From positions 1-12,317 of the forward strand of contig CAZGJX010000111.1 of the NCBI GenBank assembly GCA_964525635.1: a stretch of DNA of 12,317 bases, in the 5' to 3' direction. The translations under genes and the position numbers were made by a program. This DNA is from an uncultured archaeon (GTDB lineage: Archaea > Asgardarchaeota > Lokiarchaeia > Sigyniarchaeales > SOKP01). A model generated the notes under the pieces. That model had not been told where the DNA came from and did not search any database. It saw only the letters and a list, made by a program, of their open reading frames with translations. Positions 1-12,317 of the stretch are shown in pieces; the first letter of the stretch is position 1, and every line of letters starts with the position of its first letter.

Positions 1-140
1 GCATGTGCTAATAAAGATTATGATTTAAAATATGTGAAGAAAAAAAAAATAAAAGAAGTTTATCATAAAATAATATTTTTAAAATTTTTTATTTCCCAAT
101 ATTAAAAAATCTTATTTTATTTTATCTTTGCAATCTATTT

Positions 141-947
141 TCAGGGTTTTTGAATTATAATATCTTTAAGTTGTGTGATAGTTTTTGATCTTAAATGCTC
201 TGTATCTTTTATACTTTCTTTAACTGAACTTAAATCAGGTTTACTTAAAGTTGCAGAATGTTCAATATTTCTTAGTCTGTGCTCAACTTCCATAATATTA
301 GAACTAAGTTTTATTACCGCATTCATAGTTGATTCTAAGACTTCTGCCATTCTATTTATTTTTATTTCGACGGTTCCATCTTTTATTGGTTTTCCATCAA
401 TAATTTGTTTAACCAAATTGACAAATTTAGGTTCTTTTGGAAAACCAGAATATATAGAAGTTAAATACAACTCATAATCAATATCATTTTCTAATAATAA
501 AGGTTCGATTAATTTTTTCAGATATTCTATATTAGATATTGTTTCTTTAAATTTGATAATTTCAGGATCGTATTTATGAAAAAATATTAAAACATATCTA
601 TTTTCATTTAATTGCTTTATTATTTTTAATATTTTTTTAAAATAATTTATACTTTCATTATAACGTTCTGAATCTTGAATATCTATTACATATATAATTA
701 AATCGATTCCTATAAAATAATGTTCGGGATCCTGTAAATATTGAATCCTATGATCTTTTTGACCTCCAAAATCCCAAATGAAGAATCTCATATCTTCAGT
801 ATCAATTTCTTGTCTATTCACTCCTCTTGTAGGTTCTAGAGATGCTAACTCATCTATACCTAAATGTCCTCCAAACCTTGATAATAGTGAAGTTTTACCA
901 GCATTGTCTAAACCTAATACGATTATTTTCTGTTCCATTTTTATCAT
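141..947 (-). CDS. Arf/Sar1-like small GTPase with C-terminal helical/coiled-coil extension
   Basis: G1 GLDNAGKTS, G2 EPTRG, G3 WDFGGQ, G4 HKYD, G5 TSI in the correct order; about 90-aa helical tail. Start may be ATG 947 or ATG 938. No Gly2 myristoylation site. Confidence 0.93.
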   Translation of the reverse strand: MIKMEQKIIVLGLDNAGKTSLLSRFGGHLGIDELASLEPTRGVNRQEIDTEDMRFFIWDFGGQKDHRIQYLQDPEHYFIGIDLIIYVIDIQDSERYNESINYFKKILKIIKQLNENRYVLIFFHKYDPEIIKFKETISNIEYLKKLIEPLLLENDIDYELYLTSIYSGFPKEPKFVNLVKQIIDGKPIKDGTVEIKINRMAEVLESTMNAVIKLSSNIMEVEHRLRNIEHSATLSKPDLSSVKESIKDTEHLRSKTITQLKDIIIQKP

Positions 948-1080
948 ATATTTTTTTGAATCTCTGTTTTTGGTTAATTTGATTGTAAAACAGTTATATT
1001 TATATAAATAACTCCTATTTTTAAGATTAATGCAAAATTATAATTTCTACTTTTTAATAGATGGTATTTAGTTAAAGATA

Positions 1081-1449
1081 TCATTTTAAAATATCTGTTA
1101 TAATTTCTCTAAATTCTTGAACTTTAATTGGTTTAGAAATATATTTATTTATACCTGCTGCAAGGATTCTCTCTTTATCTCCTTTCATTGCAAAAGAAGT
1201 AACTGCAATTATTGGAACCATTTTGAATTTATCAATTTTTCTTAACTCTTTTGCAATATCTATTCCACTCATTTTTGGTAATTGAATGTCTAAAATAATT
1301 AAATCAGGATCTCCTGATTTTATAAGTTCTAATCCTAAATCACCCTTTGTTTCAGTAAAAATTTTAATATCAGGAATTAATTTTAAAATTGCATTAAATA
1401 ATTTCATATTTTTCTCATTATCTTCGATAACATATATATTTTTAAGCAT
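1081..1449 (-). CDS. Single-domain response regulator (CheY/DivK-like receiver)
   Basis: Acidic pocket IEDN, phosphoacceptor DLIILDIQLP, AVTSFAMKGD, YISKP; no output domain. Confidence 0.96.
   Translation of the reverse strand: MLKNIYVIEDNEKNMKLFNAILKLIPDIKIFTETKGDLGLELIKSGDPDLIILDIQLPKMSGIDIAKELRKIDKFKMVPIIAVTSFAMKGDKERILAAGINKYISKPIKVQEFREIITDILK
1301..1320. repeat. Intragenic palindrome AAATCAGGA-NN-TCCTGATTT (copy 1)
   Basis: Perfect 9-bp arms with a 2-nt spacer, inside a 29-nt block (1301-1329) identical to the reverse complement of 11769-11797. Confidence 0.6.
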
Positions 1450-1455
1450 TTAATT

Positions 1456-1460
1456 ACCTC
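1456..1460 (-). promoter_or_regulatory. Shine-Dalgarno-like GAGGT upstream of the receiver gene
   Basis: Minus strand reads GAGGT-AATTAA-ATG (6-nt spacing), a G-rich element in an otherwise very AT-rich spacer. Confidence 0.5.
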
Positions 1461-1590
1461 GATAAAAATTACAGATTATTATAAATAGATAATTGTTTTG
1501 GTACTTATTTATAGGTGTTTTATTGCATATGTTTATATATTAATTGAAATATTATTTATTTATATTTTTACTATTGGATATAAAAATATC

Positions 1591-2910
1591 ATGCCTCAAG
1601 CAATTGGAGTCTTTACTTGGGATAATAAAATTGGTTCAGTATTAGATTTAAAATATCCAGAATCTGCTAAAATTTCAAATAGTTTAACTCAGAAAATTTA
1701 TATGTCTCATGCGTTTAATGAAGAATTTAATAAAGAAGAATTACTCGAAGTCAATTTTAATAATCAAACTATACTTAGTTTTTGTGATAAAAAAAGGGTT
1801 CCAGAGTTTGGATATGAAGTAATTATCCTTTTATTTGATGAAGTTGAAAAAGAAAATTTATATAAATTAAAAGTTGATTTGTTAGAATTTGGAAAAGCTT
1901 TATTTGAAAAACCAAAAGAGGAGAGAAAAGAGTATTTCTCAAATAATATTGATAAATTCTTTCAAAAATCGACAGCTAAAAAAATATTATTATTAGGAAG
2001 AGCAGGTACGGGAAAAACAAGTATAAAGCAAATTATATTTGAAGGTAAAGATCCAAAAACACTTTTATATAATCCTTTAGAACCTACTCGTGGTATCACA
2101 CCCTCAGTTTATTCTTGGCTAGATTTAAAGTTAGGTTTATTTGATACATCAGGTCAAGAACTTAAAGATCTTTTATGTGAGGAAAATCTCGATCAAACAC
2201 TTGTTTTTGAAAATTCTGATGTTATTTTATATCTTTTTGATTATCCTTTATGGAATTCAAAAAGAGAGCTTATTTTCAATGATTTAGAAAAAATCAATTC
2301 AATTATTCAAAAGGAAAAAAACCATATTCAAATAGTTTTATTTCTTCATAAAATAGACTTAATAGAAGAAAGTAATATGGATAAGGAATTGGAGCATATT
2401 ATTAATAGTATCAGAAAAAAATTTGATTTTTCAATTTATTTTACTAGTATCTTTCCTATGTTAATATATAATCTTTATAATGCTTTTTATAACATCGTGA
2501 GTAGCTACTCTGAAGATACTTTAAATATAAAGAAAATTTTAGATGAGATGACTAATGAAAATTCTAAAACTATGTGTTATATTACCAATAAAATTGACTC
2601 AATTATTGTGCAATCAATGTCGAAAGATTTTAATACACTTTTAATCAATCATATCCATAAAATGATTGCCCAATTAACCCAATCTTTTGAGAATATTGCA
2701 GTTAATGATAACATTGATCATCTTATAATATCAAGTTCGAAATCAATAAATACAATTCTTTACTATCTTAACTTACAAAAATTTAATATCAAGAATTTAA
2801 TTATCATTTCAGAAACACTTAGTGCTAACAAATTGATTTTACTCGTAGGAAAATTAAGATTAAAAATAAATAGGCATTATTATTTGGGTAAAAAACAGAA
2901 TAGTTTATAA
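1591..2910 (+). CDS. Rag/Gtr1-like small GTPase with N-terminal longin/uDENN-like domain and C-terminal roadblock-like domain
   Basis: ATG 1591 (MPQAIGVFTWDNKIGSVLDLKYP) preferred over TTG 1498, whose extension looks like translated AT-rich spacer. G1 KKILLLGRAGTGKTSIKQIIF (Gtr1/RagA-like), EPTRG, FDTSGQ, HKID, TSI. The C-terminal ~120 aa show a helix/strands/helix/strands/helix pattern consistent with roadblock. GTPase call is strong; accessory domains are moderate. Confidence 0.88.
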   Translation: MPQAIGVFTWDNKIGSVLDLKYPESAKISNSLTQKIYMSHAFNEEFNKEELLEVNFNNQTILSFCDKKRVPEFGYEVIILLFDEVEKENLYKLKVDLLEFGKALFEKPKEERKEYFSNNIDKFFQKSTAKKILLLGRAGTGKTSIKQIIFEGKDPKTLLYNPLEPTRGITPSVYSWLDLKLGLFDTSGQELKDLLCEENLDQTLVFENSDVILYLFDYPLWNSKRELIFNDLEKINSIIQKEKNHIQIVLFLHKIDLIEESNMDKELEHIINSIRKKFDFSIYFTSIFPMLIYNLYNAFYNIVSSYSEDTLNIKKILDEMTNENSKTMCYITNKIDSIIVQSMSKDFNTLLINHIHKMIAQLTQSFENIAVNDNIDHLIISSSKSINTILYYLNLQKFNIKNLIIISETLSANKLILLVGKLRLKINRHYYLGKKQNSL

Positions 2911-2956
2911 TAATACACCAAAGAAGTATTTTTTTATAAAATACAATAAAAAGAAT

Positions 2957-5740
2957 CTAAATTATTACATCTAACTTTTTAGATTTCTTTGGAAGAAAAA
3001 GAGTAAAAGTACTACCAACTCCTAATACACTTGAAAAAGTTATAGTTCCATTATGTAATTCAATTAATCTTTTTGTTAAAGATAGTCCTAATCCAGTTCC
3101 AGGAGTTGATCTTACATATGTAGAATCAATTCTTGTGAAATCCTTAAAAATTAAATTAAAATCTTTATGTGCAATGCCTATTCCTGTATCTTTTACTTTA
3201 AACATCCATTTATCGAAATATTCTTTTATTGTTAAATAAATTTCACCATCAATAGTGAACTTGATAGCATTTGTTAATAAATTTAAAAGTATTTCCTTAA
3301 ATCTTATAGGATCAGCATATATTTCAATATCCTCATCTAATCCCTTTATTAGAAATAATAATTTCTTTTTTGTGTACATTGGTTTTAATGTTGAATTAAT
3401 TTGATCTAAAATAGTCTTTAAGGAAAATTTTTGTTTATTTAAGATAATTTGTCCTGATTCTAATTGAGTAATATTTAATATATTACTTATCATGTCATAC
3501 TGATGTTCTGCTGAAGTTTTAATATCTAATAAATATTCATTTTGTTCTTTATTAAGGGGTCCAAATGTTTCCTCTAATAATAATTCAGTAAATCCAATGA
3601 TTGCATTTAAAGGTGTTCGTAATTCATGGGACATGGTAGCAAGGAATTGAGATTTAAATTTAGAAACTTTAATGATTTCTGCTTGATATAAATTTTGTCT
3701 TTCAATAGATTCTTGAAGTTGTTGAGTTCTTTTACTTACTTCTTCCTCTAAACTTTGCCTAAACTCTTCTCTTAGTTTTTCTTCTTTTTTTTTTTGAGTT
3801 ATATCTCTTATTATTGACCAAAATCCAGAGATATTATTATCGATATCTGTTTTTATCCATATTTTTATATTAACTGGGATAGTATCTCCATTTTTTTTGG
3901 TTAAAACATTTTCAAATTCTTGAAAATAATTTTTGATAAATATTTCATTATTTTGAATTGACATATCAAAAATATTTATATCTGTAGAGATGATTTGATT
4001 AAAATTAATTTGTTTTAAATTATCTTTATTAAAATCCAGCATATCTAAGAATGCTTTATTAGCATCAATAAAATTACCTTCAAGATCAGTCATTGCAATT
4101 CCATCTTTACTTGATTCAAATAATCGACGATATTTTTCTTCTGATTTTTTTAATTCTTCTTCTGCTAAATTTTTATCAGTATAATCAATTAAAGTTATTA
4201 AAATTGCTTTTTTACCATGATATTGAATAGTTTTTGAATAAATATTAATCCATTTAATATTACCAGATTTAGATATGAACCTATATAAGTATGGATCATA
4301 TACTTTTAAAGAGTCTTTCATTCTTTTTTCAAATCGATCCATTGCAATAGCTCGGTCTTCAGGATGAATATTTTGAAAAAATCTATGTTTTGACCAGTTC
4401 AACATAACTTCAATTGAATATTCATTTATATCAGAAACTGCCTTATTGATATATAAGATTTTTTCATTTTGAATTATTAATGTACCCATAAAAGATTGTT
4501 CAGTTATAATTTTAAAATTTTCCTCTGATTCTTTTAATTCAGTTATATCTTGAAGCATTAATTCGATTAATTTTAAGTTTTTAAGAGAAATTATATTCAT
4601 TCGAACAAGAACATTAGCTAATGTATTATCTTTTTTATAAATCTCTGCTTCAAATGATAGTGGGATTAATTTTTCTTTTAATACTTGTATTGATTTAATA
4701 AATGTATCGAAAGACTGAGGAGAATAGAAACAGAATTCCTTGATATTTTTTCCTATTATATCATCTTCTAAATATCCAAAAGCCTTATTAAACGCAACAT
4801 TTGTTATTAAAAACTGTAAATTCATTTCCATTATAATAATTGCGATAGGGGAATCATCAAAAAAACTTTTATATAATTTTTCTGATTCATTAAACTCTCT
4901 TGTCTGCTTTAAAATAGTCTCTTCTAATCGTTTATTTAGCTTTATTAATTTTTCTTCAGATCCCTGTAATTTTTCTCTATCTTTAAAAAGTTGAGTAATA
5001 TCTCTAAATGAAGCAACCATCTCATTCTTAGAGATCTGAAATGCAATTACTTCATATGCACCCTTTATTATTTTATCATTATAATCAATTTGATCCCATT
5101 TCCAAATTCCCCCATTCTTTGCAATTTCTTTATATTTTTGAGGTACATCTGTCTTCATTAAAGGAGGAAATGCTTCCTCAATTGTCATACCTATGAATTT
5201 TGAGCAATCTACTTTAAGGATCTCATTTGCGGCTATATTTGATCCAATGAAAACCAACTTTCTATCTGGTTTTAGTGAGTATAAATGAAATCCTAAAGGA
5301 ATTGATTCACATATCTTATCTAGTTTATTTTCAGATACCTGAAGCTTTAAATTTATATTCTTCAGAAATGTTATATCTTTTGCAATGTTTAAAATTGCAT
5401 ATATTCCTTCATTATTTTTCAAGGGAATACCATAAGTATCAAGAAATACAAAATTATCATCTTTGGTTCGAATTTTGTAACTACTCAATTTTAGTTGTTT
5501 TCCATTTTCCTTAAGTGAAGATATAACTCTCAACATTTCTTCATATTGAATTTCGTCTACTAAATGTTTAAAAGAAATATTTAAGAGCTCTTCTTTAGTA
5601 TAACCAAAAATGTTTAAAGCAATTTCATTTGCATCAAGAAAAACTCCTGTTAGATCATATACATATATTAAATCTAAAGAATACTTAAATAAATATTCAA
5701 ATCTTACTCTTATATCGTCTATACTAAATTTAATATTATT
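2957..5740 (-). CDS. Soluble multi-PAS (5 PAS) sensor histidine kinase; 5' end irregular
   Basis: H box MSHELRTPLNAIIGF, N box NLLTNAIKF, G1 DTGIGI, F box, G2 GTGLGL; five PAS repeats ending in DIT/DYT. The frame stays open for 68 codons upstream of the tracked ATG 5536, up to TGA at 5741-5743, and encodes the first half of PAS1. No obvious transmembrane segment. Confidence 0.93.
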   Translation of the reverse strand, partial: NNIKFSIDDIRVRFEYLFKYSLDLIYVYDLTGVFLDANEIALNIFGYTKEELLNISFKHLVDEIQYEEMLRVISSLKENGKQLKLSSYKIRTKDDNFVFLDTYGIPLKNNEGIYAILNIAKDITFLKNINLKLQVSENKLDKICESIPLGFHLYSLKPDRKLVFIGSNIAANEILKVDCSKFIGMTIEEAFPPLMKTDVPQKYKEIAKNGGIWKWDQIDYNDKIIKGAYEVIAFQISKNEMVASFRDITQLFKDREKLQGSEEKLIKLNKRLEETILKQTREFNESEKLYKSFFDDSPIAIIIMEMNLQFLITNVAFNKAFGYLEDDIIGKNIKEFCFYSPQSFDTFIKSIQVLKEKLIPLSFEAEIYKKDNTLANVLVRMNIISLKNLKLIELMLQDITELKESEENFKIITEQSFMGTLIIQNEKILYINKAVSDINEYSIEVMLNWSKHRFFQNIHPEDRAIAMDRFEKRMKDSLKVYDPYLYRFISKSGNIKWINIYSKTIQYHGKKAILITLIDYTDKNLAEEELKKSEEKYRRLFESSKDGIAMTDLEGNFIDANKAFLDMLDFNKDNLKQINFNQIISTDINIFDMSIQNNEIFIKNYFQEFENVLTKKNGDTIPVNIKIWIKTDIDNNISGFWSIIRDITQKKKEEKLREEFRQSLEEEVSKRTQQLQESIERQNLYQAEIIKVSKFKSQFLATMSHELRTPLNAIIGFTELLLEETFGPLNKEQNEYLLDIKTSAEHQYDMISNILNITQLESGQIILNKQKFSLKTILDQINSTLKPMYTKKKLLFLIKGLDEDIEIYADPIRFKEILLNLLTNAIKFTIDGEIYLTIKEYFDKWMFKVKDTGIGIAHKDFNLIFKDFTRIDSTYVRSTPGTGLGLSLTKRLIELHNGTITFSSVLGVGSTFTLFLPKKSKKLDVII

Positions 5741-5761
5741 TCACTTTTAAATTATTCATTT

Positions 5762-7993
5762 TTAATCTTTTTTTGGAATTGTAAAAAAAAATGTTGTTCC
5801 TTTTCTTTTTTCACTTTTAAACCATATTTCTCCACCATGAAGTTCCACAAGCCTTTTTGTTAATGCTAAACCGATACCAGAGCCAGATACATCTTTGGTT
5901 ATATCATTTTCAATTCTACCAAATTCTCTAAAGACAACATCATAATCATTTTTATTAATTTCTACTCCTGAATCATTGACTTGAAATTCCCAATGATCAA
6001 ATCTTTCAATACCACGAAAGCTAACTCCACCATCATTAGTAAATTTTATTGCATTATCAATTAAATTATAAAGGATCTGCCTAAATCTCATTTTATCTGC
6101 ATATATAATAGTATGTTGATTAACATTTTCTAAATTAAAATATAGTTTTTTTTTCATATATATAGGTTTAAAAATTGAATGGATTTGTTGAATTACAGGG
6201 TATAATTTAAAATTCTCTTTTTCTAATTTAAATTTAGCAATTTCTATTTTTGAGAGATCTAATATTGAATTAATTAACCCATTTAAATGTTCAGCTGCAG
6301 TATAAATATCATTCAAATAATCTTTTTGGTCATCATTCAATTCACCATATCCACCATCAATTAGTAAAGTTGAAAATCCAATAATAGCGTTCAGGGGAGT
6401 TCTTAATTCATGTGACATCGCAGCAAAAAATTTGGATTTAAACTCTAAGGATTTAATAAGTTGGTCTAGTAATTGTTCTCTATTTCTTTCATATTTTTTT
6501 CGAGAAGTAATATCTGAAATAAATGATTGAATTATAACGTTATCAGCGATTTTTAATATATTCGATGTAATTTCTACATTGATTTCTTCTCCATTTTTTT
6601 TTATAATTTTTGTTTCAATTGTATTACTTTTTGACATGACATACATATCATTATGGTAATACTTCTGCACAATTTCTATATTTTCTGGATCAAATAATTC
6701 AAATATTTTAGAATTTAGAAAGTCTTCTTCACTATAACCAAATAGGATCTTAGCTTTTTCATTGGCCCTTAGTATTTTTCCATTTTGATGAATTAAGAAA
6801 ATTGCTGAAGGTGCATGTTCAATCAATGTATTCATTTCGTGCAAAGTTTGTTCTAAGATCCTCACTTCTTGTTCAGATTGTTTAATGTCTGTAATATCTT
6901 GAATTAATAAATAAACTAATTTCTCATTATCTAATTCAATTAAAGAGAAAATCATCTTTAACCATAAATCTCTCTTATATTCTCTTTTAATATTAACAAT
7001 CATGGGATCAGGGATTTTATTTTGTTTTAATGCTCTAAAGATCATTTTAAAGAGGCTAATATATTGTTTTGGAAAAAGTATAATGTTTTCATAACTTTTA
7101 TTCATAATTTCATTTTTAGAATAACCAATTAATTTCTCCAATATAGAATTTGAATCTATGATTATACCATCCAAATTCAAGATTAAAATTGGATGAGGTG
7201 TTTTCTCAAATAATAATCGATATTTTTTTTCAGACTCCTTTAAAAGATGTTCAACTTGTTTACGTTCAGAAATATCTCGAATTGAGTAGAAAAATGCAGG
7301 ATTTCCCTCCCATTCAATTTCTACAGAAAAGAATTCAGAGACAACTGTAAGATCTTTATTTTGAGTTATTTTATATCCTTGTTTTTTCCCCATCATTATA
7401 GGAACATCAAAATATTGATTTAATAATTCATTTCTACTTTTTCTAAGATATTTTTCTGCTGCATGATTAACAAAACGTATTCTATATTCTTTATCAGTAA
7501 TAATTATGCTGTCAATAGTTTTTTCTATTATTTGTTTTAAACGTTTTTCATTGTCTTGTACTTCTTGTGCTAATAATTCAATTGTTAGCATCATATTGTG
7601 CCTAGCGATTGCAGAATATAAGACATGTTCCAAAATTTTTATATCAAATTGGTCTTCTATTAAATAATCTTGAGCACCTAATTGAATTGCATTTTGTGCT
7701 AATTGTTCATCTTCTAAGGAAACTATAAGAATTATAGGAATAGTTCTTGATTTTTTTCTAATTTTATAAAATGTTTCGAATCCATTGCTGTCAGGAAGAT
7801 ATAATCCTATAAGAAGTATATCTATTTCATTATTTATAATATATTCTGTAGCTTGTGATAGGGTTTTACATATATACGTGTCATAAATTGAATTTTCTGA
7901 AATTCCTAACAATGATTGAATAAACTCCATCTTTTCTGAATTATCGATAACTAAGAGTATTTTTAAGTTCTGTAATGACATTAATATATCCAA
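5762..7993 (-). CDS. Histidine kinase: degenerate receiver + 3 PAS + HisKA + HATPase_c
   Basis: N-terminal receiver fold (ILLVID...LYLPDSNG...GAQDYL), three PAS repeats ending in DIS/DIT, H box MSHELRTPLNAIIGF, N box NLIDNAIKF, G2 GSGIGL. Start is TTG 7993 or ATG 7981. Confidence 0.94.
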   Translation of the reverse strand: MDILMSLQNLKILLVIDNSEKMEFIQSLLGISENSIYDTYICKTLSQATEYIINNEIDILLIGLYLPDSNGFETFYKIRKKSRTIPIILIVSLEDEQLAQNAIQLGAQDYLIEDQFDIKILEHVLYSAIARHNMMLTIELLAQEVQDNEKRLKQIIEKTIDSIIITDKEYRIRFVNHAAEKYLRKSRNELLNQYFDVPIMMGKKQGYKITQNKDLTVVSEFFSVEIEWEGNPAFFYSIRDISERKQVEHLLKESEKKYRLLFEKTPHPILILNLDGIIIDSNSILEKLIGYSKNEIMNKSYENIILFPKQYISLFKMIFRALKQNKIPDPMIVNIKREYKRDLWLKMIFSLIELDNEKLVYLLIQDITDIKQSEQEVRILEQTLHEMNTLIEHAPSAIFLIHQNGKILRANEKAKILFGYSEEDFLNSKIFELFDPENIEIVQKYYHNDMYVMSKSNTIETKIIKKNGEEINVEITSNILKIADNVIIQSFISDITSRKKYERNREQLLDQLIKSLEFKSKFFAAMSHELRTPLNAIIGFSTLLIDGGYGELNDDQKDYLNDIYTAAEHLNGLINSILDLSKIEIAKFKLEKENFKLYPVIQQIHSIFKPIYMKKKLYFNLENVNQHTIIYADKMRFRQILYNLIDNAIKFTNDGGVSFRGIERFDHWEFQVNDSGVEINKNDYDVVFREFGRIENDITKDVSGSGIGLALTKRLVELHGGEIWFKSEKRKGTTFFFTIPKKD

Positions 7994-8160
7994 CTATTTA
8001 TTCGAGTTATTATCATAATTTTTTTTTATGATTAGATCTTTCTTTTAGAATATTAAAATCTACAATCATTATATCAGAAGTATAATTTAAATATAATTTT
8101 TTTAAATTTCCTTTTAGAATATATGACTAATAATCCGGTCTTCTTCTATATAAAGACAAT

Positions 8161-9054
8161 TTAATCCAAATTTAAATGAATTTCATTTAAATTAAGGAAA
8201 GTATAAAATAATTCAATTCCTTTATCCTCTTTATTTAATTCTGCTTTATTGATTTCTTTTTTTAATCCTGTTTTTAAATATTCACATCTTTGAGTTAATC
8301 TAATAAAATTCTTAAAAGATAAATATTCAATCATTCCTAATTTTTCCAATCTTTCTAAATGGTAATTCAATTTATTAATATCTAAATTGAATTTATATGA
8401 TAAATGTTCTACTTTATATTTTACATATAGCTCACATTTAATAATTATAATAATTTCTTGTTTTAAGTCTTCAAATTCTGTTTTACTTATTGGAATAAAA
8501 TCTTCTTGATAGATTGAATTTATTATATCTAAAAAAATTTGAAATGTATTGTAGAAATATTCTCTTGTAATAGATGTTCCAAATATCTTTATACTAATAC
8601 CATTATTTGTATAATTACTTTTTAGGTAATTCTTAATTATTTTAATTTTTTCAGATAAATAAGAAGATTTGACCGTGTCAATTTTATGAAGAAATATAAT
8701 TATCTTACAATTTAAAAGAGAATTTAATTCTTTTTTAATTTTTATTATCTTTACTAAAAAGGAGATAATTTTTTCTGATGAATTATTTATATCAAAAACA
8801 CAAGTTATCACATGAGATTGATCAAATACATCTCTATCTTTTAAGAACCAATTTTTATTTTCTTGACCAGCTAAATCAAAAATTCCTAATTGAGAATTGA
8901 ATAGTAAAAAAATATTTGAATTTACTCCTCTTGTAGGTTCTAAAGAGGTATCTAATAATTTAATTGGATTTGCTTTCTGAAAAAATACTTTAGTAATTGT
9001 AGTTTTGCCAGTTGCAGGGGGTCCTATGAGTATAATTTTCTTTTTGTTTGCCAT
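8161..9054 (-). CDS. Rag/Arf-related small GTPase with C-terminal winged helix-turn-helix-like domain
   Basis: G1 GPPATGKTT, EPTRG, FDLAGQ, HKID, TSI. C-terminal VEHLSYKFNLDINKLNYHLERLEKLGMIEY...IRLT matches the ArsR/MarR/TrmB-type wHTH pattern. Confidence 0.88.
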   Translation of the reverse strand: MANKKKIILIGPPATGKTTITKVFFQKANPIKLLDTSLEPTRGVNSNIFLLFNSQLGIFDLAGQENKNWFLKDRDVFDQSHVITCVFDINNSSEKIISFLVKIIKIKKELNSLLNCKIIIFLHKIDTVKSSYLSEKIKIIKNYLKSNYTNNGISIKIFGTSITREYFYNTFQIFLDIINSIYQEDFIPISKTEFEDLKQEIIIIIKCELYVKYKVEHLSYKFNLDINKLNYHLERLEKLGMIEYLSFKNFIRLTQRCEYLKTGLKKEINKAELNKEDKGIELFYTFLNLNEIHLNLD

Positions 9055-9091
9055 TATGCCTTTTTTATAGTTAATTTTATTGTAATACTAA

Positions 9092-9772
9092 TTAACTACC
9101 TTGCAAAGAATTATGTAAATTCTTCTCAATAGTTTCAATGATATCATCACATGAATCAAGCATTATTTCAACATATTTAATAATGAGATCTTCAGATAAT
9201 TTTCCAGTTTTACTTTTTTCTTCTAAAATTAATTCACAAAATCCACGAATTGTATTAATTTCGCTCCTAATCTCCAGATTTGCAGATTCTAAAGGAATTA
9301 TTTCATTTTTGTCTAAATAAATTTTTTGAATTTCAATGAAGAAATTTTTAAAAATTGAATTATCATCCGTTAAAATGTTCTTTTCTCCCATTTTTCTGAA
9401 TAATGTTTCTATTCTCTGAAAATATATCGTAGGAATTAATGGATAATCAACATGCCTCAATATTATTATTGCATATAATTGTTTTTTACCTCGAGCAGCT
9501 TCATCTTTTATGTCTACTTTACATATCTGAGAATAAAACTTATCATAATTTAAAATAACAAATTTATTTTTTGTGTTTAAAGCATCTCTGAGTAAATTTC
9601 TTATAAATTGATCATCATCAATTTTTACAGGGGAAAAAATAGCTATGGGTCCTAATATATGGTCATATTTTCCAATTATTATAATAAAAGGATATTGTTC
9701 AATATAATCTTTAAATCCATTGTATGGATACATATAACTTTCCAAATTTTTTTTATTTAATTGATTTTCCAT
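9092..9772 (-). CDS. Putative folliculin/SMCR8-like longin (uDENN) domain fused to a His-less HisKA/DHp-like domain
   Basis: ATG 9772 (MENQLNKK) preferred over TTG 9835. Motifs FIIIIGKYDHILGPIAIFSP and IKDEAARGKKQLYAIIIL; the C-terminus ANLEIRSEINTIRGFCELILEE aligns with the neighbouring kinase H box MSHELRTPLNAIIGFTELLLEE. The CDS itself is secure; the domain calls are by eye. Confidence 0.72.
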   Translation of the reverse strand: MENQLNKKNLESYMYPYNGFKDYIEQYPFIIIIGKYDHILGPIAIFSPVKIDDDQFIRNLLRDALNTKNKFVILNYDKFYSQICKVDIKDEAARGKKQLYAIIILRHVDYPLIPTIYFQRIETLFRKMGEKNILTDDNSIFKNFFIEIQKIYLDKNEIIPLESANLEIRSEINTIRGFCELILEEKSKTGKLSEDLIIKYVEIMLDSCDDIIETIEKNLHNSLQGS

Positions 9773-9909
9773 TATTCTTTTTCTGAACAGTTCTCTTTTG
9801 GTTAGGTAGTTTTTAATTCTTAAAGAAATAACCAAATAAAATATAACAAATTTTATTAATATATTTTAGTGTTTAAAAAAAGACCTGACAATGATATCTA
9901 TTATGTATT

Positions 9910-9921
9910 AAAAAAAAAAAA
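9910..9921 (-). terminator. Possible archaeal oligo-U terminator (T12 on the minus strand)
   Basis: A12 run on the plus strand about 100 nt downstream of the 10024 stop. Homopolymers are common here, so support is weak. Confidence 0.25.
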
Positions 9922-10023
9922 CATCCAACGATATAAAAGAAATAAAAATTAATTACTTGAAAGGATCGGCCTATCTTTAATTCTCTGATAATTAAATTTT
10001 TTTTTTTTAGAATATTCAATTAA

Positions 10024-11439
10024 TTATCCAACTAGTCCTTTTTTAATAAATAAATCCTTTAATTCACTAATTATTTGTTGTCGTGCGTTTGCTCTATTTA
10101 TTTGTCTATTAGCGGTAGGCGGAGGTGTTTTACTTGGTGGAGGCGGATGTATAGATTTTGGTGGATTTAATCCCTCTAGTTCCTGTGTCTTGGGCGGGGC
10201 CATTGGTGGTTTCGCTAAATCAGGAGCTTCAATTGGTTTTGTTAATTCTACCATTCTTAATTGATCAACTAATGTAGTTTTAGTTTTATTTGGCAATTTA
10301 ATAGATGCCATTGGTTTTGGAACACCAACTTTTTTAGATACTTTTTGTTTTTTCTTTTTCTTCTTCTTTTTAGCTATATCATCAAATGACACTTTTTGAA
10401 ATGGAACCTCAAATAGTGATCCTGAAATCGTTGTTGGAAGAACTCTATATAATATTTTTTTGATATCAGAGAGATCTGAAGAAATTTTATCCATTAGTTG
10501 AAGATTTATATCTAATATCCTTTGTACTTTCCTATCAATTTCAGGTAATTTATCCTCCTTATCTTGTTCAATTTCTTTACTAAAAATATTCTTAATGCTT
10601 CTTGCAATTTCTGGTTCATTTGAATAAAAGTTATAAATACTTGTAGGTATAATTTCTACTATCCATGATTTTTCATGTTCTATAAATATATTTGTTACTT
10701 TTTCTGTAATATATTCTAATTTAATCTGATAATCTGGATCATTTACAAGATCAGAATCTGCTTTATTTAATAAAATTAAAATATATGGAAATTCATCTAA
10801 ATAACCCAAAATTTCAACTAAATCACTTAAGTATTTTAGTGCTATATCATATCTAACATCATCTTGAGAATCAATAACAAAAATTAGAACGTCTATTTGA
10901 ACAAAAAACCTTTCTGGTTCTTCAAGGTATTCATCGATATGATTTTTTTGTCCTCCTAAATCCCATAAAATTAAATTTAATTTTGATGATTTAAATTCTT
11001 CAACATTAACTCCAACGGTTGGTTCTAGATTTATCAAATCATTATAGTTATAATCATTAACTAATCTGTTTATTAAAGAAGTTTTACCTGCAAAATCCAA
11101 ACCAGCAACAACCACCTTCATTTTTTGTTCTTTTATATAAGTTTTTCTTTTATTCCATGCATTAGCTATTAATTTAGAAGCAATAAAGATTTTTTTTAAG
11201 GTTTTTTCCGAAATTATTGATTGCTCTAAAAAATTATCATATACTGATATATCAATAGAAGCGAAATCTCTAATGGTTTTAATATTATTTTTATTAAGAA
11301 ACACCAATTCTTCTTTTTCAATTCCTTTTAGTTTTTCAAGGGATAGATCTAACACGGTCTTGATATTATCTGGATAGTAATCTAATTCTAAAAATCGATC
11401 ACAAAAATATTTAATTATTGTTTTTGCAGAATCGGACAT
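10024..11439 (-). CDS. Arf-like small GTPase with N-terminal HhH-like domain and C-terminal coiled coil, poly-Lys, Pro-rich linker and terminal helix
   Basis: G1 GLDFAGKTS, EPTVGVN, WDLGGQ, NKAD, TSI; N-terminal LEKLKGIEKEELVFLNKNNIKTIRDFA; K8 run; PPMAPP/HPPPPSKTPPP; terminal ARQQIISELKDLF. Confidence 0.92.
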   Translation of the reverse strand: MSDSAKTIIKYFCDRFLELDYYPDNIKTVLDLSLEKLKGIEKEELVFLNKNNIKTIRDFASIDISVYDNFLEQSIISEKTLKKIFIASKLIANAWNKRKTYIKEQKMKVVVAGLDFAGKTSLINRLVNDYNYNDLINLEPTVGVNVEEFKSSKLNLILWDLGGQKNHIDEYLEEPERFFVQIDVLIFVIDSQDDVRYDIALKYLSDLVEILGYLDEFPYILILLNKADSDLVNDPDYQIKLEYITEKVTNIFIEHEKSWIVEIIPTSIYNFYSNEPEIARSIKNIFSKEIEQDKEDKLPEIDRKVQRILDINLQLMDKISSDLSDIKKILYRVLPTTISGSLFEVPFQKVSFDDIAKKKKKKKKQKVSKKVGVPKPMASIKLPNKTKTTLVDQLRMVELTKPIEAPDLAKPPMAPPKTQELEGLNPPKSIHPPPPSKTPPPTANRQINRANARQQIISELKDLFIKKGLVG

Positions 11440-11651
11440 TATTATATCATCTATTATAAATTTTTAAATTTGTCTGAAAAATAAATCAATTTTCAATTTT
11501 AATTAATGAGATTTTTATTTTTTCAAAATTTTTTTTTATAATAAATATCTACTAAAAGATTAAAGTTATATTAAAGAACTTTTTTTTTATTTTTACCAAT
11601 CGTTTATCAATAATTAAGCAATAAATGTTTGTTGATATAGAGTAGAGATCA

Positions 11652-12014
11652 ATGAAGAATGTATATATAGTTGAAGATGATTCAAAAAACATGAAATTAT
11701 ATAAGGCGATTTTAGGGCAATTTCCAGATCTAAAAATTTTTGAAGAAGTTGAAGGAGATTTAGGACTTGAACTTATAAAATCAGGAGATCCTGATTTGAT
11801 TATTTTAGATATTAGATTACCAAAAATGACCGGAATAGAAATTTGTCAGGAGTTAAGGAAGATTGAAAGGTTTAAAGATGTACCAATTATTGCTGTTACT
11901 GCATATGCTATGAAAGGTGATGAAGAACGCATTTTAGAAGCAGGATTTGATGCTTATATTACGAAACCAATTCGTGTTTTGGAATTTAAAAACAAAATTA
12001 AACATTATCTTTAG
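11652..12014 (+). CDS. Single-domain response regulator (CheY/DivK-like receiver), paralog of 1081-1449
   Basis: VEDD, DLIILDIRLP, AVTAYAMKGD, YITKP; about 81 of 119 aligned residues identical to the other receiver by manual count. Confidence 0.96.
   Translation: MKNVYIVEDDSKNMKLYKAILGQFPDLKIFEEVEGDLGLELIKSGDPDLIILDIRLPKMTGIEICQELRKIERFKDVPIIAVTAYAMKGDEERILEAGFDAYITKPIRVLEFKNKIKHYL
11778..11797. repeat. Intragenic palindrome AAATCAGGA-NN-TCCTGATTT (copy 2)
   Basis: Same palindrome at the equivalent codons (KSGDPDL) of the second receiver gene. Confidence 0.6.
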
Positions 12015-12055
12015 AATTAATTGCTATTTTAAAACTAAATGTAAATTATTTTTAA

Positions 12056-12317
12056 TTAGTTATTTATTCTCAGATCAGTTAGAATAGTAAGATGAAAATC
12101 ACTTCCCTTATCTATCTCACTTTTAACAGTTATTTGCCCTCCAAGTATATTTACTAGTTTTTGAGAGAGATATAAACCAAGTCCTGTCCCCCCATATTTT
12201 CTTGTTTCAGACATATCTAATTGCTGGAAAGGTTGAAACAATTTTCCTATATTTTCTTTTTCAATTCCAATTCCATTATCAATTATATGAACATGTAGCT
12301 TACTATGTATAACATAT
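12056..12317 (-). CDS. 3' end of a third histidine kinase (HATPase_c), truncated by the window edge
   Basis: The frame is open to the window edge: ...HVHIIDNGIGIEKENIGKLFQPFQQLDMSETRKYGGTGLGL... gives G1, F and G2 boxes. The tracked TTG 12241 is an internal codon. Confidence 0.92.
   Translation of the reverse strand, partial: YVIHSKLHVHIIDNGIGIEKENIGKLFQPFQQLDMSETRKYGGTGLGLYLSQKLVNILGGQITVKSEIDKGSDFHLTILTDLRINN

Follow-up and report, generated by a model that had tools for sequence, protein, structure and literature searches.

Asgard archaea encode many fusions of NPRL2-like longins to two-component domains, and growth signalling through two-component systems combined with 'eukaryotic' regulators has already been proposed for them (Liu et al. 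2021, bioRxiv 10.1101/2020.10.19.343400; fusions in Fig. 5c). Most ESP genes lie outside conserved neighbourhoods (same study), and in MK-D1 the GTPase genes as a rule do not share operons with those for longins or roadblock proteins (Tran et al. 2024, PMC10933270). Asgard longins of the 'FLCN/SMCR8-type', with a GP motif and an Arg finger, have also been described (PMC12290439). In actinobacteria, conservons (AGPS) combine a kinase (CvnA), a roadblock protein (CvnB), a DUF742 protein (CvnC) and a Ras-like GTPase (CvnD) (PMC13343842).

The window analysed here, a 12.3-kb stretch that is one complete contig, contains ten genes, every one signalling-related: four Arf/Rag-family GTPases, three PAS histidine kinases and two single-domain receivers by Pfam, plus g7 (Table 1). 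The first-pass annotation had listed the same all-signalling inventory, and correctly so, nine genes having Pfam families and g7 being assigned by structure and profiles. It was also right that the genes from 11439 to 2957 are co-oriented, all on the minus strand, and that 37 nt separate g7 from g6 downstream (9092/9054). All catalytic motifs of the GTPases and kinases are intact. Pfam found neither DUF742 nor a stand-alone roadblock in the window. The window represents nearly all of one self-contained signalling island, conserved in one order of Lokiarchaeia (Promethearchaeota), whose Rag/Arf-family GTPases come with built-in domains of regulator or effector type. What was observed directly is the identity of the domains, the conservation of motifs, the linkage of orthologs and the operon-like spacing.

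Table 1. Genes of the window, with positions, strand, assignment and supporting evidence.
Gene	Position	Strand	Assignment	Evidence
g1	141..947	-	Arf/Rag-like small GTPase, 268 aa	Pfam Arf 1.2e-24, Gtr1_RagA 1.9e-23
g2	1081..1449	-	single-domain receiver, 122 aa	Pfam Response_reg 1.9e-24
g3	1591..2910	+	longin - Rag GTPase - roadblock, 439 aa	Pfam Arf/Gtr1_RagA, AF2, Foldseek
g4	2957..5740	-	soluble multi-PAS histidine kinase	Pfam PAS x3, HisKA, HATPase_c
g5	5762..7993	-	REC-PAS-PAS-HisKA-HATPase hybrid kinase	Pfam
g6	8161..9054	-	Rag-like GTPase + predicted C-terminal winged helix, 297 aa	Pfam Gtr1_RagA 2.6e-16
g7	9092..9772	-	predicted folliculin/NPRL2/SMCR8-type longin + His-less HisKA-like hairpin, 226 aa	AF2, VIA-align, profiles
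g8	10024..11439	-	Arf-like GTPase (NKAD), N-terminal domain + tail	Pfam Arf 1e-22
g9	11652..12014	+	single-domain receiver, 120 aa	Pfam Response_reg 4.8e-24
g10	12056..12317	-	third histidine kinase, C-terminal part at contig end	Pfam HATPase_c fragment, 12056-12316

Conservation of the island was assessed on 20 further 20-kb loci, from 20 other genomes belonging to three families of one order, the cultured Promethearchaeum syntrophicum MK-D1 included. Far from being scattered without conserved linkage, orthologs of g8, g7, g6, g4/g5, g3 and g2 are linked in 20/20 genomes, in many cases within a single co-directional array, and in every genome g7 is surrounded by GTPases, kinases and receivers orthologous to those of the window. 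In 18/20 independent loci, g7 is the first gene of a co-directional array with gaps mostly below 60 nt, in the order g7 > (GTPase-wHTH) > kinase > kinase (> GTPases > receiver). Gene by gene, locus L003 keeps the order of the window. The arrays of L036, L037, L041 and L052 comprise kinases with two or three GTPases, and some of these arrays have a receiver as well. These neighbours are specific members of large families: 60 of the 69 GTPase ORFs found near g7 have their best match among the four of the window, with 72 GTPase-like ORFs in this genome to choose from; 38 of 61 kinases best match g4 or g5, out of 26 in the genome; and 30 of 52 receivers best match those of the window, out of 15 in the genome. 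In most other islands the g3-type gene adjoins a second Rag-like gene (~515 aa), with gaps mostly of 0-10 nt, as expected for a heterodimer pair; this partner gene is absent from the window. The distribution of the island is patchy, though conserved within the order: roughly two thirds of same-family genomes, some of them 95-99% complete, are devoid of it, so it is accessory.

Lokiarchaeia have many GTPases and kinases, so that a mixed window might need no functional explanation beyond chance or tandem duplication. The families are indeed large (41-72 GTPase-like ORFs, about 26 kinases and 15 receivers), and g2 and g9 are inverted local paralogs (73% identity at the DNA level, repeat I1). However, with 41 PF04670, 29 HATPase_c and 15 REC matches in 4.45 Mb, a stretch of 12.3 kb should hold about 0.1-0.2 GTPases and about 0.1 two-component genes, against 4 and 5 observed. 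The clustering therefore exceeds chance and is not a copy-number artefact. Given in addition the linkage of the same orthologs in 20/20 genomes across three families, and a single-copy g7 that never occurs outside the island, we consider a purely fortuitous assembly very improbable. Outside the island, the closeness of GTPases to two-component genes in this genome does not exceed chance expectation (5 observed, 4.1 expected, P=0.39), which indicates that there is no genome-wide wiring rule.

No Pfam family was found above threshold for g7. Its ORF, listed as 9092-9835, is open to 9835, and translation probably starts at Met22. The AF2 model (pLDDT 80.6) predicts a longin of the folliculin/NPRL2/SMCR8 type: best VIA-align scores were obtained with Nprl2 (8fw5_B, Z 12.7), FLCN (6nzd_H, Z 11.8) and the SEA complex (8adl_S, Z 11.7), and Atlas neighbours include NPRL2, SMCR8 and a Heimdall Folliculin cluster. 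Sub-threshold Pfam matches to Folliculin were obtained for 41/41 members of the family, and to HisKA for 15/41. A point against a GAP role is that longin domains mostly serve as GEF or platform modules. In g7, residues Y36, D37, G41, P42, A93, R94 and G95 are invariant in 41/41 sequences, and the GP motif sits at the start of strand 2, exactly the position that defines GAP longins (PMC12290439). A GP motif and an invariant Arg being hallmarks of longin GAPs, g7 appears GAP-like, and its earlier designation as a putative GAP stands as a prediction. Judging from fold topology and the sub-threshold Pfam alignment, Arg94 may correspond to FLCN R164 or NPRL2 R78.

The C-terminal hairpin of g7 is, by its sequence profile, a likely HisKA (DHp) homolog devoid of the phospho-acceptor His, and the longin-DHp fusion initially proposed thus holds. 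In the 41-sequence alignment, the H-box position is occupied by L/M/I instead of His, within an H-box-like motif where R169 never varies and N165, S170, N173-T174 and G177-F178 vary little or not at all. The hairpin profile matches a protein with six HisKA repeats at E 8.4e-14, and hhalign against the local HisKA profile gives E 2.2e-4; structural matches of the hairpin are generic helical hairpins. Fusions of PAS to g7 also exist (P0372, P0374).

That g7 is devoid of DENN or NPRL2 C-terminal domains and has no known heterodimeric partner counts against GAP-based coupling. A candidate partner longin subunit is the N-terminal longin of g3, which has a C9orf72-like WDxxxG motif (W10, D11 and G15 invariant or nearly so).

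Among the GTPases, g3 is a full Rag-type protein with a roadblock domain. Its ORF is open from 1498, and the start retained in Table 1 is the probable one, giving the same length as in orthologs. The AF2 model (pLDDT 84) has three domains, and Foldseek retrieved RagA/RagC/Gtr1/Gtr2 at E ~1e-13 over 310-330 columns, together with LokiRagO (8yl2) and LokiRagM (8zla). Outside the genus, orthologs are 45-61% identical at full length. g6, with an HKID motif, is the one GTPase carrying a wHTH, an element that the first-pass annotation had placed among the outputs: all 39 PDB matches of its C-terminal profile (A4) are wHTH regulators (best E 0.002), which points to an ArsR/MarR-type winged helix, while HTH matches in individual g6 orthologs are sporadic and sub-threshold. 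In 9 other genomes the gene directly after g7 is of the g6 type (about 290-320 aa), and in 2 further ones it is a shorter fragment. The most constant neighbour of g7 is g8, with an ortholog in 16/20 other genomes, mostly divergent from g7. It combines a conserved N-terminal domain of 107 aa and unknown fold, for which a search for relatives found none, with a polybasic/polyproline tail. Finally, g1 ends in a coiled coil of ~100 aa and has intact G1, switch-I Thr, DxxGQ and HKYD motifs; in the island comparison, g1 orthologs adjoining g2 are confined to the window's own genus.

The three kinases g4, g5 and g10 are soluble PAS sensor histidine kinases. g4 retains intact H, N, G1 and G2 boxes, and no TM segment was found in it. 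Its first listed ATG, at 5536, would leave 225 nt between the two kinases, but the frame stays open for 68 codons upstream (5537-5740), and this stretch aligns with the N-terminal PAS region of the ortholog. The real g4-g5 gap is thus ~22 nt or less, so that the short kinase-kinase gap originally noted was right in substance, and with coding reaching ~5740 the start codon must be non-canonical. The HATPase_c domain of g10 is split between the window (positions 37-107) and contig C234 (positions 2-32, at C234:12-104), whose start overlaps the window end by 15 nt; the 5' part of g10 is therefore on C234, adjoining rps12. In the colinear L003, a 622-aa kinase adjoins S12.

Both single-domain receivers lack an output domain. 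The acceptor Asp is present in g9 and in 16/16 g2-type sequences, and island orthologs of g2 are 58-83% identical. At the acceptor column of the N-terminal REC of g5, the window and L003 have Gly where 8 orthologs from other genera have Asp, suggesting that this receiver lost its acceptor in the window's genus. An Asp-less g5 receiver in this genus counts against coupling by phosphorelay.

How might these components work together? On balance, we lean towards a single coupled pathway formed by the kinase relay, the g7 adaptor and the Rag-like GTPases. On sensing a cue in the cytoplasm, the PAS kinases would phosphorylate the single-domain receivers; the His-less DHp of g7 would dimerise and dock a kinase or a phosphorylated receiver, and this docking would gate a GAP-type action of the longin on neighbouring Rag-like GTPases, with an output that would include DNA binding through the g6 winged helix. 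What we infer here are all contacts between proteins, the GAP activity of g7, the direction in which the signal travels and its output. A precedent for docking is DivL, a His-less pseudokinase that docks DivK~P. Such coupling would be consistent with PAS-g7 fusions and with the longin-two-component fusions reported by Liu et al. 2021.

The modules could instead be co-regulated and biochemically separate, sharing conditions or promoters with no direct phospho-dependent coupling, the g7 hairpin being a kinase-derived dimerisation coiled coil. We regard this as rather unlikely, though it deserves attention, since the coupling is inferred, the hairpin has generic structural matches and only sub-threshold HisKA similarity in Pfam for individual sequences, and no GTPase-two-component association is seen genome-wide. 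On the other hand, across genera, kinases, GTPases, g7 and a receiver stand together in one co-directional array, 0-60 nt apart, the H-box-like motif is conserved beyond what a plain coiled coil needs, and fusions of PAS to g7 and of longins to two-component domains are known. If the modules do interact, the signal might also run the other way, with GTPases and g7 upstream of the kinases and receivers as output. For instance, the His-less DHp of g7 could form a heterodimer with that of a kinase and so adjust autophosphorylation to the nucleotide that a GTPase has bound; in actinobacterial G-protein systems, CvnA is modulated by accessory proteins in much this way. The H-box regions are very similar, so that pairing with local kinases is conceivable in principle, and in conservons an accessory protein controls the kinase and the kinase-GTPase signal path is unresolved. 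Yet the island kinases own several PAS sensor domains, the receivers are devoid of output domains whereas g6 has a wHTH, and the GAP-type longin motifs point towards a GTPase as target; we find a reversed direction improbable.

The longin of g7 is closest in structure to FLCN (with FNIP), NPRL2 (GATOR1/SEACIT) and SMCR8 (with C9orf72), sharing with them a GP motif at strand 2 and, in the loop beside it, a conserved Arg. Its association with Rag-family GTPases, here by gene linkage, is a further parallel to FLCN and NPRL2; the 226 aa of g7, however, end in a His-less HisKA hairpin instead of a DENN or NPRL2 C-terminal domain. With RagA-D, Gtr1/2 and the Lokiarchaeal 8yl2 and 8zla, g3 shares the Rag G domain, the C-terminal roadblock and the HKxD motif. 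It differs by an extra N-terminal longin, and the island is without Ragulator, TOR or lysosome context. For the hairpin, the model is reverse signalling in Caulobacter, where a His-less DHp (DivL) docks a phosphorylated single-domain receiver (DivK), but this is an analogy only: DivL retains a CA domain, and its target is another kinase rather than a GTPase.

Myxococcus RomR/MglA/MglB, initially cited as a loose precedent, does place a small GTPase under a roadblock GAP and a phosphorelay-controlled receiver protein (MglA/MglB/RomR-RomX with Frz). However, an MglA-family GTPase and MglB are both absent from the window, and RomR joins a receiver to an output region, whereas the island receivers are single-domain and the DHp-like domain is on the adaptor g7. 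The actinobacterial conservon is a closer precedent, being a prokaryotic operon in which a sensor histidine kinase meets a small GTPase via a roadblock/longin-superfamily regulator, also without a classical DNA-binding response regulator. It differs in lineage, with an MglB-type roadblock and DUF742 in place of a folliculin-type longin with a DHp hairpin, and in having one Ras-like GTPase and no stand-alone receivers, against four to six Rag/Arf-like GTPases in the island.

The hybrid signalling system suggested by the first-pass annotation is thus strengthened by the conserved linkage of its inventory, but it is not new in general form: the idea of a proto-Rag module with a prokaryotic input layer had been put forward from domain fusions (Liu et al. 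2021). g7 belongs to the same class of domain combinations and fits the descriptions of both Liu et al. 2021 and PMC12290439. These cover domain fusions and motifs, not this multi-gene island; here, linkage to specific Rag/Arf-like GTPases, kinases and receivers is conserved, which supplies defined candidate regulator-GTPase pairs for testing.

The ten genes of the window (g1 to g10) belong to a conserved co-operonic set that brings together phosphorelay components, GTPase components and a hybrid adaptor, g7. We refer to the gene set conserved around g7 as the island. The window is the whole of contig C111 (12,317 bp), from an assembly of 4.45 Mb in 245 contigs with about 24% GC, obtained from a salt-marsh metagenome; a search for sequencing runs listed salt-marsh DNA runs only and none of RNA. 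Ten ORFs of 86-859 aa fill the contig, and all ten proteins look soluble. Pfam identified four Arf/Gtr1_RagA-type GTPases (g1, g3, g6, g8), two full PAS-HisKA-HATPase kinases (g4 and g5, the latter with an additional N-terminal REC domain), a HATPase_c fragment truncated by the contig end (g10) and two REC-only proteins, g2 (122 aa) and g9 (120 aa); no Pfam family matched g7, and nothing significant was found on the GTPase extensions. The P-loop, switch-I Thr, DxxGQ and [NH]KxD motifs are kept in all four GTPases, and the H, N, G1 and G2 boxes in both g4 and g5. Since Pfam assignments and intact motifs agree, the inventory proposed in the first-pass annotation, in which every gene was a GTPase, a kinase, a receiver or a longin-DHp fusion, is correct.

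Three gene models received small corrections (see table). For g4, 68 codons upstream of the first ATG/GTG/TTG align with the N-terminal PAS region of an ortholog, so that coding must start further upstream, which implies a non-canonical start codon. After this correction the kinase genes are separated by about 22 nt at most, a short gap, as had been noted at first. Both kinase genes share one frame, with two stop codons, six codons apart, between them.

Coordinates of features in the window and in related loci (L, loci compared; C, contigs of the window's genome)
Feature	Location	Observation
g2 and g9	window 1093-1443 and 11655-12005	351-nt inverted repeat, 73% identity, bracketing the island core
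g3 start, corrected	window 1591	439 aa, matching ortholog length
g4, upstream coding	window 5537-5761	coding extends to about 5740
g5 N-terminal receiver	window 7658-7960	acceptor Gly in the window and L003; Asp in orthologs of other genera
g7 start, corrected	window 9772	Met22; 226 aa
g8 tail	window 10024-10527	conserved: helix, SLFSVPFEKVP, poly-Lys, PPMAP, LKPPPPPPK polyproline, C-terminal R..VISELKEMFxKRGLV
DHp-REC copies, window's genome (G000)	C4 2933-3892; C4 4326-5249	
REC fusions, window's genome	L054 915-2389 (C80); L055 4334-7809 (C85)	REC plus C-terminal domain of ~180 aa with WDDxxGP and Arg-Gly loop
Island in a same-genus genome	L003 5178-20305	order NusA-S12, island, S7
EF-2-like gene, genome G169	L002 1-609	borders the island; S7 of G169 on a different contig

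The g7 family is single-copy and gave 231 matches, the best 120 of which are 53-91% identical and from Lokiarchaeota/Promethearchaeota. Of 400 Asgard genomes, 53 encode it, and these belong to three families within a single order; its profile matched only 34 clusters among 1.84 billion representative proteins. Orthologs with 51-56% identity were also seen on short contigs of MAGs labelled Odinarchaeota or Bathyarchaeota (L086, L090, L095). These contigs are more likely mis-binned than true occurrences, because the family is otherwise found strictly within one Lokiarchaeial order.

Another genome of the window's genus provided L003, which is gene-for-gene colinear with the window. We also compared 20-kb stretches around g7 in 20 further genomes; one of these stretches, L048, coincides with L003. 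Throughout the 20 genomes, g7 lies among GTPases, kinases and receivers, and best matches indicate that these neighbours are orthologs rather than arbitrary paralogs: 60 of the 69 GTPase ORFs near g7 best match one of the window's four GTPases, 38 of 61 kinases best match g4 or g5, and 30 of 52 receivers best match those of the window. Read in the orientation of g7, the consensus core consists of a g8-type GTPase (~500 aa, usually divergent from g7), g7 itself, a g6-type GTPase of ~297 aa, two kinases, a g3-type GTPase (~440 aa) adjoining a Rag-like GTPase of ~515 aa that is not in the window, and a g2-type receiver, 73-83% identical in most islands. At 18 of 20 independent loci g7 stands at the head of a co-directional array with gaps mostly below 60 nt; the arrays of L036, L037, L041 and L052 comprise kinases and two or three GTPases, with a receiver in some. 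The gene-neighbourhood analysis called for by the first-pass annotation therefore revealed linked orthologs in co-directional arrays across genomes, and not the scattering that would have spoken against a conserved system. MK-D1, the cultured strain of Promethearchaeum syntrophicum, has the island too (L040, L096), with its g7 ortholog at about 2,089,029-2,089,604 of NZ_CP042905.2.

Outside the island, GTPase genes of the window's genome are not enriched near two-component genes (5 observed vs 4.1 expected, P=0.39); the association thus belongs to the island and is no general rule. Among the intergenic repeats of the AT-rich window, no convincing shared operator motif was found. The phyletic profiles of g3 and g7 in family f1 (both genes in about 40 genomes, discordant in about 10, neither gene in about 85) were rejected as independent evidence, because MAG binning loses linked genes together and only 11 candidates were scored per genome.

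In the window's genus, the island is inserted within the otherwise ultra-conserved rps12-rps7 operon. In the window's own genome, contig C234 (L057) carries S12 and the 5' part of the kinase gene g10, with a 15-nt overlap with the right end of the window, and on C121 (L056) S7 has the expected orientation, with two further Rag-like GTPases after it. This placement is genus-specific, since S7 is far from g7 in five other genomes. The EF-2-like gene at the island border in G169 may be an EF-2 paralog.

The kinase and receiver parts of a classical two-component system are present: g4 and g5 have an SHELR H-box, and the acceptor Asp is kept in g2 and g9. Both receivers consist of REC only and lack the DNA-binding or enzymatic output domain of a classical response regulator, in line with the initial remark that no receiver here has a DNA-binding output. 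With Gly at its acceptor position, the N-terminal receiver of g5 is a recently arisen pseudo-receiver. Many islands elsewhere encode a protein of ~290-307 aa in which an N-terminal domain precedes a His-bearing DHp (H-box ISHALKEPLTTIKGY) and REC forms the C-terminus; an ATPase domain is absent. Its layout is that of a predicted phosphotransfer-type protein, and its presence in many islands suggests a multi-step relay. In islands L036-L039, L044-L047, L049 and L052 it is represented by REC ORFs of ~250-296 aa, and this DHp-REC protein usually adjoins the g8-type GTPase. That the ~290-aa proteins of the C4 type are REC-longin fusions was ruled out by their layout of N-terminal domain, His-bearing DHp and REC.

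Two REC fusions encoded elsewhere in the window's genome, on C80 and C85, each lie near a gene for an Arf/Rag-like GTPase of 187-188 aa, with a kinase gene between in C85. Pfam detected REC only in these proteins. Comparison by hhalign among the longins of g7 and g3 and the C80 and C85 C-terminal domains gave no significant score, the best being C80 against the g3 longin (E 7e-4, probability 26%), and an Atlas feature search with the C80 domain stayed below a score of 0.8, a lead only.

The AF2 model of g7 (pLDDT 80.6) has a longin topology (beta-beta-alpha-beta-beta-beta-alpha-alpha; strands 30-37, 41-46, 71-75, 79-89 and 97-107, plus helices); a long helical hairpin comes next. Among ~48,000 PDB representatives its top match is Nprl2 (8fw5_B, Z 12.7, rmsd 2.8 over 129 aligned residues), then FLCN (6nzd_H, Z 11.8) and 8adl_S of the SEA complex (Z 11.7); 8yqg_B, a roadblock-longin protein from Lokiarchaea, scores Z 11.3. 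In the Atlas, the neighbours of g7 include a Heimdall 'Folliculin' cluster as well as NPRL2, SMCR8 and Avl9; the g7 profile matched no PDB sequence. A GP motif that closes the beta1-beta2 loop or opens strand 2, by the arginine finger, is specific to the GAP-type longins FLCN, NPRL2, SMCR8 and C9orf72 and occurs in some Asgard longins too (PMC12290439). At this very place, at the start of strand 41-46, g7 has Y36-D37-x3-G41-P42, invariant in all 41 sequences, as is A93-R94-G95 in the beta4-beta5 loop. Pfam Folliculin covers this Arg loop (residues 87-115) below threshold in 41 of 41 members (best E 3.8e-5). R94 is a candidate counterpart of the eukaryotic fingers R164 (FLCN), R78 (NPRL2) and R147. 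Both the fold and the GP motif are therefore shared with FLCN, NPRL2 and SMCR8, whereas the C-terminus of g7 is a HisKA-related hairpin instead of the DENN domain of FLCN and SMCR8 or the NPRL2-specific domain, and the heterodimeric longin partner that those proteins have is not established for g7.

On four lines of evidence, the hairpin (helices 158-189 and 194-223) is a HisKA relative. Against the DHp profile of the local kinases, hhalign gave E 2.2e-4 (probability 45%), aligning N-L-Q-I-R-S...G-F of g7 with S-H-E-L-R-T...G-F; Pfam HisKA matches 15 of 41 members, all below the Pfam threshold (best E 0.002); and the g7 profile matches P0381 (E 8.4e-14), a metagenomic protein of 556 aa with six Pfam HisKA repeats (E 1.6e-37), all lacking His. 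In P0381, an unusual pseudo-DHp repeat architecture behind a Gly/Ala-rich N-terminus, S-F-K/N-L-R-T replaces S-H-E-L-R-T. At H-box position 166 the 41 g7 sequences have Leu (34), Met (6) or Ile (1), and never His. Unlike g4 and g5 with their complete kinase boxes, g7 has no CA (HATPase_c) domain by Pfam or in the model and ends after the hairpin; its relatives P0372 and P0374 have an additional N-terminal PAS domain. Fold, GP and Arg motifs and HisKA-related hairpin make 'longin-DHp fusion' and 'putative GAP' well-founded descriptions of g7, GAP activity being predicted.

The model of g3 (pLDDT 84) comprises a longin, a Rag G domain and a roadblock, and Foldseek aligned it with full-length RagA/C and Gtr1/2 (E about 1e-13 over 310-330 columns) and with the solved LokiRagO and LokiRagM. 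Like Rag/Gtr GTPases, g3 has a G domain (motif HKID) followed by a C-terminal roadblock. Rag/Gtr GTPases pair obligately as heterodimers via their roadblocks; the usual ~515-aa neighbour is not available in the window as heterodimer partner, and candidate partners lie on C121. In the g3 longin, W10 and D11 are found in all 39 sequences covering them and G15 is invariant, with the same spacing as W33-D34...G38 in the C9orf72 motif W33-D34...G38-P39 (PMC12290439); position 69, in the loop corresponding to the g7 Arg loop, is only R or K. The g6 C-terminal profile matched wHTH regulators in 39 of 39 PDB hits (HlyU/ArsR, Lrp, MarR, TFE; best E 0.002), moderate evidence that this C-terminus is a wHTH. 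A conserved N-terminal domain, without relatives in the PDB by profile, precedes a polybasic/polyproline tail in g8; the polyproline and short amphipathic basic motif recall a profilin/actin-recruiting (WH2-like) layout or a polybasic membrane anchor.

How these parts work together can be read in several ways. Clustering by chance is very improbable: the genome has 41 PF04670, 29 HATPase_c and 15 REC matches (72 GTPase-like ORFs and 40 two-component genes with our own HMMs), so that 12.3 kb should by chance contain about 0.1-0.2 GTPases and about 0.1 two-component genes, against 4 and 5 in the window. We lean towards a functional coupling of the relay and GTPase systems through g7. Its His-less DHp would serve for dimerisation and for docking of a kinase or phosphorylated receiver, a docking for which DivL-DivK offers an analogy; the Arg-bearing longin would act on neighbouring Rag-like GTPases, and the g6 wHTH would be one output. 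The co-directional arrays could also hold parallel modules that are merely co-regulated, a somewhat unlikely reading. A reversed flow, in which g7 and the GTPases modulate the kinases, seems improbable. Complex prediction for g7 with g6, using alignments, scored 0.00 and gave no verdict, neither for nor against binding.

A more specific form of the coupling through g7, as a phosphorelay-gated Rag-GAP with direct transcriptional output, is speculative and on balance doubtful. Here g7 would dimerise via its His-less DHp, or pair its longin with the WD-motif longin of g3 in the manner of SMCR8-C9orf72; phosphorylated g2 or g9 would dock on the DHp, and docking would turn the arginine-finger pocket on or off toward Rag-like g3 and the Rag-like-wHTH protein g6. 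If true, FLCN/GATOR1-Rag nutrient signalling would have an archaeal forerunner here, with a His/Asp relay in place of the eukaryotic amino-acid sensors.

Asgard genomes encode many longin and roadblock proteins and, by the dozen, GTPases of Rag-, Arf- and Rab-like type, whose regulator pairings and inputs could so far not be assigned. ESP and GTPase genes mostly lie outside conserved neighbourhoods with regulators (Liu et al. 2021, bioRxiv 10.1101/2020.10.19.343400; Tran et al. 2024, PMC10933270), and genome layout is generally no help in pairing them (Tran et al. 2024, PMC10933270). The island is an exception: its conserved components are defined and comprise a single longin of folliculin/NPRL2 type, PAS kinases, receivers and specific Rag/Arf-like GTPases. 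It raises two questions, whether Rag-type longin GAPs are older than eukaryotes and whether prokaryotic two-component signalling was what first drove them; both are directly testable with purified proteins, because the component set is also found in cultured MK-D1.

Many Asgard fusions of NPRL2-like longins with two-component domains were already reported, with the proposal that two-component systems, joined by 'eukaryotic' regulators, lie at the centre of Asgard growth regulation (Liu et al. 2021, bioRxiv 10.1101/2020.10.19.343400), and GAP activity of GP/Arg-bearing Asgard longins was raised as a possibility (PMC12290439). In the literature searched we found no description of the g7 island. 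Kinase-GTPase hybrid operons are known from the actinobacterial conservons (AGPS; PMC13343842), Myxococcus being a looser precedent. Conservons have the MglB-type roadblock CvnB and the DUF742 protein CvnC beside a kinase and a GTPase, whereas no window protein has a Pfam match to Robl_LC7 or DUF742; the resemblance of the island to conservons is therefore one of function, not of family membership.

Follow-up and report, generated by a model that had tools for sequence, protein, structure and literature searches.

Gene and genomic setting

The window analyzed in the present study is a whole stretch of 12,317 nt with a GC content of 24%, a base composition at which TATA-like strings are ubiquitous. 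All ten credible genes in this window are signaling genes. Four encode small GTPases (141–947, 1498–2910, 8161–9054, and 10024–11439), while three encode histidine kinases, of which two are complete PAS kinases and one is truncated; the single-domain receivers number two (1081–1449 and 11652–12014). The gene investigated herein (P0001) occupies positions 9092–9772 on the minus strand and is translated without internal stops into a protein of 226 amino acids. Its own genome, which is 4.45 Mb in size and 100% complete, contains one match only. We regard the window as Lokiarchaeial because homologs of the protein come from metagenome-assembled genomes of Lokiarchaeota/Promethearchaeota. The stretch was detected in 24 sequencing runs, all of which were DNA metagenomes, and most of these runs carried a salt marsh label.

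A previous reading of this DNA, made from the sequence only (hereafter, the sequence-only reading), had quoted two motifs from the gene and had assigned a candidate arginine finger to R94. Both motifs are encoded by the open reading frame at 9092–9772: FIIIIGKYDHILGPIAIFSP corresponds to residues 29–48 and KVDIKDEAARGKKQLYAIIIL to residues 85–105. The minus-strand codons at 9520–9470 read ...GAA GCT GCT CGA GGT..., and the CGA at 9493–9491 encodes R94 when residues are counted from the ATG at 9772, precisely as claimed. This start codon is shared with a 91%-identical homolog (P0002). As described below, the protein consists of a longin domain followed by a helical hairpin related to the DHp domains of histidine kinases, and we refer to it as the longin-DHp protein.

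Longin domain

The AlphaFold2 model of the longin-DHp protein, which was run on a 41-sequence alignment, had a pLDDT of 83.3 and a pTM of 0.63. The modeled strands are β1 (residues 30–37), β2 (41–46), β3 (71–75), β4 (79–89), and β5 (97–107), and the modeled helices of this part of the protein are α1 (54–66), α2 (115–127), and α3 (138–154). Their order, β-β-α-β-β-β-α-α, is that of the longin fold. The model is consequently in agreement with the longin domain proposed in the sequence-only reading, and, together with fold matches, it places this domain at about residues 25–157 (9302–9700, minus strand). R94 is located in the loop of residues 90–96 between β4 and β5, the loop on which the same reading required the arginine to lie.

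When residues 26–162 were compared with solved structures, every top fold match was a longin, and the nearest solved folds were the Rag-GAP longins NPRL2, Npr2, and FLCN. The best match was NPRL2 (9v0j_A; Z 13.0, rmsd 2.9 Å, 134 aligned residues). NPRL2 chains scored Z 12.2–13.0, yeast Npr2 (8adl_S) Z 11.7, and FLCN chains Z 10.8–11.4, including 6nzd_H (Z 11.4, rmsd 2.8 Å over 128 residues, 15% identity) and 8dhb_J (Z 11.0). The 13 best PDB rows in the Foldseek list (Z 13.0–10.6) consisted of NPRL2, Npr2, FLCN, and NPRL3 chains and a Lokiarchaeial longin, whereas the generic longins in this list, VAMP7 (Z 10.1), AP sigma, and Sec22, did not exceed Z 10.1. GAP longins outscored generic longins by a modest margin of approximately 1–3 Z units. 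An exhaustive structural search gave NPRL2 (8fw5_B; Z 12.9, rmsd 2.8 Å over 131 residues) and a Lokiarchaeial roadblock-longin protein (8yqg_B; Z 12.1), with other longins at Z 10.3 or lower. The chains of SMCR8-C9orf72 scored lower (7o2w_A, Z 8.7; 6v4u_A, Z 8.2). Foldseek's own top rank was also NPRL2 (E 2.8e-4). Among predicted structures, the nearest ESM Atlas models included eukaryotic clusters of NPRL2 (PF06218) and folliculin as well as a Heimdallarchaeial one that is partly PF11704; the feature scores of these models (0.83–0.86) were under the 0.9 level and we used them as leads only.

Signals at the level of primary structure were weaker. Identity to solved longins was 7–15%. The Pfam Folliculin family (PF11704) matched residues 87–115, the region of the arginine, below threshold (E 0.0092; score 16.2 bits, cutoff 23.3 bits). 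Similarly weak, sub-threshold matches to PF11704 were obtained for 36 of the 41 family members, with a best E value of 3.8e-5. Pfam NPR2 (PF06218) did not match the longin-DHp protein, and profile searches of PDB sequences, conducted with the whole family and with the longin part alone, returned no longin GAP and only chance-level matches (E ≥0.057).

Modeling and conservation show residues 28–157 to be a predicted longin domain of the catalytic NPRL2/FLCN/SMCR8 type. We infer that R94 is equivalent to R78 of NPRL2, R164 of FLCN, and R147 of SMCR8. The sequence-only reading had placed the protein in the FLCN/SMCR8 family. The part of this claim that concerns a catalytic-type longin domain stands; orthology does not, since the protein has no DENN domain, the PF11704 match is below the cutoff, and NPRL2 is structurally the closest. 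An orthologue of folliculin or SMCR8, which are longin-DENN proteins that pair obligately with a second protein of this type, was rejected in view of the length of 226 amino acids, a C terminus formed by a DHp hairpin instead of a DENN domain, the single gene copy in a 100%-complete genome, and the sub-threshold Pfam match.

C-terminal hairpin

The C-terminal third of the protein is a His-less, HisKA-like DHp helical hairpin at residues 158–223 (9104–9301, minus strand), as indicated by profile and fold. The sequence-only reading, correct in recognizing the longin domain, had missed this part. In the AlphaFold2 model, the two helices span residues 161–189 and 194–223. The profile of residues 155–226 aligned with the DHp domains of kinases from the source island and two related islands (hhalign probability 95.8%, E 6.9e-9). 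The structural matches of the hairpin were the DHp domains of HK853 (4jav_A; Z 8.9, 2.7 Å over 68 residues) and LvrB (8vc9_A; Z 8.6, rmsd 1.6 Å), and the Pfam HisKA match was below threshold (E 0.037). The E-x-R and N-x-I-x-G-F box near the acceptor site is retained.

In the hhalign alignment, the column of the phospho-acceptor histidine is filled by Leu166 (9275–9277). Leucine or methionine occupies this column in 125 of 132 members (Leu in 112 and Met in 13), and histidine is kept in three divergent members, two of which lack the arginine. A HATPase_c domain is absent, the longin-DHp protein ending after the hairpin. Since HATPase_c is absent, autophosphorylation is not possible. We concluded that the protein is a catalytic-type longin joined to a dead DHp. 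The presence of a His-less DHp alters the likely mode of action: the protein would act as a homodimer and may dock to two-component proteins.

Conservation and distribution of the family

At E ≤1e-3, we found 215 homologs of the longin-DHp protein, all of which are annotated as hypothetical. The family is narrow and forms 26 clusters at 50% identity among 1.8 billion representatives. Full-length matches (E <1e-59) were present in 29 of 301 Asgard genomes, including the source genome; in this sample, 27 of the carrier genomes belong to the GTDB family of the source and two to its sister family. One relative of the protein carries the label Hodarchaeota.

The candidate functional residues are strongly conserved. 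Gly41-Pro42 (9647–9652, minus strand), the GP motif that opens β2, is invariant in the 132 aligned members. Arg94 (CGA, 9491–9493, minus strand), the candidate arginine finger in the β4–β5 loop, is kept in 129 of these members, a result that favors the role proposed for it in the sequence-only reading. G95 is kept in 130 members, while positions 91, 92, and 96 near R94 vary freely. As judged from the alignment, the GP and arginine motifs are not due to chance.

Several Lokiarchaeial relatives have other architectures in which the GP motif and the arginine are aligned with those of the longin-DHp protein. These are stand-alone longins of 162 amino acids (hhalign, 96.2%), fusions of a longin and a GTPase domain of 345 amino acids (hhalign, 94.8%), and proteins of approximately 390 amino acids with an N-terminal PAS domain (P0133 and P0134). 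A search for longer fused forms of 397–2000 amino acids found none, which is weak evidence only. The N-terminal domain of the GTPase at 1498–2910 was considered as a possible longin relative; it showed no sequence similarity to the longin domain (hhalign probability 0.2%) and was ruled out on this basis.

Neighboring GTPases and gene order

Small GTPase genes flank the longin-DHp gene on both sides, as the sequence-only reading had noted. The gene at 8161–9054 (minus strand; Gtr1_RagA, 2.6e-16), herein G3, encodes a GTPase of the Rag type that carries a winged-helix-like domain at its C terminus and is the best candidate substrate. The gene at 10024–11439 (minus strand; Arf, 1e-22; Gtr1_RagA, 3.5e-21), herein G4, encodes an Arf-like GTPase that is extended at its N terminus, ends in a basic, proline-rich tail, and is a second candidate substrate.

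G3 starts 37 nt past the stop codon of the longin-DHp gene on the same strand. Its model had a pLDDT of 91, and its G domain was closest to human RagD (2q3f_B; Z 21.8, rmsd 1.9 Å over 170 residues) and also near a Lokiarchaeial RagA-like protein (8yl2_A; Z 21.3) and RagC (Z 17.5). The switch II glutamine is retained in the motif D60-x-x-G63-Q64, in which G63 and Q64 are invariant. The C-terminal part of G3 shows a helix-helix-helix-hairpin pattern, with weak winged-helix Pfam matches in some members.

We compared gene order at 34 loci from different genomes (the source stretch, 28 GTDB species representatives, and five contigs obtained by protein look-up), the open reading frames of which were classed against the proteins of the source stretch. 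In 20 of the 34 loci, the longin-DHp gene was followed directly on the same strand by a G3 orthologue or a fragment of one, typically at a distance of 9–50 nt; the downstream neighbor was not a G3-type GTPase in the other 14 and was a kinase in nine loci. A G4 orthologue was the upstream neighbor in 19 loci, in 16 of which it was divergent. The remaining genes of the islands encode PAS kinases and receivers, even around members that are only 26–43% identical, and kinases and receivers were present in all seven islands listed with Pfam domains (the source and six loci). The same-strand adjacency of the longin-DHp and G3 genes in most relatives is consistent with a putative operon.

The two proteins also tend to occur in the same genomes. 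Among the 301 Asgard genomes, a strong match to the G3 C-terminal domain was found in 24, and 21 of these also carried the longin-DHp gene; the longin-DHp gene without a strong G3-type match occurred in eight genomes and the G3 domain alone in three, counts that are not independent because the genomes are kin. [quoted passage not shown]

Predicted complex with the downstream GTPase

We modeled a complex of two copies of residues 20–226 of the longin-DHp protein with the G domain of G3 (residues 1–185), GTP, and Mg, using a separate alignment for each of the proteins. The ipSAE of this complex was 0.77 (0.79, 0.77, and 0.76 in the individual runs), whereas the best of three controls reached 0.19. 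The runs agreed in at least 98% of their contacts, and the partner pLDDT did not fall below 87 (88 in each run). The ipSAE pass mark was met by 58 of 80 solved complexes and two of 110 mismatched pairs, a calibration that is only rough for the present model, in which own alignments and ligands were used. Furthermore, solved structures of GATOR1-Rag, FLCN-RagC, and C9orf72-SMCR8-ARF1 exist, and the complex score may, therefore, partly reflect model memory.

Confident contacts involved residues 36–42, 62, 65–66, 94–97, and 99 of longin copy 1 and residues 37–43, 62, 66, and 94–95 of copy 2. On the GTPase side, the contacts were residues 4–6, 13–14 (P-loop), 36–46 (switch I), 55–65 (switch II, including Q64), 68, 75, 78–79, 110, and 112. 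In the model, the GP motif of copy 1 (G41/P42) is in contact with switch II of the GTPase at residues 62, 64, and 65, while the GP loop of copy 2 touches β1 and the interswitch strands. The sequence-only reading had asked whether R94 enters the nucleotide pocket of a neighboring GTPase; with the downstream GTPase, the model places the R94–K97 loop at the surface of the P-loop and the switches. By standard P-loop alignment, we take GTPase residues 13–14 to correspond to G12/G13 of Ras, where an arginine finger passes. The model favors the predicted binding of the longin-DHp protein to G3 but does not extend to catalysis.

The distinction between binding and catalysis bears on an alternative in which the protein is a longin platform that binds the neighboring GTPases and acts as a GEF, a GDI-like holder, or a scaffold, as in Mon1-Ccz1, TRAPP, DENN, and Ragulator, with the arginine and the GP motif serving for binding or folding. 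Most longin/roadblock dimers are GEFs or platforms (PMC10933270), the longin fold of the present protein also matches DENND1A, Mon1-Ccz1, BLOC-3, and CPLANE at Z 8–10, and a complex model that speaks for binding is silent on chemistry. However, non-GAP longins reportedly lack the pair formed by the GP motif and the arginine (PMC12290439), a pair that is near-invariant in this family, the best structural matches are catalytic GAP subunits, and the modeled interface takes in GTPase residues 13–14 and Q64. We consider a non-GAP platform to be improbable.

Proposed mode of action

The interpretation that we prefer, with a confidence slightly better than even, is that the longin-DHp protein is a two-part regulator (a longin and a dead DHp) of Rag/Arf-type GTPases and acts as an arginine-finger GAP. 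Since the gene is single-copy and no NPRL3 or DEPDC5 partner is present, a homodimer is expected. The DHp hairpins of the two protomers would form the usual four-helix bundle, and the homodimer would set two longins side by side, as in NPRL2-NPRL3, FLCN-FNIP, and SMCR8-C9orf72. According to the controlled complex model, GTP-bound G3 may then sit across both longins. One protomer would grip the interswitch strands of G3, while the other would bring its GP loop against switch II and point R94 at the P-loop and the γ-phosphate, which may stimulate GTP hydrolysis. The upstream Arf-like GTPase G4 may be a second substrate. We hypothesize that the longin-DHp protein has GAP activity.

We also speculate that the surface of the dead DHp may dock the receivers or kinases of the island and link the state of the phosphorelay to the GTPase switch. 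A more elaborate form of this proposal, in which phosphorylated receivers or PAS kinases on the DHp bundle gate the arginine-finger GAP towards the Rag-type GTPase, the winged helix of which would bind DNA, such that a signal passes from the kinase to the GAP, to Rag, and to transcription, is unlikely in our estimation. If true, this coupler circuit would be an archaeal counterpart of GATOR1/FLCN-Rag nutrient signaling without TOR.

The DHp hairpin may alternatively define the main function of the protein. It would then be a two-component accessory, in which the His-less DHp pairs with a PAS kinase or sequesters a receiver, the longin is a sensor or adaptor, and any link to GTPases is indirect. 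The clear homology of the hairpin to the DHp domains of kinases from the same island, the kinases and receivers in all seven islands, and the kinase gene downstream in nine of 34 loci are in line with such a role, as are the PAS-fused relatives P0133 and P0134, the three divergent members with the acceptor histidine (two without the arginine), and the sensor-plus-DHp kinases that Foldseek also returned, such as LOV-kinase chimeras. However, a two-component accessory leaves the invariant GP motif and the arginine, the pairing with GTPase genes, the longin-GTPase fusions, and the complex model unexplained. It is also compatible with, and not exclusive of, GAP activity. As an account of its own, it appears doubtful to us.

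It is very improbable that only the fold is shared and that the motifs are lineage-specific structural features without a GTPase-related role, because, against the 7–15% identity to solved longins and the lack of a significant database E value, weak and independent signals agree (PF11704 in 36 of 41 members, the fold ranking, the ESM Atlas neighbors, gene order, the fusions, and the complex model).

Relation to previous studies and significance

In eukaryotic nutrient sensing, Rag and Arf GTPases are under the control of the longin GAP complexes GATOR1, FLCN-FNIP, and C9orf72-SMCR8, mutations in which are found in cancer syndromes and ALS/FTD. The archaeal pair of the longin-DHp protein and G3 bears on whether the arginine-finger mechanism predates eukaryotes.

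Longins with the characteristic motifs have previously been described in Asgard archaea. The GP motif of catalytic GAP longins, which maps to the β1–β2 loop or to the beginning of β2, was defined in 2025 by Novák Vanclová, Jackson and Dacks (PMC12290439). Their study, which covered 15 Asgard longins, reported that the GP motif and the arginine finger co-occur in Asgard "FLCN/SMCR8-type" longins and suggested that these longins may act as GAPs for Arf-related or Rag GTPases of Asgard archaea (PMC12290439). Liu et al. (2020/21) described Asgard NPRL2-like longins, many of which are fused to two-component signaling domains (10.1101/2020.10.19.343400). GAP-like or nutrient-signaling roles were proposed in both studies (PMC12290439; 10.1101/2020.10.19.343400). 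Asgard longins with the GP motif and the arginine and NPRL2-like two-component fusions are, thus, already published, and the longin-DHp protein belongs to the same class. In the searchable literature, we found no description of the 226-amino-acid Lokiarchaeial family, the His-less DHp, the pairing with GTPase genes, or the modeled complex, and no paper on the PDB entries LokiRagO/LokiRagM or 8yqg.

Since this kind of protein is already published, the value of the present locus lies in a defined, testable pair of a regulator and a GTPase. Asgard GTPases rarely adjoin regulators (PMC10933270); at this locus, a candidate regulator gene directly precedes a Rag-type GTPase gene. A direct test is practical because the complex is predicted with confidence and good folding is predicted for both of the small proteins. 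Moreover, the fusion to a His-less DHp may offer a way into how two-component and small-GTPase signaling became connected in the lineage of archaea that is closest to eukaryotes.

Comparison with known systems

NPRL2, or Npr2 in yeast, is the catalytic subunit of GATOR1/SEACIT and the GAP for RagA/B and Gtr1, with Arg78 as its finger. No other solved structure matched the longin domain as well, the GP motif and an arginine in a loop are common to both, and a Rag-type GTPase is the partner of NPRL2 and the product of the adjacent gene here. However, identity is only 7–9%, and the longin-DHp protein has neither the NPRL2-specific C-terminal domain, which is replaced by the His-less DHp hairpin, nor an NPRL3 or DEPDC5 partner.

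Folliculin (FLCN-FNIP; Lst7-Lst4 in yeast) is a protein of approximately 580 amino acids that acts as the GAP for RagC/D through Arg164. The longin fold, the weak PF11704 match over the region of the arginine, and the adjacent GTPase G3, which is closest to human RagD, are points of likeness. In contrast to folliculin, the longin-DHp protein has 226 amino acids, lacks a DENN domain and an FNIP-like partner, and matches the Pfam family only below threshold.

SMCR8-C9orf72 (CSW complex) is an ARF GAP with Arg147 as its finger. In the structure of C9orf72-SMCR8-ARF1, the GTPase lies on two longins, one of which supplies the arginine loop while the other holds the GTPase (PMC8213707). The modeled geometry of the longin-DHp protein and G3 resembles this published ARF1 complex (PMC8213707), although the structural match is weaker, DENN and WDR41 are missing, and both longins are copies of one protein.

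The C-terminal hairpin resembles the DHp of HK853 in profile and fold and retains the box around the acceptor site. It differs from this type of DHp in that the acceptor histidine is Leu or Met in 125 of 132 members and no HATPase_c follows. The longin-DHp protein shares the same arrangement of the GP motif and the arginine with the "FLCN/SMCR8-type" longins (PMC12290439), and, as a longin fused to a DHp module, it also resembles the Asgard NPRL2-like two-component fusions (10.1101/2020.10.19.343400).

Relatives of the longin-DHp protein

A histidine was retained at the phospho-acceptor column of the DHp hairpin in three divergent relatives of the 226-aa longin-DHp protein (P0129, P0131, and P0143). 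Since the loop arginine was absent from two of these three His-keeping relatives, P0129 and P0131, the alignment hints that GAP-type and phosphotransfer-type versions of the longin-DHp protein may be alternatives. Two metagenomic relatives of approximately 390 aa, P0133 and P0134, carried a PAS domain N-terminal to the longin; in P0133, the GP motif was lost (YGA) and an Arg-Gly was kept.

Related longins were also found in other contexts in Lokiarchaeia. A conserved 345-aa protein (L038:985–2019, plus strand; also present in the loci L039–L042) combined a longin containing both the GP and arginine motifs (YFDQVIGP ... LARGG) with a C-terminal P-loop GTPase-like domain, in which the NKxD motif read NKFH and no DxxGQ motif was seen. 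Stand-alone longins of 162 aa were encoded on the plus strand at L043:640–1125 and L044:763–1248; the genome carrying one of the two is closed and spans 4.36 Mb. Their motifs were YHQKLGP and NARG/QARG, and they were related to the longin-DHp family with an hhalign probability of 96.2%.

GTPases encoded in the window and their homologs

The downstream GTPase (8161–9054, minus strand) consisted of a Rag-type G domain and a C-terminal helix-helix-helix-β-hairpin domain. In structure comparisons, its G domain matched RagD (Z 21.8) and the Loki RagA-like structure 8yl2 (Z 21.3). The C-terminal domain gave weak winged-helix Pfam matches in some family members, and its profile matched ORFs of approximately 120 aa, the size of a wHTH protein, in other Asgard families. 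This GTPase may therefore bind DNA under the control of a GTP switch. The same genome encoded a second paralogue on contig C121. In three other genomes, the gene downstream of longin-DHp encoded only a short Rag-type GTPase fragment of 92–148 aa (L010:5517–5960, L019:5081–5356, and L034:7174–7521); these fragments may represent either gene copies in decay or genes disrupted by frameshifts.

A Gtr1/RagA-type GTPase (1498–2910, plus strand) carried an extra N-terminal domain of approximately 150 aa. Profile alignment detected no sequence similarity between this domain and the longin of the 226-aa protein (hhalign probability 0.2%). The upstream Arf-like GTPase had an N-terminal extension of approximately 100 aa ahead of its G domain, and its end (10024–10400, minus strand) comprised an eight-lysine run, then a proline-rich stretch and, at the terminus, a short helix-like segment.

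Comparison with histidine kinases

The metagenomic protein P0145 (556 aa) consisted of six HisKA-like repeats in tandem (Pfam HisKA, 1.6e-37, six stretches) without an ATPase domain. By eye, its repeats were His-less, reading, for example, SFNLRT and SFKLRT in contrast to the SHELRT of kinases.

Follow-up and report, generated by a model that had tools for sequence, protein, structure and literature searches.

Asgard archaea encode dozens of Rag/Arf-like GTPases together with longin or roadblock proteins; to our knowledge, neither an input signal nor a regulator-GTPase pair has been established for them. In the accessible text of a 2020 preprint, Liu et al. (bioRxiv 10.1101/2020.10.19.343400) report Asgard NPRL2-like longin proteins fused to two-component domains (their Fig. 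5c) and suggest that growth regulation in Asgard archaea stays centered on two-component systems with 'eukaryotic' regulators. The Asgard GTPase, roadblock and longin literature that was otherwise compared makes no mention of two-component links, and literature searches for an Asgard longin with a histidine kinase, or for 'Roadblock-Longin', returned no match. The Caulobacter pseudo-histidine kinase DivL reads DivK~P and signals to another kinase, CckA (PMC4211667). In the MglA-MglB-RomR/FrzX polarity module of Myxococcus, the regulators of a small GTPase include kinase-fed receiver-domain proteins (PMC9481161, PMC13408092).

Here we describe a 226-aa protein that, like the proteins of the class of Liu et al., combines an NPRL2-like longin domain and a two-component-type domain in one Asgard polypeptide. 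The class of longin/two-component fusions is already published, and the family described here, with its His-less and CA-less hairpin, is a variant within it. A preliminary description of the locus, in which no longin-DHp fusion was said to have been described, has to be corrected on this point in view of what the accessible part of the preprint reports.

Genes of the contig and the longin-hairpin family

The window, i.e., the whole stretch of DNA that was analyzed (12.3 kb), is an entire contig of a 4.45-Mb genome of a Loki-type Asgard archaeon. ORF and Pfam analyses assigned signaling roles to all ten credible genes of the contig, which include those of four Gtr1/RagA-Arf-like GTPases, two PAS-HisKA-HATPase_c kinases, two single-domain receivers and the 226-aa longin-hairpin protein. 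The relevant features are as follows.

9092-9772, minus strand: longin-hairpin gene, 226 aa from the ATG at 9772, stop codon at 9092-9094
9835, minus strand: alternative TTG start upstream in the longin-hairpin gene, giving 247 aa if used
9365-9694, minus strand: longin domain of the FLCN/NPRL2 type, residues ~27-136 (AF2, Foldseek, weak Pfam Folliculin match, invariant columns)
9314-9361, minus strand: helix connecting the longin domain to the hairpin, residues 138-153 (AF2 secondary structure)
9206-9310, minus strand: DHp-like helix 1 with a degenerate H-box, residues 155-189 (BLASTP, hhalign, AF2)
9275-9277, minus strand: Leu166 (CTG) at the position of the phospho-acceptor His (BLASTP and hhalign register)
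9236-9238, minus strand: invariant Cys179 in helix 1, which pairs with invariant Cys208 in helix 2 (9149-9151)
9104-9193, minus strand: DHp-like helix 2, residues 194-223 (hhalign, AF2)
8161-9054, minus strand: Gtr1/RagA-like GTPase with a C-terminal winged-helix region (Pfam), 37 nt 3′ of the longin-hairpin gene
5762-7993, minus strand: REC-PAS-HisKA-HATPase_c hybrid kinase (Pfam), downstream of the GTPase gene at 8161-9054
2957-5536, minus strand: PAS-HisKA-HATPase_c kinase (Pfam), source of the H-box in the alignment of the preliminary description
1081-1449, minus strand: second single-domain receiver, 68% identical to the receiver at 11652-12014
11652-12014, plus strand: DivK-like single-domain receiver (Pfam Response_reg), the partner in the complex prediction

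The two receivers belong to a very conserved Lokiarchaeial family that carries a DivK label in several public sources and whose members are often found on the same contigs as the longin-hairpin gene. The kinase gene at 2957-5536 is the longest ORF starting with ATG (859 aa) for that protein; its reading frame is still open upstream of the ATG at 5536, and a six-frame search gave a 927-aa open frame around HisKA (2957-5740).

The AF2 model of the N-terminal domain shows a beta-beta-alpha-beta-beta-beta-alpha order. Foldseek matched it with a probability of 1.00 to the longin domains of GATOR1, the FLCN complex, Lst4, DENND10, Sec22b and a Lokiarchaeal longin, with TM scores of 0.3 to 0.4 calculated over the whole query, and the 226-aa protein has a weak match to Pfam Folliculin. 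The G41-P42 pair (9647-9652) and the R94-G95 pair (Arg codon at 9491-9493) are invariant in 30 sequences. The GP motif and conserved Arg described for Asgard longins in the accessible part of a recent report (Traffic 2025, PMC12290439) are the same motif as that of the 226-aa protein. In eukaryotes, longin domains of this kind switch Rag GTPases off. Arg94 is a candidate arginine finger, and we infer that the protein may have GAP activity on a Rag-like GTPase. The GTPase encoded at 8161-9054 is the likely partner of the longin domain.

We identified 215 homologues, nearly all of 205 to 242 aa, with query coverages of 86 to 100%. Among 400 genomes of the phylum, full-length members were found only in the Lokiarchaeial order of the source genome, usually as one copy per genome. 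The fusion is thus kept across that order, so that a lack of conservation in homologues, given in the preliminary description as a ground for refutation, does not apply. No longer form with a catalytic domain was detected among 1.84 billion representatives, and the only larger architectures are two PAS-longin-hairpin proteins, P0133 and P0134.

These PAS-fused relatives are 388 to 391 aa long, with the PAS domain at the N terminus, before the longin-hairpin unit (P0133 at L025:7535-8701; L067, G145:C258). The neighbors of one of them are a gene for a Rag-like GTPase and a type III CRISPR-Cas (Cmr) cluster. In P0133 and P0134, a possible additional stretch resembling an H-box, located N-terminal to the longin domain, was considered and discarded, as it has no Pfam support.

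The gene context is also conserved. In 19 of 29 other species representatives, the next gene 3′ on that strand is an orthologue of the winged-helix GTPase gene, and PAS-HisKA kinases or receivers are encoded within a few kb at six of seven wider loci, including those of relatives with 31 to 36% identity; the seventh (L025), that of a PAS-fused relative, has the adjacent GTPase gene only. At the locus of a 36%-identical relative (L023:10001-12142), genes for the longin-hairpin protein, a 294-aa Gtr1/RagA GTPase and a 168-aa receiver follow one another on one strand with gaps of less than 25 nt. This gene order is the tightest evidence for joint action of the three proteins.

A degenerate HisKA/DHp hairpin at the C terminus

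The analyses confirmed that the 226-aa protein ends in a genuine, though degenerate, HisKA/DHp hairpin of ~70 residues (9092-9299), and that this region descends from the HisKA/DHp domain of a histidine kinase is very probable. The alignment to a neighboring kinase given in the preliminary description could be reproduced: in a BLASTP comparison of the C-terminal 78 residues with the kinase at 2957-5536, the sole clear match is the H-box, where 12 of 25 residues are identical; the E value of 4e-5 applies to this single pairwise comparison. The kinase at 5762-7993 gave a weaker match (E 0.005) in the same register. Similarity to the Pfam HisKA profile (PF00512) was seen as well, though it is sub-threshold: against a gathering cut-off of 26.9 bits, the whole protein scored 14.3 bits and the isolated C terminus 17.4 bits. 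HisKA is the commonest weak Pfam match in the family (24 of 30 members).

Similarity to DHp domains was also found at the level of profiles. Comparison of the family C terminus with the 17 DHp domains of the same genome by hhalign gave a probability of 89.5% and an E value of 2e-6 over 53 columns covering both helices. An HMM of these 17 domains scored 17.1 bits on the C terminus, which was attained by 1 of 20,000 shuffled sequences, and yielded 11 to 21 bits for each of the 30 family members tested. In the 400 genomes of the phylum, the whole-family profile matched the HisKA region of true PAS-GAF-HisKA-HATPase_c kinases, with an E value of 5e-6 per genome. An exhaustive phmmer search of the 1.84 billion representatives returned only 26 relatives. 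One of them, P0145 (E 2.3e-5, six matched stretches), contains six tandem HisKA domains according to Pfam (E 1.6e-37), providing a transitive link to DHp. In contrast to these results, an hmmsearch of PDB sequences with the C-terminal family profile retrieved no kinase, the best matches (E 0.19) being unrelated coiled coils. In the ESM Atlas, HisKA appears in 27 of 30 named look-alike clusters, which we take as a lead only.

P0145 itself (L026:2277-3947) is a 556-aa protein with a Gly/Ala-rich N terminus, encoded on an unrelated metagenome contig. Phe replaces the phospho-His in all six of its HisKA repeats and it has no ATPase domain, so that it is a multi-DHp pseudo-kinase.

AF2 predicted an antiparallel two-helix hairpin (helices 155-189 and 194-223) with a pLDDT of 85 for the domain alone, and the full-length model resembles LOV-kinase chimeras, in which a sensor domain is followed by a helix and then the DHp. 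When Foldseek was run with the hairpin alone, kinase DHp domains (HK853, SrrB, KinB and others; rmsd 1.9 to 3.9 Å) made up many of the natural proteins in the top 50 rows. No row had a significant E value, which is usual with a fold of this size, and hairpins designed de novo ranked among the kinases; the fold search was therefore used as a consistency check only. As similarity to DHp is seen in profiles and in fold, its absence, another ground for refutation in the preliminary description, does not apply either.

The sub-threshold Pfam scores and this mixture of kinases and designed hairpins are what might be seen if the resemblance to DHp resulted from chance or composition, the hairpin being a generic amphipathic coiled coil in an AT-rich genome. 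However, BLASTP, phmmer, hhalign, the family profile and the HMM of the genome's own DHp domains all give the same register, and divergent members keep a His at the same column. The profile and transitive evidence already contradicts a chance origin, which we regard as extremely unlikely.

No ATPase domain follows the hairpin, in line with the preliminary description. The ORF ends at the stop codon 9092-9094 and the next one, 37 nt further on, encodes the Gtr1/RagA-type GTPase, which leaves no HATPase_c domain after the hairpin. Pfam detected neither PAS nor CA domains in the 226-aa protein.

Loss of the histidine and predicted docking of receivers

The substitutions reported earlier were both found: the CTG codon at 9275-9277 places a Leu at the His column in the BLASTP and hhalign alignments, and the Pro that follows the H-box is lost, with Glu in its place in the 226-aa protein. 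The motif is present in 119 close homologues; at the His column, 105 of them have Leu, 13 have Met and 1 has Ile. Leu, Met, Ile or Val is present in that column in 38 of 39 sequences of species representatives and relatives, and in all orthologues examined. No His was found at or near the site in the clade of the 226-aa protein. Nevertheless, the divergent relatives P0129, P0131 and P0143 and the fragment P0142 retain a His in exactly that column, preceded in P0129 and P0131 by the canonical Ser; among other divergent relatives, P0128 has Lys and P0144 has Tyr, as in DivL. One genome (G282) has both a Leu-type and a His-type copy (L065, G282:C133; L066, G282:C241), and a word-index search for further His-bearing members with P0131 found only P0131 itself. 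Such a pattern would be expected of a domain that descends from a working phospho-acceptor. The tree available to trace the loss of His has 31 rows, long branches and a midpoint root only; its His rows lie in two places (two changes), and the order of the changes thus cannot be polarized.

The genes of the His-type proteins P0129 and P0131 (L022:1911-2528; L024:10001-10585) lie between those of REC-PAS-HisKA kinases and several single-domain receivers. These two proteins might still relay phosphate.

Next to the lost His, the flank has drifted relative to that of kinases, from Glu/Asp to mostly Gln at +1, from Thr to Ser at +4 and from Pro to Gly at +5, counted from the His position. No variation was seen in the Arg at +3 or in the Asn-Thr-Ile-x-Gly-Phe stretch.

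The preliminary description proposed that the domain binds the phosphorylated DivK-like receivers, or heterodimerizes with the kinases, and so gates GAP activity. Of this proposal, binding of the DivK-like receivers is supported in silico by a complex prediction with two copies of the hairpin and the receiver at 11652-12014, which scored 0.73, compared with 0.12 for the best of three controls. In the calibration of the method, 58 of 80 solved complexes attained the mark used for docking, as did 2 of 110 mismatched pairs. Unlike the calibration, our run comprised three chains; it was supplied with our own alignments and contained no phosphoryl group. At least 96% of contacts are common to the runs, and the pLDDT of the partner is 87 or more. 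Both copies of the hairpin contact the receiver in the three-chain model, and the score covers the partner, i.e., the receiver, only. On the receiver, the contacts involve helix 1 (residues 10-20), the loop after Asp53 and the beta4-alpha4 and beta5-alpha5 loops. On the hairpin, they span positions −1 to +18, counted from the former His (helix-1 residues 165-184), and also take in the beginning of helix 2 and two residues that belong to the second protomer; the tightest predicted pairs are at +7, +8, +11, +12 and +15.

The predicted docking has the canonical kinase-receiver geometry. As kinase-receiver complexes of the HK853-RR468 type are already solved, the score may reflect recall rather than binding. 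Conservation provides another view of the same face: 14 of the 21 predicted contact positions are conserved at 90% or more, versus 10 of the 59 others (Fisher p 5e-5), indicating that selection continues to act on this face although it has lost its part in catalysis. It could be, however, that the H-box flank is conserved for packing of the bundle and not for docking. We put the docking of the cluster receivers by the hairpin at an even chance or slightly above.

A rival hypothesis is that the DHp-derived hairpin is nothing but a homodimerization element, giving a longin dimer like those of FLCN-FNIP or NPRL2-NPRL3, with no two-component partner and a gene neighborhood that reflects shared regulation only. 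DHp domains are dimerization modules by definition, and eukaryotic GAP longins act as longin pairs. The two Cys residues, 179 and 208, which are invariant in the family, also fit this hypothesis, because in the hhalign register they occupy sites where canonical DHp domains have the small residues Ser, Thr or Ala. However, the exposed flank residues Arg169, Asn173, Thr174 and Gly177 are invariant across the order despite the loss of His, conserved positions are enriched on the predicted receiver face, and the complex prediction passes. We thus consider a role in dimerization alone unlikely.

Cys179 and Cys208 might form a redox or metal site where the protomers of the dimer meet. The three-chain model has the second protomer's Cys208 in contact with the receiver.

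The hairpin might alternatively be a dedicated phosphatase of the phosphorylated receivers. For some HisKA kinases, dephosphorylation of receivers does not require the His, and the HisKA phosphatase motif is E/D-x-x-T/N. The canonical docking geometry of the model would suit such an activity, as would the invariant Arg at +3, the nearly invariant Ser at +4 and the Glu found at +1 in the clade of the 226-aa protein. Family-wide, however, the residue at +1 is Gln or Lys in 109 of 119 members, and that at +4 is Ser, not Thr or Asn, in 117 of 119. As the acidic residue at +1 is not conserved, the phosphatase hypothesis is weakened, and we give it little credence.

In another scenario, the hairpin would form mixed four-helix bundles with the DHp domains of the neighboring PAS kinases, in a RetS-GacS-like manner, and would thereby tether the longin-GTPase pair to a kinase or inhibit the kinase. 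It is in keeping with this scenario that the best pairwise match of the hairpin is the H-box of the neighboring kinase itself and that kinase genes are conserved neighbors. Outside the H-box, in contrast, identity to the DHp domains of these kinases is low, and the longin-hairpin orthologues are much more alike among themselves than the flanking kinases are. We regard mixed bundles as improbable, if slightly less so than a phosphatase.

Proposed adaptor function and comparison with known systems

The hairpin has Leu166 instead of the His and is not followed by an ATPase domain, and it can therefore neither autophosphorylate nor transfer phosphate. With phosphotransfer impossible, dimerization and receiver docking are still open to a DHp domain, and we therefore favor a dimeric adaptor. 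On balance, we consider it slightly more likely than not that the 226-aa protein is a DHp-derived dimeric adaptor that docks DivK-like receivers and so links the longin domain and its GTPase to the PAS kinases. The hairpin would dimerize into a four-helix bundle and keep a receiver-docking face, to which helix 1 just below the former His and the beginning of helix 2 contribute and where the cluster's DivK-like single-domain receivers would bind. Their docking would place the longin domain, with its GP motif and Arg94, and the co-operonic Rag-like GTPase under the PAS sensor kinases.

That the action of the longin domain on the GTPase depends on the receivers is a further step, possible but doubtful. 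In a still more extended scenario, the His-less DHp would read the phosphorylation state of the receiver and thereby make an FLCN/NPRL2-type longin GAP (or GEF) for a Rag-like DNA-binding GTPase dependent on the PAS kinases. The system would then be an archaeal forerunner of Rag/GATOR/folliculin nutrient signaling with two-component input, and the His-bearing paralogues would survive from an ancestral longin-phosphotransferase. We regard this scenario as speculative and rather unlikely.

If the hairpin does dock the nearby receivers, it constitutes a testable link between Rag-type and two-component signaling. The longin-hairpin protein, the co-operonic winged-helix GTPase, the DivK-like receivers and the PAS kinases form a compact, soluble set, conserved across the order, that can be reconstituted directly. 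This set bears on whether a prokaryotic phosphorelay once drove eukaryote-type GTPase regulation, as Liu et al. proposed in general terms in the accessible part of their preprint. A DHp adaptor devoid of both CA domain and His would in addition join the short list of pseudo-kinase modules.

Comparison with described systems places the protein closest to the class of Liu et al. and to the Asgard longins with GP motif and arginine finger (PMC12290439). As far as the accessible texts go, the common features are a longin domain of the NPRL2/FLCN type that has the GP motif and the conserved Arg, its fusion to a domain of two-component type and the occurrence in Loki-type Asgard archaea; the link proposed from two-component signaling to Rag-type regulation is the same. 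The accessible texts of Liu et al. and of PMC12290439 do not contain the 226-aa family, a His-less and CA-less DHp, the His-bearing paralogues, the pairing with a winged-helix GTPase or the docking model.

The analogy with DivL drawn in the preliminary description is a functional one only. In both proteins the DHp domain lacks the phospho-acceptor His, and the single-domain DivK-like receiver that it is proposed to bind would be an input, not a substrate. The analogy remains loose, since DivL has retained the CA domain and carries Tyr in place of the His; it also keeps PAS domains, and its output is CckA. The 226-aa protein, in contrast, has Leu at that position and no CA domain, and its likely output is the longin domain.

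Spo0B and ChpT are DHp-based phosphotransferases without kinase activity. With the 226-aa protein they share the lack of autophosphorylation and, if the adaptor model is right, the DHp four-helix bundle and the docking of receivers. They relay phosphate, however, and have retained both the His and a CA-like domain; only the divergent His-bearing P0129, P0131 and P0143 could act in their manner.

The geometry of the hairpin resembles that in complexes of the HK853-RR468 type (PDB 3DGE, 4JAU, 4JAV, 6RH8), with an rmsd of ~2.5 Å over 70 columns, and the predicted contact offsets include those of HK853 A268, A271 and T275 relative to H260, residues that appear in the titles of PDB 4JAU and 6RH8. 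Identity is only 16 to 17%, however, and the 226-aa protein, with neither His nor CA domain, can perform no phosphotransfer.

The MglA-MglB-RomR/FrzX module joins a prokaryotic small GTPase to receiver-domain regulators in a kinase pathway. It does so with a roadblock GAP and a receiver-domain scaffold, and has neither a longin domain nor a DHp-derived adaptor. Finally, FLCN-FNIP2, GATOR1 (NPRL2-NPRL3) and C9orf72-SMCR8 have the longin fold, the conserved Arg and the GP motif in common with the 226-aa protein, beside which a Rag-like GTPase is encoded. In these eukaryotic complexes, DENN or NPRL-specific domains accompany the longin domain, as does a second longin subunit, whereas dimerization of the 226-aa protein would come from its DHp hairpin.
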